DNA from: Candidatus Poribacteria bacterium
GTDB lineage: Bacteria; Poribacteria; WGA-4E; WGA-3G
Direction of reading: 5' to 3'
DNA: 64,000 nt
NCBI GenBank assembly: GCA_964291315.2
Contig: OZ219753.1
Coordinates: forward strand, 1,280,001-1,344,000
Shown: piece after piece, positions 1 to 64,000 of the stretch
Position numbering within the stretch: position 1 is the first letter of the stretch
How the letters are laid out: each line of letters opens with the position of its first letter
The notes under the pieces: generated by a model
Database searches by the model: none
What the model was told of the DNA's origin: nothing
What the model saw: the letters and a program-made list of their open reading frames with translations, nothing else
Made by a program: the position numbers and the translations under genes

Positions 1-290
1 TCGCTGTTTTCAGGTTCTCCCGGGACGATGATCGGATAACCACTTGGGGCGGAAAATGCCCCCTCTTTTGTGTCAAGTCGCAGGTCGGCTTGCCGGACCG
101 CCGGATCGGGCCCGTGGCATGCATAGCATTTATCAGACAGGATTGGTCGGATATCCCTATCAAACTGAAGTTTCTCAGCATAGGCAGGTTCTAGTAGGAT
201 AGCAAGTCCTAACAGAAGCGATACAAGCCCCATACAGGGCAGGCAAACCCACTTTGGAAGATTTAAAGATGATAGTTGTGTTTGAGACAT
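1..290 (-). CDS. Planctomycete cytochrome c (PSCyt1, DUF1549/DUF1553-type) protein, N-terminal part, runs off the window edge
   Basis: Manual translation from ATG at 290: [74 protein letters not shown]. Signal peptide, [20 protein letters not shown] heme motif, and GGAGG RBS-like sequence upstream. Not in the ORF track. Confidence 0.85.
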
Positions 291-529
291 TATAGAACGT
301 TTCCTCCATTTCTTTTCTATAGGCAATCCCGCAATGATCGCCCATGCTCAACTCTCTATAGCGATGTAAGTCCTACTATCCTTAAGGATTTTTGACTATA
401 ATATATCATTAAGACCCAATATGTGCAAGCAAAATCTCGCGGTACCCGGTAGTATACAACGGTTATCTATTGCTTGTTATCCGCATGTGGTTAAAATATC
501 TTTGATGGAATCATTTCCGTCTTTGTTTG

Positions 530-1288
530 CTAGTAAAGAGACATCAATTTTTCTGCACCAGGAATGGTTTTCCGTTCAAATTCGGGGGTGATCCAACGTG
601 CCCCGGAGGGTCTACCGGGATTCCGATAGGCGTAGACCACACACCACCGTGTATTACTATCCGGTTTTCTTGGACTCACTGCATGTGCCGCATGCGTCCA
701 CATCAAGGCGACTGTGCCGGCAGGTGCGGATAACGTCTCAATCTCAAGCGGTTTTCCGGTCTCTGTGTGCTTTTTCCCCAGGAGCCAACCTTCGCGCAGT
801 GCTTCGTCCGATGATGCATGAATCTTTGCATCCCGATAGAGATGGCTTCCTGGAACGGTTTTTAAACCGCCATCGTCGGGTTCAAATCCGTTGACATAGA
901 AAAAGATACGCACAAATCCCAAACTCGGATCATCGTCGGAATACCCGTGGCTATGCCATCCGATACCGCCGTTTCCTCCGGGACGGTTTAGACTCACACA
1001 GTGATCGTATCGTATATCTTCTCCTAAAACCCTCCGCGCGAGCTCAAGCATCTGTGGATGCGCGATTAGGCTTTCAAGGTAACTGTCATACTCTGCAGAA
1101 AACCTGTTAGGTTCATGTCCCTCTTTTGACGTGCAAGAGAGTTCATGAATAGACGAAAGTGCGTTCGTCAATTTTTCTTGGGTATCTGGCGTGAGCAGAC
1201 CGGGCAGAACGAAATGTCCATCGCTATCTAACGTTTTTCGTTCCTTTTCGCCAAATGTATAAGGATGAAAAATCGAGGGGCGTGGCAT
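530..1288 (-). CDS. Phytanoyl-CoA dioxygenase (PhyH) family Fe(II)/2OG oxygenase
   Basis: DGHFVLPGLL, GWHSH, GGLKTVPGSH, AGTVALMWTHAAH and RWCVVYAY motifs. Start moved to MPRPS at 1288, which follows AAAGGAG. Confidence 0.85.
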   Translation of the reverse strand: MPRPSIFHPYTFGEKERKTLDSDGHFVLPGLLTPDTQEKLTNALSSIHELSCTSKEGHEPNRFSAEYDSYLESLIAHPQMLELARRVLGEDIRYDHCVSLNRPGGNGGIGWHSHGYSDDDPSLGFVRIFFYVNGFEPDDGGLKTVPGSHLYRDAKIHASSDEALREGWLLGKKHTETGKPLEIETLSAPAGTVALMWTHAAHAVSPRKPDSNTRWCVVYAYRNPGRPSGARWITPEFERKTIPGAEKLMSLY

Positions 1289-1319
1289 TGGGAACATCTC
1301 CTTTGTTTGCATAGTATAG

Positions 1320-1442
1320 TAACGTGAGTTTGAAAAAAGAGTGAGTAGACTCCTTTGTAGCATTACCTGTTAGGGTGTGCAGTAATGCTTGTAGCATAGC
1401 CTGTGAGTCTGTGCAAGGGCTCCTTTTATCCAAAGAGGAGCC
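1320..1442. repeat. Composite REP/MITE-like element, copy A
   Basis: 26-nt exact match TAACGTGAGTTTGAAAAAAGAGTGAG to 50133-50158, followed by GTAG-hairpin units and a shared CTGTGCAAG..TATCCA end. Confidence 0.7.
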
Positions 1443-1540
1443 AAATAATTATTCAAGCTGGCATTATAGTAGATTATTGTAGCATGGTTTCCTATTAGTT
1501 TATACAATAGCGTTTGCAGCATCCTTTGTTAGGGGCTGCG
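1357..1540 (+). repeat. Cluster of degenerate 24-nt GTAG-type REP-like hairpins
   Basis: Units at 1357-1380, 1391-1414, about 1479 and 1516-1539. Consensus GTAG-CATAG-CCT-GTT-AGG-CTGTG-C. Confidence 0.6.
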
Positions 1541-1566
1541 ATGTACGTCAGATACCTAGGTTACTA

Positions 1567-2340
1567 TCACTTTTTTGCCACAACAGAAAACCCGCTGTCA
1601 TTGCCGGAATGGAAGTCTTGCAGTCTACGTTTTTTATAGAAATCGGAATCTATAAAACCAGCTTCCACAAGACAGCTCCTAAGCTCGTGGGGAGAGAGGT
1701 GCTGCAGAAAAAAATCGCATCTGTAATGTCTCTGTGTCTCTAAATCTATTTTAAACCAACTGCATCTTTCGCCCTTTTTGCCTTCGTCCCATTCAGTCTC
1801 CTGCAGGACGAATACGTTTTCCTTAATCTTGCTCCAAATCGTTATTGGGAGTCCCTTCTTTCGCATCGGTGGATTTGAATGCACAAAGTAAAGCCTGCCA
1901 TTAGGCTTTAGTGCTTTATGGACATGCTTTAGGAGTGACACCAAACGCTCCTTGGATGGATAGAAAAATGCACCTTCAAAAAAAATGACAGAAAACGCTG
2001 CTTCAAAAATCATTTCATTGTAGTCGCCCAAAATAAATTCAATTTCCAAATTTTCGCTATGGGTGAGTCTCCGAGCCTCAGATAGAAAGTTAGACGATAT
2101 GTCCAATCCAACAACGTGATAGCCGCGACGTGCAAATTCGCGCGAATAACTTCCAATTCCGCAGCCTGCCTCTAATATGCTGTCACTTTTAGACAATTGA
2201 AGCGCCTTTTCATAGAAAGGCATCTGCTGTTTTACAAATTCCGGAGAATCAAAATTGTGGCTTGCATGTTCAAGATACCATTTATCATACACTTCATGCC
2301 CAAAATCAGTTCTAAAAAATTTGACAGTCGGCTCGTTCAT
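1567..2340 (-). CDS. Class I SAM-dependent methyltransferase
   Basis: ILEAGCGIG motif I, VVGLDIS, LKPNGRL. Confidence 0.9.
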   Translation of the reverse strand: MNEPTVKFFRTDFGHEVYDKWYLEHASHNFDSPEFVKQQMPFYEKALQLSKSDSILEAGCGIGSYSREFARRGYHVVGLDISSNFLSEARRLTHSENLEIEFILGDYNEMIFEAAFSVIFFEGAFFYPSKERLVSLLKHVHKALKPNGRLYFVHSNPPMRKKGLPITIWSKIKENVFVLQETEWDEGKKGERCSWFKIDLETQRHYRCDFFLQHLSPHELRSCLVEAGFIDSDFYKKRRLQDFHSGNDSGFSVVAKK

Positions 2341-2358
2341 TCTGTTTCCTAATATTTA

Positions 2359-2470
2359 GTAGCAGTCCTTGTTAGGTTTTGCCTTGTAGTAAAGTCTGTT
2401 AGACTGTGCCAGAGATTTACAGCATCCCCTGCTGGCTTGAGCCATGTAGCAGCATGGTTTCTTTTTAGGA
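2359..2470 (+). repeat. Second cluster of the same GTAG-type REP-like units
   Basis: Units at 2359-2382, 2386-2409, 2419-2442 and about 2446. Confidence 0.55.
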
Positions 2471-2696
2471 CCTGTAATGAAACAGCCAGCGTTTTTAACT
2501 GATACAAATCAAACCACATTCACAGACAAATATCAACGGAATTTCATAAGATTAGCATCTCTTTTTTCGAGTGTCTTAATATGTGTACGCTGCTTGAAGA
2601 ACGCGTGTCGTTGATCTTGAATTTTTTCTGGTATATGCTATTATTGCACAAATACCGAATCAGGTAAATCAAGTTATCAGTCGCGAGGAGAAAACG

Positions 2697-3686
2697 ATGT
2701 CGAATCTTGTAAGCCGGCAAATCTGTCTAAAGAACAAGATCGTCGGTATGCCCAAGGCAGGCGATTTTGAGCTCGTAGAGGTGCCCCTTTCTGAACCTGC
2801 TGAAGGAGAGGTACTGGTCCAAAACCTCTACACATCTGTAGACCCGTATATGCGGGGTACCCTGCGCGGAGTCGAACTCGGCAAGCCGCTTGAAGGCGGT
2901 TGCGCAGGTCAGGTTGTGAAGTCGGAGAGCGATCAGTTCCAAGTGGGCGATTACGTCCTGGGTATGCTCGGGTGGCGGGATCATTACATCGCCCCCGCAG
3001 AAAGTGTGAACGCTGTGGACCTGACGATCGCCCCACTACAGTCTTTCTTAGGTGCAGTCGGTATGCCCGGACTGACCGCCTATTTCGGTTTTTTAGATGT
3101 CGGGCAGCCTAAGGCAGGTGAAACTGTTTTCGTTTCTGCAGCGGCGGGCGCTGTCGGTTCAATAGTGTGCCAAATCGCTAAGATCAAAGACTGCCGAGTC
3201 ATCGCGAGTGCAGGTTCTGATGAAAAAGTCACGTGGCTCCTAGAAACAGCGAAGGTTGACGCGGCTTTTAACTATAAAAAGATCAATGACTTGGAGACTG
3301 AGCTTAGGAAACACTGTCCAAATGGGCTCGATATTTACTTCGAAAACGTCGGGGGCAAACATCTGGAAGCTGCTCTTGCAGTGATGAACATGCATGGACG
3401 TATCCCGCTGTGTGGTATGATCTCTCAATACAACGATATCGAACCAACGCCGGGGCCGACAAACCTCAGTTCTGCTATCGTCAAACGGATTAAACTGCAA
3501 GGGTTCATTGTTACTGACTTCATGGAACGCAACGTCGAATTTTACCGGGACATGCGTCAGTGGATATCTGCAGGAAAGCTACAGTGGGAAGAAACAGTCG
3601 TAGAGGGCTTAGCAAACGCACCAAAGGCGTTTAAGGCACTTTTCACAGGTGAAAAACTGGGCAAAATAGTCGTCAAAATTTCTTAA
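2697..3686 (+). CDS. NADP-dependent oxidoreductase (zinc-independent MDR, PTGR/CurA-like)
   Basis: SVDPYMR, GMPGLTAY, VSAAAGAVG, DIYFENVGG and CGMISQYN motifs. GAGGAG RBS. Confidence 0.93.
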   Translation: MSNLVSRQICLKNKIVGMPKAGDFELVEVPLSEPAEGEVLVQNLYTSVDPYMRGTLRGVELGKPLEGGCAGQVVKSESDQFQVGDYVLGMLGWRDHYIAPAESVNAVDLTIAPLQSFLGAVGMPGLTAYFGFLDVGQPKAGETVFVSAAAGAVGSIVCQIAKIKDCRVIASAGSDEKVTWLLETAKVDAAFNYKKINDLETELRKHCPNGLDIYFENVGGKHLEAALAVMNMHGRIPLCGMISQYNDIEPTPGPTNLSSAIVKRIKLQGFIVTDFMERNVEFYRDMRQWISAGKLQWEETVVEGLANAPKAFKALFTGEKLGKIVVKIS

Positions 3687-3696
3687 GGAGTTTGCA

Positions 3697-4749
3697 ATGG
3701 AAACTAGAACCGCGCGCGCCACCGTAATGAGTGGCAAAAATTTTGAAATCCGAGAATATCCGATAGTGGATCCAGCCCCTGGCACAGTCCTTGTCCGTCA
3801 AGAATTAGGCGGTATTTGCGGCACTGACCTCCATAACTGGGAATTTCAACATATCAAACATGATATTATCCTCGGACATGAAAACGTAGGTGTGATTGAT
3901 ACCTTAGGCGCAGGGGTCGAAACAGATTACCTCGGAAACCCTGTTAAAGAAGGAGACAGAATCGCCCTCTCACCGAGCGGTGGGCTCGGTTTCTCTCAAG
4001 CAGAGGAAGAACCGTATTTGCGGGGTGGGTTTAGTGAGTACATCTACCTTTCTGACCCGTCAACTAATATGTTTCTTAAAACTGATTTGCCCCCTGAAAT
4101 TGCAGTGCTCGCCGAACCTGCCTCTTGCGCAGCACACTGTGTCTCCCGCGGACAAATCGAATTTGGGGATACAGTGGTGATTCAAGGAACAGGCCCAATC
4201 GGGCTGCTTGCACTCAATTGGGCAAGGGTTTCCGGAGCAGGCCGGCTTATCGTTGTCGGTGGCCCACCGGGAAGACTTGAAATGGCGAAAAGGTTAGGGG
4301 CAGATCTCACTGTCGACATCGCTGAAGTGCCAAACCCGCAAGAACGGAAAAAAATTGTCCATGAAAACACACCCCAAAGCGAAGGCGCAGAGGTCGTCTA
4401 CGAATGCACAGGCTTTCTCGATGCTATTCCCGAGGGATTAGATTATATCAAATACGGCGGAACTTACGTTGTATATGGGCATTTCGTAGATGTCGGATCT
4501 TTTAACTGCAATCCGAATCAGATGCTAATGCGTAAAAACCTAAGATTAGAAGCCGGATGGGGATTTGAAAAAAAGCATTTCCTTCGCGCCATCCCGATGC
4601 TTGAGAAACATGCACATCTCTTTGAAGGGTTTGTCAGCCACATCCTTCCGTTAGAAGATGTCCCTAAAGGCTTCGACGCACTGCATCACAGCTACCACTT
4701 AGACGGGAAAGACGCGATTAAGATCGCCGTTAAAGGCGGGGCTGCCTAA
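3697..4749 (+). CDS. Zinc-binding alcohol dehydrogenase family protein
   Basis: GICGTD, GHE and GTGPIG motifs. The structural-Zn Cys loop appears absent. Confidence 0.88.
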   Translation: METRTARATVMSGKNFEIREYPIVDPAPGTVLVRQELGGICGTDLHNWEFQHIKHDIILGHENVGVIDTLGAGVETDYLGNPVKEGDRIALSPSGGLGFSQAEEEPYLRGGFSEYIYLSDPSTNMFLKTDLPPEIAVLAEPASCAAHCVSRGQIEFGDTVVIQGTGPIGLLALNWARVSGAGRLIVVGGPPGRLEMAKRLGADLTVDIAEVPNPQERKKIVHENTPQSEGAEVVYECTGFLDAIPEGLDYIKYGGTYVVYGHFVDVGSFNCNPNQMLMRKNLRLEAGWGFEKKHFLRAIPMLEKHAHLFEGFVSHILPLEDVPKGFDALHHSYHLDGKDAIKIAVKGGAA

Positions 4750-4807
4750 AATGATTGACTGGCGTTCCAAAGAGAGGTGTCGTTAAACACCACGCTTTCG
4801 GTATTAC

Positions 4808-5788
4808 TCATCTAAGCGCGTCTCTCTCGACATCTGCCAAAAAGACGCGCACACCACTTTGCAAGGCGGATCTGTGGACTGCCGCTTCGAAGAGCAGCTC
4901 GTCCCACGCCGCTTCGCCATCTGCAGGAAAAGGGACATCGGCCTGCACCGCTTTAATCACACTGTCAGCCATGCGTCTGAAGGATTTCGGCATTTCTGGA
5001 TCCGTGCTTTCAGCTTCCCAGAGTTCCTCGGGTTCGGAGCCGTATGCTCCTCGGCGGCAATACCACCCCATCAAACCGCGTGCTTCACTGTAAGATTTAT
5101 CGCCAAGAATTTTCACACGGAGCGGATGGTCGTCGTAACCCCACAAGTTCGTACCGCTCAGGGACCCGATGACACCGGTCTCCCAACCAATATGAATAAG
5201 CCGAGACCAACCGCGTGCTTCGTCCGGATTGCCGACAACACTCACCCACTCGGGCATCCCCATCGTCCAGAGAATTTGATCAATGACGTGTGACCAGCAA
5301 TTGAAGTGTGCCCGGGCGTGTACCATCCGAATTTCACCCAATCGATCCTCAGTGACATCATCATGCAGTTTACGAAAATGATGCATGAATCGATAATTGA
5401 AATCAATCCCGAACTCGACGTTAGCGTTACGCCACGTTGTAATAGCGGGCAACGCGATTCTGAGATCCTCTTCACGCAGCCGAGCTTGACCTTCTAATCC
5501 ACAGAGCGGTTTTTCCGTGAATACGTTCCATCCCGCCTCCAGCAATTGTTGCAGCGGCCGGATACGACGGGTCTCATTGACAATCAGCAGCGCAAGCTCG
5601 GCATCACAATTCGCTATAAGCGCCTCGATCGACGAGTACCCGGGAACCCCAAATTTTTCTGCTGCTTTCGCGCGGAGTTCCTCATCCATATCACACACGG
5701 CTACGATCTCCGCGTCCGGATGATTGTGAAAGTTTTTACCGTGCCTCAAGCCCATACCTCTGCCGCTGATAAGTGCACATCTTGTCAT
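4808..5788 (-). CDS. Gfo/Idh/MocA family oxidoreductase
   Basis: IVAVCD, VFTEKP, FNYRF and HVID motifs. Confidence 0.85.
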   Translation of the reverse strand: MTRCALISGRGMGLRHGKNFHNHPDAEIVAVCDMDEELRAKAAEKFGVPGYSSIEALIANCDAELALLIVNETRRIRPLQQLLEAGWNVFTEKPLCGLEGQARLREEDLRIALPAITTWRNANVEFGIDFNYRFMHHFRKLHDDVTEDRLGEIRMVHARAHFNCWSHVIDQILWTMGMPEWVSVVGNPDEARGWSRLIHIGWETGVIGSLSGTNLWGYDDHPLRVKILGDKSYSEARGLMGWYCRRGAYGSEPEELWEAESTDPEMPKSFRRMADSVIKAVQADVPFPADGEAAWDELLFEAAVHRSALQSGVRVFLADVERDALR

Positions 5789-5790
5789 AG

Positions 5791-8700
5791 TTAATTCCTC
5801 TCTTTCTGTTTTAGGTCTGCCCGCAACGAGGGTAAACGCTTAACAATCTTCAACGTCTTTAGACTGACGGTGATAACGCGCGCCACTAAATCCACGATAT
5901 ACCGCGGCGCATCCGAACGATTTGGATCGTTGACCAGTCCACTCCGATTGTGCGTCTTCACACAATACTGATCTATCACCCACTCCAACGCTGAACGAGT
6001 GCCTAACCGATACGCAAACGCCTCCGCTGGAATGCCGTCCAACGTCAAGAACTCGTTATATTTCAACTGTGTTTTGTTTTTGGACAGCTTCATCTTCTCC
6101 ACGCGCCAGTCTATCGGCGTGCCGGGCGTTTCTCTATATTTTAGCTCGAACTTCTGTGCGGCTCCGTAGTTGATGTGAAGGTCTGCGAGTTGTGCGCCTG
6201 CGGTAGCGAATGCCCAGAAGTCTGTCGCGAAGGGGATATGCGGCAGATCGCGCTTCAGGTTTGCCTCGTATCTCTCTCGGTAGGCAGAGTGATGCAAGAG
6301 TCCATAGGTGTAGTGGAAGATGTCCCACTTGCTGATGGCATCGTCTTTGTAGTGAGAGCGGAACGTGGATAACGCCCAATCGGTGATATTTTCGCGGCGG
6401 TTTGTGCCGTCTTCATTGTAGATGTAGAAAGGGAACGACTGATTCGCATCGACTATACCAAGGCACGGAATCGCAGCTACCATCAATGGGTGAAAAGGTT
6501 TCTTGCTGCCGATACCGTTGACACAAATCATCCGATTTTCTGATTCCGTCTCCGGCGTAGGGAATATCCGATGCTGTTGATAACGTCTTTCGTTCCAAAA
6601 GGGATCGAAGTAGAGGTTAGATTTCGTAAAAGGGCGATAGAGAGAGGTCCGAACTTTTATCTCTGAAGATTCAGCCATTTGCCTGTTCTTTAACTTCCCT
6701 TTCAAACCAGAACTCCACTTGATTTTTGTATCGTCATAGATCACAAAATTATCAACGGTCGCCTCTCTATTTGTTCGTTGTGTCCAGCGCGCCACTTCTG
6801 CATTGTAATTTTCAATCATCCGATTTATATTTTCAGTGAGTGCGTCTCGGTTGAAATTGTAAGCCCACGCATCACGACAGGTTACGATACCGCGACTGTA
6901 GGTTTTGAAAATCACTTCTGTTGCAGCGCCTTTTTTTGCCTTTTCTGCCTTTGTGCCCATCGGAACAAAGGTGTCAAACTCAGGATCCAGGCCCTCTGTC
7001 AACCACGCGTGCCGCGCATCGGGTTCAATGGGCTGCCACGCAACACCGCCTGCATGTTGACTGTTATTCAGAAACGCAAACTTCTGATCTTTATTCCACA
7101 ACTCATCCGTGCGATAGTAAAAGATTCGTGCTTTCTCTGAAGAATTGCCTCTGTTTTTCACGAATAGGTTGATACTCACCCCGACACAGATCCCAAACAC
7201 ATTGCCACTCGAGCCCTTTGATCCGCTCTGCACATCCCCGCCTAAGTCGAGAACGTAGAGGGCATCGAAGTCTGCCGCAAGGTGCTTTCGCACCCCATCA
7301 AACGCGATGCCGTCCAGAAAACTGTTATTCGTTATCAGTGCCACAACGCCCTCTGCTCCAATCCTGTCGGAGGCCCAGCGGATCGCTTTCACATACGGAT
7401 CCGAGAGGGCGTTTTTGTTCGAGGCTTTTGAATCTTGTGAATAGGTGTCCCGAACTCGTGCATCCATGAGCGGATACTTCCTATTCTTGTTATTATCGTT
7501 CTCATCGTCCTGCCCGGCGTTGTAGGGCGGGTTGCCGAGCACTACGAACATGTCCGCTGCCTTCTGCTGCTGCACCCGCTCCGTGTTTTCGCGCGTGAAG
7601 AGCTGCCCCTGCTCCGGCTCAAGCAGCTCGAACGTATCCGCCAGCACGATACCCTCAAACGGCAGATACGCACCCGTCCGACGGAAATACTCCTGCTCAA
7701 TATTCAGGCTTGCGATGTAATATGGCAACAGCATCACCTCGTTGCAGTGCAGTTCCTTCCGGTATTTCGCCTCTAACGCTGCGCCTTGAATGTCGTGCAT
7801 CAACCGCACGATGAAGTTGCCCGTGCCGACAAACGGGTCTATGATATGCACACCCGTGTCCGACAGCGAACGATCAAACTCAGTTTTCAAAATGTGTTGT
7901 ACGCTGTTGACCATGAAATCCACGATCGGCTGCGGCGTATAGACGATACCGTGTGTATCAGCTGTATCTTCGGAGAATCCTTGAAAGAACTGCTCATAGA
8001 ACGTATTGAGGAAGCTCTGTTTCTGTGAGAAGTCTTTGCAGAGCCCCGCCGCCTGTTCAATAGCAAGGTAGAAACGATCTAAAGGCGCTAGAAACTCCTC
8101 ACGACTGAATGCTTGTCGGATCAGTTCGTCAACCACGTTTTCAATCTCGCGGGTGATGATGTTCCGTCGAGTGAAATCCGAGTTATTAAACATCGTGCGG
8201 AAGATCCGTTCGGTGAGGATATGTTGGATCAGCATCTCCTCGACTTCATCGTGTGTGAGCTCGGGGTTAATCGCCGTGCGACAGGTCTCATAAAAGCTGG
8301 CAAATGCCGCTTGGAACCCTGCGTCCCCGGTGTGCTGCTCCTCTATGAGCTCCTTCAACTTGCCGGCGAGCCCTGGCACATGTTCTTTGAAGTCGTTGAC
8401 AGCCGACTGCCAATTTTCCAGTGCCGGCGGCAGATAAGCGAATAGACATTCAAGAGCAGCGATCAGTCCTGCAGCGTTGCGGATGTCGCTGTCTAAGAGG
8501 ACCTGTCCGTTCTGATACAAAATAGCGCGCTGTGGGTTCTGGAACAGGATGTTGTCGAGCGGATACCCCGCCGCGCGTTTCTCCTCAACGGCTTTAGGGA
8601 GATCGTCATCTATATCTTTTGCCTCCCAATAAGCGAGTGGCAGGCTATATTCATCCAAGATTGCGCCGTCAATCACGATGCGGTTTCCGTTGGGTGCGTG

Positions 8701-8877
8701 CATCTGATATTGCGGGATGAGCGTCGCTTTCATCTGCTTCGCGCAAGTATCAAGCAAGAAGGCGAACGGATTGCTGACGGCCCCCTCGTGTGTCGCCTTG
8801 TGCTGTTCGTATGCCTGCAGCGTGGCATAATAGTCGCGGATCGGTTTGTGGGTGGATTTGAGTTTGAGTTGTGACAT
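5791..8877 (-). CDS. Single-chain restriction-modification enzyme (Type IIG / helicase-less Type ISP-like): PD-(D/E)XK nuclease, N6-adenine MTase and Type ISP C-terminal specificity domain
   Basis: IDG...WEAK nuclease-like motif, GIVYTP, DPFVGTG (motif I), GNPPY (motif IV), and YRPF, FPFY and SALEWVIDQY C-terminal motifs. No DEAD/helicase motifs. Confidence 0.88.
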   Translation of the reverse strand: MSQLKLKSTHKPIRDYYATLQAYEQHKATHEGAVSNPFAFLLDTCAKQMKATLIPQYQMHAPNGNRIVIDGAILDEYSLPLAYWEAKDIDDDLPKAVEEKRAAGYPLDNILFQNPQRAILYQNGQVLLDSDIRNAAGLIAALECLFAYLPPALENWQSAVNDFKEHVPGLAGKLKELIEEQHTGDAGFQAAFASFYETCRTAINPELTHDEVEEMLIQHILTERIFRTMFNNSDFTRRNIITREIENVVDELIRQAFSREEFLAPLDRFYLAIEQAAGLCKDFSQKQSFLNTFYEQFFQGFSEDTADTHGIVYTPQPIVDFMVNSVQHILKTEFDRSLSDTGVHIIDPFVGTGNFIVRLMHDIQGAALEAKYRKELHCNEVMLLPYYIASLNIEQEYFRRTGAYLPFEGIVLADTFELLEPEQGQLFTRENTERVQQQKAADMFVVLGNPPYNAGQDDENDNNKNRKYPLMDARVRDTYSQDSKASNKNALSDPYVKAIRWASDRIGAEGVVALITNNSFLDGIAFDGVRKHLAADFDALYVLDLGGDVQSGSKGSSGNVFGICVGVSINLFVKNRGNSSEKARIFYYRTDELWNKDQKFAFLNNSQHAGGVAWQPIEPDARHAWLTEGLDPEFDTFVPMGTKAEKAKKGAATEVIFKTYSRGIVTCRDAWAYNFNRDALTENINRMIENYNAEVARWTQRTNREATVDNFVIYDDTKIKWSSGLKGKLKNRQMAESSEIKVRTSLYRPFTKSNLYFDPFWNERRYQQHRIFPTPETESENRMICVNGIGSKKPFHPLMVAAIPCLGIVDANQSFPFYIYNEDGTNRRENITDWALSTFRSHYKDDAISKWDIFHYTYGLLHHSAYRERYEANLKRDLPHIPFATDFWAFATAGAQLADLHINYGAAQKFELKYRETPGTPIDWRVEKMKLSKNKTQLKYNEFLTLDGIPAEAFAYRLGTRSALEWVIDQYCVKTHNRSGLVNDPNRSDAPRYIVDLVARVITVSLKTLKIVKRLPSLRADLKQKERN

Positions 8878-8883
8878 ACGCAT

Positions 8884-8912
8884 ATGATAGCAGAACTCCG
8901 AATAGAAAACAA
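8884..8912 (-). promoter_or_regulatory. sigma70-type promoter, probably leaderless, for the R-M gene
   Basis: TTGTTT-17-TATCAT with TGn extension. The -10 box ends 6 nt before ATG 8877. Confidence 0.5.
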
Positions 8913-8958
8913 GAGAAAAAAGTTCTGCTGGAGGTCTTCAGTGTATGGGCTCTGCCTT

Positions 8959-8982
8959 GTAGCGTAACCTGTTACAGGGTGC
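8959..8982 (+). repeat. Single GTAG-type REP-like unit
   Basis: GTAGCGTAACCTGTTACAGGGTGC, same length and frame as the units at 1357-1414. Confidence 0.45.
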
Positions 8983-8990
8983 ATGCGTTT

Positions 8991-9746
8991 TCACCTTCTT
9001 TCCCGAAGGTCAAGAACAGCTCGGTAGTGTTTGGTTACGCGGCCATTGTACCTCGTCTCAATAAGATTGACAATTCCCTCAAATAGGAGACTCCTATTTT
9101 TATCTGGTAACGCGATGTGATCCGAATAGGTACTCAGGAGCCCGATGTATTGTTCAGATGAATACGTTTCTGTCCACGGATACTCTCTATGAATTGGGGG
9201 ATGAAAGGTTTCAATCCCCAAAAGAGGCGGAGCTTGCGTTGGACGGCCTGCAGTTAGCCGAAGATAGTATCTATCGTAGAGGCTTTGAACTTCCGCGAAG
9301 AATCCTTCTTTCCTTCTCACATGCTGATGAGAGAAAACCGCGAGAAAGCCGCCTGAATTAAGCGCCTCGGATACCTTCAGGTATCTCACTACAGGATCTA
9401 CCCAATGAAAAGCAGTAGCAGAAATAGTGAGATCGAATTTGCCCTCCAGTTTCCACGTCTCAAATGATTCTCTCACAAAAGAAACATTTGGAAATTCCTT
9501 TAATTGTTCTCTTGCAACAGCGATGAGATCAGCACCGATGTCCAGACATACCAATTTATATCCACGTTCTGCAAAGGAACGGGTTGCTTTGCCAGTACCG
9601 CAGCCAATTTCAAGAATTCTGCTATGATTTTCAATGCCAGAGAGGTCTACAACAGCCGCGATTAATTCTTCAGGATATCCCGGACGAAGGGCCTCATAGA
9701 GGGGCGCGGCGCTATTAAAAGTAGCCCTGAGGGTGGTGTTTGACAG
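8991..9746 (-). CDS. Class I SAM-dependent methyltransferase (probable CTG start)
   Basis: The frame is open upstream of the track start at 9554 and encodes FNSAAPLYEALRPGYP and ILEIGCGTG. ATAFHW motif downstream. Confidence 0.82.
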   Translation of the reverse strand: MSNTTLRATFNSAAPLYEALRPGYPEELIAAVVDLSGIENHSRILEIGCGTGKATRSFAERGYKLVCLDIGADLIAVAREQLKEFPNVSFVRESFETWKLEGKFDLTISATAFHWVDPVVRYLKVSEALNSGGFLAVFSHQHVRRKEGFFAEVQSLYDRYYLRLTAGRPTQAPPLLGIETFHPPIHREYPWTETYSSEQYIGLLSTYSDHIALPDKNRSLLFEGIVNLIETRYNGRVTKHYRAVLDLRERR

Positions 9747-9869
9747 GCAATGCTATCTCAAATTAATTGCCGAATGGGCTGTTTTTAACGCAATTTTAGG
9801 GACACATACACGATAATTTATCACAAAGTCGGGCAGATGTCAAGTAAGATCATCATTTACGGTTTTCCC

Positions 9870-9898
9870 TTGACGTGCTTCGCGAAATTCGCTATTCT
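9870..9898 (+). promoter_or_regulatory. sigma70-type promoter
   Basis: TTGACG-17-TATTCT upstream of the 9971 gene. Confidence 0.5.
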
Positions 9899-9970
9899 TT
9901 ATCACGAACAATTGAAAAAGCTGAGTTCTGCAAGTTCTATTTCAATTTCTTGAGGAGAGGGAGTATACCG

Positions 9971-11050
9971 ATGAAAACGTATCGCGCCGCTGTTATCGGC
10001 TGTAGCCGGATGGGTGCCTTTATTGATAACGAAGTCCCCGGTTACGAAGCCATTAAATTACCTTATTCCCACGCTGCAGGCTTTTTTGCCGAAGAACGGA
10101 CCGACCTCGTCGCATGTGCTGATCTGCGTCTAGAAGTCATGGAACATTTTGGAAACCGATATAATGTTCCAAAATCTAATCAATACACTGACTATCGTGA
10201 CATGCTTGAAAAAGAACAGCCTGATATCGTCAGTGTTGCCACACAACCCGAGCATCGCGCAGAAATTGTTATTTACGCAGCGGAGCACGGCGTGAAAGCC
10301 ATCTATGCAGAAAAGGCGATGGCGGCTTCTATGCACGAAGCGGCAGCGATGCTCGCTGCAGTGGAAAAAAACAGGGTCGCCTTTAATCTCGGCACAAATC
10401 GCCGGTGGCATACAGGCTTTGACAAAATGAAGGAAGTCATTGACAGCGGTGAAATTGGCACCCTACGAACCTTGATTATCTATTCAAACGGCACACTTTT
10501 CAACACAGCCAGCCATAACTTCGACCTAATTTTACGTTTGAATAGTGATGCGCCTGCAAGTTGGCTCACAGGGTATCTTCCGCAAGGTGATTCGGTTTTT
10601 GATGGGGATGTGCTGCAAACCGATCCGACCGGGGCGGGAACAATCCAGTTTGAAAACGGCGTGATTGCGCATGCCCTCCTAACGCCACGAAGCGGTGAGT
10701 GGGAAGCAATTGGAGATGCAGGAAGCGTTACATGCTGGAACAACGGGTGGCAGTGGCAGCTCCGTAAACGGCAAGACATACCAGGGTGGCGGACCTGCCA
10801 AGCCCCCGAAACTTTTCCTGCCTTTGAACGAGCCAGTAGCACAGCAAACTTGATCAAAGACCTTGTCCATGCGTTAGATACAGGACAACCCACCCGAGGT
10901 GGAGTCCGGTGCGCGTATGCCAGCACTGAACTAATTTTTGGCATAATTGAATCACATCTACACAACGGTGCGCGCATTGAACTCCCGTTAAAAAACTCAA
11001 AAATCCGTTTACAAAGAAATCCATCTGCAAGACAACCACGGGTAGAGTAA
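9971..11050 (+). CDS. Gfo/Idh/MocA family oxidoreductase
   Basis: AVIGCSRMG, PDIVSVAT, AEKAMA and NRRW motifs. GAGG RBS before ATG 9971. Confidence 0.9.
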   Translation: MKTYRAAVIGCSRMGAFIDNEVPGYEAIKLPYSHAAGFFAEERTDLVACADLRLEVMEHFGNRYNVPKSNQYTDYRDMLEKEQPDIVSVATQPEHRAEIVIYAAEHGVKAIYAEKAMAASMHEAAAMLAAVEKNRVAFNLGTNRRWHTGFDKMKEVIDSGEIGTLRTLIIYSNGTLFNTASHNFDLILRLNSDAPASWLTGYLPQGDSVFDGDVLQTDPTGAGTIQFENGVIAHALLTPRSGEWEAIGDAGSVTCWNNGWQWQLRKRQDIPGWRTCQAPETFPAFERASSTANLIKDLVHALDTGQPTRGGVRCAYASTELIFGIIESHLHNGARIELPLKNSKIRLQRNPSARQPRVE

Positions 11051-11100
11051 CCGTAGCAGGCATGATGTAAGCTTTGTCTATTCTTTGTCTGTATAATTCG

Positions 11101-12042
11101 CTAAGGCGCGAGCGATGCACACCGAATACCCTCTAATTCCTGAGCACTGAAGACCCCTGCTCGATAGAGATTCCGATACTCTTCAGAGACACTTTGACCG
11201 AATATTAACAAATCGTCTGTGTTGACTGTCACCGGCACGCCGTTGTCATATAAGATACGAATGGGATGTGAAGCGATATCCGGCACAGCGTCTAACATCA
11301 CGTTGCTCGTTGGACACACATTCAATTGAATCTGATTTTCCGAGAGCCACTGCATGACTTCGACTGATTCTGCGGCAGCGATACCGTGCTGTACCTCGTC
11401 TAGGTTAAGCACTTCAACGGTTCGCCTGATGTCCTCCGCGCCCCCAAATTCGCCAACATGTGCTTTGAGTTTCATCCCTGCTTTGCGGGCGTTTTTATAT
11501 AAAGACTTCACCGCTTCAGGCGCACACGCTTCTTGATGGCTATATAGATCAATCGATTGAAATATGTCTAATTCTATCGCTTCGCGCGCCGATGCCATCC
11601 ATTTTGGATCGGCAGCACACTCTCGCGCAAAACCGAGTTCGGGACGCACGTCAATCTGCTCCTGATACCGCTCAACTAACAGCTCAATAAATGCGCGAAG
11701 TTCGGTTAAACCCCCCGGATAAAACTTGACCAACCGGATGTCGAAACTCATTTCAAGTAGAACAACCCCCTCTTGGACGGCATTGTTCAACGCCGATACC
11801 GCGATGAACTCAAAACCTTGACGGTGTTCTAAGTGGGGCGCTAAAATTCTATCTATGTATTCCATCATCCCCGCAAGTCCTCTCATTTTCTGAGGAGGCT
11901 CGGCTAGGCGCTGACCGAGCCAGTGCTCCACGTTTTCTCGACGGGCACTTAAGAAAGCATGACAGTGAACATCGGCTTTAGGAGCTGTTTTTATAGCGGT
12001 TAAGTTATCGGTAGAGAGTGCTTCAACGAAATCAATAGACAT
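11101..12042 (-). CDS. Adenosine deaminase family metallohydrolase
   Basis: DVHCH, AHVGE, QHG, CPTSN and NTDD motifs. Confidence 0.9.
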   Translation of the reverse strand: MSIDFVEALSTDNLTAIKTAPKADVHCHAFLSARRENVEHWLGQRLAEPPQKMRGLAGMMEYIDRILAPHLEHRQGFEFIAVSALNNAVQEGVVLLEMSFDIRLVKFYPGGLTELRAFIELLVERYQEQIDVRPELGFARECAADPKWMASAREAIELDIFQSIDLYSHQEACAPEAVKSLYKNARKAGMKLKAHVGEFGGAEDIRRTVEVLNLDEVQHGIAAAESVEVMQWLSENQIQLNVCPTSNVMLDAVPDIASHPIRILYDNGVPVTVNTDDLLIFGQSVSEEYRNLYRAGVFSAQELEGIRCASLAP

Positions 12043-12064
12043 TTTAGTTTTTCATCCAAAGGTA

Positions 12065-12847
12065 TCACGGTGCCGATGGTTCTTTCTTCGCGACGATGGC
12101 AAAACTCACATTGTAAGCCATTTCGTGTGCCCAGCTTCCCGGGGGAGCATCAATATCGGGTTGGGTCCAAGGACGTTCCTCAACATGCTCAATCCGAAAA
12201 CCGTTAGCCAGAAGTCCGTTGAATATATCCGCCAAGTAGTGTCGAAAGTCGAAGGCCCCATCTGAATGCCTATAAACCCTCTCAGAATAAGGTTCAACAA
12301 CACGATAAAATTCTCCATCCCATTCCAAGGCGTGCATTGCAGGATTACCAAAATCTACGCGATACCAGCCGCTAGGACGGATGATCCTTGATACGCCTTT
12401 ATAGATTTCATGCACAGAGGGGATCCAGCTCATAGAAGGCCCTTGATAGACAAAATCAAATGAGGTATCTTCAATTGCGGACAAATCTCGAATGTTGAGG
12501 CGGAGCGTTTCTATCGGATAACCGTAGTGTTTCGAAGCCGCAATATCTCCGTCCAGTTGCCCCTGCGTGAAATCGAGCACAGTCACATGAGCATTCAGCA
12601 GGCCGAATACTGCTGACTGTTGTCCGCCACCTGCTGCGAGGCACAACCCCTTTTTGTTAGCAACATCTTTGAGTAGATACGCCGGATAAATTTGATAAAG
12701 ATGGTACGGAATCGGATTAAGTTGACCTGCAGCGTACTTTAGAATATCGTCTCTATCAAGGTCTATCCACGGGACAGTAAAACCGCCTTTCCTTAAGACT
12801 TCAGCTTCCCAATGTGCCCGATTGGCGATTGTAATTTCGTCATTCAT
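12065..12847 (-). CDS. Class I SAM-dependent methyltransferase
   Basis: LCLAAGGGQQ motif I variant, SFDFV, IIRPSG. Confidence 0.88.
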   Translation of the reverse strand: MNDEITIANRAHWEAEVLRKGGFTVPWIDLDRDDILKYAAGQLNPIPYHLYQIYPAYLLKDVANKKGLCLAAGGGQQSAVFGLLNAHVTVLDFTQGQLDGDIAASKHYGYPIETLRLNIRDLSAIEDTSFDFVYQGPSMSWIPSVHEIYKGVSRIIRPSGWYRVDFGNPAMHALEWDGEFYRVVEPYSERVYRHSDGAFDFRHYLADIFNGLLANGFRIEHVEERPWTQPDIDAPPGSWAHEMAYNVSFAIVAKKEPSAP

Positions 12848-12871
12848 AAGGTTTTAAACGTGGGGGTAATT

Positions 12872-14038
12872 CTACGCGATCACACGTTCTATCCACGCCT
12901 CGTCAATGTCAAGACCGAAACCCGGCGCGTCTGAGGGGGCGACATAGCCGTCTTTGATGACCGAGGTTCCGGGTAATTTAACCATCTCTTTGAGAGGAAC
13001 GCCGGGTGCAGAAACGCCCTCAGAACGCTCACCCCAGGTGATAGCAGGCATGGCAAATGCGAGATGTTGCCCGTATGGGTAATTCATGCCGCCATGCGTA
13101 ATCACGGAGATGCCGTTTGCCTCAGCAATGTGGCAGATTTTGGCTGCCGCCGTAATGCCCCCACACCACAGAACATCGGGCTGGAAGATGTCAACGAGCC
13201 GTCTACCCGCCGCTGCCGCAAACACGGTTGGCAGATACCAATGTTCGCCAGTCGCAAGCGGTTGCCAAGGGACACGTTGGCGTACCGTTTCATAGCCGAC
13301 AAAATCGTCGGGCGGAATGTAATCCTCCAACCACTTCAATCTGTAAGGTTTCATAGTCTCACAGACACGTACAGTATGTTCTACGTCAAACCCGGTCCAA
13401 GCGTCCAACATTAAATCAACTGTATCCCCAATTGCGTCCCGTGTCGTTGCAACCAATTCTTCAAGTTTTCGTAGTCCTTCTAAGCCTTGTGCCGGCCCCC
13501 ACGGAGTGAAGAGTTTTGTCGCTTTGAACCCGAGTTCCATGTACCATTCCTGATCAAAACCGGAGGCGTAGCAGAAAATTTTTTCTTTTTGCGGTCCCCC
13601 GAGCAGTTCATAAACCGGTCTTTTGAGAATTTTGCCTTTGAGGTCCCAGAGGGCACAATCGACTGCACTGATAGCATAACTCGTCAGGCCGGTTGCCCCG
13701 AAAGCAGCTGATGATCGTACCATCATGTCCCACAATTTCTCAGTCGCCATGCAATTTTCGCCAATCAGAAACGGGGCAAAATGGTCTGAGATAATCCGCG
13801 TCACGGGACCGCTATAAAGTGAGATACCGAAGCCCCAAGTGCCATCTTCTGCTGTCACAATACATGCCGGACGTTTCCACTCAGAAGAGGAGACGTGTCT
13901 AGCTTTTCTGTTGAACGACGGATAACGCGCAATAGGACGAGCCAGCTGAAACCTTTTGGCACGACTCGGTGTGCGCGGCGTTGTTGTCGGTTTCGGCGTC
14001 AGTTCAATGTCTACGACGCGAATGTCTTTAATCCTCAT
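12872..14038 (-). CDS. Enolase-superfamily sugar-acid dehydratase (mandelate racemase / L-rhamnonate dehydratase-like)
   Basis: AISAVDCALWDLKGK, LMLD, WLED, TGEH, QPD and PGFG motifs. GGAG RBS before 14038. Confidence 0.88.
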   Translation of the reverse strand: MRIKDIRVVDIELTPKPTTTPRTPSRAKRFQLARPIARYPSFNRKARHVSSSEWKRPACIVTAEDGTWGFGISLYSGPVTRIISDHFAPFLIGENCMATEKLWDMMVRSSAAFGATGLTSYAISAVDCALWDLKGKILKRPVYELLGGPQKEKIFCYASGFDQEWYMELGFKATKLFTPWGPAQGLEGLRKLEELVATTRDAIGDTVDLMLDAWTGFDVEHTVRVCETMKPYRLKWLEDYIPPDDFVGYETVRQRVPWQPLATGEHWYLPTVFAAAAGRRLVDIFQPDVLWCGGITAAAKICHIAEANGISVITHGGMNYPYGQHLAFAMPAITWGERSEGVSAPGVPLKEMVKLPGTSVIKDGYVAPSDAPGFGLDIDEAWIERVIA

Positions 14039-14184
14039 AGAATTCTCCTTTGCTCTGAGGCAATGATGCCTCACACTATTGCGAGATGTCCAATTTCCCT
14101 TGCGTGCCCCTTTTTTCTATTGTATCATAAAGACTCAGGAAAATGTCTTTTATTTCTGTTATACGTGCTAAATAAAATTTTGCT

Positions 14185-14763
14185 ATGGTACATCCGGATA
14201 ACTTTGCAGAACACAATATTCATTTAGAAACGGAGCGTCTGATACTCCGACCTTTTAAGGATGCAGACTTTGATATCGCGCTTCCGTTTTACAGAGACCT
14301 TGATTTTTTGATGGCAATGGAGGAATCTCCACCTGAGGCACCTGTCACAAAGGAATACCTCAAAAGAGCCGGGAAGGCCTTGCGAAAAGACGGATTTCTG
14401 TTCACAATCGTAGAAAAAGTGAGCCGTAAAGCCATCGGTGAGGCGTGCTTGCAGTGGATGAATCTGGAACGGGCGAAAATTGAAGGCGAAAAAGTGATGC
14501 GCCTACCTATCGGAATCTGGGATAAAACGCTGTGGGGTAAGGGCTACGGAAAAGAGATCGTTCGACGCTTGATGGCACACGCTTTCGAAAAACTAAAGAT
14601 CGACCGTTTCTGTGCGATGGATGTCCGTGCCGACAATGCCCGTTCAAAAAGGTTATGGGAGTCGCTCGGATTGAGGGTAGCTCGAGAAGTAGATGACGGA
14701 AAAACGTTGGACTTTGAGATGACACGAGCAGAATACAAGAAAATTGCTCAAACCAACACATAA
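14185..14763 (+). CDS. GNAT family N-acetyltransferase (RimJ/RimL-like)
   Basis: LETERLILRPF, WGKGYG and NARS..L.ESLG motifs. Confidence 0.88.
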   Translation: MVHPDNFAEHNIHLETERLILRPFKDADFDIALPFYRDLDFLMAMEESPPEAPVTKEYLKRAGKALRKDGFLFTIVEKVSRKAIGEACLQWMNLERAKIEGEKVMRLPIGIWDKTLWGKGYGKEIVRRLMAHAFEKLKIDRFCAMDVRADNARSKRLWESLGLRVAREVDDGKTLDFEMTRAEYKKIAQTNT

Positions 14764-14828
14764 ATAAGGTTTCAGATCATAGGAGACTTTGATGTTCAGT
14801 AGACACCTTGCCGAACCCGCCGCGGCAA

Positions 14829-14991
14829 TTAACATACTCCGTTAATAAAGCAACGGGGATTCTTTTGAAAGCGAATCCCCTGCTTTTTAGTGCGGATTGT
14901 GGCGTTCTAACTTCAGTAACCGAAGTCTACGAGGATTGCTTGCGATCGCAAGTCCTGATACCGACTAGGTTCCAAAGGTTGAGGTTTCCGC
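14829..14991 (-). mobile_element. Non-autonomous IS200/IS605-end-derived element (PATE/omegaRNA-like), copy 1
   Basis: The minus strand ends GAATCCCCGTTGCTTTATTAACGGAGTATGTTAA. Colinear with 28403-28568 over more than 120 nt. Confidence 0.55.
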
Positions 14992-15081
14992 AATCTCTAC
15001 TATGTTTATCGCAGCGTTTACATCTCTATGATGTGTTGTCTTGCAACAACCGCACATCTCTTTGTGTGGAGTCTTGGCCGG

Positions 15082-16098
15082 CTATTCCCACGGATACAGT
15101 ACGACCTTACCGCACTCGCCCGTCGCTTGGAGCTCCCACGCTTTTTGGACATCACGCATCGGGAAGGTATGTGTGACAAAAGTGTCTATCTGATCAGACA
15201 CAGATTGAATCACCTTTATTAATTTCGGATAATCACCGAGGTTGTAGTGCCAATTTCCGCGCAGAACAAGTCCCTTCCGAATCATATCCCGACTCGCAGC
15301 GAGCGGAAATTCCCCGCCTTCACCGACAAACGTGACCTGTCCCTTCCGGCGTGCAGCGTCGATCATCAACCGGTGGGCGGCAGATGCCCCTGAACAGTCC
15401 ACGGCTTTGTCAACACCGACACCGTCCGTGAAGTCGAGAATCTGCTCCAAGACATCCGAATCCGTCGGGTTAAACACAACCTTTGCACCTAATTTCTTGG
15501 CGAGCTCCGCACGATACGGGTGACTTTCTACGCCGATGACGCGCGCACCGCGATAGTGTGCATTGATAATACCGCCTAATCCGACCGGGCCCAAACCGGT
15601 AACCATGACTGTATCCAAGGCGCTAACCCCCATCTGCTCCATCGCCCCGAATGTCGGCCCAAGTCCACAGCATGCCATCCCTGCATGTTCGTAGCTGACA
15701 CCCTCCGGGATTGGAGATAGCAACTCGTCTATCTTATGCATATATTGGGCATAAGTTGCCGAAGCCGGATCGGTCCGGAGCATCTCTCGAATATTACGCC
15801 CATTCTGGCAATGGATATATTCACCAACGGCACACAGTGTGCACTTGCCACAACCGTTCTGGGGTTGCACGACGACACGGTCTCCCACTTTGAAGCGACC
15901 CGGTTGCGCGACTTCAACGACCTCACCTGCGGCTTCATGTCCGAAGTGTTCGCCGGTGCCGCCAGCCTCAAATCCTTTGTACTCTGTACACATGGGGACA
16001 GCGTGAATTTTGACGACGACAATATCGCCTGCTGCCCGAGGATCTGGTTTTTCAACAACTCCGCCTTTACCTTTACCAAACATTGCTGCAACTTGCAT
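15082..16098 (-). CDS. Zinc-dependent alcohol dehydrogenase family protein
   Basis: GHEAAG, CGKCTLC...C structural Zn site and GLGPVG motifs. Start at MQVAAMF (16098), after GGAG. Confidence 0.88.
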   Translation of the reverse strand: MQVAAMFGKGKGGVVEKPDPRAAGDIVVVKIHAVPMCTEYKGFEAGGTGEHFGHEAAGEVVEVAQPGRFKVGDRVVVQPQNGCGKCTLCAVGEYIHCQNGRNIREMLRTDPASATYAQYMHKIDELLSPIPEGVSYEHAGMACCGLGPTFGAMEQMGVSALDTVMVTGLGPVGLGGIINAHYRGARVIGVESHPYRAELAKKLGAKVVFNPTDSDVLEQILDFTDGVGVDKAVDCSGASAAHRLMIDAARRKGQVTFVGEGGEFPLAASRDMIRKGLVLRGNWHYNLGDYPKLIKVIQSVSDQIDTFVTHTFPMRDVQKAWELQATGECGKVVLYPWE

Positions 16099-16498
16099 AA
16101 ACAGTACAACCTTCTCTCCACATCGCAGCCGAAACAGGTGTTTTTTATCGTGGAGTGGAAGGTTGGCCTCCTTGTAAAAGTATTCGTTGGGGTAGGATAA
16201 CACAGACATGCCTGTTCTGTCAAGATATATCTCGGAAACTTCAGGGAGATCAGTGTTCTTTTCTTGTAAAACAGATTTCTCAATCCCGACTCGACCTGTA
16301 GGCGCGAACCCTTGCTCGCGGCTCTCCGATGAAAAAGGTTTACTTTCCGTCTGAAAGTGTGGTATACTTGATGAAGCATTATATGCCCCTTTTTGCCTGT
16401 AAGTCCGCGGCACTAATGATTGTAAAAATTGTAAGGCAACTTGTTGATGACCCAAGAACAATTATGCATCCCCGTTAATAAAATAAGGAGAAGGCACA

Positions 16499-17101
16499 AT
16501 GCGGTACCAATTGACTTTCTGGCTCTGTTTAACCCTAATAATTGGTTGTTGTTTTCCTGTAGGTGCGCAGGAAGCCGCACAGGGAGCGTCGCCAGAAAAG
16601 AAAAAAGAATTTGAAGATTTTGCAAAGGTGATTGAAGACAGTAAAAACTACGACGGCTTTTTCAAACTATATCTGAAAAAAGAAAAACTCTATTGCGAAA
16701 TCCAGCCCTCACAATTGGAGCAGCCGTTTCTATGCATGATCAGCCTATCGCGCGGTTTAGGAACAGGATACCTCATCTCAGGTATGACAATGGACGATTG
16801 GCTCCTCGTCTGGCGGCGCGTTGGCGACAACGTGCATCTCGTACGAAAAAATGTGCGCTACCGGGCTAAAAAGGGCACACCGACCGCCCAAGCGGTTGAA
16901 TACAGTTACAACGATTCCATCTTATTTTCTCTTAAGATTGAAAGTATCCATCCACAACGGAAGAGCCTCTTAGTGGATATCTCCCCGGTCTTTATATCCG
17001 ATCTACTCCCCTTAGCACGCAGGGTTGCTGCTGATGCACGCTTTGATAAAACGCGTAGCACTTGGGGAACAGTCAAAGCATTCCCCAAAAAGTGGAGTTG
17101 A
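16499..17101 (+). CDS. Secreted Zn-dependent metalloprotease (DUF5118/DUF5117/EcxA-type), N-terminal fragment; frameshifted
   Basis: Signal peptide, GFFKLY..KEKLYCEI and VKAFPK, then the sequence continues in the -1 frame. Confidence 0.75.
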   Translation: MRYQLTFWLCLTLIIGCCFPVGAQEAAQGASPEKKKEFEDFAKVIEDSKNYDGFFKLYLKKEKLYCEIQPSQLEQPFLCMISLSRGLGTGYLISGMTMDDWLLVWRRVGDNVHLVRKNVRYRAKKGTPTAQAVEYSYNDSILFSLKIESIHPQRKSLLVDISPVFISDLLPLARRVAADARFDKTRSTWGTVKAFPKKWS

Positions 17102-19101
17102 GAGTGGAAGCTGTCTATACCTCACAAAGCTACATAGAGACTGTCCCTGACAGCCGTGGCATCCAATTGACGCTGCACTATAGCCTCGCCGCGCTCCCCG
17201 CCAACTCCTATCAGCCCCGCTTAGCTGACGACAGACTCGGACACTTCATGACGACAATCAAGGATTATTCAGCCCGAGCTAGCGATGAACCCTTCGCACG
17301 ATACGTCCAACGCTGGCACTTGGAGAAAGCGGACAAAGATGCTAAACTCTCGCCGCCGATGGATCCGATTATCTTCTACATTGAGAAAACTGTGCCGCAC
17401 CGCTTCCGTCCTTACATTCGGCAAGGGATCCTGGAATGGAACAAGGCGTTTGAAAAAATCGGCTTCGCCGATGCAATTGAAGCCCGGATCCAGCAGGACT
17501 ATGAGGACTGGGACCCCGAAGACGCACGATACAACACAATCCGATGGGTTGTTGACGCAGGATTCGCAATCGGTCCCTCCCGCGTGAATCCGTTGACCGG
17601 GCAAATATTAGACGCCGATATTCTTATTAGCGATGTCTTCATCAGAGGATGGCAGCGAGTCTATACGACGTTCTTTGATGAATTAGAGCATGAGCGCGAT
17701 CACCCGATTGACCTATCTTCACGGTTCCGGTGTCAAATGGCATCAGGGCTGGCCCATCAAGTCGGATTCATGACCAGCGTTCTACAGGCACGCGGGATGA
17801 TTGATGAAGGCGGGGAGCTTCCAGAAGAATTTATCGGAGAAGCCCTTAGAGCATTGACCATGCACGAAGTCGGACATACATTAGGGTTACGGCACAACTT
17901 TAAAGCGAGTACGATATTTTCTCTCGACGATCTAAACAAAAAGAAAAACGAAGCCCTCATTGGTTCTGTTATGGAATATGACGCTGTGAATATTGCACCG
18001 GAAGGTGAAAAACAGGGGCACTACTACACACCAACAATCGGCCCCTGGGATTATTGGGTGGTGGAATACGCCTACAAGCCGATTACCGCAAGCAAACCTG
18101 AAGGCGAATTAAACGAATTGTCCAAAATTGCTGGCCGTGCTGCGACCGCAGAACTCACCTACGCTACAGATGGAGATGCCAACGCATATCGCTACCGAGA
18201 CATCGACCCGTTGGTCAACCGCGGGGACCTCGGTGCCGACCCGCTCGAGTTTGCCAAACGGCGGCGCGGTATTGTCGTGGAACTCTGGGGCAAAATCACA
18301 GACAAAGTTACAAAAGATGGAAAAGGGTATCAACGCGTCAGGCAGGCGTTTGGAAGGTTGCTTTATGAACACGGTTATGCTATGTATCTGGCAAGCCGTT
18401 ATATAGGCGGACAGTACCACCATCGCGATCACCGCGGCGATGAAAATGGACGTTTGCCATTCGTGCCAGTGCCAGCCAGCAAGCAACGTGAAGCACTCGA
18501 ATTCCTCAAAGAACACGCCCTCTCAGATAGCGCCTTCGATCTCCCACCCGATCTGCTGAACAGCCTTGCAATTACCCGCTGGGGAGATTGGGGCACAAAT
18601 GATTGGAGCTCTACACGTTTGGATTATCCTGTCCATGAGATTATTCTACGCTATCAAAACCGTATCTTAGAACGGTTGCTCTACCCGAATGTCTTGGCAC
18701 GTATCCAAGACACAGAATTGAAGTTTCCGAAAGGCGCAGATGCCTTTACACTCCCCGAACTTTTCTCAGGCATTACGGACGCTGTCTGGACAGAATTGGA
18801 TCGAAATATAGCCGGAAAACAGTGGTCCAACTCGGACGCATTCATTTCCAGTTTCCGCCGCGGTTTACAACGCGAACACCTCAAGCAACTCGTCAAACTT
18901 GTGCTAGATGCAGACGCGGGCACGCCTGAAGACGCTAGATCGCTTGCACGCCGCCATCTTGCACAAATCAACGCCCGGATAGGGCATGTGCTTCAAACGA
19001 TTCAAGGAAGACTTGACGATTATAGTCTGGCACACCTTGAAGCCTCTCAAGTTCGAGTCGCGAAAGCGTTGGATGCCAATTTCCAATTCAATAAACGCTA
19101 A
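17062..19101 (+). CDS. Zn-dependent metalloprotease, C-terminal fragment
   Basis: YQPRLADDRLGHF, WNKAFE, NPLTGQI, HEVGHTLGLRHNF zinc motif and SVMEY Met-turn. Confidence 0.85.
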   Translation: MGNSQSIPQKVELRVEAVYTSQSYIETVPDSRGIQLTLHYSLAALPANSYQPRLADDRLGHFMTTIKDYSARASDEPFARYVQRWHLEKADKDAKLSPPMDPIIFYIEKTVPHRFRPYIRQGILEWNKAFEKIGFADAIEARIQQDYEDWDPEDARYNTIRWVVDAGFAIGPSRVNPLTGQILDADILISDVFIRGWQRVYTTFFDELEHERDHPIDLSSRFRCQMASGLAHQVGFMTSVLQARGMIDEGGELPEEFIGEALRALTMHEVGHTLGLRHNFKASTIFSLDDLNKKKNEALIGSVMEYDAVNIAPEGEKQGHYYTPTIGPWDYWVVEYAYKPITASKPEGELNELSKIAGRAATAELTYATDGDANAYRYRDIDPLVNRGDLGADPLEFAKRRRGIVVELWGKITDKVTKDGKGYQRVRQAFGRLLYEHGYAMYLASRYIGGQYHHRDHRGDENGRLPFVPVPASKQREALEFLKEHALSDSAFDLPPDLLNSLAITRWGDWGTNDWSSTRLDYPVHEIILRYQNRILERLLYPNVLARIQDTELKFPKGADAFTLPELFSGITDAVWTELDRNIAGKQWSNSDAFISSFRRGLQREHLKQLVKLVLDADAGTPEDARSLARRHLAQINARIGHVLQTIQGRLDDYSLAHLEASQVRVAKALDANFQFNKR

Positions 19102-19177
19102 ATGACACTATATCAACATGGGCTCTCTATTTTAAGAATGTTAACTTTGTGAAGATATCGGAAGAGGCGCCGCTAAT

Positions 19178-19867
19178 TCAGATAACATCACGATTTAAAC
19201 GCAACATCTCGTTTCCAGTTTTCTGGAAATGATAGGGAACACGCTCAACTGAGCAAGCAATTCCGTCTTTTTCAAGATCGTTGATAACAGGCAAAAAGAA
19301 GGCGGAAGGGTTGCTGTTGACATCAACGATGGGGAAAATTCTCACTTCTGTTCCGATACGGAGCAGCTCTTGCACAGCATTAAGATGAAACGCTAGATCT
19401 CTATTTGCTGAATAGAAAAAAAGGAGATGTGCGGAGAGCACAAGGTCAAAGCGGCGGTCAGGAAAAGGCAGGTTAGGCAGTGATGCCTCCACATATCGCC
19501 CTTGTTGCTTGCCCCACTCAAAGTCTCGGCAGAACTCCGCCATTGCCTGCATTCTGATCTCTGCTAATTCATCAACAGACGAGAATTTTGTCCAGACGAA
19601 TTTACCTTGATTCTCGCGGGCCTGCGCGATGACCTCCTTGTAGGTTTCTTGGATTTGTTGGCGTAACTCCGCTTCAGAATACCGGTAGATCGGATCTACA
19701 GAAATTATCGGTGTACCGTGCTGATACATCCGAGCATTAAAAGACGCGGGGCCGTCGCCTACACCTACGATGCCCCGCGTCAAATCTCCTTCAGAGAGAG
19801 CAAACATCTCAAGGTACTCATCAAACGATCTGCCCCAAGGCACGATCTCTTTGTAGCGGAAAGCCAT
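19178..19867 (-). CDS. SAM-dependent methyltransferase
   Basis: WGRSFDEY..MF, GDGPASF, LPF....FDLVLSAHLLF and EVRIFP motifs. Confidence 0.85.
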   Translation of the reverse strand: MAFRYKEIVPWGRSFDEYLEMFALSEGDLTRGIVGVGDGPASFNARMYQHGTPIISVDPIYRYSEAELRQQIQETYKEVIAQARENQGKFVWTKFSSVDELAEIRMQAMAEFCRDFEWGKQQGRYVEASLPNLPFPDRRFDLVLSAHLLFFYSANRDLAFHLNAVQELLRIGTEVRIFPIVDVNSNPSAFFLPVINDLEKDGIACSVERVPYHFQKTGNEMLRLNRDVI

Positions 19868-20910
19868 TATTGAGCACCCTTGACCTCGATGTCTTGTAAG
19901 ACTGCTGCTGCACGTTGAGCTAACTCAGTCGTCGGGTCGCGTTTGATAGCCCGGTTTAAGTGTAGAATGGCGCGTTCATCTCCATTTTTCGCCAACTCCA
20001 ATGCTTCCTCGAACCCTTTATTTCCATAACTGAAATCTCTTGCGCGGACCGTCAGATCGCGGTCTTTCCAATAATACTTTAGTTCATCAGACTCCCAATT
20101 CTGGTAGACATGCTTCCAATTAAGGGAATTGAAGATGTTCAAGTGCGGTTCGAGCATATGCTCAGCGATGGGATCGCCAAGTGCTTGGTAGCGGTTGTCG
20201 AGCGACACGCGAAGCCGGTCTTCGGTCAAATTCGGCAATGCCTTATGAACCGTCAGGGCCGGGAAGATGAGCGTGTCACCTATCTCATAATTCGTAGAAT
20301 GCCATTCGCCGGACAATTCGTCCTCATTAACGCATAGACTGCCGGCACCGAGCGAAAAGTGGTGCTCCATGACCTTGTTAATCTTATGCGAACCGGGCAA
20401 GACTGCCAACCCGCCTAATTCAATCGGACAATCCCCGACGGGTACCCAACAGGTGTAGGTCTGGAAATTTCCTTGGAAGTGGACAAAATCCTGATGGATG
20501 GGGGTTGTATGTGCTGTGTACTTAGGAAACCAGAGGCGAGCAATCTTCTGTGGATGTGGTAATACTTCTCTGCCGACAATCTTCTCCACCATATCGACAA
20601 CTTCGGGCCAATGGCCCGACCGATGGAACAATTCTAGCTTGTATATCTCGTGATATACCGCTGTGTATTCCGGATCCCCCTCGGTACATTGGGCGGAAAT
20701 ATTAGCGATGCCCTCTATTGGATCCGTCCCTGCAACCAGCCAACTGCCTTTCTGCAGCGTTGTTAACATATCCCGCCGCAACGCCCAGAGCTTGTCTGGA
20801 TTTTGCAGCCGCTTGAAGAAAAGGTAACCTTCCTCCGAGATGCGGCAACGCAACTCTTCCGGATCATCCATCGCATCGTTAGATATGTGAAGTTCTTTTA
20901 ATTCTGCCAT
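19867..20910 (-). CDS. Phytanoyl-CoA dioxygenase (PhyH) family protein
   Basis: EEGYL, HQD, GGLAVLPGSH, TVH and RVSLDNRY motifs. Confidence 0.9.
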   Translation of the reverse strand: MAELKELHISNDAMDDPEELRCRISEEGYLFFKRLQNPDKLWALRRDMLTTLQKGSWLVAGTDPIEGIANISAQCTEGDPEYTAVYHEIYKLELFHRSGHWPEVVDMVEKIVGREVLPHPQKIARLWFPKYTAHTTPIHQDFVHFQGNFQTYTCWVPVGDCPIELGGLAVLPGSHKINKVMEHHFSLGAGSLCVNEDELSGEWHSTNYEIGDTLIFPALTVHKALPNLTEDRLRVSLDNRYQALGDPIAEHMLEPHLNIFNSLNWKHVYQNWESDELKYYWKDRDLTVRARDFSYGNKGFEEALELAKNGDERAILHLNRAIKRDPTTELAQRAAAVLQDIEVKGAQ

Positions 20911-20985
20911 CTGAATTTCTCCTCGGATCTACTCATGTTCCAAAACTGTTGTTCAAGGTGTAATCTCGGAATTTGGAACACCGAT

Positions 20986-21807
20986 CTACGCCCTATTCTC
21001 TTCAAGCCAACCTACAGCGAAATCCACAATAGCGCGTTGGGGCATGAACTGACAGTTTCCTATGCCGACCCTACCACGCTGAACCACTTTTCCCGCGTCA
21101 GAACGCATAAAATCTGTCCCGATCTGCCCGAAATCCGAAGCGTTCACAGCTATATCCTCAAAGGTGACCCATCTTCTTGACCCTTCTTGCAAGATTGGTG
21201 CCCCTTCTTTTACAACGCGCTTGCTCGGAAAGCACGCCCGGTATTCAGCAAGGTGGATAGAGGTATTGCGTGAATGACCCACGCCGAGAAGCAGGATAGA
21301 ACCCGCCCGGTCATAGATTCTGGCAAGCGGCGAATTTTCGCCCAGACCAAATGCCAAAGAGTGATCATCTATGATATATGACGCATGCGGCCCGCTTGCA
21401 GAAAAAGAATGCTGTGGATGTACACTGCGGAGAACGCCTTTTTGCGTTCGGAAGGTTTCAGCGATTTTACCCATTGACCGCGTCGGGGTCAAATCCGGAT
21501 CGTAGGCGGGCATCGTCTCGCGTATTGTTTGCCACCACGCTTCGGGGACAGGCGGGTTTTCCCACTGACTCGGATCGCTGAGGTCACTTGAGTGGGCCGG
21601 CATCACAAGCGTGCCAGCTTCGCCTAAAACCTGCTGAAGGGCGATGATCACAGCAACCGCGCCACCACAAACCCAACCTAAGGCACTCAAGGAGGAATGG
21701 ACTAATAAAACCATTCCTTCTTCAATACCGAGCGCTTTAAAATCAGTCTGAAGCGATGCTACTGTAGCAAGTATTTCTGTCTTATCAATCACTTGAGCCT
21801 CAGGCAT
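20986..21807 (-). CDS. Aminoglycoside N(3)-acetyltransferase family (AAC(3)/YokD-like)
   Basis: LLVHSSLSALGWVCGG, GTLVMP, RSVHPQHSF and NTSIHLAE motifs. Confidence 0.92.
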   Translation of the reverse strand: MPEAQVIDKTEILATVASLQTDFKALGIEEGMVLLVHSSLSALGWVCGGAVAVIIALQQVLGEAGTLVMPAHSSDLSDPSQWENPPVPEAWWQTIRETMPAYDPDLTPTRSMGKIAETFRTQKGVLRSVHPQHSFSASGPHASYIIDDHSLAFGLGENSPLARIYDRAGSILLLGVGHSRNTSIHLAEYRACFPSKRVVKEGAPILQEGSRRWVTFEDIAVNASDFGQIGTDFMRSDAGKVVQRGRVGIGNCQFMPQRAIVDFAVGWLEENRA

Positions 21808-21901
21808 TGCTATCCTCTTTCAATTTCTTGTGGAACAGATTTTCTTTAAGGATACCACATTTGCCTTTGTTCGTAAATAAAAAATCTGTTTGATGTTTCT
21901 A

Positions 21902-21930
21902 TTGACGTTTTTTCGGGCTTATATTATTAT
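21902..21930 (+). promoter_or_regulatory. sigma70-type promoter
   Basis: TTGACG-17-TATTAT. Confidence 0.5.
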
Positions 21931-22083
21931 ATTCCCTGCTACTTGAATAGATATCGATGAAGAATGATTGTGCTTACTAGTAACTCCGGGTCCATCATAG
22001 AAATATAGGGTAGACATACACGCCCTGTCTGTTTCGACTTGTAGGTAAACATGGAGTGTTACCTACTTAAATTAAAGGAGTAC

Positions 22084-23472
22084 ATGGTGTTAAATCGTAA
22101 GAAATTTGCCATCGGGGGGCTGTTGTGCCTCGCGGTGCTTGCTTGTGGTTTCTGGGTCTTTCGCTTGAAGAATCAAAACCTCTACCCAGAGGCAAGACAA
22201 CCGGGCGGAATGCCAGCTGCACAACCGCCGCATCCAGATTCAGATATCCTTAAAGAAGCACAAGGACACCTTGAGAAGTTGTACGCCCTTTCAGGCACCT
22301 TAACTCCTGAAGAGAGAAAGGTATACCTTGATAGCACTTTCGCACTAGAGAAACTGTTCAATGCTCAACGGGGACCCTTACTGCCGAACGCGGAATATGA
22401 ACGGTTTGTCGCGCATATCGAAGAATTGATGCTTGAGAACCCCGGGATCGGCTTAGAACATCGACCGGCAGAGAGCCCCGAAGAGACCTATGAACGTCAG
22501 CAACGCCGGCAAGAAGAACTTGAAAATGTTACGGCTGCCATAGCGGAAGTAAAGACATCCGAAGACATGGCACTCGGCGCAAAAGAGGCACTCCTCTCCA
22601 TCCTTGAACACCGCTTTTCCGTGCTGCAAAGCGACGGGTCGGAGGAACGTGAAATGGCAAGGGTTTTTGCCGAATTAAAAAAGACAGATCCGGACATAGT
22701 GGGGTTGGAGAAAGATGATGCAACCGGTCTCTACACGAAACTCTATCCGAATATGCTGACAATCTATAAATGGAGAATTCACAAACCCGACGGAACTGTG
22801 GATGTCGAGTACGCCGGTTCAAGTGGCAGCGCTGAGGATCCAGATCTTCATCAAGAGATACAGGAGTATGCTGATCTGATGGAGAACACACCGCCTTGGG
22901 CCTGGGAAAAACTGCCCCCACCCCCCGAACACGAGGATTTACGTTTTTCTGTAGAGTACAAGGACATTTACGTAGATGCGGACGGGAAGCGAATTTCCAC
23001 AGAGCAAGCGGAAACATCCGGCAGAACACCGGCAGAACTTCCACAGGGATATCCTGAACCGGCCATCACCGCAGAAGAGGTTAAGTCGTTGAAGGGAGCC
23101 CTCACTGAACTCAAAACATCAGATCCCTCTGAGTGGGAAAAGAGTCAGCAGTTTTTTGAAAAAGCCGTCGGTATTCCACTGGATCAGTTCTTGGAGATGA
23201 CAGATGCGGAAATTGAAGCTGAGTTGAGTCAACAACTCTCTGCAAGTCAGCGAGACTCGGTGAGTGGCACGACAGACACATCAATGGAAGTGCTCGCTGA
23301 TAAGAACTTAACGGCTGGGCTGCGCCAGAGCTTCTCGCCTGAAACGGCTACTCAGGCACTACAAGTGCTGAGTCTCTACGGTCGGAAAGAGGGGGTCCGT
23401 AGACTGAAAGCCATGGATCCAGAGGTAGCCGCACACATAGAGAATTTTCTCCAAAAACATGGAGAGAAATGA
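22084..23472 (+). CDS. Hypothetical membrane-anchored acidic protein
   Basis: Long ORF with AAAGGAG RBS before ATG 22084, an N-terminal TM helix and a Glu/Pro-rich body. Confidence 0.75.
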   Translation: MVLNRKKFAIGGLLCLAVLACGFWVFRLKNQNLYPEARQPGGMPAAQPPHPDSDILKEAQGHLEKLYALSGTLTPEERKVYLDSTFALEKLFNAQRGPLLPNAEYERFVAHIEELMLENPGIGLEHRPAESPEETYERQQRRQEELENVTAAIAEVKTSEDMALGAKEALLSILEHRFSVLQSDGSEEREMARVFAELKKTDPDIVGLEKDDATGLYTKLYPNMLTIYKWRIHKPDGTVDVEYAGSSGSAEDPDLHQEIQEYADLMENTPPWAWEKLPPPPEHEDLRFSVEYKDIYVDADGKRISTEQAETSGRTPAELPQGYPEPAITAEEVKSLKGALTELKTSDPSEWEKSQQFFEKAVGIPLDQFLEMTDAEIEAELSQQLSASQRDSVSGTTDTSMEVLADKNLTAGLRQSFSPETATQALQVLSLYGRKEGVRRLKAMDPEVAAHIENFLQKHGEK

Positions 23473-23550
23473 AAGGGGCACTTTCCTTTATAGGCTAAGT
23501 GTGTTTGTAGCCGCTGCTATTCTCATAACCGATGTATCTCCGGACAAATT

Positions 23551-24447
23551 TTAAAACTGTGATGCCAAATCGTCGAGCATCTGGCGGATGGTATGTTCGC
23601 CACTATCAATAAACAGCGGTGCTAAGGGCCCCCTGCCGTGCAAAGTCTGGAGTAAGCTATCAATCTGTATCATCCGTTGCGGCGGCGTGCGACACTCGCG
23701 CCATTTTTTAACGAAATCACGCGCGGGTTGTGGATTCCCAGTACTCAGGGAGCGGGCACTTCTACGCCACGCCTGCCATTTGAAGGTATGTGCACACTGT
23801 CCACATTCGAGCCTTTCATCTCTCTTTTTTAGGCTCTTGCGGTAAGCCCGCCACCGCCGTTTATAACCGCACACCGTGCATTCAATATTGCCGTGCTGGT
23901 GGCGTGCAACGTTTTGACATTTAGGGCATCGCAAATCAGGATTGGGCTGTCGACGTTTAGGGACTCGATCCACCGGAGGTGGTCTACGCACAAGGGCAAG
24001 ACAGCTTGGACACGGTAAGCGGACACGCGTCCTCACGGATTGCTTGTAGGCTTCCTGAGCCCAGGTTTTGCCACAGGCACATCGCAATACAGCTTCTCTG
24101 TATAGAACTGCGCTGCAATCAAAGCATCGCGGTGTGTCCCGGAGTGCCTGCCGGCAGTCGCGCCAGAGGAGGCGCACAGAACAGTGCGAGCAACGGAACC
24201 ACTGTTCGCGGGTTCCACCTTCACCCTTACTAAAAAGCGGATCCACCCGGCGTGTGATCTTCGTCCCGCATTTTGGACAAGGCACACGCCCCTCAAGATA
24301 GACATCGGCAACTGTAGCGATGTCTGCACAACGAGCGTAGAGCCCCCAACCGACATCGTGTAACAGGACATCATCGTAGATACCGAGTCGAGCGTATCGA
24401 TACAGCCGGCGGATTTTGATCGGTTTAACGCGCGGTGCCCAATTCAT
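23551..24447 (-). CDS. Hypothetical multi-zinc-ribbon basic protein
   Basis: Seven CxxC motifs plus one CxC. Arg/Trp-rich. Lies 12 nt downstream of the upstream Gfo gene. Confidence 0.75.
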   Translation of the reverse strand: MNWAPRVKPIKIRRLYRYARLGIYDDVLLHDVGWGLYARCADIATVADVYLEGRVPCPKCGTKITRRVDPLFSKGEGGTREQWFRCSHCSVRLLWRDCRQALRDTPRCFDCSAVLYREAVLRCACGKTWAQEAYKQSVRTRVRLPCPSCLALVRRPPPVDRVPKRRQPNPDLRCPKCQNVARHQHGNIECTVCGYKRRWRAYRKSLKKRDERLECGQCAHTFKWQAWRRSARSLSTGNPQPARDFVKKWRECRTPPQRMIQIDSLLQTLHGRGPLAPLFIDSGEHTIRQMLDDLASQF

Positions 24448-24459
24448 ATTGTTGCGGAT

Positions 24460-25503
24460 TTAACGCTCTTTGATCGGTATTTGAACAACTTCGCCTGTTT
24501 CAACACTACGACTAATTGCCTCCAAAACGCGCATGTTTTGATAGGAATCCTCAAGACTAGCATGCGGCTGTGTCCCCGTCTGTAAGGACGTTGCCCAATG
24601 CTGCATCTCTTCGAGATACCCGGGTCTGCCGACCCCATGGAATGCGGTGTTGAGGTCCCATTCTTCAGTCGGTGTATCGGCATAACCGCCGCCCTCGCCG
24701 AGCCAGGTCGGTGTCCGGTAACGGCGCAACTTGCGCGTCTCCAATACCTGAATTGCCTGGTTGTTTGTGCCTTTGATGAAAACCATTGCTTCCAAAACCG
24801 GACCGATGCCGAGCGTCATCGTGCCAATACCGCCCTGCTTGTAGCGCAGATTCACGGATATTGAGACGGTGCTCGATGCAGTGTCAACCATGCCCGTCGC
24901 GTAAACCTCGCTGACCTGCCCCATAAAGAAACGCATACAATCCGTCGGATGTATCACCTGATCCAGCATGAAGGGCCATGCGAACGGAGAACCTGCTTCC
25001 CGAAGACGCGGCCCCGGCGCGAGGTATCGGGTATGATATTGACAGGCTTCACCAAACGTTCCTTCATTGATTAGCTGCTTTGCAATCTGGTGCGCCGGCG
25101 CATGCCGCCACATTGTGCCGACCATACCTGTCTTGCCGGTTTCATGTGACGCATCAACGAGTCTCCTCGCGCCCTCAGCGGTGGTCGCAGGCGGCTTTTC
25201 GGTGTAGATGTGATACCCGCGTTGGAGACACTCAACACCAATGTCTCGATGTAGCTTATCCTCCGGCCTGCCAACAACCGCTACCGCGTACAGATCTTCC
25301 TTACTAAGCATCTCATCGTAATCGGTATAGTGTCGAAGTGCGCCGAATCTTCGGGCATTCGATTCCGCCTTTCCCTCAACAAGGTCACAAGTAGCAACAA
25401 ACTCAAACGCTGGCACCATCGGTATGCACTGTTGCAACTGCGATGACATGCCACCACAACCGATAAAAGCAATTCGAATTTTATCCTTTGGCATCTGATC
25501 CAT
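24460..25503 (-). CDS. Gfo/Idh/MocA family oxidoreductase
   Basis: IAFIGCGG, YTEKP and DQVIHPTD motifs. GGAGG RBS before 25503. Confidence 0.9.
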   Translation of the reverse strand: MDQMPKDKIRIAFIGCGGMSSQLQQCIPMVPAFEFVATCDLVEGKAESNARRFGALRHYTDYDEMLSKEDLYAVAVVGRPEDKLHRDIGVECLQRGYHIYTEKPPATTAEGARRLVDASHETGKTGMVGTMWRHAPAHQIAKQLINEGTFGEACQYHTRYLAPGPRLREAGSPFAWPFMLDQVIHPTDCMRFFMGQVSEVYATGMVDTASSTVSISVNLRYKQGGIGTMTLGIGPVLEAMVFIKGTNNQAIQVLETRKLRRYRTPTWLGEGGGYADTPTEEWDLNTAFHGVGRPGYLEEMQHWATSLQTGTQPHASLEDSYQNMRVLEAISRSVETGEVVQIPIKER

Positions 25504-25686
25504 TCTATTTTTCCTCCGAAATGTTGCCGAGAGGTTCAGTATATTCACTGAGAAGCCATTAGGCAACCGGAACCTAATAAACAATAGTGTTCTTGGCAAA
25601 CCGAATCAGTAACTCTCATCGCTCAATGAACAATTGACACAACCATACAACCTTCACTCTACCACAGATTTTGATTAAATGCCATG

Positions 25687-27033
25687 TTAATGTTCTGTCT
25701 CCATTCGCGCCAGAAGCCGCTCTGCCGGTTCATCTGCCGAATCCTGCACAACGAGTTCACCAGAGAACGCCTGCTGCAAAATAGACCGTCGCAAACGTTC
25801 AGCACGTGCCAGCTCTGCCGTGACGGTCGCTTCAACCTCATCAGCAGCTGAAAGGTACCTCTCAACTTCAGTGACGATGTGCCCTTGCTCTGCCAGCGGT
25901 GGAAGGGGGACTTGTATTTGCCTTAGTTTTGTAGCATTGACGTTTGGAAGAGCAATTCCTGCTTTTTCTTCTGAAATAGTTCGCCAATAATCCGGACTTT
26001 TGAGAAAAAATGCAAGGTAGTTCCCATCAATCACCGGTAACGGCTTGAAACGAATTAGATATGACGCAAACACCGCATTTTGTGGGTTTTTAACCAAGTA
26101 ACTATAACCAACAGAGCCCGCTCGGGAAATGAGAATATCCCCTGTTTTTAAAAGGTATTTTTCTTTGTCTTTCGGTCCTTCTGCACAGTATGGAACTGTT
26201 TCCCAGTTGACATTCCCGGTGGTAATATCGGTAGTCCGGAGTAAATGGAGCGTTCCTTGTGGGTTTGCCTTTGTTGTCCATCCATACTGTGGGGGTGAGC
26301 AGACCTGTTGGAGCGTTGTCCAAACCCATCCTTTTGGCAAATTATCAGAAACTGATACCGGTTTTAATTCCGCTGAATATTCTTCCCGCCATTCCTTCGT
26401 CAACGCTCCTTCGAACGCAGCTTTGAGGATCGACCGTCTATACTGCTGCAGCTGCACTTGCACTTTTTTGAGGCAGGCAACCGCTGCGTCTAAGTGTGTA
26501 AAAAGCACCTCTAGCTTGGCTACAATGCGACGCTGCTCCGCCAACGGTGGAAGTGGAATCTCAACTTTCAACGGAAAATTACGAGAGATACCACCAACAG
26601 TAGCTCCTCGAAAATCCGAGAGGATCTGTTGCTGTCCGTTGCTGCTAAAGAGATAATAAAACACGAATTTTGGGAGAGCAACCTCTGAGTCTACCCGCAC
26701 AATAAACAGATGCTCATTAACTGCAGCCTCTTTATATGGGAAATCGCTATCAACAAAACTGGTTTTTCCAGTTGTTGCTCCATCTTTCACAACGATAATG
26801 TCATTTGGGTGAATACGTCCTCTGTTCAGTGATTTAAAAAATGCTGCAGGAATATATCTTATTTTTTCAAAGTTAAAACGTCCTTCTGTATTTAAGTGTT
26901 CGCCGCCAAGGCTGGGTATTCCTTCAAGGATTCCACGGACCCCGCCTTGTGGGCGTGAGCCGCTTTCAAGTGTGATGCATTCACTCAACTTCATGCTCTG
27001 CCAACCCTCTGAATATCTATCACGCCTTTCCAC
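25687..27033 (-). CDS. hsdS: Type I restriction-modification specificity subunit (orphan)
   Basis: Two TRDs, each followed by the conserved PLPPLAEQ, plus RSILKAAFEG / SILQQAFSGEL and LPKGW motifs. Confidence 0.93.
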   Translation of the reverse strand: MERRDRYSEGWQSMKLSECITLESGSRPQGGVRGILEGIPSLGGEHLNTEGRFNFEKIRYIPAAFFKSLNRGRIHPNDIIVVKDGATTGKTSFVDSDFPYKEAAVNEHLFIVRVDSEVALPKFVFYYLFSSNGQQQILSDFRGATVGGISRNFPLKVEIPLPPLAEQRRIVAKLEVLFTHLDAAVACLKKVQVQLQQYRRSILKAAFEGALTKEWREEYSAELKPVSVSDNLPKGWVWTTLQQVCSPPQYGWTTKANPQGTLHLLRTTDITTGNVNWETVPYCAEGPKDKEKYLLKTGDILISRAGSVGYSYLVKNPQNAVFASYLIRFKPLPVIDGNYLAFFLKSPDYWRTISEEKAGIALPNVNATKLRQIQVPLPPLAEQGHIVTEVERYLSAADEVEATVTAELARAERLRRSILQQAFSGELVVQDSADEPAERLLARMETEH

Positions 27034-27100
27034 TATTAACGCTCCTTTAAAAATAACGCTGCAATTGGAATCAAATTCATTTCAGAGATTGTCCTGCGGT

Positions 27101-27820
27101 CTATTCCACTTCTAAGAGATCTGCTAATTCATTAAAATCGCAAGCGACCACATCGGACGGATATGCTGTAACCTCTTGGACGCTGCCGTGCCCATATTCC
27201 AAGGGCCGCGGCACGAGAGCCGTCTGAAAACCGACAGCTTTCGAGGCACGGAGGTCTCCAGGGTGTGCAGCAACCATCATGACTTCACTCGGAGACCAAC
27301 CAAGTAAAGCAGCAGCAGTCTTGTAGACTTTGAGGTCGGGTTTGTAATGACCCATTAATTCCGCAGAGAGGACGCAATCCCACGGCAGGCCTGCGAATTT
27401 TGCCATGTTCGTTAGCAGCGCGATATTACCGTTAGAGAGCGTAGCAACAACGTACCGCTTACGGAGCCGTGTCAAGCCGCCGACTGCATCAGGCCAAGGC
27501 TTGAGTCGATGCCACGCTCTATTTAGATAATCCTTATCGGTTTCAGGCACATCGTTAATATTAAATTCGTTAAGAAGGTCGTCCAAAATCAGTCGATGCA
27601 GCGCGTCAATGTTCTGCCACGGTAATTCGCCTTGTCGCACCTTGTCCATCGCAGGTCCGTAACCAGCCCGCCATTTCAAGGTGAATTGTGTCCAATCTAT
27701 ATCAATGCCGTGTGTCTTTCCAAACTTTTCACCTTCCGCAACAATTGAGCTGTACCAGTCTACGACTGTGCCAAAGACATCAAAGGTGAGTGCCTTAATG
27801 TCGGCAGGAGTGCTTTGCAT
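27101..27820 (-). CDS. Haloacid dehalogenase type II
   Basis: FDVFGTVVDW, LSNGN, YKP and MMVAAH..DL motifs. Confidence 0.92.
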   Translation of the reverse strand: MQSTPADIKALTFDVFGTVVDWYSSIVAEGEKFGKTHGIDIDWTQFTLKWRAGYGPAMDKVRQGELPWQNIDALHRLILDDLLNEFNINDVPETDKDYLNRAWHRLKPWPDAVGGLTRLRKRYVVATLSNGNIALLTNMAKFAGLPWDCVLSAELMGHYKPDLKVYKTAAALLGWSPSEVMMVAAHPGDLRASKAVGFQTALVPRPLEYGHGSVQEVTAYPSDVVACDFNELADLLEVE

Positions 27821-27933
27821 GATGCTATGTCCGTATCTGTTATCTGAAAGTTTAAGAGAAAAGCGTTCGGTTTCCCCTTTTAATTTACCTCACATCATAC
27901 ACTAGTTTATTCTAGTTGTCCACTGATATTTTC

Positions 27934-28323
27934 TTATAAAAACGGATTGTGCGCGACTTCCCAATAGAAGCCGTCGGGATCTTTGAAGTAGCCCGAATAG
28001 CCACCCCAGAATGCCTTCTGTCCGGGTTTAACCAGTTCAGCCCCTGCAGCAACCGCCTCTGCTAAAGTCTGATCTACCTCTTCTGGAGAGGCGACGTTAT
28101 GGGCGAGTGTAAACCCTTGAAAGCCTGTGCCTTCAGGCGAAATTGTAATATCTTCAGCGAGCTTGTCTCTCGGATAGAGCGCGAGTATAGTCTCTGTCAT
28201 CTCAAAGAACGCGATCCGCTCTGATTTATCTTTTATCGGTAAGCCCAATCCGTTGTGATAAAAATCGATGGCGCGCGGCAGGTCTACGACCCCGAGTGTA
28301 ATGATAGTAATATGTGGTTGCAT
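27934..28323 (-). CDS. VOC/glyoxalase family protein
   Basis: ITLGVVDL and FWGGYSGYFKDPDGFYWEVAHNP motifs. AAGGAG RBS. Confidence 0.92.
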   Translation of the reverse strand: MQPHITIITLGVVDLPRAIDFYHNGLGLPIKDKSERIAFFEMTETILALYPRDKLAEDITISPEGTGFQGFTLAHNVASPEEVDQTLAEAVAAGAELVKPGQKAFWGGYSGYFKDPDGFYWEVAHNPFL

Positions 28324-28402
28324 GTCCAACTCCTTTTGTGTTGATTTCTGAAGAAAATAGAAATGGCGAGGTTGAGACCCCTCGCCGGTAAAATGTAGAC
28401 TC

Positions 28403-28568
28403 TTGACATACGCCCGTCTCTTAAGCACGGGGGATTCTGCTGAAAGTGACTCCCTCGCTTTTTGGTGCGGAGCGTGACGTTTCGATGTTGGTTGAAGCTT
28501 GTGAGGGGCGCTTGCAATCGCAAGAACAGCCCCTCATATAGATATCACCGAGGCTTTCTCCCTCCCGC
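28403..28568 (-). mobile_element. Non-autonomous IS200/IS605-end-derived element (PATE/omegaRNA-like), copy 2
   Basis: The minus strand ends GAATCCCCCGTGCTTAAGAGACGGGCGTATGTCAA, a subterminal hairpin plus TCAA typical of IS605/IS1341 right ends. Homologous to 14829-14991. Confidence 0.6.
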
Positions 28569-28703
28569 ATCTGTTCCACATTGCCCACAATCGTCAATTT
28601 TATTTAATTGACACAACACACTAACCGCTACGACATCCCCGGACACAGCGGAACGCTGTTTTGTAGCGAAAGATTTGATAATTTACAACAATACCGCTGG
28701 ACT

Positions 28704-29297
28704 TCAGGGCCCCACGCTGTAGGGTGCCAAAAACTTCCGAAGCTGTCGAATCGCAGCATTTTTCCGGGAGGCAACCGTGCCAACCGGACATTGGACAATA
28801 TCAGCGACCTCTTGATAAGACAGCCCCTGAACTTCCGTTAGGCGAAACACCAGTTGGTGTTCTTTTGAGAGCTTGCTGATTGCCTCCTGAATTGCCTCGT
28901 AGGTCTCTTTGGCAATGAGCAGTGCCTCCGGTGAATAGCGGGTATCTGCAATAGCGATAGCAATAGGAGGACAGTTGCCATCATCACTATCTCCATATTG
29001 TGTATCTAATGATTCTATTTCGGGTGTCCTTTGCTCTTTCGCCAACTGTTTCAAGCAGAGGTTTTTGGCGATGTGATAAAGAAACGTCCTAAATTTCGCG
29101 ATGGGGCGGTACGTTGGTACGCAGCGCCATAAGCGCAGGAACGTCTCTTGGCAAAGGTCCTCCGCCAGGTGTCGATTTTTAACAAACCGATAAATAAAGT
29201 TTAATGTATTTGTGTAATGCCGTTCGGTTAAAATTTGGAATGCGTCTCTGTTTCCATCTTTCACAGAGAGCATTAACTGTTCATCAGTTTGTGTCAT
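28704..29297 (-). CDS. ECF-type RNA polymerase sigma-70 factor
   Basis: AEDLCQETFLRLW, FRTFLYHIAKN and GLSYQEVADIVQCPVGTVASR motifs. GAGGAG RBS. Confidence 0.93.
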   Translation of the reverse strand: MTQTDEQLMLSVKDGNRDAFQILTERHYTNTLNFIYRFVKNRHLAEDLCQETFLRLWRCVPTYRPIAKFRTFLYHIAKNLCLKQLAKEQRTPEIESLDTQYGDSDDGNCPPIAIAIADTRYSPEALLIAKETYEAIQEAISKLSKEHQLVFRLTEVQGLSYQEVADIVQCPVGTVASRKNAAIRQLRKFLAPYSVGP

Positions 29298-29322
29298 GCT
29301 AGTCTCCTCAAAGAGGAGCGTA

Positions 29323-29580
29323 TCAAGCGAAGGCGTGTAACCCTCCTTTGCTTACATACAGAAGGATGCCCGCTTGCTCACTCCTCGGTCTGTGCCTACT
29401 CCATAATCGAGTCCTAATCCAACAACGGAACACGCTAGCAGATTTAGATGCCCGCGCTTTCAAGGAGGTTCTTTCTCCTAAATTACAACCTTGCACTTTC
29501 CCTCCGGTTCCGCTACTCCATACCCTCTTAATCCAATCGCGAGGCGCTGCCTCTGCTAAGCACAAAAAGTATTGATGCAT
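29323..29580 (-). CDS. Small hypothetical protein upstream of the ECF sigma factor
   Basis: AAAGGAGA RBS before ATG, and the ORF ends 25 nt before the sigma start. No recognisable domain. Confidence 0.35.
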   Translation of the reverse strand: MHQYFLCLAEAAPRDWIKRVWSSGTGGKVQGCNLGERTSLKARASKSASVFRCWIRTRLWSRHRPRSEQAGILLYVSKGGLHAFA

Positions 29581-29751
29581 TGTACAATCTCCTTTTTAGG
29601 TTAATCAAATTGTCAGACAGGAGCGGTATTTAATGCCCCTTTTTCTGATTACAAAAGCTGCTAATAGTTAAATCCAGAGATTTGAAAATAATTCATTTAA
29701 AATGAAAAATATTTGGACTGCGATAACTTTCTACACGGGGTAGATGTCTCG

Positions 29752-30888
29752 TTACCCTCCAACTGGATGAAACGGTTCCAGTGACAATGACGGTTGACCG
29801 GTTGTGAGAAGTTCAGCTATCAGCTCCCCTGTGATTGGCGCAAGAAGAATCCCATTTTTAAAGTGTCCAGCTGCCAAGACAACGTTGTCATATCCGGGGA
29901 GATAACCGAGAAGAGGTCCCTTTCTAGCGTATGGGCGCAAGCCTGCCCACGTTTGTAGGAAAGTACTGTGCGCGAGCTGCGGAACGATGGCAACTGCTCC
30001 CTCAATCATCCGCTTGGTTCCATCAACCGTTGCGTTTTTATCGTACCCCACGAATTCGAGCGTTGCCCCGATCAGTATCTTCCCATCTGCCCTCGGAACG
30101 ATGTAGATGCCGAGTCCATCAATCGTACGTTCGAAAAGAGGCGGCATCGCTTCAACGAGAACAATCTGTCCCTTCGCGGGTCCAATCTGCATGGGGGCAC
30201 CAAGTTGAGCCGTGAGTTCGCCTGCCCAGCATCCGTTAGCAATCACAAAAGTGTCAGCGTACAAGGTTTCACCGTTCACAACGACACCGATAACATGTCC
30301 ATTCTCCTGAACAAAATTAGTGGCACAGCTCCCGAGTCGGAATTCCGCCCCGAATTTCGATGCACTCTTCGCGAGGGCGACTACCATCTTCGGATTGCGG
30401 ACCTGGGCATCTTCAGGAAACAAGACCGCACCGGCAATAGCTCTCGAAAGTGCTGGCTCTAAGCCCCATGCTTGCTCGGCTGTCAAGATTTCCGTTGAAA
30501 AGCCTCTTTTGACACGGCGATCCGCGAGACCAATCAGTCCTGCCGCTTCATCTGGATCGAAAAATACCGACAGCGTTCCCGATTGAATGAATTCAATATC
30601 TATTTGTGTCTCTGCCCGCAGCTCTTCTGCCAACGATGGATAGAGGGCGAGACTTGCGCGACACAACTCTGGATAAGGCTCATGTGTTGACGCGTGTGAG
30701 GTTAGAATCCCCGCACCTGCCCATGAAGCTTCTGTGCCCACGGCAGCAGCTTTGTCGATGATAAGAGGTCGGATGTTCCGTTTAGCACAATTATAAGCGA
30801 TAGCACATCCGATGATACCGCCGCCGATAACGATGATATCCGCGTGATTTCGACTCAAGTTGTCCTCCGATGTAGGTGGGTGTTGCAT
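29752..30888 (-). CDS. thiO: Glycine oxidase (FAD-dependent, DAO family)
   Basis: IIVIGGGIIG, ASWAGAGIL, KGQ, YIVPR, WAGLRP and GHFKNGILLAP motifs. Confidence 0.85.
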   Translation of the reverse strand: MQHPPTSEDNLSRNHADIIVIGGGIIGCAIAYNCAKRNIRPLIIDKAAAVGTEASWAGAGILTSHASTHEPYPELCRASLALYPSLAEELRAETQIDIEFIQSGTLSVFFDPDEAAGLIGLADRRVKRGFSTEILTAEQAWGLEPALSRAIAGAVLFPEDAQVRNPKMVVALAKSASKFGAEFRLGSCATNFVQENGHVIGVVVNGETLYADTFVIANGCWAGELTAQLGAPMQIGPAKGQIVLVEAMPPLFERTIDGLGIYIVPRADGKILIGATLEFVGYDKNATVDGTKRMIEGAVAIVPQLAHSTFLQTWAGLRPYARKGPLLGYLPGYDNVVLAAGHFKNGILLAPITGELIAELLTTGQPSLSLEPFHPVGG

Positions 30889-31080
30889 TTGGAAAGGATG
30901 CCCCAAAAATCAGAATCACTAGTAGCTTAACACATCACGCACTTAATGTCAATCTCATAGGTTCTATGAGCGCGACTTCATTCAGTTTCACTGACTATAT
31001 ACATCTTTGGATGCACTTCGTAGATATAGGAAGGATGCCGTACAAAATAATTCCGTATGAGATGGATTTTATATTAACCC

Positions 31081-31109
31081 TTGAAATTTTACGGAATTTC
31101 GCGTATAAT
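31081..31109 (+). promoter_or_regulatory. sigma70-type promoter
   Basis: TTGAAA-17-TATAAT upstream of eutN. Confidence 0.55.
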
Positions 31110-31197
31110 TACCAATGATAGAACCTCTTCAAATTTGACAACGCAAAAAAACAGCGATGGAGAAAAACTGATCCCAACATGAAAGGTTTTTAACTAA

Positions 31198-31485
31198 ATG
31201 ATCCTTGGAAAAGTTACCGGGACAGTCGTTGCGACACAGAAAGATGAAAAGTTGATTGGCAGCAAATTGATGATTGTCCAAGATGTAGATCTGAATGGTG
31301 AAGTCGATCCAAAATATACGGTCGCTGTGGATGCAGTCGGGGCCGGGATAGGTGAGATTGTGCTTATTGCAACAGGCAGCTCGGCGCGGCAGACGCATGT
31401 GACAAGCAACAAACCGGTTGATGCTGTAATTATGGCGATTGTCGACACTATAGAAGTTTGTGGGAAAGTGCGGTACTATAAGTAA
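31198..31485 (+). CDS. eutN: Bacterial microcompartment vertex protein (EutN/CcmL, BMC-P)
   Basis: MILGKVTGTVVAT.K, VAVDAVGAGIGE.VL..GSSAR and PVDAVIMAIVD motifs. Confidence 0.95.
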   Translation: MILGKVTGTVVATQKDEKLIGSKLMIVQDVDLNGEVDPKYTVAVDAVGAGIGEIVLIATGSSARQTHVTSNKPVDAVIMAIVDTIEVCGKVRYYK

Positions 31486-31518
31486 AGTCGCGAACGACCC
31501 AAGACTAAGGAATAAGAG

Positions 31519-32106
31519 ATGGAACGGGAACGCGTCCGTGCCGAAACGCTCCACCGCCGTGATGGACTCACAGAAGAAATCCGAAGTACACTCGCTCGAA
31601 AAATCGTCAGGTCTCTTGTCAACTGGATACAGCGCGAAGGCTTCGACACCGTGATGCTCTATCTGAGCATCAGAAGTGAAGTAGAAACATTTGGGCTGCT
31701 AGATATCTTGCTTCACCAAGAAAGAACCGTCTGCGCCCCCACTATAGACAACCCCCGGTTAGAACTCACGCCTCGTCGAATTCAAGACCCCAAAACAGAA
31801 CTCGTGCGACACCGCTACGGACCGTTAGAGCCGAATGCGGCATGCCCTATTTTCCCAACGCCTCAGCTACAACTGATTATTGTTCCAGGTGTTGCTTTCG
31901 ATGCTAACGGCTACCGTTTAGGATACGGAAAGGGGTTCTATGATCGGTTTCTTACGCAGTGCCCACAGGCCGTTAGCATCGGACTAGCGTATCAGATACA
32001 AATTGTCGAAAGTACGTTCCCGCAAATATGGGACATCCCCGTCCAATATATCTTCACAGAGAAGGCGGTCATCGTTGGCAGTAACCAATCAGCAACAGCT
32101 AGTTAA
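31519..32106 (+). CDS. ygfA: 5-formyltetrahydrofolate cyclo-ligase
   Basis: YLSIRSEV and IIVPGVAFDANGYRLGYGKGFYDRFL motifs. Confidence 0.93.
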   Translation: MERERVRAETLHRRDGLTEEIRSTLARKIVRSLVNWIQREGFDTVMLYLSIRSEVETFGLLDILLHQERTVCAPTIDNPRLELTPRRIQDPKTELVRHRYGPLEPNAACPIFPTPQLQLIIVPGVAFDANGYRLGYGKGFYDRFLTQCPQAVSIGLAYQIQIVESTFPQIWDIPVQYIFTEKAVIVGSNQSATAS

Positions 32107-32189
32107 AGGGTTTTCATGTAACAATTCAGAGCTTTCTAGGGCACGCCAAGCTTGGATAGATCGTCCACAAAGATACGCCCTATTGACTG

Positions 32190-32603
32190 TTATTCTGCAT
32201 CGACAAAAGGTCTAAGTTTTTCTATAGTCTTCGGACCGATGCCTTTGATCTCTTGAAGGGCATCCACAGTGGCGAAGGCTCCGTGTTGTGTACGATGGTC
32301 AATAATTCTTTCCGCCGTCCGTTCTCCAATATTAGGAAGCGTTTGGAGTTCTTTCGCAGAGGCAGTATTGATGTTAAGAAGCTCGGGTTTGTTCACTACG
32401 AGAGATTTTGCCGTACTACCTTGTGGACGTTGTGTATCCGGAACAGCGATCAGATTGGGCTCTCCAAGGAACAAGGCGGGTGCAAATCGGCGCATCCCCC
32501 AAAAGCCGGTGCCCGCTAAAATCAGGATCACAAGAAAAGTCACCGCTTTCCAATAGTGGTGCTCAAGAAAATCTTCCACGCTATTTGTTTCCGTTTCTCT
32601 CAT
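32190..32603 (-). CDS. comEA: ComEA family helix-hairpin-helix DNA-binding protein
   Basis: TM helix followed by LNINTAS..ELQTLPNIG..TA.RII and IKGIGPKT. Confidence 0.88.
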   Translation of the reverse strand: MRETETNSVEDFLEHHYWKAVTFLVILILAGTGFWGMRRFAPALFLGEPNLIAVPDTQRPQGSTAKSLVVNKPELLNINTASAKELQTLPNIGERTAERIIDHRTQHGAFATVDALQEIKGIGPKTIEKLRPFVDAE

Positions 32604-34146
32604 GCGTGAGCTCATCGACGTTACTGCATGTCTCAACAATGGCTTCTACAAGACTCTCTACTGTGGCTTTCTTTGCTATCACGTCAACCCGCACGTCATG
32701 TCTCATTGCTGTCTCTTGCGTTGTGGGACCAATCACGGCGACCTTGACATCAGCGAGCAACACTGCAGGAGCATGTGTAGAGAACATTTCAAGGAAGTTC
32801 GTAACCGTTGAAGAACTGGTGAATGTGACGAGATCCACCTTGCCGTTCAAGAGAGCAGCTTCAATTTCGTCCCTGTTTTTATCGCTATCATCTGTCATTT
32901 TGACAGTATCGTAGAGCGTGACCTCGTCAACTATTGCTCCCCTCTCACGCAAACCGTCGGGTACGTCCGCAGCGGCGATTTTCGCACGTGGCAGGAGAAT
33001 CCTCTTTCCCTTGACCCCTTCGATTTCAGCAGCGATGGCACTTCCGCGGGAGCAGGACGGAACAAAATCCGGATGAATACCGATGCGGTTCAGCGCGTTG
33101 ACTGTTTTGCCGCCAACCGCACAGACTTTACCCGTGCCGAAGGCACGAGCGTCCTTGCCATCTTCGCGCAAGCGTGCATAGAAGATTTCTACAGCGTTGA
33201 CACTTGTAAAGATAATCCAATCGTATCTTTCCGGGGGAGGTATGTCTACACCGGCAATAGGTTGGATCTGTATTGTGGGGAATTGGGTGACTTCAGCACC
33301 GTTCGCTTCCAAAAGGTCTGCGAATACGCTTGCTTGGGCGCGCGCGCGTGTCACAAGAATCCGTTTGCCGAATAGCGGTTTGGTATCAAACCAACGGAGT
33401 TGCTCACGCAGCCGATTCACTTCACCGATAACGATAACCGCTGGACTTTTCAGTTGTACCTTCTCCACTTTTTTGACAATATCGTCAAGCGTGCCTTGGA
33501 CAACCTGCTGTTGTGGTGTCGTTCCAACATGTACCAAACTCACCGGGGTTTGCGGGGTTCGGCCATGTGTTATGAGTCGCTCGGTAATCTGACGAAGGTG
33601 AGCAACTCCCATGTAGACGATAAGCGTATCTACTGCTGTAGCGATGCCCTTCCAATTAATTTTTGAATCCGGACCTAATGCGGCGGAATGTCCCGTAACG
33701 AACGCTACCGAAGAAGCATAGTCTCGATGTGTGGCCGGAATACCCGCATAGGCAGATGCGGCAATCGCAGAGGTGATACCGGGAACTACCTCAAACGGAA
33801 CGCCTGCCTCAGTGAGAGCAGCGGCTTCTTCACCGCCCCTTCCAAAGATGTAGGGGTCGCCGCCTTTGAGGCGCACAACTACCTTCCCGGCTTTTGCATG
33901 TTCAACGAGCAATTGATTGAGTTCGGTTTGGCGAGTGGTCTGGGTCCTCGGATCCGGGGCTCGAATTTTCTCGGTGTGTGCAGGGCAGTGTTCAAGCAGC
34001 GTATCATTTAGTAGCAGATCGTAGATGACGACATCGGCGCGTTGAAGACATTCCATGCCTTTGAGTGTGATAAGTTTCCTGTCGCCTGGACCTGCCCCTA
34101 CAATGTAAACGAGCCCGGGGTTTGGTCTGCTTGAAGGTACATTCAT
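32581..34146 (-). CDS. cobA: Uroporphyrinogen-III C-methyltransferase / uroporphyrinogen-III synthase fusion (CobA-HemD)
   Basis: VGAGPGD, RLKGGDPYIFGRGGEE and VPGITS, then PLFGKRILVTRA, FTSVNAV, FTSSSTV and IGPTT. Confidence 0.95.
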   Translation of the reverse strand: MNVPSSRPNPGLVYIVGAGPGDRKLITLKGMECLQRADVVIYDLLLNDTLLEHCPAHTEKIRAPDPRTQTTRQTELNQLLVEHAKAGKVVVRLKGGDPYIFGRGGEEAAALTEAGVPFEVVPGITSAIAASAYAGIPATHRDYASSVAFVTGHSAALGPDSKINWKGIATAVDTLIVYMGVAHLRQITERLITHGRTPQTPVSLVHVGTTPQQQVVQGTLDDIVKKVEKVQLKSPAVIVIGEVNRLREQLRWFDTKPLFGKRILVTRARAQASVFADLLEANGAEVTQFPTIQIQPIAGVDIPPPERYDWIIFTSVNAVEIFYARLREDGKDARAFGTGKVCAVGGKTVNALNRIGIHPDFVPSCSRGSAIAAEIEGVKGKRILLPRAKIAAADVPDGLRERGAIVDEVTLYDTVKMTDDSDKNRDEIEAALLNGKVDLVTFTSSSTVTNFLEMFSTHAPAVLLADVKVAVIGPTTQETAMRHDVRVDVIAKKATVESLVEAIVETCSNVDELTHERNGNK

Positions 34147-34156
34147 CCGTATTTCC

Positions 34157-35068
34157 TTATAACCTTAGCAGCTCAGTTGCGCCGCTATTTTGCAATCCTT
34201 CGGCTACGATTCTGCCCAAATCCTCTGCCGCATCCGCTGTTCCCGTAGCGGTTTCCATAATCCGATGGATTCCTTCTGGATGACAGACGGTGCCTATCAG
34301 TGAAAGTCCACCTTCGACGTACCAAGCATGTGCCCCGGCCGGGACTTGACAGCCGCCACCGAGGTGTTCCAACACAGTTCTTTCAGCGGTAACCTGAGCG
34401 ACAGTCTTGCGGTCGTTTAGAGGTTCAAGCAGCTCTCCGACGGCGCGATCCCCTTCGCGTGTTTCAATCGCAAGTGCCCCCTGTCCAACAGCAGGTACTA
34501 TCCGATCTATATCAAAATATTGTGTGATGATGTCCGGCCCAAACAGGCGCTTGATACCGGCTGCAGCGAGGATAATACCGTCAAGGTCGGTCTCGCGCAG
34601 TTTACGTAACCGCGTATCAATGTTCCCTCGAATGTCAACAACCCGTAAATTTGGGCGCATGTGAAGAAACTGTCCTTTCCGGCGCAGACTTGTAGTGCCG
34701 ATCTTTGCACCACCTATTAAGTCTTCCAAGGGGTATCCGGTAGCAGTGACAAGAACATCGCGTGGGTCTTCCCGCTTTGGAATAGCGGCAATACAGAGCC
34801 CCGGCGGTAATTCTGTTGGCAAATCCTTTAGACTGTGAACCGCAAGATCGATCTCCTCTTTTAAAAGAGCGTTCTCTATCTCCTTGGTAAATACCCCTTT
34901 GCCGAGCCCCACAAGCGTACGGTCTTGAATGGTATCTCCAGTGGTTTTGATGATTTTTAGGTCGATCTTGAGGTCTGGAAAATAAGACTCCAATTGATTC
35001 TTAACAAATCGCGCCTGCCAAAGCGCGAGTTGGCTGCCACGTGTACCGATTGTAAGCGAGTTGTACAT
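34157..35068 (-). CDS. hemC: Hydroxymethylbilane synthase
   Basis: IGTRGSQLALWQ, KGVFTKEIE, AVHSLKDLP, RGNIDTRL and GGCQVP motifs. Confidence 0.97.
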   Translation of the reverse strand: MYNSLTIGTRGSQLALWQARFVKNQLESYFPDLKIDLKIIKTTGDTIQDRTLVGLGKGVFTKEIENALLKEEIDLAVHSLKDLPTELPPGLCIAAIPKREDPRDVLVTATGYPLEDLIGGAKIGTTSLRRKGQFLHMRPNLRVVDIRGNIDTRLRKLRETDLDGIILAAAGIKRLFGPDIITQYFDIDRIVPAVGQGALAIETREGDRAVGELLEPLNDRKTVAQVTAERTVLEHLGGGCQVPAGAHAWYVEGGLSLIGTVCHPEGIHRIMETATGTADAAEDLGRIVAEGLQNSGATELLRL

Positions 35069-35119
35069 CAAAATTCCTTATGATTCAAGGGGCATACAGA
35101 GAGAGGATATAGGTATTCC

Positions 35120-36421
35120 CTACGCTTCCGAATTATCATCATTAACATCCAGCGCGAACAATTCTTGCAAGGCTTGGACATATTGCGCGTGATCGGCACT
35201 TCCATCGTTGACGGCGCAGCGGAGATTCCGCATCGGATGGTGGAGGAGTTTTTTGACAATCGCTTGCGTCATAGAGGTAACAATAGCCTCTTGCTGATCC
35301 GAAAGAGCTGTTTTGTAGAGGCAGGCTTGCAATTCAGTGTCAGCTATCTGCCGAAACTGCTGATGGAGTGCTTTAATTGTAGGATTAACCTGAAAAACTT
35401 GTAATTGGTTGTAGAAACGTTTCGCTTCTTCAGAAACGATCTGCTCCGCTCGAACCGCCTCCTGATGTCTGTCTTTGAGGTTAGAGGCCACAACGGCTTC
35501 AAGGTCATCAATATTATAGAGGAAAGCATGATCGATTTTACCCACATCCGGGTCAATGTCGCGTGGAACTGCAATATCGATAAGGAACATATATCGATGC
35601 TTCCGTCTCCGCATAACCGCGGCGAGAGGCTGACGTTTGATGAGATACGCAGGGGAATCCGTGGAGCTAATGACAATATCTGCATCAACAAGGAAACCCA
35701 AGTCGCTATCATAAGCGAGCGCGGTGCCGTTAAATTTCTCTGCAATTTTGACTGCTCGTTCGTAAGTGCGATTCGCAACAAGAACGTTGGAGGCGCCATT
35801 TGTAACAAGATGCTTTGCAGTAAGCTCGCTCATCTCACCTGCCCCGATAATAGCGACAGTTTTCCCCTCAAGCGTATTGAAAATCTTTTTGGCGAGCTCA
35901 ACAGCAGCGTAACTAATAGAGATAGCGCCCGCAGTAATTGTCGTCTCCGAACGAATCCGTTTACCAACGCTAAAGGCTTTGGGGAAAAGACGGTTGAGAA
36001 CAGTTCCAACATTACCAGATGAACGAGAAAACTCATAAGCCTCTTTGACCTGCCCGAGGATCTGAGACTCACCGACAACCATAGAATCGAGGCTCGATGT
36101 AACTCTGAAGAGATGTTGGATTGTCTGTAAATTATGATGAAGATAACATCCATTTTTAAGCGATTCCATGCTAATCCGATGGCAGCGGGCAAGAAAATCA
36201 ATAAGCATTTTGGCAGCCACCTCCGCATTTGGGATTGAATTCACATGGGCATAAACCTCCACACGATTACAGGTGGAGAGAATCACCGCCTCTTGAACCT
36301 GGTCAGATTCACGCAAACGTTGGAGGGAGTCAATGAGTTGTTCTTCCGAAAATGCCAATCTCTCTCTAAATTCAATAGGAGCAACATGATGGCTGGTTCC
36401 GACGGACACAATTTGGTTCAT
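35120..36421 (-). CDS. hemA: Glutamyl-tRNA reductase
   Basis: STCNRVE, LDSMVVGESQILGQVK, GAGEM and DIAVPRDID motifs. Confidence 0.97.
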   Translation of the reverse strand: MNQIVSVGTSHHVAPIEFRERLAFSEEQLIDSLQRLRESDQVQEAVILSTCNRVEVYAHVNSIPNAEVAAKMLIDFLARCHRISMESLKNGCYLHHNLQTIQHLFRVTSSLDSMVVGESQILGQVKEAYEFSRSSGNVGTVLNRLFPKAFSVGKRIRSETTITAGAISISYAAVELAKKIFNTLEGKTVAIIGAGEMSELTAKHLVTNGASNVLVANRTYERAVKIAEKFNGTALAYDSDLGFLVDADIVISSTDSPAYLIKRQPLAAVMRRRKHRYMFLIDIAVPRDIDPDVGKIDHAFLYNIDDLEAVVASNLKDRHQEAVRAEQIVSEEAKRFYNQLQVFQVNPTIKALHQQFRQIADTELQACLYKTALSDQQEAIVTSMTQAIVKKLLHHPMRNLRCAVNDGSADHAQYVQALQELFALDVNDDNSEA

Positions 36422-36599
36422 TTTTTTTTTTTAAGTTCAAAAAGGTCAACACGCGTACATTTGGTAAATTATATCACATACGCAGCGGTCATGTCAAACT
36501 TAAGAGTGTATATTCTAAGACTATTCAGTTTTCTTGTGGGACCGAGCCCTCGAGACCCGGCTGCTGATTCTCAACAACTAGCAGCGATCAGCATCATCT

Positions 36600-37442
36600 T
36601 CATCTATACGTATGCATACTCTCTAAAAAGAGGCCCACACCAACATAGGTACAGAGAACAGCGACCAAACCGATAATTGCGGCGTAGGCACCCCGGCGTC
36701 CGTGCCAGCCCCAAAATTGGCGGATCCCGATTTGTGCAGTGTAGATAAACCATGTCACAAGCGTCGAGATCACTTTCGCATCGACCCATCTCCAAGGCAC
36801 ATCCGCGATGTATTGGGTCCAGAGACTCCCAACGATAACACCTAGGGTAAGTAGAATTACACCGAGGATCGTGCAGCGATATCCAAGTTCATCGGAAATG
36901 CCTAGAGCGGGCAGCAAGCTGTCAAAGAGGGCATCCATTTTCTTTCGGATTTTTCGTTCTGTGATCAGGTACATCAACCCGAATCCGAAGGCTGCGATGA
37001 ACGCAGCATACGCCAAAAAAATAAGTGTGGTATGCGCCAGGAGCCAATAGTTTTGCAGCGGTTCCGGGAGCGCAGCGGTATGCGTTGCAAAACTATATGA
37101 AATGAGTATCGCAATGAACGCCGCCGGCATAACGAAACTGCCGAGTGTGCGGAGCCGCGTTAACCGCACAATGAGCAGATAAATCAGTGTGATCGCCCAC
37201 GCAAAAAATGCAATAGAGTCCGTCCAGTGCGTCATCGGGAAATGCCCCTGCTCTAGCCACCAAAGCAGGATAAACAACGTAAGAAACCCGAAACCGACGA
37301 TAGTACCCCAAAAGGCAACACGCTCAATTGTCAGGCGAAGCACTGAGCCTTCGCTACGAGTCCCGATCGCCAGCGAAAGCGTGTGAAAAATGCTTGTTGC
37401 TAAGTATATTAAAAGAGTGACAAGAAATAGAAAATTTATCAT
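36600..37442 (-). CDS. ccsA: Cytochrome c biogenesis protein CcsA/HemX family
   Basis: Multiple TM helices, GHFP, H..LIFLAY and GSLW......WRWVDAK (WWD domain). Confidence 0.88.
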   Translation of the reverse strand: MINFLFLVTLLIYLATSIFHTLSLAIGTRSEGSVLRLTIERVAFWGTIVGFGFLTLFILLWWLEQGHFPMTHWTDSIAFFAWAITLIYLLIVRLTRLRTLGSFVMPAAFIAILISYSFATHTAALPEPLQNYWLLAHTTLIFLAYAAFIAAFGFGLMYLITERKIRKKMDALFDSLLPALGISDELGYRCTILGVILLTLGVIVGSLWTQYIADVPWRWVDAKVISTLVTWFIYTAQIGIRQFWGWHGRRGAYAAIIGLVAVLCTYVGVGLFLESMHTYR

Positions 37443-37507
37443 CAAAATTGAGAGATGGAGCCCCGACTTCAGGCAGAGTCGTTGACGTATTGCGGATCCG
37501 AACACAA

Positions 37508-38692
37508 TTATCCAACACTCTCTACGCGGTCCGTTTCCAGCAGATTTGCAGTAAAGGTGCAGGCACGTTCCAACCTACCCTTCCGAACCCAGTTAAAAAG
37601 GCATTCCACAGAACATTCAGGGTTTGTGAGTCTAAGGCAGCAGGTCTGAGATAGTGAGTCGTTCGTTTCAACGTTGTCGATGAGTCTCTCAAAAAAGTCG
37701 GAACGTTTTTTAGGGGTCGGAAAAGCCCTAAGGACCTCCGGACGTAACTGCCCAAGAAACTCAATAAATGCCCCATAACCTTTATTTTCAAAGCGACTCG
37801 CGAGTCTTTTACGGAGGCGCTCTGCCTTTTCAGCAGTTCTATAGCTGCGAGCGGCGACGCTAATAATCAGGTTGGCATCTCTTATGAGTGGCGGTGTAAA
37901 AAGGGTGCCTGCCTTCGGTTTATCAAGAAACTCCTTAACGAACCCGCCCTCATTTCTACAGAGCACCGGGTGACCAGCAGACGTATCCGCAATAACGAGG
38001 AAGGCATCTTCCAGATGATGTGGTTCCGTCTCACTAAGTGATCGACACACAACAGATGCCCCACACTGATGTAATAGTGAAATGCGTCGCTCAATCTCCT
38101 CTGTTTTCTGTCCGTATAAGACAACGCACTCCCGGCGTTTCAACAAGAGATAGACAGGATAGCGGAGCCCTTGGTTTTCAATCCGCACCGGCTTTCCATT
38201 TTCGTATCCGAGCGTGTATAGCGAATCTGCGTTTAGGCATGTCTCAAAATACTCGCGGATCCGCCGACTCGTCGCTGGACTATTCCCGCTCGTGGAGATA
38301 CTGAGCATGAGTTCACCGTCGGTTACAACGGAGGCGGCGGCAAAAGTGCATTGCGGGATAACATCAATAACATTAACTAAACGGATTTTGTTTTTTTCGT
38401 ATGCTTCTATAAAGACAGCACTGTTAATATCTGTGAAATCGGTTGCAGCACAAACAAGAAAATAGCCATCCGTATCGCCTGTCTTTAGCTGACGCTTGTG
38501 CCAACGGATTGTGCCGGTACGGGCCAGGAAGGTTAGCAATTCCGTTGTATCCGGACTGATTACCGTGACATCACCACCACTAAGAAGCATAGCGACCACT
38601 TTCCGCTCCGCAACGGGGCCACCGCCGACAACAAGGCATTCCCGATCCTGAAGATCTATGTATGCTGGATAAAACATTTTATTATATGTCAT
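37508..38692 (-). CDS. Precorrin-2 dehydrogenase/sirohydrochlorin ferrochelatase (SirC/CysG-N-like) with internal domain duplication
   Basis: YPAYIDL...CLVVGGGPVAERK, NVID.PQCTF and ISTSGNSP motifs, then a second degenerate YPVYLLL...CVV copy. ATGA overlap with the upstream stop. Confidence 0.85.
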   Translation of the reverse strand: MTYNKMFYPAYIDLQDRECLVVGGGPVAERKVVAMLLSGGDVTVISPDTTELLTFLARTGTIRWHKRQLKTGDTDGYFLVCAATDFTDINSAVFIEAYEKNKIRLVNVIDVIPQCTFAAASVVTDGELMLSISTSGNSPATSRRIREYFETCLNADSLYTLGYENGKPVRIENQGLRYPVYLLLKRRECVVLYGQKTEEIERRISLLHQCGASVVCRSLSETEPHHLEDAFLVIADTSAGHPVLCRNEGGFVKEFLDKPKAGTLFTPPLIRDANLIISVAARSYRTAEKAERLRKRLASRFENKGYGAFIEFLGQLRPEVLRAFPTPKKRSDFFERLIDNVETNDSLSQTCCLRLTNPECSVECLFNWVRKGRLERACTFTANLLETDRVESVG

Positions 38693-39669
38693 GACTCTCG
38701 TGAGACAACATAATCTGCGAGTTGTTGGAGCGCAAGACACGCATCGTTCTGTGGTAGAATTGCTAAGGCTGCTTTAGCCCGATCCGCATAAGCTTGAGCG
38801 ACACCCAGGCAGTGGGTTTCAACCGCATACTGCTGAAACAGCGATGCAACAAAGGCGATCGCTTCTGTTTCATCCGTGTTAGGATTCAAGGTTTTTTCCA
38901 GCATCTGCTTTTCAGCATCATTACAAATGTTCCGAGCATAAATAATTGGAAAAGTGAGCTTTCCGTCTCGAAGATCACCGAACGTGTTTTTCCCCAATTT
39001 GTTTGGATTTTCCGTGAAGTCAAGCACATCATCGACAATTTGGAAAGCCGTTCCAATGTGTTCCCCATAGACGCTAAGCGCTTCAATCTGTTCTGAATCA
39101 GCAGTGCCGAGATGTGCACCAAGAGTACACGAGGCAGCAATCAGTTTACCGGTTTTGAAACTGATAATTTTGAGGTATTCGGTTTCGGAGATGTCAAAAT
39201 TGCCACTTTTGTAGGCGTGTATGACCTCACCCTCACACATCGCTTGTGTTGTGTCAGCGAGGATCGCCATCGCCGGGTCATCAACACGTCGGGAGACCAG
39301 CATAGAAAGGACGCGAGCATGTAAGTAGTCCCCCACAAGAACAGCGACTTTATTGCCCCACTTGGCATGTAAAGTTTCCCGTCCGCGGCGGATGGTAGCC
39401 TCGTCGAGGACATCATCGTGAACAAGTGAGGCCGCATGTATAAGCTCAACGACAGCAGCGAGCGTATGGGCATCGCTGCCTCGGTATCCGCAAACTCTGG
39501 CAGACAAAACCACGAGCATCGGACGGAGACGTTTGCCGCCTCCTGCAACAACATGCTCGACCGCCATGTCAACGAAACTATACTCACTGGCCGTCTGTTC
39601 GGTAAGTTTTGTTTCAACGGCACCCAGGTCATCCGCAATCAATTGAAGAATCTGATTAAAACTGGACAT
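38689..39669 (-). CDS. Polyprenyl diphosphate synthase
   Basis: GGKRLRP, ELIHAASLVHDDVLD, RRG, KTG and FQIVDDVLD motifs. Confidence 0.95.
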   Translation of the reverse strand: MSSFNQILQLIADDLGAVETKLTEQTASEYSFVDMAVEHVVAGGGKRLRPMLVVLSARVCGYRGSDAHTLAAVVELIHAASLVHDDVLDEATIRRGRETLHAKWGNKVAVLVGDYLHARVLSMLVSRRVDDPAMAILADTTQAMCEGEVIHAYKSGNFDISETEYLKIISFKTGKLIAASCTLGAHLGTADSEQIEALSVYGEHIGTAFQIVDDVLDFTENPNKLGKNTFGDLRDGKLTFPIIYARNICNDAEKQMLEKTLNPNTDETEAIAFVASLFQQYAVETHCLGVAQAYADRAKAALAILPQNDACLALQQLADYVVSRES

Positions 39670-39815
39670 GCAGTTTCCTTTAATGGGCATCAGCTTGAGA
39701 AGTCATCGGTTGTCCGTTATTCAGTTCAAAGAGGCGCGTTGTAAAGATCTAAGTTTTGAGATCTCGTTAAAAAACACCTTTTGACCAATGGACTGGTGAC
39801 CATTAAAGCTGACGA

Positions 39816-41105
39816 CTACTGAGAGAGCGCGGCCAATACCTGTGTAGCGGCTTGAAGCGTTTCGTTGATGTCATCTTCGGAATGGGCCAAAGAGACAAAC
39901 CCCGCCTCAAATTGCGAAGGGGCGACATAGATACCACGTTCTATGAGTCCCCAAAAGTATTGTTGAAAGCAATCCGTATCTGCTGTGCGCGCGCCATCCG
40001 CATCTGTGACGGTTTCCGGGGTGAAGTAAAGCATCAGCATCGAGCCGACACGGCTGTGCCACGCGTCGATACCGTATTCTTCGGTTGCCGCAGCAAGGCC
40101 TTCAGCAAGGGTAGCGGCCCTGTTCTCCAATTGCTCATAAACGTCTGGCTCAGCCAGCTTCTTGAGCGTCGTTATGCCTGCAGTCACAGCTAACGGATTG
40201 CCAGAGAGGGTCCCAGCTTGATAGACATCGCCCTCGGGGGCAACACATCGCATGATGTCTCGATTTCCACCATAAGCTCCGACCGGCAAACCTCCGCCAA
40301 TAATTTTCCCTAAACAGGTCATGTCTGGGGTGACGTTATAGTAAGATTGCGCGCCCCCATACGCCACGCGAAATCCGGTAATAACTTCATCAAAAATGAG
40401 TACGACACCGTGCTCTTCAGTGATCTCTCGGAGTTCCGTGAGGTAGCCGTCTTTGGGCGGAACAATACCCATATTTCCCATAATGGGTTCAAGAATGAGA
40501 CATGCAATTTCGCCCGGGTTAACCGCTATTGCTTCACGCACAGCATCGGCATTATTAAAGGGCACGGTGAGTGTATTTCGCGCGAAATCTTCTGGGACTC
40601 CTCCACTATCGGAGATCCCAAACGTTGCGACACCTGAGCCTGCTTTTGTCAAGAGATGGTCCACATGCCCGTGATAGCATCCGTCGATTTTAATAATTTT
40701 ATCCCGTCCCGTATACCCGCGAGCGACGCGAATCGCAGTCATTGTCGCTTCAGTACCAGAGTTGACGAGGCGCACCTGTTCTATGGAAGGCACCGCATCG
40801 ACGATGGTTTCGGCGAGTTCCGTCTCTAATGTCGTCGGGGCACCAAAACTCGTACCCTTAGCCGCTGCCGAACGGACTGCGGCTACAACCTCGGGATGCG
40901 CATGCCCCAAAACCAAGGGACCCCAAGAAGCAAGATAATCAATGTACCCATTTCCATCGAGGTCATAGACTTTTGAGCCTACACCTCGGGCAATGAAACG
41001 CGGATATCTGCCCACTTTACTGAAGTTACGAACGGGGCTGTTAACGCCACCGGGTATAAATTGTTGTGATTTTTGCCATGCGGCTAAGGACTTACTCGCC
41101 TCCAA
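39816..41105 (-). CDS. hemL: Glutamate-1-semialdehyde 2,1-aminomutase
   Basis: PGGVNSPVR, NSGTEA, GCYHGH, FDEVITGFR, GKIIGGGLP and YQAGTLSGNP motifs. Confidence 0.97.
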   Translation of the reverse strand: MEASKSLAAWQKSQQFIPGGVNSPVRNFSKVGRYPRFIARGVGSKVYDLDGNGYIDYLASWGPLVLGHAHPEVVAAVRSAAAKGTSFGAPTTLETELAETIVDAVPSIEQVRLVNSGTEATMTAIRVARGYTGRDKIIKIDGCYHGHVDHLLTKAGSGVATFGISDSGGVPEDFARNTLTVPFNNADAVREAIAVNPGEIACLILEPIMGNMGIVPPKDGYLTELREITEEHGVVLIFDEVITGFRVAYGGAQSYYNVTPDMTCLGKIIGGGLPVGAYGGNRDIMRCVAPEGDVYQAGTLSGNPLAVTAGITTLKKLAEPDVYEQLENRAATLAEGLAAATEEYGIDAWHSRVGSMLMLYFTPETVTDADGARTADTDCFQQYFWGLIERGIYVAPSQFEAGFVSLAHSEDDINETLQAATQVLAALSQ

Positions 41106-41252
41106 AACATTTCCTCCAAATTTCTATAGCCATCGGCAACCAGCAGTCAGGCGCGTCTGTTGCAGACAGTAATCACGAGGATTCCAGCTACTCATATCCT
41201 AACTCATAACCGGCACAGCTAACGGCTTTTTTATTAATAGCTGACAGCGAAC

Positions 41253-42224
41253 TTATAACCAGTCCACAACGGACTTCGCAAAATAGGTTAGAATCATGTC
41301 TGCCCCCGCGCGTTTTATGCCAGTCAACACTTCAAGGGCAACGCGCTCCTCGTCGATCCAACCGTTTGCTGCCGCTGCTTTAATCATCGCATACTCACCA
41401 CTGACGTTGTAGGCCGCAACGGGTATCTGAAATGCTGCCTTGACTTGATGAATCACATCAAGATAGGCTAGTGCAGGCTTCACCATGAGGATATCAGCAC
41501 CTTCTCCGATATCGAGTGAAACTTCCCGTAACGCCTCTTCCACATTCCCTGGATCCATCTGATACGTACGCCGGTCTCCGAATTGTGGCGTAGATTCAGC
41601 TGCTGCACGAAAGGGACCGTAAAAACCCGAGGCGTATTTAGCAGAATACGCCATGATCGGTATCTTTTGGTATCCATTTTCATCCAACGCTGTGCGAATA
41701 GCCCCAACGCGCCCATCCATCATGTCTGACGGCGCAATCACATCCGCACCCGCACGCGCGTGCGAAAGACTCGCTTTCACAAGAAGGTCAAGCGTCTGAT
41801 CGTTGTGGACTTCACCGGCTTCAACAACCCCACAATGCCCGTGGTCTGTGTATTCACAGAGGCAAACGTCAGTCATCACCAACAGGTCAGGCTCGCTATC
41901 TTTAATGGCTCGAACCGCTTGTTGAATGATGCCATCCTCGGCATAAGCTGCTAAACCGAAAGGGTCTTTTGATGCCGGAATTCCGAACAAGATTGTCCCT
42001 GGAATTCCAACTGCAGCAAGCTCTTTCGCAGCTCTGATGAGCGTATCAATTGAGTACTGGTAACACCCAGGCATTGCGGAAATTTCAGTTGCAGTGCCGC
42101 GCCCGGGAACCACGAACATCGGATAGATAAGGTCGCTAGCGGAAAGCGTTGTTTCGCGAACCAGTCGCCTCAGATTTTCATTCGCGCGAAGCCGCCTTGG
42201 GCGATAGACAGGAAAGGTACTCAT
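41253..42224 (-). CDS. hemB: Porphobilinogen synthase (Zn-dependent)
   Basis: [34 protein letters not shown] and YNVSGEY motifs. Confidence 0.97.
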
Positions 42225-43141
42225 TCGCTCTCCGAACCGGATTTGATTTCATAACGGATCAACTCAAATTCTTTCTCTTCGGGGGGCTCTAACCCGATTG
42301 CCTCCGCGGCTTCGTCTTGATGGTGTTCCTGTGTAAGCTTAACAATACCAACATTCGGAGCCAACCAGAGCGTTGTAACTGATATGCCCTTTTGTTCTTG
42401 CACTCCCGGCTGTTGTGGAATTTCCGCGGAGAGAGCTGTTTCACTTGATACGTCTGTCCGGTACTCAACCACCAAACACTCCTCGAAAGTACCGGCATCT
42501 GTTTCTACAGTTTCTGTGCCTGTGATCTTCCCGATTTCTACATAATTTGTGTAGGTTGTCGCCGTTTGCGTCGAACCCCCGGGGAATTCTATGCCGCTTC
42601 CGCTGATATTGATAGTCATAGTCACCGTAACATTTGCTTCAAGCGCCGTCCATTCTTCATCAAAAGTACCAGGGGTCGGCAGGAAATAGAAGTAGTCTTG
42701 CGAGGCTACATCGAGCTCATAATCTATGTCAAATGAGATGTCAAACCCTGCGGGGGCCTGTGCCTGCATTTGCTGACGCATGAAGACCAACGCTTCATCC
42801 ATCTGCTCTGTCTGGACCGCCTTAGTCGAGTTTTGCACCTCCTCCCCGACGAAGAACGCCACCCAGTCATCCCCGACTTGATAGTAATACGGATGCATAT
42901 GATGCTCAAAGTCCGCCCAATTCTCTAAACTGGGCTCATAACTGAAGGCCCGATAGGTGTCGCCCTCAATATTTGTTGTTTCTATAGCATACCGCGTCAA
43001 CTCTTCGCCGTTTTGGTCTTCGTAAACCCAGTAACTTCCTAGAGTATCTGGGAAATAGTAATTTGCCCATTCGTTGCTCATTAACGCCCCGCTACAACTG
43101 AAGACGAGTAAAAGTATCAGAATAGACCGAATTTTTCTCAC
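42221..43141 (-). CDS. Hypothetical secreted protein
   Basis: Signal peptide, YFP...GSYWVY, TDAGTFE.C and [10 protein letters not shown]. Overlaps the hemB start (ATGA). Confidence 0.8.
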
Positions 43142-43253
43142 AGTAATATTCCTCCATTTTTTTATTTTTCCAACTCTCTACCTAAATATTATATAGAATT
43201 CTCTTGGAAACCGCAACGGAAACGTAACGCGTTCCGGGCATCCCAAAAAGGGC

Positions 43254-44339
43254 TTAACGTTTCTCGTATTCAAAAGGGAAATAGATAGGGGCCCCCTCAT
43301 TTGCCCATGAACGCGCCATAGCAACATCAATTTCGCGGTCTTTCCGCCCGTTGTATGCGCCATATTCGGGCTCTGTATCGTTGCGAACCGCATTGACGAG
43401 GCTCATTAATTCCGATGCAACGCTGATCTCGCCATCACTGAGCGGATAATTTTGTAACGGGTTCTCCCAAACAACTTTAGGTTTGGTATCCGCCACAAGC
43501 GCAGCCAATGTTTCGTATCCATCAACCCTATTCGTTTTACGAGCAATATGAATTGGACGCTGGGCATCAGCGGTGCCGTTCAAGATGACTGCCTCATTTC
43601 GGAAACACATCCCGCGCTCTGCATAGAATTTTGAACCGTTAAATCCACGGAGGGGAGAGCCATAAGATAGGCTACTAAAATTGAAAATACCAAACGCACC
43701 ATCTTTAAACTCAATTACAGCATGCTGCCAGTCCTCAGTGTTGCGCTCAGGCTGCCCCTGCCGCCAGATGTGATTCTGAACGTTATACTGTCTTCGGAAA
43801 CCGTGAACTTGCACGGGTTCATTTTCGAAACCGAGGTAGCTGCGGATAAGTCCGATACCGTGGTACCCGTGCCCCCGAAAGTCGTTATAAGCCACATTGA
43901 CTCTGCCGAAAACCCCTTCAAGAATCATTTCTCGTTTGATGCGTTCGGTAGGAACACGGTAGTAGTTTTCGTTGACTTCCAACTTCGCGCCGTTGGTTTG
44001 TGCAGACGTAATCATCTTGTCTGCCCATCCCAGATCTGTGTCGATGGGCGTTTCAGTGCAATAACTGACTCCACGTTCGGAGCAGAGGAGGCCGGGAATA
44101 TGATTATTACTAGGCGTAATGACGATTGCACAAATGTCAGGTTTCACACTATCCAACATGTGCTCAGTATCAGTGTAAGCCGGGACATTGTACTTTTCGG
44201 CTTGTTCCGTGGCGCTCTCTTCACGTTGATCGCAAACTGCAACCAATTCAAGATCGTCTGTCAACTTTGAGATAATTGGCAGATAGGTTCCGCTCCCGCG
44301 CCTGCCTGTACCGATATGTGTGATTTTGAGTCTCTCCAC
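43254..44339 (-). CDS. Gfo/Idh/MocA family oxidoreductase
   Basis: IGTGRRG, LVAVCD, ETP, ENY and YHG motifs. Confidence 0.87.
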   Translation of the reverse strand: MERLKITHIGTGRRGSGTYLPIISKLTDDLELVAVCDQREESATEQAEKYNVPAYTDTEHMLDSVKPDICAIVITPSNNHIPGLLCSERGVSYCTETPIDTDLGWADKMITSAQTNGAKLEVNENYYRVPTERIKREMILEGVFGRVNVAYNDFRGHGYHGIGLIRSYLGFENEPVQVHGFRRQYNVQNHIWRQGQPERNTEDWQHAVIEFKDGAFGIFNFSSLSYGSPLRGFNGSKFYAERGMCFRNEAVILNGTADAQRPIHIARKTNRVDGYETLAALVADTKPKVVWENPLQNYPLSDGEISVASELMSLVNAVRNDTEPEYGAYNGRKDREIDVAMARSWANEGAPIYFPFEYEKR

Positions 44340-44379
44340 GCTTCTCTCCTCCGCCTGTGTTGATAGAGCTCTACGGGTG

Positions 44380-44865
44380 TCATTCTACCCAGAAGATATG
44401 GCTACGTTCAAAGAGATCATCCAGATAAATTTCCACGAACCACTCCCCGGTAGTATCCGGTAAGTCTATGTAGAACCAAGTGATTTTATCCCCAGTCGTT
44501 GAGGTGAGCCTCTTTTTTTCGGTCCAGAACGGTGGATCCTCTACGTCCTCATCTGGCGAGAACCACGAAACCTCAACGACGTGTTCTTCTATGATATTAT
44601 CCCACAGAATCCATAAAAACACTTGTTCATTGACATCGGCAGCAAACGTCGTCGTGATACCGTCGGGTCTATCATCAAAGACGCTAATTGCGAGAGCAGA
44701 ATCAACGATGGTTGGTTCATCACGGCCGACATCCATAAAACCGCTGCCACCAGAGGGGGTTTCACTACAACCGCTTAACACAACCGTCAAACATAACAGA
44801 GCGATCCCTAATACGGAATATAGGTTTGTGTGCAGTGTCTTGATAAAAACGCGTATCTGATACAT
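44380..44865 (-). CDS. Hypothetical lipoprotein
   Basis: Hydrophobic stretch plus LSGC lipobox, and an Ig-like GEWFVEIY C-terminus. AGAGGAG RBS. Confidence 0.75.
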   Translation of the reverse strand: MYQIRVFIKTLHTNLYSVLGIALLCLTVVLSGCSETPSGGSGFMDVGRDEPTIVDSALAISVFDDRPDGITTTFAADVNEQVFLWILWDNIIEEHVVEVSWFSPDEDVEDPPFWTEKKRLTSTTGDKITWFYIDLPDTTGEWFVEIYLDDLFERSHIFWVE

Positions 44866-44997
44866 GAGTTTCTCTCCTCTTGCCGGACAAAAGATACCCG
44901 GGCCAATTAATTGGGCATAAATCCTAACCGCTATTATATCAAGTATCAGATTTTTTGTCAAAGAAAATCGTTCGATCCATTCTACCTCAGTTTTCCG

Positions 44998-45026
44998 TTG
45001 ACATATCCAGCTTCCAATGATAGATT
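44998..45026 (+). promoter_or_regulatory. sigma70-type promoter
   Basis: TTGACA-17-TAGATT upstream of 45101. Confidence 0.5.
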
Positions 45027-45100
45027 AGGTCTCTATAATCCAGGCGGTAGACTATCAGATTGATACCGCAATAAGAGACAGCATAGTATGGGGAAAAACT

Positions 45101-46534
45101 GTGGAGATCTATAATTTAACCATCATCGGTGGCGGAAGCGCTGGGCTAGTGCTTGCAGTAGCAGGCGCAAAGTTAGGCAAAAAAACCGCCCTCGTAGAAA
45201 AACACCGCATCGGAGGCGATTGCCTCTGGACCGGGTGCGTACCGTCCAAAGCACTTCTCAAAGCAGCGAAAGTCGCAAATTACATCCGAAATGCAGAAAG
45301 ATACGGCGTTGCTGCCATAGACCCTACGACTACTGCCGCCGATTGGCAGCAGGTGATGACGTATATACAAAGCGCACAACACACCATAGAAGAAGAACAC
45401 GATAACCCCGAACGGTTTCGAGAACTAGGCATCGATGTTATCTTCGGAAAAGGGCATTTTGAATCAGATGACACCTTCGTCGTCGAAGACGCAGAGAACG
45501 GCATGACACGTACCCTCAAAAGCAAAAAGTTTGTGATTAGCACCGGCTCTCGCCCACTCGTCCCGCCAATACCCGGATTGAACAGTTGTGAGTATCTCGA
45601 TAGCGAAACAGTTTGGGAATTAGATGAACGCCCGAATCGGATGCTCGTTGTCGGCGCAGGGCCGATCGGTGTCGAACTTGGACAAGCTTTTCATCGCCTC
45701 GGCGCTGATGTAACAATAGCACAACGCAGCAGCCGCATCTTGACAAAGGAGGACGCGGAGGTCTCTGAACAGATGCTACGCTACCTTCGAGCAGACGGCC
45801 TCACTATCCGACTCAACACAAATATAACGGAGGTTAGGCAAAACGGAGAAGGCACAAAGGTGATGCTCACCAGTCCGGAGGAAGGCAGTGTAGAACAGAC
45901 ATTCGATAAAATTCTAATCGCTGCAGGACGTGCACCAAACGTTGAGGACTTAGAACTTGACAGAATCGGCGTACGGTTAGGCAAACGCGGGATAGAAGTG
46001 AATAGTAGACTGCAGACGAGCGTTAAAAATATCTATGCCGCCGGTGATGTAATTGGACACTATTTGTTCACGCATGTTGCAGCGTTCCAAGCACAACTAC
46101 TCCTCCGAAACATCTTCTTTCCGTTCGCCAGAGCGATTAACTATGCAGTTGTACCCTGGACGACTTTCTCTGATCCAGAAGTGGCCCGCTGTGGTTTAAC
46201 AGAGGCAGAAGCACGTGAGAAACATGGCGACATCGACGTTTTTACGCTCAACCAAGCAGACGTTGACAGAGCCGTCGCTGAAGGGGAAACACAAGGCTTC
46301 ACGAAGGTGATCGCGAGTCGCTGGCGCGGAAAGATATTAGGGGTTCATATTGTCGGCACCAATGCCGGCGAGGTTATCCACGAGTACGTTTTGGCGATGC
46401 AAACAGGAACCACTTTGAGAAAATTAAGTCGTATGATCCACGTCTACCCCACATTTTCTAGCAGCGCGTGGCGTATCGCAGGCAAATGGTTCTCCGAAGG
46501 AACGTTGATTCAAACGCTGCGAAAATTGTTCTAA
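45101..46534 (+). CDS. Pyridine nucleotide-disulfide oxidoreductase (Lpd/MerA-like)
   Basis: GGGSAG, GGDCLWTGCVPSK redox disulfide, GAGPIG, YAAGD and HVYPT. No C-terminal Cys-Cys pair. Confidence 0.88.
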   Translation: MEIYNLTIIGGGSAGLVLAVAGAKLGKKTALVEKHRIGGDCLWTGCVPSKALLKAAKVANYIRNAERYGVAAIDPTTTAADWQQVMTYIQSAQHTIEEEHDNPERFRELGIDVIFGKGHFESDDTFVVEDAENGMTRTLKSKKFVISTGSRPLVPPIPGLNSCEYLDSETVWELDERPNRMLVVGAGPIGVELGQAFHRLGADVTIAQRSSRILTKEDAEVSEQMLRYLRADGLTIRLNTNITEVRQNGEGTKVMLTSPEEGSVEQTFDKILIAAGRAPNVEDLELDRIGVRLGKRGIEVNSRLQTSVKNIYAAGDVIGHYLFTHVAAFQAQLLLRNIFFPFARAINYAVVPWTTFSDPEVARCGLTEAEAREKHGDIDVFTLNQADVDRAVAEGETQGFTKVIASRWRGKILGVHIVGTNAGEVIHEYVLAMQTGTTLRKLSRMIHVYPTFSSSAWRIAGKWFSEGTLIQTLRKLF

Positions 46535-46570
46535 TCGGATTAAGTGGTCACTATTCATTATCCATCAAAG

Positions 46571-46698
46571 AAAAAAAGCCGGAAACCATGTTCCCCGTTA
46601 GTTCAAAACGGCTCAGAGTCCTAACCTAACTCACGCAACAGAGGTTTGACAGCTGCACCTTTTAGGAATATGGCTCCAGCTTGCCTAAGGAGGCTCAC
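46571..46698 (-). ncRNA. Candidate cloverleaf (tRNA/Y-RNA-like) non-coding RNA
   Basis: sigma54 promoter at the expected distance, an ~18-bp closing stem enclosing three 5-bp hairpins, and a U7 tail. Confidence 0.55.
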
Positions 46699-46708
46699 GG
46701 AAAAATAA

Positions 46709-46724
46709 AGCAAATGTCGTGCCA
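46709..46724 (-). promoter_or_regulatory. sigma54 (RpoN) -24/-12 promoter
   Basis: TGGCACGACATTTGCT matches TGGCACG-N4-TTGCW exactly. Confidence 0.75.
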
Positions 46725-46821
46725 CCCCAAAATAACTATTTTGAGCGATTTACCGGATAAAAGTGCCTGTTTTTCGAACAAGTTCGAACAAATATGACTA
46801 AAAAATAGGCAGCTGTCTGCT

Positions 46822-48279
46822 TTAACCCTTCACAACCCCGACAGGGCGGAGGCGCGCTACACGACGCGAGAGACCGGCTTCGTCAACAACGCGAACCACT
46901 TCATCGACATCCTTGTATGCTTCTGGGACTTCTTCCTGAAGCGTGCGCCTGCCTTCAGCGCGCACATAGATACCTTGCGCCTCCAAATCCTTCTGAATGG
47001 AACGACCCTTTGTCAACGCGATCGCCTTTCGCCGGGAGAGAACTCTGCCCGCACCGTGACAGGTTGTCCCCCACGTCTCTGCCATCGCGCCGGGCTTACC
47101 GACAAGCACATAAGAGGCAGTGCCCATATCGCCAGGAATCAGAACAGGTTGTCCAATTTTCTGGTATTTTTCGGGTATCTCTGGATGCCCCGCCGGAAAT
47201 GCACGCGTTGCCCCTTTGCGATGGATAAATAACTCCCGTTCTTCTCCATCTACCGTGTGTTTTTCAAACTTCCCAATATTGTGGGCTACATCGTAGACCA
47301 GCTCTAAACCGAGCTCATCCGCTGTCGTTCCGAAAAACTGCATGAAGGTCTGGCGCACAAGGTGCATGATGCACTGCCGATTGTTCCATGCATAGTTCGC
47401 ACCACACGCCATCGCAGCGATGTAGTCTTGTCCCTCAGGTGAATTGATTGGCGCTGAGGCAAGCTGCCGGTCGGGGAGAGTGATGCCGTATCTTTCAGCA
47501 ACTTTAATCCAGCTTTTAACGTGTTCATCGCAAACCTGGTAACCGAAGCCACGCGAACCGGTATGAATCATCACACAGATGCTGCCCTCGCTGAGCCCCA
47601 TCGCGTTAGCAGCTTCTCGGTAAAAAACGCGATCCACCGCTTGCACTTCAAGAAAGTGGTTACCCGACCCGAGCGTTCCGAGCTGATTCTTACCACGTTC
47701 TAAGGCGCGCCGGCTCGCAGCAGCGGCATCGGCGTGGTCTAGAAAACCTGTCGCCTCGGTAAAGTCGAGGTCACCGGCGTGTCCGTATTCACGCTCGATC
47801 GCCCACAGCGCACCTTTCTCTAACATCTGTCGTTCTTCTTGAAGGGTGAGCCGAATGTTGCCGCTTGAACCCACACCACACGGGATATTCTCAAACAGCT
47901 TGCCGACGAGTTCCCCGCGCTTCCCTTCAAGCTGCGAAACATCAAGATTCGTTCGAATGAGTCGAACCCCGCAGTTGATGTCATACCCAATCCCGCCCGG
48001 AGAGACCACACCATCCGCTTGAGGATCTGTGGCAGCGACACCGCCGATAACGAACCCGTAACCCCAGTGCAAATCTGGCATCGCAAGCGAATGCTTGACA
48101 ATACCCGGGAGATGCGCAACGTTCGCAACCTGCTGCAACGCCTCGTCACTTTTTGCATGCTCAAGAAGCTTCTCGTTCGCATAGACAATACCATCAACCC
48201 GCATGCCCTTCATGTAGCTCTTCGGGATACGCCAACGGTATTCGTCCAGCTTTTGGAGTGTTATGTTTTGTTGTGTCAT
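46822..48279 (-). CDS. rtcB: RNA 2',3'-cyclic phosphate/3'-phosphate-5'-OH ligase RtcB (long archaeal/eukaryote-like type)
   Basis: MPDLHWGYGF.IGGV, GYDINCG, GSGNHFLE, HTGSRG, HN, HRKGATRAF and CHGAGR motifs. Confidence 0.96.
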   Translation of the reverse strand: MTQQNITLQKLDEYRWRIPKSYMKGMRVDGIVYANEKLLEHAKSDEALQQVANVAHLPGIVKHSLAMPDLHWGYGFVIGGVAATDPQADGVVSPGGIGYDINCGVRLIRTNLDVSQLEGKRGELVGKLFENIPCGVGSSGNIRLTLQEERQMLEKGALWAIEREYGHAGDLDFTEATGFLDHADAAAASRRALERGKNQLGTLGSGNHFLEVQAVDRVFYREAANAMGLSEGSICVMIHTGSRGFGYQVCDEHVKSWIKVAERYGITLPDRQLASAPINSPEGQDYIAAMACGANYAWNNRQCIMHLVRQTFMQFFGTTADELGLELVYDVAHNIGKFEKHTVDGEERELFIHRKGATRAFPAGHPEIPEKYQKIGQPVLIPGDMGTASYVLVGKPGAMAETWGTTCHGAGRVLSRRKAIALTKGRSIQKDLEAQGIYVRAEGRRTLQEEVPEAYKDVDEVVRVVDEAGLSRRVARLRPVGVVKG

Positions 48280-48386
48280 ACCGCTATTATACAATATTTC
48301 TCACTATTAAGGTAACACATTCGCGTGAATAGCAGAATTACCTAGAAACAAATCAGTATTCAGTATAGCGAGGCGGATAAAAAAAC

Positions 48387-48416
48387 TTGACACCGGCTGT
48401 CCATATTTCCTACAAT
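48387..48416 (+). promoter_or_regulatory. sigma70-type promoter
   Basis: TTGACA-18-TACAAT upstream of the methyltransferase. Confidence 0.45.
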
Positions 48417-48570
48417 TGACAGACAGCTGATGCTAACTAAAAAATGGATACCCTAACTTGGATTAAAAGTATAACAAGGATCCTTAATTTTTGCGAAGAA
48501 ATTTGAGACGACGCTTTAAATAGGACAATAGCTTTCACATTTGCTACAGATGCCCGGGACCTAAAAACAG

Positions 48571-49263
48571 ATGACTCTATCGAATAGGACATTAATACGC
48601 GGCGATAATCTACAGGCAATGCGGGAGTTCTCCGATATTTGTATCGACTTGATCGCTACCGACCCGCCCTTCAACTCCAAACGAGACTACTTCTTGCCAT
48701 ACAGAGCCGAGAAAGGTCAAAAATCTGATGCCCTCGTCAAAGCGTTTTCAGATACATGGACATGGGGATCGGAAGCAGAGAGCACCTATCAAGAACTACT
48801 CATCGATGCCGAGGAACAGGTCAGCAGCACGATTCAAGGCCTACGCCAATGCCTCAACGAAATACCTATGATGGCATACCTAGTTATGATGACGGTACGC
48901 ATTGTAGAAATGCATCGCATTCTCAAGGAAACCGGCAGTCTTTACCTGCATTGTGATCCTACGGCAAGCCACTACCTCAAAATCATACTCGATGCCGTGT
49001 TCGGTACACAGAATTTTAAAAATGAAATTGTGTGGCATTACAAACGGTGGACAGCCGCTTCTAGACATTTTCAAAAAATGCACGATGTGATCTTCTGGTA
49101 TTCTAAAACGGACGCTCATACCTTTACACAACCGCTGCAACCTTTTTCTGATGAATCATATATCGAAAACACAGTGCGCGGTTTTGTCGACGGTAAACTG
49201 GTCCGATTAAAGCACAAAGACGGCAACTACGTCTTGCGCAAAACCCAAAAAGAGGGGTCTTGA
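48571..49263 (+). CDS. Site-specific DNA methyltransferase (N4/N6, beta-class), N-terminal fragment; frameshifted
   Basis: GDNL, DLIATDPPF, GSLYLHCDPTASHYLK and NEIVW motifs. Confidence 0.85.
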   Translation: MTLSNRTLIRGDNLQAMREFSDICIDLIATDPPFNSKRDYFLPYRAEKGQKSDALVKAFSDTWTWGSEAESTYQELLIDAEEQVSSTIQGLRQCLNEIPMMAYLVMMTVRIVEMHRILKETGSLYLHCDPTASHYLKIILDAVFGTQNFKNEIVWHYKRWTAASRHFQKMHDVIFWYSKTDAHTFTQPLQPFSDESYIENTVRGFVDGKLVRLKHKDGNYVLRKTQKEGS

Positions 49264-50003
49264 TGCACGATGTCTGGCATGACATCAACTTTATCCCGCC
49301 CTCAAGCACGGAACGGGCAGGCTACCCTACACAGAAACCTGTCGAACTTTACAAACGCATTATACAAGCGTCCTCAAATGCGGGTGATCGGGTCTTAGAC
49401 CCATTTACAGGTTGCGGGACAACGGCCATCGCAGCAGAAAGCTTGAATCGTCAATGGATAGGTATAGACCGCACCTACCTTGCCGTCGGGACTGTCGCCC
49501 AACAAATAGAGAAATACTTTCCGCACCTCCGTGACGACATCACTATTACCGGAACACCTGAAAACGCCCCTCAAGCGTTAGACCTAGCACACAGAAACCC
49601 ACAAGACTTCGCGGAATGGATTGTCACGCACGTATTGAAATTTAAATCGAATGCTAAGAAAGGTGGCGATGGCGGTATAGACGGTATCCTAAGATTCCCA
49701 ATCGGTAAAGTCAACGGGAGACGAGCGTTCGGGAAAGCGGTGGCACAAGTCAAGGGCGGTCAATACACGCTTGGAGATCTCCGCGATTTTAGAACAGCTA
49801 TGCGAAATCAAGAAGCTGAATTAGGAGTCTTTGTCGCTACAACACCGCCCACGCGCGGCATGAAACAGGAAATCGCACGCGCAGGACGCTATAAGCATCC
49901 TAAATATAAAATGGAAATACCGAGCTTGCAACACTATCAGATACAAGACTATTTCACCGGTAAACTGCCGCAATTGCCTCACGCTGAGAGGAACCTCTTA
50001 TAG
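49260..50003 (+). CDS. DNA methyltransferase C-terminal fragment fused to an Mrr-like PD-(D/E)XK domain
   Basis: DVW, YPTQKP and DPFTGCGTT, then DGGIDG...AQVKGG. Confidence 0.82.
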   Translation: MMHDVWHDINFIPPSSTERAGYPTQKPVELYKRIIQASSNAGDRVLDPFTGCGTTAIAAESLNRQWIGIDRTYLAVGTVAQQIEKYFPHLRDDITITGTPENAPQALDLAHRNPQDFAEWIVTHVLKFKSNAKKGGDGGIDGILRFPIGKVNGRRAFGKAVAQVKGGQYTLGDLRDFRTAMRNQEAELGVFVATTPPTRGMKQEIARAGRYKHPKYKMEIPSLQHYQIQDYFTGKLPQLPHAERNLL

Positions 50004-50132
50004 AAGATGTGTGGAAGATGTGCAGCGGAACCCTAAGACGGGATCAGTCGGAAAACCTTATCATTTTTTCTATACCGCCGATGCGTCCATTTACAACGTA
50101 CGGACACCTCTGGCGGATATTTTTTTTACCTA

Positions 50133-50290
50133 TAACGTGAGTTTGAAAAAAGAGTGAGCAGGCCCTTTTGTAGCAGAACGGTTTCGGTTCCTCTGCGAGG
50201 GGCTTGTAGCATAGACTGTCAGTTTCCTGTACCTCTTCGGCGCTTCTCACACCACCTGTTAGGCTGTGCAAGTACTCTCACTATCCACAG
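50133..50290. repeat. Composite REP/MITE-like element, copy B
   Basis: Same 26-nt head as 1320-1345, GTAG units at 50170, 50206 and about 50246, and a CTGTGCAAG..TATCCA end. Confidence 0.7.
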
Positions 50291-50329
50291 CTGATCTCAG
50301 CAATTATCAAGCCAGCGTTACGTATATGA

Positions 50330-51142
50330 TTAATTGTCGGCTTTTAGGCGTTTTATTTCAGCCAATGCGTCTGCGAGCTCTGCGTCTGCAGCGGCTGCGC
50401 GTGCATCGGCTTGTTGTCGTGCGTCTGCCTCTGTGGCTGCCCTGGCATCGGCCTCTGCGGCCCGTGCATCAGCCTCTTGTCGTGCTTTTGCCTCTGCTTG
50501 TGCTCGTGCATCAGCCTCTTGTCGTGCCTTTGCCTCTGCGGCTGCGCGTGCATCGGCGTGTCTAACCCGTCTCTCCAAAGGCTCTAGCCACGCTGAACGA
50601 ACAGGATCATACAACCCGAGAGCCCCATCACGCTCGCCTAACTCTAAACCCAGCACAACCGACGGCAGACGACCGTTCACGAAGCCTATCTCCTCATACA
50701 CGCCATCAACAAGACGATACCCGAGAAAAGAAGGCGACACCTCGCCATAAGGATCGTAAATATAATACTCGCGCACCCCAAGCACCGACGCATACAACTC
50801 ACGCTTAGCAGTCAAGTCCTGCCGATAGGTGCTGCGACTCGCTAACTCTAAGATAAAATCAGGCGCCTGCCCCTCTTCCCAGACCCGATAGGTGCGCCGC
50901 TGCTTTTTACTCACCCCGAAGACAACAAACACATCTGGCGACACCGATTTCCTCGGGTTCCCCTCCTTATAATACATCATGAGATTGCCAGAGACATATG
51001 CGTCGTTGACATCTTGGAAGTGGTGCTCCAGCATCTGAATGCAGTCGATCATAAGTTTTCTGTGTTTGTCGGTTTCTGCCATAGGTTTATCGTCCGATTC
51101 GGGATAGACGAGCGTTGGAGCGGCTTTTATTTTGCTACACAT
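50330..51142 (-). CDS. Uma2 family (DUF820) putative endonuclease with coiled-coil tail, copy 1
   Basis: YPESD.KPMAE, SPDVFV, PDFILELAS.ST and GVREY.IYDP motifs, with 8 heptads before the AADAELA cap. Confidence 0.92.
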   Translation of the reverse strand: MCSKIKAAPTLVYPESDDKPMAETDKHRKLMIDCIQMLEHHFQDVNDAYVSGNLMMYYKEGNPRKSVSPDVFVVFGVSKKQRRTYRVWEEGQAPDFILELASRSTYRQDLTAKRELYASVLGVREYYIYDPYGEVSPSFLGYRLVDGVYEEIGFVNGRLPSVVLGLELGERDGALGLYDPVRSAWLEPLERRVRHADARAAAEAKARQEADARAQAEAKARQEADARAAEADARAATEADARQQADARAAAADAELADALAEIKRLKADN

Positions 51143-51259
51143 AGGTCTGCCTCCTGCCTCTACTATCGTAATAAACTTATAGAATAAAGTATATCAGCAA
51201 AAGCTGGATATATCAAGTGGCTGATCTCAATAATTATCAAGGTTGCGTTGGGTATATGA

Positions 51260-52051
51260 TTACGTGTCAGTTTTTAGGCGTTTGAGTTCAGCCAATGCGT
51301 CTGCGAGCTCTGCGTCTGCAGCGTCTGCGCGTGCATCGGCTTGTTGTCGTGCGTCTGCCTCTGTGGCTGCCCGTGCGTCTGCCTCTGCTGCCCGTGTTTC
51401 TGCGCGTTGTCGTGCTTTTGCCTCTGCTTGTGCCCGTGCATCGGCTTCTTGTGCCCGTGCATCGGCGTGTCTAACCCGTCTCTCCAAAGGCTCCAGCCAC
51501 ACCGAACGCACCGGATCATACAACCCGAGAACCCCATCACGCTCGCCTAACTCTAAACCCAGCACAACCGACGGCAGACGATCCCCCACAAAACCTATCT
51601 CCTCATACACACCATCAACAAGACGATACCCGAGAAAAGAAGGCGACACCTCACCATAAGGATCGTAAATGTAATACTCGCGCACCCCAAGCACCGACGC
51701 ATACAACTCACGCTTAGCAGTCAAGTCCTGCCGATAGGTGCTGCGACTCGCTAACTCTAAGATAAAATCAGGCGCCTGCCCCTCTTCCCAGACCCGATAG
51801 GTGCGCCGCTGCTTTTTACTCACCCCGAAGACAACAAACACATCTGGCGACACCGATTTCCTCGGGTTCCCCTCCTCATAATACAGCATGAGATTGCCAG
51901 AGACATATGCGTCGTTGACATCTTGGAAGTGGTGCTCCAGCATCTGAATGCAGTCGATCATAAGTTTTCTGTGTTTGTCGGTTTCTGCCATAGGTTTATC
52001 GTCCGATTCGGGATAGACGAGCGTTGGAGCGGCTTTTATTTTGCTACACAT
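51260..52051 (-). CDS. Uma2 family putative endonuclease, copy 2
   Basis: Same motifs, 7 heptads. Confidence 0.92.
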   Translation of the reverse strand: MCSKIKAAPTLVYPESDDKPMAETDKHRKLMIDCIQMLEHHFQDVNDAYVSGNLMLYYEEGNPRKSVSPDVFVVFGVSKKQRRTYRVWEEGQAPDFILELASRSTYRQDLTAKRELYASVLGVREYYIYDPYGEVSPSFLGYRLVDGVYEEIGFVGDRLPSVVLGLELGERDGVLGLYDPVRSVWLEPLERRVRHADARAQEADARAQAEAKARQRAETRAAEADARAATEADARQQADARADAADAELADALAELKRLKTDT

Positions 52052-52168
52052 AGGTCTGCCTCCTGCCTCTACTATCGTAATGAACTTATAGAATAAAGTA
52101 TATCAGCAAAAGCTGGATATATCAAGTGGCTGATCTCAATAATTATCAAGGTTGCGTTGGGTATATGA

Positions 52169-52939
52169 TTACGTGTCAGTTTTTAGGCGTTTGAGTTCAG
52201 CCAATGCGTCTGCGAGCTCTGCGTCTAAAGCGTCTGCGCGTGCATCGGCTTGTTGTCGTGCGTCTGCCTCTGCTTGTGCTCGTGCATCAGCCTCTTGCCG
52301 GGCTCTTGCCTCTGCTTGCGCCCGTGCATCGGCTTCTTGTGCTCGTGCATCGGCGTGTCTAACCCGTCTCTCCAAAGGCTCCAGCCACGCTGAACGAACA
52401 GGATCATAAAATCCCAGTCGCCCCGCACGCTCGCCTAACTCTAAACCCAGCACAACCGACGGCAGACGACCGTTCACGAAGCCTATCTCCTCATACACGC
52501 CATCAACAAGACGATACCCGAGAAAAGAAGGCGACACCTCACCATAAGGATCGTAAATGTAATACTCGCGCACCCCAAGCACCGAGGCATACAACTCACG
52601 CTTAGCAGTCAAGTCCTGCCTATACGTGCTGCGACTCGCTAACTCTAAGATAAAATCAGGTGCCTGCCCCTCTTCCCAGACCCGATAGGTGCGCCGCTGC
52701 TTTTTACTCACCCCGAAGACAACAAACACATCTGGCGACACCGATTTCCTCGGGTTGCCCTCCTCATAATACAGCATGAGATTGCCAGAGACATATGCGT
52801 CGTTGACATCTTGGAAGTGGTGCTCCAGCATCTGAATGCGGTCGATCATAAGTTTTCTGTGTTTGTCGGTTTCTGCCATAGGTTTATCGTCCGATTCGGG
52901 ATAGACGAGCGTTGGAGCGGCTTTTATTTTGCTACACAT
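52169..52939 (-). CDS. Uma2 family putative endonuclease, copy 3
   Basis: Same motifs, 6 heptads. Confidence 0.92.
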   Translation of the reverse strand: MCSKIKAAPTLVYPESDDKPMAETDKHRKLMIDRIQMLEHHFQDVNDAYVSGNLMLYYEEGNPRKSVSPDVFVVFGVSKKQRRTYRVWEEGQAPDFILELASRSTYRQDLTAKRELYASVLGVREYYIYDPYGEVSPSFLGYRLVDGVYEEIGFVNGRLPSVVLGLELGERAGRLGFYDPVRSAWLEPLERRVRHADARAQEADARAQAEARARQEADARAQAEADARQQADARADALDAELADALAELKRLKTDT

Positions 52940-53056
52940 AGGTCTGCCTCCTGCCTCTACTATCGTAATGAACTTATAGAATAAAGTATATCAGCAAAAG
53001 CTGGATATATCAAGTGGCTGATCTCAATAATTATCAAGGTTGCGTTGGGTATATGA

Positions 53057-53890
53057 TTACGTGTCAGTTTTTAGGCGTTTGAGTTCAGCCAATGCGTCTG
53101 CGAGCTCTGCGTCTGCAGCGGCTGCGCGTGCATCGGCGTGTTGTCGTGCTTTTGCCTCTGCTTGTGCCCTGGCATCAGCCTCTTGTCGTGCTTTTGCCTC
53201 TGTGGCTGCGCGTGCATCGGCCTCTGCGGCCCTGGCATCGGCGTGTTGTCGTGCTTTTGCCTCTGCTTGCGCCCGTGCATCGGCTTCTTGTGCTCGTGCA
53301 TCGGCAGTCTGCAGCCATACCGAACGAACAGGGTCATAAAATCCCAGTCGCCCCGCACGCTCGCCTAACTCTAAACCCAGCACAAGCGACGGCAGACGAC
53401 CTTCCAAGAAGCCTATCTCCTCATACGCACCGTCCACAAGACGATACCCGAGAAAAGAAGGCGACACCTCGCCATAAGGATCGTAAATATAATACTCACG
53501 CACCCCAAGCACCGATGCATACAACTCACGCTTAGCAGTCAAGTCCTGCCTGTAGGTGCTTGGACTCGCCAACTCTAAGACAAAATTAGGCGCGTGTCCC
53601 TCTTCCCAGACGCGATAGGTGCGCCGATCCTGTTTGCTGACGCCGAAGACAACGAACACATCCGGAGACACGGATTTCTTAGGGTTTCCCTCTTCATAAT
53701 ACAGCATCAGATTGCCAGAGACATATACATCGTTGACCTTGCGGAAGTGGTGATTGAGTTTCTGAATGCAATCCATCATGAGGCTTCTGTGTTTATCAGT
53801 TTCTGCCATAGGTTTACCGTCCGATTCGGGATAGAGGATCGTTGGGTCTGGGTAGACCAACGTTGGAACGGCTTTTATGCTTCTCGGCAT
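53057..53890 (-). CDS. Uma2 family putative endonuclease, copy 4 (divergent N-terminus)
   Basis: Same motifs, a PTLVYPD-PTILYPE duplication and 9 heptads. Confidence 0.92.
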   Translation of the reverse strand: MPRSIKAVPTLVYPDPTILYPESDGKPMAETDKHRSLMMDCIQKLNHHFRKVNDVYVSGNLMLYYEEGNPKKSVSPDVFVVFGVSKQDRRTYRVWEEGHAPNFVLELASPSTYRQDLTAKRELYASVLGVREYYIYDPYGEVSPSFLGYRLVDGAYEEIGFLEGRLPSLVLGLELGERAGRLGFYDPVRSVWLQTADARAQEADARAQAEAKARQHADARAAEADARAATEAKARQEADARAQAEAKARQHADARAAAADAELADALAELKRLKTDT

Positions 53891-53966
53891 GGCACTACCT
53901 CCTGTCTCTCTTGTTGTAATGAACTTATTGTATAGAGTTTATCCATACTGTTTGATCACGGAATCA

Positions 53967-54800
53967 TTATTTTTCAGTTTTCAGGCGTTTTATTTCAGCC
54001 AATGCGTCTGCGAGCTCTGCGTCTGCAGCTGCTGCGCGTGCATCGGCTTGTTGTCGTGCTTTTGCCTCTGCTTGTGCCCTGGCATCAGCCTCTTGTCGTG
54101 CTTTTGCCTCTGTGGCTGCCCGTGCATCGGCCTCTGCGGCCCTGGCATCAGCCTCTTGTCGTGCTTTTGCCTCTGCTTGCGCCCTGGCATCAGCTTCTTG
54201 TGCCCGTGCATCAGCGTGTCTAACCTGTTTATCCAAAGGCTCCAGCCATACCGAACGAACAGGATCATACAACCCGAGAACCCCATCACGCTCGCCTAAC
54301 TCTAAACCCAGCACAAGCGACGGCAGACGATCCCCCGCAAAATCTATCTCCTCATACACACCATCAACAAGACGATACCCGAGAAAAGAGGGCGACACCT
54401 CGCCATAAGGATCGTAAATGTAATACTCACGCACCCCAAGCACCGAGGCATACAACTCACGCTTAGCAGTCAAGTCCTGCCGATAGGTGCTGCGACTCGC
54501 TAACTCTAACACAAAATCGGGCGCATGTCCCTCTTCCCAGACCCGATAGGTGCGCCGATCCTTTTTGCTGACCCCGAAGACAACAAACACATCTGGCGAT
54601 ACCGATTTCCTCGGGTTCCCCTCCTCATAATACAGCATGAGATTGCCAGAGACATATGCGTCGTTGACATCTTGGAAGTGGTGCTCCAGCATCTGAATGC
54701 AGTCGATCATAAGTTTTCTGTGTTTGTCGGTTTCTGCCATAGGTTTATCGTCCGATTCGGGATAGACGAGCGTTGGAGCGGCTTTTATTTTGCTACACAT
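53967..54800 (-). CDS. Uma2 family putative endonuclease, copy 5
   Basis: Same motifs, 9 heptads. Confidence 0.92.
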
Positions 54801-54917
54801 AGGTCTGCCTCCTGCCTCTACTATCGTAATAAACTTATAGAATAAAGTATATCAGCGAAAGCTGGATATATCAAGTGGCTGATCTCAATAATTATCAAGG
54901 TTGCGTTGGGTATATGA

Positions 54918-55730
54918 TTACGTGTCAGTTTTTAGGCGTTTGAGTTCAGCCAATGCGTCTGCGAGCTCTGCGTCTAAAGCTTGTGCGCGTGCATCAGCCT
55001 CTTGCCGGGCTCTTGCCTCTGCGTCTGCGCGTGCATCGGCGTGTTGTCGTGCTTTTGCCTCTGCTTGTGCTCGGGCATCAGCCTCTTGCCGGGCTCTTGC
55101 CTCTGCTTGCGCCCTGGCATCGGCTTCTTGTGCCCGTGCATCAGCGTGTCTAACCTGTTTATCCAAAGGCTCCAGCCATACCGAACGAACAGGATCATAC
55201 AACCCGAGAACCCCATCACGCTCGCCTAACTCTAAACCTAGCACAAGCGACGGCAGACGACCGTTCACGAAGCCTATCTCCTCATACACGCCATCAACAA
55301 GACGATACCCGAGAAAAGAAGGCGACACCTCACCATAAGGATCGTAAATATAATACTCACGCACCCCAAGCACCGACGCATACAACTCCCGCTTAGCAGT
55401 CAAGTCCTGCCGATAGGTGCTGCGACTCGCTAACTCTAACACAAAATCGGGAGCGTGTCCCTCTTCCCAGACCCGATAGGTGCGCCGATCCTTTTTGCTG
55501 ACCCCGAAGACAACAAACACATCTGGCGATACCGATTTCCTGGGGTTCCCCTCCTCATAATACATCATGAGATTGCCAGAGACATATGCGTCGTTGACAT
55601 CTTGGAAGTGGTGCTCCAGCATCTGAATGCAGTCGATCATAAGTTTTCTGTGTTTGTCGGTTTCTGCCATAGGTTTATCGTCCGATTCGGGATAGACGAG
55701 CGTTGGAGCGGCTTTTATTTTGCTACACAT
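54918..55730 (-). CDS. Uma2 family putative endonuclease, copy 6
   Basis: Same motifs, 8 heptads. Confidence 0.92.
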
Positions 55731-55798
55731 AGGTCTGCCTCCTGCCTCTACTATCGTAATGAACTTATAGGATAAAGGGTATCAGCAAAAGCTGCCCC

Positions 55799-56269
55799 TT
55801 ATGGTTGGACTATTCGCTGTTGTTTGAGGGTCTCTATATCTGCTGCCAGCGCCTCGATCTGCTTTTCGAAGATGCGTTCTTTTCTAATGCGCCACATCAT
55901 TATCACCTGTGGCAGCCCTATAACGACCCCTATTATTACCATCAGCCACGTCATCATTTTTTCTATACCACCGATGCGTTCATTTACGCCGTCAATGCGT
56001 CCTTCTACGCCGTCAATGCGCCCATTTACAGCGTCTATGCGCCCTTCTACACCCTCGATGCGCCCGTTTACAGCGTCTATGCGCCCATTAAGGGCAGCGA
56101 CTTGAGTCTTTAGGGTCACGATGTCGGCTCTTATCGGCTTCAGCTCCTCGCTGAGCTCCTCTTTGATGATCAACCGTATCTTATTCAGATCGGCATCCGT
56201 TAACGCACAAAACACAGGCGAGGCAATCACAAAAAAGAGCACAGAGAGTATAAATACCTTTTGCATCAC
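55799..56269 (-). CDS. Hypothetical membrane-anchored coiled-coil protein with 21-nt (heptad) repeats
   Basis: Signal peptide, (N/E)GRI(D/E)(A/G)V repeats and a C-terminal TM helix. AGAGGAG RBS. Confidence 0.82.
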   Translation of the reverse strand: MMQKVFILSVLFFVIASPVFCALTDADLNKIRLIIKEELSEELKPIRADIVTLKTQVAALNGRIDAVNGRIEGVEGRIDAVNGRIDGVEGRIDGVNERIGGIEKMMTWLMVIIGVVIGLPQVIMMWRIRKERIFEKQIEALAADIETLKQQRIVQP

Positions 56270-56484
56270 GGACTCCTCTGGACCAATTTAGCTTTCATGC
56301 TTACTTTTCATGCTCACTATTGTCCCATTTTCTCAAGCGTTTGTCAAGGAAATTGAGATGTGCCTACATTTGACTACACTACATTTGCCCCTATTTTTCG
56401 CGACTGCAACACGCCCCACCACTTGATAAAAAAAATGAAACCGTCACCGCAGATTTATAGTTAAATTAACGATTGACTTTTTAG

Positions 56485-56514
56485 TTGACTTTTTTTCTAA
56501 CGTCCGTGTATAAT
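56485..56514 (+). promoter_or_regulatory. sigma70-type promoter
   Basis: TTGACT-18-TATAAT. Confidence 0.6.
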
Positions 56515-56529
56515 ATAGGAATACCTTGT

Positions 56530-56587
56530 TGGGGCGGCACTGCTAGGTCCTGTGCTGACAGGAACTGCCGCCCTACCATCCTAGCAG
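56530..56587 (+). promoter_or_regulatory. Candidate pseudoknotted 5'-UTR RNA element
   Basis: Three perfect helices: GGGCGGCA/TGCCGCCC, CTGCTAGG/CCTAGCAG (crossing) and TCCTGT/ACAGGA. Confidence 0.55.
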
Positions 56588-56707
56588 GGGGTCAAAAACA
56601 AGGTCAGGGTAACCAGTTTTTTTCAAATCACAATAGACATCACGGCATGCGGAGACTCCGTGATAAACGTGATGCATTGACAAGACAAGGAGAAGGATAT
56701 TTTCTTT

Positions 56708-59700
56708 ATGAAAAACGTAATAACGCAAAAAATCGCCTTAAGCCTGCTGATAACGCTTGTATTAGCGTTCGGGGTGCCGGGAGGCGCAGACGCGATTACC
56801 AGGTTCACCAGAACCTCCAGCGACTACCCATTGGTAGCACCTCAAACAGACTTCACCATTCGGTTCGGAGTCACCTTTACCTCCACCTCCACCGATTCAG
56901 AGACGGCTCGGATTACAGTATCGGGAGGCTCTCTCAAGAAAGTAGGAAACTTTGACGCTTCTGGAACTACCCAAGATTTAACGGAGGGAGGAACCGCCGG
57001 CAAAGGACAGCTCCTCAGCTCTCACACATTAACCCTGACTTCCGGCGCAGCAGGCAAGATGAGCGTTACAATCTCGGATCGAACCTCCGGTGACAAAGCC
57101 AACGATTTGGTCTTTACGATCTACGTATCACCCGCTTTTACAAGTACTAACGCTCCGGCCTTCAGCAGCAGCTCTGTTACGACCGCTAGAGGGGATGTAA
57201 AATTTTCAACCTCAACGCCGCTAACCCTTAGCGGGGAGCACATCCGATTAAACTATAGGGTTACAGGTAACGGATCCGTCTTTATCAAAGAAGATGGCAA
57301 GGACGCAGGTACCACTTCAAAAAACCTGACCACATCTTCCGCGGCACCTGTCTATGTTCGTATGGGGGGAGGTACTAACAGAATAGCTATCTCTATTGTT
57401 GGTCAAAGAGCTAGCTCAACCATACAGGCTACCTATATCTATGGGGAGGAAACGGTACAAATAGTATCTGGCGATAAGCAGACCGGCGCAGTAGGCTCGG
57501 CTCTCGGCCAGCCGTTCGTTGTTAGGCTGACAGATACTGCGAATCGGCCTATTTCTGGCGTAAACGTTACATTTGATCCAGAAACAACAGATAATGACGA
57601 AGCTGCAATATTCATAAAAGATCTCGGTACGCCCGACGATTTGCATGTTGCTTATGGTGCAGGCACTACTCCATTCACCACTACCCAAGGTCAAGCCGTA
57701 GTAAAAACCAATGCCAACGGCGAAGCCAAGGCTGTTTGGGTACTGCACCGGACTGCGCATGCCCTTGAGAATGTTGCCCATGCTCACCTGAGTGGGCGTT
57801 CTTCGGGAAGTAATGCTTCAGTTGCTTTTCAGGCAAGGGCTGTAGCAAAAAACCCGGTCGTGAGCTCTATTGTGATAGCATCCGGCAACGGGCAGAGCGC
57901 CGATCAATACGGAATCATCGCCAACCCTTTGGTGGTTAGCGTCCGAGATTCGGCCGGCCACTTGGTTAAAGGACAAACAGTGCTGTTCATCGCGTTAAGT
58001 GGCGGGACACTCAGTAACAGCTCAGACGAAGAGCCAGGGGCAGCCTCTGGCAGTAGCAGTGGTGCTAGTGTAACAGTCACAACAGATAACAGGGGTCAAG
58101 CCGGTGTTCGCTATGCGCCGTCGCAAGTCGGCGGAAGCCAGCAGGTGCGGGCGAGCATTACAGGGAGCGCCAGCTCCGTAACTTTTACTGTCAACGGCAC
58201 ACGAGGCACAACCCCAACTACACCTACAACTACACCCGATTCCACCACACCCTCGACCCCAACCACACCTCCGCCGACGGACGGCGGGATTGTCGCAAGT
58301 CGCCTCAGAGTGGTGAGCGGTAACCAGCAGACCGGTGCACCAGGGGCAGTGCTCAACCCGTTTGTCGTTCAACTCTTAGATACAGACGGCGACGGCATTG
58401 ATCTCGTGGAGATCGATTTTGAAGTTGTATCCGGGAGCGGCACGCTCTCTGATAGCATGGATCAGACCGATGAGAGTGGCAATGCACGCTCAACGCTCAC
58501 CCTCGGCAGTTCCGCTGGCACCGTAACCGTCCGGGTAAGCGTAGATTCCGATGAAATCGGGGGCCGTTCCATTTCCCCAGTCACCTTCACTGCAACGGCA
58601 GAGGTAACAACATTGCCACCCGATGCAATCAACATCGTCGGCGATGAAACGTTGACCGGCGATATCAACGAAGAGATAGAGCTCACCGTCCAAGTTGTAG
58701 ATGCAGATGAAGATGGGGTAGACTTCGAACTCGTCACGTTCACCGTCACTGAAGGAAACGGGAGACTTCGCCCCAGTAGAGATCGAACCGACGAGGATGG
58801 CAATGCATCGACCTTTTTCACGCCTACCTCCCCGGGAACGTTGGAAGTTCGAGCCAATTCAGGCGACCTGGATCCTGTCACTTTCACGATCACAACCTCC
58901 GATCCGCCTGACGCGATTACGATTATCTCCGGAAACAACCAGAGCGGTAGACCCGGGGCCAGACTTGCCAACCCGTTTGTCGTTAGAGTGACTGATGCCC
59001 TCGACGACCCAGTTGCTGGGGTGACAGTCTCATTTTCGGTGACCGCAGGCGGCGGTAGCCTCTCCACCCAGAGCGCAACCACGAATAGCAACGGACGCGC
59101 ACAGGCAGTGCTGACCCTCGGCGCTGACTCCGGCAATAACACCGTCACTGCACGTGTCACAGGGCTGACGCCTGTTACCTTCAGGGCGATGTCGGGGGCA
59201 GAAGTGCACGTGGCTGCCGCACAGCGCCCACCGATGTACTGGGTTGGTAGAGCCCAAGGCACGCTCCATCGCCTCGTCGGCGCCGCAGTTGAGAACCTCC
59301 TGCCGAATGTCACGGGTGTCACGGACATCGCAGTGGATGCAGCACAGGGAGCTCTCTATTTTGCTGTGAAAGTAGGTGAAAACAGAGGTTCCATCCGGAG
59401 TTCAGCCCTCAATGGACAGAACGTCAGGACTATCAAGACGTTGACGGCTGTCCCCAACGGAATCGCCGTTGACGCGGCAAGCCAGACGGTCTATTGGACA
59501 AACTCCCGCGGCCGAATCCAATCTATCCCTGCAACGGGGAGCTCCAAGCTCACCAACGAAGTACAGAATATCTCTAACCCGAGCGCAATTGCGGTTTACA
59601 ACCAATTTGTCTATTGGGTAGAGTTGAACCGGCTCCGCAGGGCCAGTCTCACTGCCACACCGCAGACGGCGGAAACGCTTGCAACGGCAGATGGCAATAT

Positions 59701-60667
59701 TGTGAGCATCGCCGTCGCCAAAGGCAAAATTTACTGGATCGAAAGCGGTGTAGGCGGACGGGGGACTCTCAAACGTTCCAACCTCGCAGGCAAGAACGTC
59801 GAAACCCTTAAAACCTTCGCCTCCAATGTACCCACTTCGGTAGCAGTGGATAGTTCAGACAACAAAATTTACTGGACGAAGGGCTCAGGTACAATCCAGC
59901 GCTCGAACCTCGCGGGTAAGTGGACGAAAAACATCGTTACCGGATTGGCTAACCCGAGTGCTATCGCGCTTGGCACAATAACAGACAACCCGACTCCTGC
60001 CCAGCCGGCATCTTTGATATCAGAGGGGACAACGCCTAAAAAACCAACCACCTCCAAATACGATGTCAATGGCGATGGCAGCGTGGACGATCAGGATGTC
60101 ACCCTTGTAGCACTCGCCCTTGACGGAAAATATAACGCAAAATACGACGTTAACGGTGACAAAGTGGTGGACGCAAAAGACCTCCGCGCAGTCATCAATA
60201 ACACAGAGGACACTTCCGCAGCACCCGCAATCAATCTAGACCTGAAGGCACTAGACATCGATTTCGATCGGGTTCAGGCACAGATTGAGAGCGTACTGGT
60301 ATCCGACGATATGTCGCCCTCAACGCGACGCACATTGATGTATCTCCAACACCTCTTGGCAACAGCGCGGCCCTCGGAGACAACGTTGTTAACCAACTAT
60401 CCGAACCCGTTCAACCCAGAAACTTGGATACCGTATCAATTGGCGGACAGCACCGAGGTGCGGATTAACATCTACGATGCCCAAGGCATCTTGATACGGG
60501 CATTGAACCTCGGGCATCAAACCGCGGGCTACTACACCCACCGGAGTCGCGCCGCGTATTGGGACGGACGCAACGCCCTCGGCGAACCGGTTGCGAGCGG
60601 TATCTACTTCTACCAGCTCCAAACCGATACAACCTCCCTTATGCGGAAAATGGTTATCTTGAAGTAG
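56708..60667 (+). CDS. Large secreted/surface protein: Big-1 (invasin-type Ig) repeats, YWTD/LDLR-class-B propeller, dockerin-like EF-hand pair and a C-terminal FlgD/T9SS-like sorting domain
   Basis: Signal peptide, repeated SGNxQ.G...L..PFVV.V.D, YWT/IYW repeats, two DVNGD repeats, and LLTNYPNPFNPETWIPYQL...YWDGRN..GE.VASGIYFY. Confidence 0.9.
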   Translation: MKNVITQKIALSLLITLVLAFGVPGGADAITRFTRTSSDYPLVAPQTDFTIRFGVTFTSTSTDSETARITVSGGSLKKVGNFDASGTTQDLTEGGTAGKGQLLSSHTLTLTSGAAGKMSVTISDRTSGDKANDLVFTIYVSPAFTSTNAPAFSSSSVTTARGDVKFSTSTPLTLSGEHIRLNYRVTGNGSVFIKEDGKDAGTTSKNLTTSSAAPVYVRMGGGTNRIAISIVGQRASSTIQATYIYGEETVQIVSGDKQTGAVGSALGQPFVVRLTDTANRPISGVNVTFDPETTDNDEAAIFIKDLGTPDDLHVAYGAGTTPFTTTQGQAVVKTNANGEAKAVWVLHRTAHALENVAHAHLSGRSSGSNASVAFQARAVAKNPVVSSIVIASGNGQSADQYGIIANPLVVSVRDSAGHLVKGQTVLFIALSGGTLSNSSDEEPGAASGSSSGASVTVTTDNRGQAGVRYAPSQVGGSQQVRASITGSASSVTFTVNGTRGTTPTTPTTTPDSTTPSTPTTPPPTDGGIVASRLRVVSGNQQTGAPGAVLNPFVVQLLDTDGDGIDLVEIDFEVVSGSGTLSDSMDQTDESGNARSTLTLGSSAGTVTVRVSVDSDEIGGRSISPVTFTATAEVTTLPPDAINIVGDETLTGDINEEIELTVQVVDADEDGVDFELVTFTVTEGNGRLRPSRDRTDEDGNASTFFTPTSPGTLEVRANSGDLDPVTFTITTSDPPDAITIISGNNQSGRPGARLANPFVVRVTDALDDPVAGVTVSFSVTAGGGSLSTQSATTNSNGRAQAVLTLGADSGNNTVTARVTGLTPVTFRAMSGAEVHVAAAQRPPMYWVGRAQGTLHRLVGAAVENLLPNVTGVTDIAVDAAQGALYFAVKVGENRGSIRSSALNGQNVRTIKTLTAVPNGIAVDAASQTVYWTNSRGRIQSIPATGSSKLTNEVQNISNPSAIAVYNQFVYWVELNRLRRASLTATPQTAETLATADGNIVSIAVAKGKIYWIESGVGGRGTLKRSNLAGKNVETLKTFASNVPTSVAVDSSDNKIYWTKGSGTIQRSNLAGKWTKNIVTGLANPSAIALGTITDNPTPAQPASLISEGTTPKKPTTSKYDVNGDGSVDDQDVTLVALALDGKYNAKYDVNGDKVVDAKDLRAVINNTEDTSAAPAINLDLKALDIDFDRVQAQIESVLVSDDMSPSTRRTLMYLQHLLATARPSETTLLTNYPNPFNPETWIPYQLADSTEVRINIYDAQGILIRALNLGHQTAGYYTHRSRAAYWDGRNALGEPVASGIYFYQLQTDTTSLMRKMVILK

Positions 60668-60677
60668 TCGCACAACA

Positions 60678-60713
60678 TAAAAGAGGCACGGTCTCAAAAC
60701 CGTGCCTCTTTTA
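60678..60713 (+). terminator. Rho-independent terminator
   Basis: AAAAGAGGCACGGT-ctcaaa-ACCGTGCCTCTTTT immediately after the stop. Confidence 0.85.
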
Positions 60714-61058
60714 TTTATAAATAGATTGGAAAGCACCGCCTGGCCTTCCTTAAAATGGATCTCCTTGAACAGAAACGACGTGTGTATTAACCGTTTCCGT
60801 TTGTAATCTCCTTTGACTTGAATATCTTGGCGGACGCTCTGTCACTATATAGGCGCTTGTAGCATAGACTCTCATTTGAAAATAAAAACGAAAAAAAATA
60901 AAACTTTTTTCTCCGAGATGTGTATATACCTATTAAGAGGGCAACCTGTGTGTTATGTTGTTCTCTGTAAGTAGCATTTGAAAAGTATTCCGATTTCACT
61001 TATAGGTGTGAACGTTTCGCTGGAAGATGTGTAGCGTTTGCGAAGAAGGAGAAGAGTC

Positions 61059-61400
61059 ATGTCAACAGAGGTTCGTTATAAAGCAGGGGTTGTTATAGTT
61101 GAGCCCCGTGGCAAGATAATAGGTGGGCGTGTCTCGGAGCTACGGACTGCGATATTACCAGAGGTGAGAGCCTGTGATGCCCCTCGTATTCTGATAGATT
61201 TATCGCATGCACATCGTTTAGATTCCTCGGGTTTAGGGGTGCTGATGCAAGCGTATGTGCTGACGAAGCACAAGCGTGGGCGCATCGGTGTCATCCATGT
61301 CGGCAAACACATCAGGAACTTACTGGTTATCAGCCGGTTATTGACATCATTTGAGCATTTCAACAGCGAGTCTGCGGCGGTTGCAGCGTTTGGAAAATAG
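61059..61400 (+). CDS. STAS-domain anti-sigma factor antagonist
   Basis: ILIDLS...LDSSGLGVL phospho-Ser motif and FEHFNSE..AV.AF. AGGAG RBS. Confidence 0.92.
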   Translation: MSTEVRYKAGVVIVEPRGKIIGGRVSELRTAILPEVRACDAPRILIDLSHAHRLDSSGLGVLMQAYVLTKHKRGRIGVIHVGKHIRNLLVISRLLTSFEHFNSESAAVAAFGK

Positions 61401-61491
61401 GTAAAGAAGGCTGCAGCGCCCCTTTTGCGTTCGTTTGAAAAAACAGTTGTTCCGTCCCGGAGTCACAGCTGGATTGCCGGCTGTGGCTCCG
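61354..61491. repeat. Left arm of a ~140-bp inverted repeat (partner 63861-64000)
   Basis: STAS 3' end plus downstream UTR and hairpin 61459-61490. Reverse complement at the window end. Confidence 0.85.
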
Positions 61492-61568
61492 TGTTTCCAA
61501 ATATCTACCCGCGCTGTTGAATACAAGCATCTCTTTCGCGGTTTTGCAAATTGTCACGGAGTATCCAA

Positions 61569-63716
61569 ATGAGATGTGTCACTAACGTCTTGATAGCGCT
61601 TCTGTTTCTGATTAACCCTATCGGGCATTCACAATCCGATAACCGTATTGTAGCTTTTGATTGTCCAAAACTGCCGACTTCTGAATTCAATTTCGATGTA
61701 GATAGCCAAGTTATCGCGCTTTTAATGGAGGACCCAACCTCGGATATACCACCGTTGTTTAACACTATCGATGTTCTCTCCCTGCGCAGCTATCGAGGGC
61801 AGTCCGTCAGTTTCAAGGACATCGTTGAATATTATCAAGATATTCTAGAAGCGCGCCAGTGGCACGTTTTAAGACTCCCCGCCGAAGATGATTTAGAAAG
61901 TGCCACTTTGCATCTCTATGTCCTCCAAGAAAACGACACTGTTTACGGGATCTTTGCTATGATAAAAAGCACCGATACAGTGTACCTCATAAACATCACG
62001 GGTGCGATCCCGGAAGAGCAGCTAGGTGCCTTGCTCACAGGTCTCAATAAACTCAGTATTGAAATCCCGGAGCTCATGTCCCTGAATTCTGAGAGTGTGA
62101 AAGCTGCGCGAGCGGAAACATCAATGCCTGCTCAAACTGCCCCAGCAACGAGAACGCCTTCTGTTACACCGCGCGAGACTCCGCCGCTTACGCGAACTGT
62201 CTCACTCCTAAGATCTATGACTATCTCAGCGGCGGGCAGTAGCCCTGTCTACGAATCAATACCTGACACGTTAGTCGGGCAGAAAAACGACCTACAGGCT
62301 TCAAAAAACATCCCCCGTTTTTGGGCTGGCGACGTGCCTATCCACGCTATACGAATCCGGGGAAACCAGAAAATTTCAGAACAGGTCATCCGACAGACAC
62401 TCGAAAATAGTCAGTCGCCTGACCTCTCAAAAGCGCTGGAGACCCTCTTTAAAGCGGCTCCCTATTTTAAAGAGATCGCTTTACAAGTAGATAAGGAAAG
62501 TTCGAAATATATCGCCACAATTACGTTTAGTGAAAAACTGCTTTCTACCGGTGTATACCTCGGCTTCCACCGCCAACTGCGTCTCGGTTTCAACCGAGTG
62601 ACAGGCTGGGAGATCGGGGCAACAGGTATTGAATTCGGTAAAAGAGAGAATGTCGGTCCGTTTTGGGTGTGGAACCTCAGCGATTCAGTCAGTGATCGCA
62701 CCCACAAACTCTTTGGAGAGGCCAATTATGTCTTCGGCAACCCGCGTTTTCACTACCGTTTGGGTGGAACGGCGAATTGGGGGAAGCTTCATACGTGGAG
62801 CCTCGGACTCACCGCACAAATTCACCGTTTGACAGATGTCGTTGCCCCTGAACTCTTTCCGAACATGCCGCTCCCTAATTTTCAACGGACTATCGGGGCA
62901 CCGGACCTTCAAAATTACTATCTTCGCCAAGGTGCCGAGATCGCGATGCGATGGTCACCCGAAATGCCGCTTCACACGTTCAAAATGACAATGCTTGCAG
63001 AGTCACAGTCGAGCCTACAGAAAAGCACAGATTGGTTTCTCACGAATTGGAGCTCAACCTACACTGTCAGGGAAAACCCACCAATACGCCCCGGGAAAAT
63101 GCGAAGCATCGCCTTCCAATACGATTTTCGGGACCTGAAAAGAAGATCTTTGGGATGGCAGAATACCCTCCTCATCGAACATAGCAATACTCGCTTTGGA
63201 TCCGACTTCGATTTTACACGTTTGCTCTTACACCTCCGGTACGCTTTTCCGCTCGGGGATCACCGAGTGCGCACCCGATTTCTTTTCGGGTTCTCCAACA
63301 GATCACTTCCCGTTCAACGCCAATTTGTTATAAATGGGATAGCGGGACTCCGCGGATATCCTTGGTACAGAGAAGAAAATGAACCCGAAGGTTTTATGAA
63401 TTACAAGTTCGGGCACACCGTTTCTCCCTATGCCTTTGCGGGAGACCGCGGGTTTCTACTCAACGTTGAATATCACCACAGCTTAGCAACCCTATTGAGG
63501 TGGAGTTTTTTCAAAACTGCGTTCGCGATTATCTTCTTAGACGAAGGACAAGTTTGGCATGTATCCGGCCCGGCGTATACTTTCAATCCCAAAGGGAACA
63601 TCGGCATCGGTGCACAGATGTTAGTCGGTATTTTCCTTCTCCGAGCCAACATCGCAAAAGCCTTTGAGTCCGGAAAAGGGTTTCAAGTTACGACGGTTTT
63701 AAACCACCCGTTTTAG
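61569..63716 (+). CDS. Omp85/BamA-TamA-like outer membrane protein with an N-terminal DUF4252-like domain and a POTRA-like domain
   Basis: Signal peptide, IRIRGNQKIS..VI POTRA-like motif, amphipathic beta strands, LRGY motif and C-terminal Phe. Confidence 0.7.
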   Translation: MRCVTNVLIALLFLINPIGHSQSDNRIVAFDCPKLPTSEFNFDVDSQVIALLMEDPTSDIPPLFNTIDVLSLRSYRGQSVSFKDIVEYYQDILEARQWHVLRLPAEDDLESATLHLYVLQENDTVYGIFAMIKSTDTVYLINITGAIPEEQLGALLTGLNKLSIEIPELMSLNSESVKAARAETSMPAQTAPATRTPSVTPRETPPLTRTVSLLRSMTISAAGSSPVYESIPDTLVGQKNDLQASKNIPRFWAGDVPIHAIRIRGNQKISEQVIRQTLENSQSPDLSKALETLFKAAPYFKEIALQVDKESSKYIATITFSEKLLSTGVYLGFHRQLRLGFNRVTGWEIGATGIEFGKRENVGPFWVWNLSDSVSDRTHKLFGEANYVFGNPRFHYRLGGTANWGKLHTWSLGLTAQIHRLTDVVAPELFPNMPLPNFQRTIGAPDLQNYYLRQGAEIAMRWSPEMPLHTFKMTMLAESQSSLQKSTDWFLTNWSSTYTVRENPPIRPGKMRSIAFQYDFRDLKRRSLGWQNTLLIEHSNTRFGSDFDFTRLLLHLRYAFPLGDHRVRTRFLFGFSNRSLPVQRQFVINGIAGLRGYPWYREENEPEGFMNYKFGHTVSPYAFAGDRGFLLNVEYHHSLATLLRWSFFKTAFAIIFLDEGQVWHVSGPAYTFNPKGNIGIGAQMLVGIFLLRANIAKAFESGKGFQVTTVLNHPF

Positions 63717-63953
63717 GCCAAAACAAACCCTAACATACAATATTAACTCGTCACATAGATGTAGTAGTTGTAAGATGTGGTATATTCAATCGGATCACGC
63801 TGAAATGACCCTGTATGCGGCATCGTTCCAGATGATGAGCGTGCATGGTGATTGTGAGGACGAAGCCACAGCCGGCATCCCAGCTGTGGCTCCATGATAC
63901 AAGTGGTGTTTTTTTTCAAACGGACACAAAAGGGGCGCTGCAGGCTGCTTTAC

Positions 63954-64000
63954 CTATTTCGCAAACGCTGCAACCGCCGCAGACTCGCTGTTAAAATGCT
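63954..64000 (-). CDS. 3' end of a second STAS-domain paralog (partial)
   Basis: The reverse complement translates HFNSESAAVAAFAK*, versus HFNSESAAVAAFGK* at 61400. Confidence 0.8.
   Translation of the reverse strand, partial: HFNSESAAVAAFAK

Follow-up and report, generated by a model that had tools for sequence, protein, structure and literature searches.

Genomic organization of the locus

The window, i.e. the whole 64,000-nt stretch of DNA that was analysed, comes from a Poribacteria genome (hereafter G000; 95.2% complete), and the locus described here lies on its minus strand between an rtcB gene and a convergent oxidoreductase gene. The rtcB ORF (positions 46822..48294, minus strand; Pfam RtcB, E 1.9e-173) is the upstream neighbour and is located outside the RNA gene. 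It is followed on the same strand by an inverted repeat (TGCCTATTTTTT ... AAAAACAGGCA; 46764..46811), which is likely to be a sigma-54 activator site (UAS), and then by a sigma-54 type -24/-12 promoter (TGGCACGACATTTGCT; 46709..46724). The original prediction had placed a sigma-54 promoter at 46724-46709 on the minus strand, and this was confirmed: the sequence is an exact match to TGGCAC-N5-TTGC and the only one within the 64-kb window. A promoter scan of 46300..47000 returned no sigma-70-like promoter.

The predicted sRNA is ~128 nt long (46571..46698, minus strand), from a +1 deduced from the position of the promoter to a run of seven U residues, and is matched by our covariance model at 46569..46697. 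The start near 46698 and the U7 end proposed originally thus agree with the sequence, the transcript itself being a predicted one. From 5′ to 3′ on the minus strand, the RNA is made up of a 5′ seed (GCCUCCUUAGGC; 46683..46694), in which CCUCCUU corresponds to nt 6-12; the 5′ strand of a covarying closing (terminator) stem of 17 pairs (46665..46682); an inner hairpin, named hereafter hairpin A (GCAGC ... GUUGC; 46635..46656), which corresponds to helix 4 of the covariance model and varies in sequence across the family; a conserved inner motif (GUUAGGUUAGGACUCUGA, with family consensus GUUAGGUUAGAAUCCCUGA; 46613..46630) that usually folds into a UUAGG/CCUGA hairpin; and the 3′ strand of the closing stem together with the U7 tail (46571..46594). 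The tail itself (46577..46571) marks the predicted transcript end, and the stem and tail form an intrinsic terminator that may also serve as an Hfq-binding module. A terminator scan of 46300..47000 located a hairpin and U-tract at 46597..46580. On the opposite strand, the convergent gene (45101..46534, plus strand) encodes an FAD-dependent pyridine nucleotide-disulphide oxidoreductase (Pfam Pyr_redox_2, E 9.6e-62; no NCBIfam cut-off was reached), the stop codon of which is 36 nt away from the 3′ end of the sRNA.

Taken from the window alone, the promoter and the fold both fall short of significance. That is, 3 promoter matches were observed in the window at up to 1 mismatch where 4.9 were expected, and the minimum-energy fold of the window RNA, which contains two inner hairpins (-42.3 kcal/mol, z = -1.66), was equalled by 11 of 200 shuffled sequences. 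What makes the locus significant is the conservation and covariation seen among relatives.

Distribution and family status of the RNA

Within the same genus, BLASTN searches identified the promoter and RNA, 68-78% identical, in 10 of 24 genomes. With a first covariance model, built from 11 sequences, 55 of 65 genomes of the window's genus each had one match; across the family 92 of 103 genomes were matched, as opposed to none of 47 genomes of three other families in the order. A second model, for which 61 sequences were used, recovered the RNA as a single copy in 90 of the 99 genomes sampled from one Poribacteria family and in none of 51 genomes from eight other Poribacteria families. Five matchless genomes of the family were still empty at E<=1, save for one match of 19.9 bits (E 0.96). 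The promoter-plus-seed pattern was also scanned for in 185,579 species genomes (one genome each), where it matched 97 stretches; of the 80 listed, most were titled Candidatus Poribacteria. The 13 matches inspected from outside the Poribacteria belonged either to coding sequence or to a repeated Methylomicrobium/Methylicorpusculum element, and were discarded as unrelated.

Across the 61 loci the RNA ranges from 74 to 151 nt. The forms of 74-99 nt, encountered in two other genera, have partly or wholly lost the inner domain and have kept the promoter, repeat, seed and terminator. Searches against Rfam gave no match for the window at the gathering score, none for 46300..47000 at E<=10, and none at the gathering score for ten homologous 12-kb loci; no family of Rfam 15 fits the RNA. 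The locus is thus a real, stand-alone sRNA gene with a predicted transcript, present as a single copy and confined to one family of Poribacteria, and the RNA constitutes a new family that belongs to none of the known sRNA families with which it was compared. A literature search on Poribacteria small RNAs or sigma-54 regulons found no relevant paper. Weinberg et al. are said to have reported a ‘Poribacteria-1’ motif in 2017. The term ‘Poribacteria-1’ retrieved 0 papers and ‘Poribacteria’ does not occur in the main text of PMC5737381; the supplement of that article may hold an earlier description of the RNA.

Gene neighbourhood and the association with rtcB

Among 41 loci examined with 6-kb flanks, the usual gene order is PPDK - Uma2 - cupin - GFO/IDH/MocA - rtcB - sRNA, beyond which lie the convergent oxidoreductase gene and an amidohydrolase gene. 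Of these loci, 30 have the oxidoreductase, 29 the amidohydrolase, and 25 rtcB. The distance to rtcB was determined in 91 genomes carrying the RNA. In the window's genus, rtcB is adjacent to the RNA gene in 47 of 49 genomes, 2.9 kb away in one and on another contig in one, whereas in 42 genomes of other genera it is adjacent in 11, at 2.5-12 kb in 11, at 0.3-3.7 Mb in nine, on another contig in nine, and was not found in two. Conversely, rtcB is encoded by 145 of 151 genomes of the phylum, including genomes of the genus without the RNA, and every family devoid of the RNA has rtcB except one that is represented by a single genome. No -24/-12 match could be detected in front of rtcB in the window at up to 1 mismatch.

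At some loci purC (SAICAR synthetase) or another gene takes the place of rtcB upstream, and the promoter, repeat and RNA are kept there, which bears out the original claim of an independent sigma-54-type non-coding RNA gene. The same observation disposes of the idea that the region is just an odd rtcB terminator preceded by a chance promoter-like sequence, with no separate gene. The lack of significance of promoter match and fold in the window alone would be in line with that idea, but it is refuted by conservation at loci where rtcB is not upstream, including genomes in which rtcB is megabases away, so that its probability is practically nil. The adjacency to rtcB is best explained as inherited gene order (synteny) with no functional tie, which is one part of the overall reading, set out further below, that we consider reasonably probable.

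Since no neighbour is as constant as the Pyr_redox_2 gene, the RNA could alternatively serve this convergent oxidoreductase gene as a cis-antisense or terminator element, its own gene overlapping the 3′ end of the oxidoreductase mRNA and acting on it by antisense pairing or by transcriptional interference. The oxidoreductase gene often ends only tens of nt from the sRNA terminator, and no separate terminator of its own is seen in the 36-nt spacer of the window. However, 11 of the 41 loci retain the RNA without the oxidoreductase neighbour, the invariant 5′ seed is the part of the RNA that lies farthest from the oxidoreductase gene, and an antisense role would need neither a conserved sigma-54 promoter nor an activator site. 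We regard such a role as quite unlikely.

Promoter, upstream inverted repeat and candidate activators

The promoter motif TGGCA[CT]-N5-TTGC is found at 60 of the 61 homologous loci, and at 53 of the 61 CCUCCUU begins 15-16 nt past TTGC, which corresponds to transcript position +5/+6. Upstream of the promoter, the 12-nt inverted repeat has the family consensus TGTCTATTTTTT-N14-AAAAAATAGGCA. By pattern matching, both halves were recovered at 43 of the 61 loci, the left half at 47 and the right half at 55. At 39 of the 43 loci that have both, a distance of 38-40 nt separates the end of the right half from the TGGCA downstream. No second paired copy of the repeat could be found in G000. The repeat is likely to represent the binding site (UAS) of a sigma-54 activator, and these arrangements support the prediction that the RNA gene is transcribed from an independent promoter of the sigma-54 type.

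As would be needed for such transcription, rpoN is present in G000 (Sigma54_DBD, E 2.6e-56), as are eight activators, recognized as eight strong Sigma54_activat matches. The activators were compared between three genomes without the RNA (G069, G071 and G138) and three with it (G065, G118 and G000). Six core activators have orthologues at 64-90% identity in all six genomes, with and without the RNA, and their presence or absence consequently singles out none of them. The activator tree, obtained by a quick search, left out one G000 activator, which the BLAST comparison covered.

Structure of the RNA and conservation of the 5′ seed

The long closing stem of the original prediction proved to be real, and the covariation looked for in relatives was indeed found, in single-copy homologues across the family: 96% of the cells of its 17 pairs are paired, 11 of the 17 pairs have changed on both sides, a result matched by 0 of 500 shuffles. 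A T-run of at least 4 is found at the 3′ end at 56 of 61 loci. Hairpin A (5 pairs, 89.7% paired) has changed on both sides at 3 pairs, and a hairpin is seen at this position in most single-sequence folds, those of the relatives mostly having two inner hairpins. The RNA has its own promoter, an intrinsic terminator with a U-tail, and no conserved ORF, all of which characterize base-pairing sRNAs.

The invariant part of the RNA is located at its 5′ end. Of the 61 sequences, 59 contain the pattern [AG]CCTCCTT[AG]GG, a GTCTCCTT variant occurs in one more, and the seed is the only element retained in every size variant from 74 to 151 nt. The GUG found at +1 in the window has not been kept in the family, most relatives starting with UAAG. 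The long stem begins at nt 17, which places the first 16 nt, including the seed, outside of it. The 3′ end of the 16S rRNA of G000 reads GGATCACCTCCTTTCT; since this tail contains CCUCCUU, the seed of the sRNA is a copy of the anti-Shine-Dalgarno (anti-SD) core. The seed segment can form a weak 4-bp hairpin, none of the 4 pairs of which has changed on both sides; that the seed can be partly sequestered in this way counts against a pairing model.

The cloverleaf part of the original prediction fared less well. That is, three inner 5-bp hairpins had been drawn, and these are paired in 63.1% of cells in the 61-sequence alignment, a value that 500 of 500 shuffles equal or exceed, the alignment having been fitted to the model's own structure and hence being biased against alternative folds; the third of them is paired in only 34-44% in the same alignment. 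As for the proposed tRNA geometry, ARAGORN reported 0 tRNA genes in the window, no Rfam match was obtained at E<=10, and the RNA's own fold has two inner hairpins instead of three. Of the 61 sequences, 2 have the GTTCRA core expected of the T-like loop, and the complementarity noted between the first two loops sits in regions that vary across the family.

On the basis of that geometry, the RNA had been proposed to mimic a tRNA or Y RNA and to act with RtcB in RNA repair, as a substrate, decoy or Ro60 partner. The precedent is the Salmonella rsr-yrlBA-rtcBA operon, which, according to the portions of PMC7790460 and PMC4201824 used here, depends on RtcR and sigma-54 and encodes YrlA, an RNA that mimics a tRNA and bears a conserved GNCGAAN0-1G motif together with a tRNA-like domain (PMC4201824). 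Like YrlA, as described there, the Poribacteria RNA is about 100-130 nt in size, has a long stem, lies near rtcB (which is the neighbour on its upstream side in 47 of 49 genomes of the window's genus and in 11 of 42 others of the family) in a genome with sigma-54, and can be drawn, in the window, with three short inner hairpins. The resemblance does not go further. The YrlA motif was found in 0 of 61 sequences, neither YrlA nor tRNA was matched in Rfam, there is no tRNA-like domain, the short forms lack the inner domain wholly or in part, and the 5′ end of the RNA is not included in the long stem, whereas in Y RNAs of the YrlA type the two ends form that stem, which carries the Ro60 site. Nor does a Ro60 gene lie next to the RNA: TROVE was found neither in G000 nor in any of 26 other genomes examined in the window's genus (g1), and in another genus (g9), in which 23 of 27 genomes encode a TROVE protein, its gene and the RNA are separated by 248 kb or more in 10 of 10 cases where both are on the same contig. 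No RtcR was found in G000 either, as PF06956 gave no match and the best activator scored 334 against the NCBIfam RtcR model, for which the cut-off is 650. Furthermore, rtcB occurs throughout the phylum regardless of the RNA and is separated from it by 0.3-3.7 Mb in nine genomes. The proposed mimicry and coupling to RNA repair have therefore been largely refuted already, and we consider them extremely doubtful. Adjacency to rtcB in combination with a sigma-54 promoter is, by itself, no proof of a Y-RNA or RNA-repair system.

The inner motif GUUAGGUUAGAAUCCCUGA remains strongly conserved, with TTAGGTT in 38 and CCCTGA in 53 of 61 sequences, and falls outside what a base-pairing model explains. 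It could suggest that the RNA binds or sequesters a protein, with GUUAGGUUAG(A)AUCCCUGA and the 5′ UUAGG as docking sites and CCUCCUU either incidental or part of the site. In favour of this, the motif is conserved by sequence and not by covariation, and 24 of 61 sequences have a UUAGG at their 5′ end as well (pair 7-12 being U-A). On the other hand, three short forms (L060, L061 and L065) do without the motif and nevertheless have the promoter, seed and terminator; no linked candidate protein emerged from 41 genomic contexts; and, at variance with protein sponges of the CsrB/RsmZ type, no CsrA/RsmA partner was found, PF02599 having no match in G000. A protein-binding role is thus conceivable, although unlikely.

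Comparison with known sRNAs

Several sRNA systems known from other bacteria share parts of this organization, as judged from the portions of the cited papers used for the comparison. GlmY/GlmZ, Qrr1 and Campylobacter CJnc230 are sigma-54-dependent sRNAs with a dedicated activator site (PMC3045617, PMC10162802, PMC11187230). Like those genes, the Poribacteria locus is short and non-coding, combines a -24/-12 promoter with a putative activator site further upstream, and ends in an intrinsic terminator; it would likewise be the single-gene output of an enhancer-binding protein, here a predicted one. The systems differ in that they come from another phylum, have no sequence or Rfam relation to the Poribacteria RNA, and do not share its seed, a copy of the anti-SD at the extreme 5′ end.

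Anti-SD motifs are known from the alpha-proteobacterial alpha-r14 family, to which NfeR1 belongs, and from AbcR1/2; in alpha-r14, CCUCCUCCC is found in unpaired regions (PMC10746234). In the parts of that article considered here, these RNAs resemble the Poribacteria RNA in keeping an ultraconserved C/U-rich anti-SD motif while the stems vary, and in a predicted occlusion of the ribosome-binding site (RBS) on transport-related mRNAs. NfeR1 is activated by LsrB and repressed by NtrC (PMC10746234), whereas the Poribacteria promoter is of the sigma-54 type. It also differs in carrying three motifs in hairpin loops instead of one at the 5′ end, the motif itself is another one (CCUCCUCCC versus CCUCCUU(A/G)GG), and the RNAs are not homologous. 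A third case is Burkholderia NcS25, in which, according to the sections of PMC10117139 consulted, an outer-membrane porin is repressed through a single-stranded anti-SD seed of 7 nt. In both RNAs a short seed shows complementarity to the SD of mRNAs for outer-membrane proteins, and the terminator is close to the neighbouring gene or shared with it. The targets of NcS25 have been tested experimentally whereas those in Poribacteria are predicted only, and the RNA family and promoter type differ.

Candidate targets and proposed mechanism

In G000, 30 RBS-like sites have at least 9 nt of complementarity to the seed. The longest, of 12 nt (CTAAGGAGGCTT), is at the RBS of a TonB-dependent receptor (C4:2918447), which was chosen as a candidate because it scored highest in G000. 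A G000 protein with an FGE-sulfatase domain has an 11-nt site, and together with its three paralogues among these sites it makes up a set of four that show 9-11 nt of seed complementarity at the RBS.

Orthologues of the TonB-dependent receptor were identified in 41 of 41 genomes of the family. In g9, the site CCTAAGGAG is present in 9 of the 12 orthologues shown and one-letter variants are present in 2, with diverged flanks; it is also found in G106 and G122. It is absent from the 15 other g1 orthologues shown, as well as from the orthologues of two further genera (g11 and g26). Altogether, G000 and 11 of 14 g9 genomes show complementarity at the receptor RBS. Moreover, among five complete g9 genomes, the same 9-mer is found at a second receptor paralogue (~47% identical) in three and at a secreted protein of 240-265 aa in four.

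The wider context of these sites was also considered. CC preceding TAAGGAG is rare among the RBS-like sites of G000 (4 of 144), and no enrichment of CC-flanked SDs was detected in that genome. In five g9 genomes, CCTAAGGAG-N4-12-ATG occurs 44 times, compared with 20 for the reversed pattern, whereas a GG control (GGTAAGGAG) occurs 18 times, compared with 14 reversed. The control yielded one orthologous group over three genomes, comprising 3 of 10 ORFs, versus 12 of 25 for CC, where the recurrence rests on 30 of the 44 CC sites. As the control recurs too, shared descent must explain part of the target recurrence. A duplex-energy scan of all 6890 GGAGG sites in G000 revealed no outstanding RBS target; the scan was poorly aimed, because it used window-specific nt 17-25, which lie inside the closing stem. 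The TonB-dependent receptor mRNAs are to be viewed as candidate targets and not as findings.

The reading that we favour, and hold to be reasonably probable overall, is that of a trans-acting sRNA dependent on sigma-54 and an activator, the 5′ anti-SD seed of which would silence mRNAs at the RBS. According to this model, an enhancer-binding protein on the inverted repeat, ~40 nt upstream, would activate the sigma-54 holoenzyme at the -24/-12 promoter. The primary transcript would begin 4-5 nt ahead of CCUCCUU, the copy of the 16S anti-SD core, and the seed would then pair with the RBS of a limited set of mRNAs and block the initiation of translation. The best candidates are the mRNAs of TonB-dependent outer-membrane receptors and of other envelope or uptake proteins. 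The covarying stem and the U-tail would end transcription, stabilize the RNA, and perhaps bind an Hfq-domain protein. An open frame of 184 aa in G000 does match the Hfq domain (31.5 bits, for a cut-off of 27), and its binding to the RNA is a conjecture of the model.

A more general function could also be imagined for an RNA whose seed reproduces the anti-SD core. RtcB has been reported to re-join cleaved 16S 3′ ends. The RNA might act as a sigma-54-triggered mimic of the anti-SD that, upon a stress signal, competes with the 16S 3′ tail for the strong SDs of many mRNAs, and an ancestral adjacency to rtcB might then reflect a shared handling of damage to the anti-SD end. We consider this to be very improbable.

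Under the favoured model, of a trans-acting sRNA that silences a limited set of mRNAs, the defined activator site, the sigma-54 promoter, the 5′ anti-SD seed and the candidate uptake targets would together make up a compact and testable module. Poribacteria are uncultivated symbionts of sponges, and the locus adds a new family from these bacteria to the catalogues of RNAs.

The sRNA locus and its homologues

The oxidoreductase gene convergent with the predicted sRNA gene (46571..46698, minus strand) encodes an FAD-dependent pyridine nucleotide-disulphide oxidoreductase (45101..46534, plus strand) and ends only 36 nt away from it. No terminator belonging to the oxidoreductase gene itself was found within this spacer (window 46535..46570), ahead of the sRNA terminator, so transcription of the oxidoreductase gene may continue into the sRNA gene in the antisense direction. 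Among the homologues, the copy at L082:6001-6151 (genome G080) owes its length of 151 nt to a tandem duplication of the inner motif, GUUAGGUUAGCAUCUCUGAACCUU. An ~80-nt repeated element containing TGGCATAGCCTTTGCC ... GCCTCCTTAGGCACTG ... GAAATTTGAAGTGCGAAAGGTATA, carried by Methylicorpusculum and Methylomicrobium MAG records (L107, L108, L124, L144 and L161) and present in two and three copies in two methanotroph MAGs, is not related to the Poribacteria RNA.

In many orthologues of the TonB-dependent receptor, a candidate sRNA target, from the window's genus (L252-L266), a palindrome, TGGCGTTTACGCCA, is located just 5′ of the RBS, about 20-35 nt upstream of the start codon. This palindrome may serve as an operator or form a hairpin.

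rtcB and its surroundings

In many genomes of a sister family (f3), open frames of ~1000 aa contain an RtcB match that begins only at profile position 46-49 (e.g. the profile match at G032:C1:3138612-3139778), and in some other genomes (G161, G166) profile positions 1-50 are matched separately by a short segment. Furthermore, the top NCBIfam model for the RtcB of the window (46822..48294, minus strand) is that of intein-containing RtcB, with a score below the cut-off. Together, these observations suggest that relatives have intein-bearing rtcB genes.

Divergent from rtcB lies a DNA methyltransferase gene (48571..50003, plus strand) that is seemingly split over two overlapping ORFs. The first (48571..49263, plus strand) matches positions 1-119 of the N6_N4_Mtase profile, and the second (49260..50003, plus strand) matches positions 141-211 plus an Mrr_cat/NA-iREase1 nuclease domain. 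The pair could represent a methylase-nuclease fusion that has been frameshifted or split.

Elsewhere in the window's genome, two copies of the 16S 3′-end motif (G000:C4:3185839 and 3187684) lie on the plus strand 1845 nt apart, which points either to 16S genes arranged in tandem or to an artefact of the assembly.

Distribution of TROVE/Ro60-like genes

No TROVE/Ro60-like gene was found among 26 genomes of the window's genus, three of g12, two of g10 and one of g11. Such genes were identified in 23 of the 27 genomes of genus g9 (e.g. G118, G106, G114, G098 and G122) and in the single g26 genome, and a true Y RNA might be encoded beside them.
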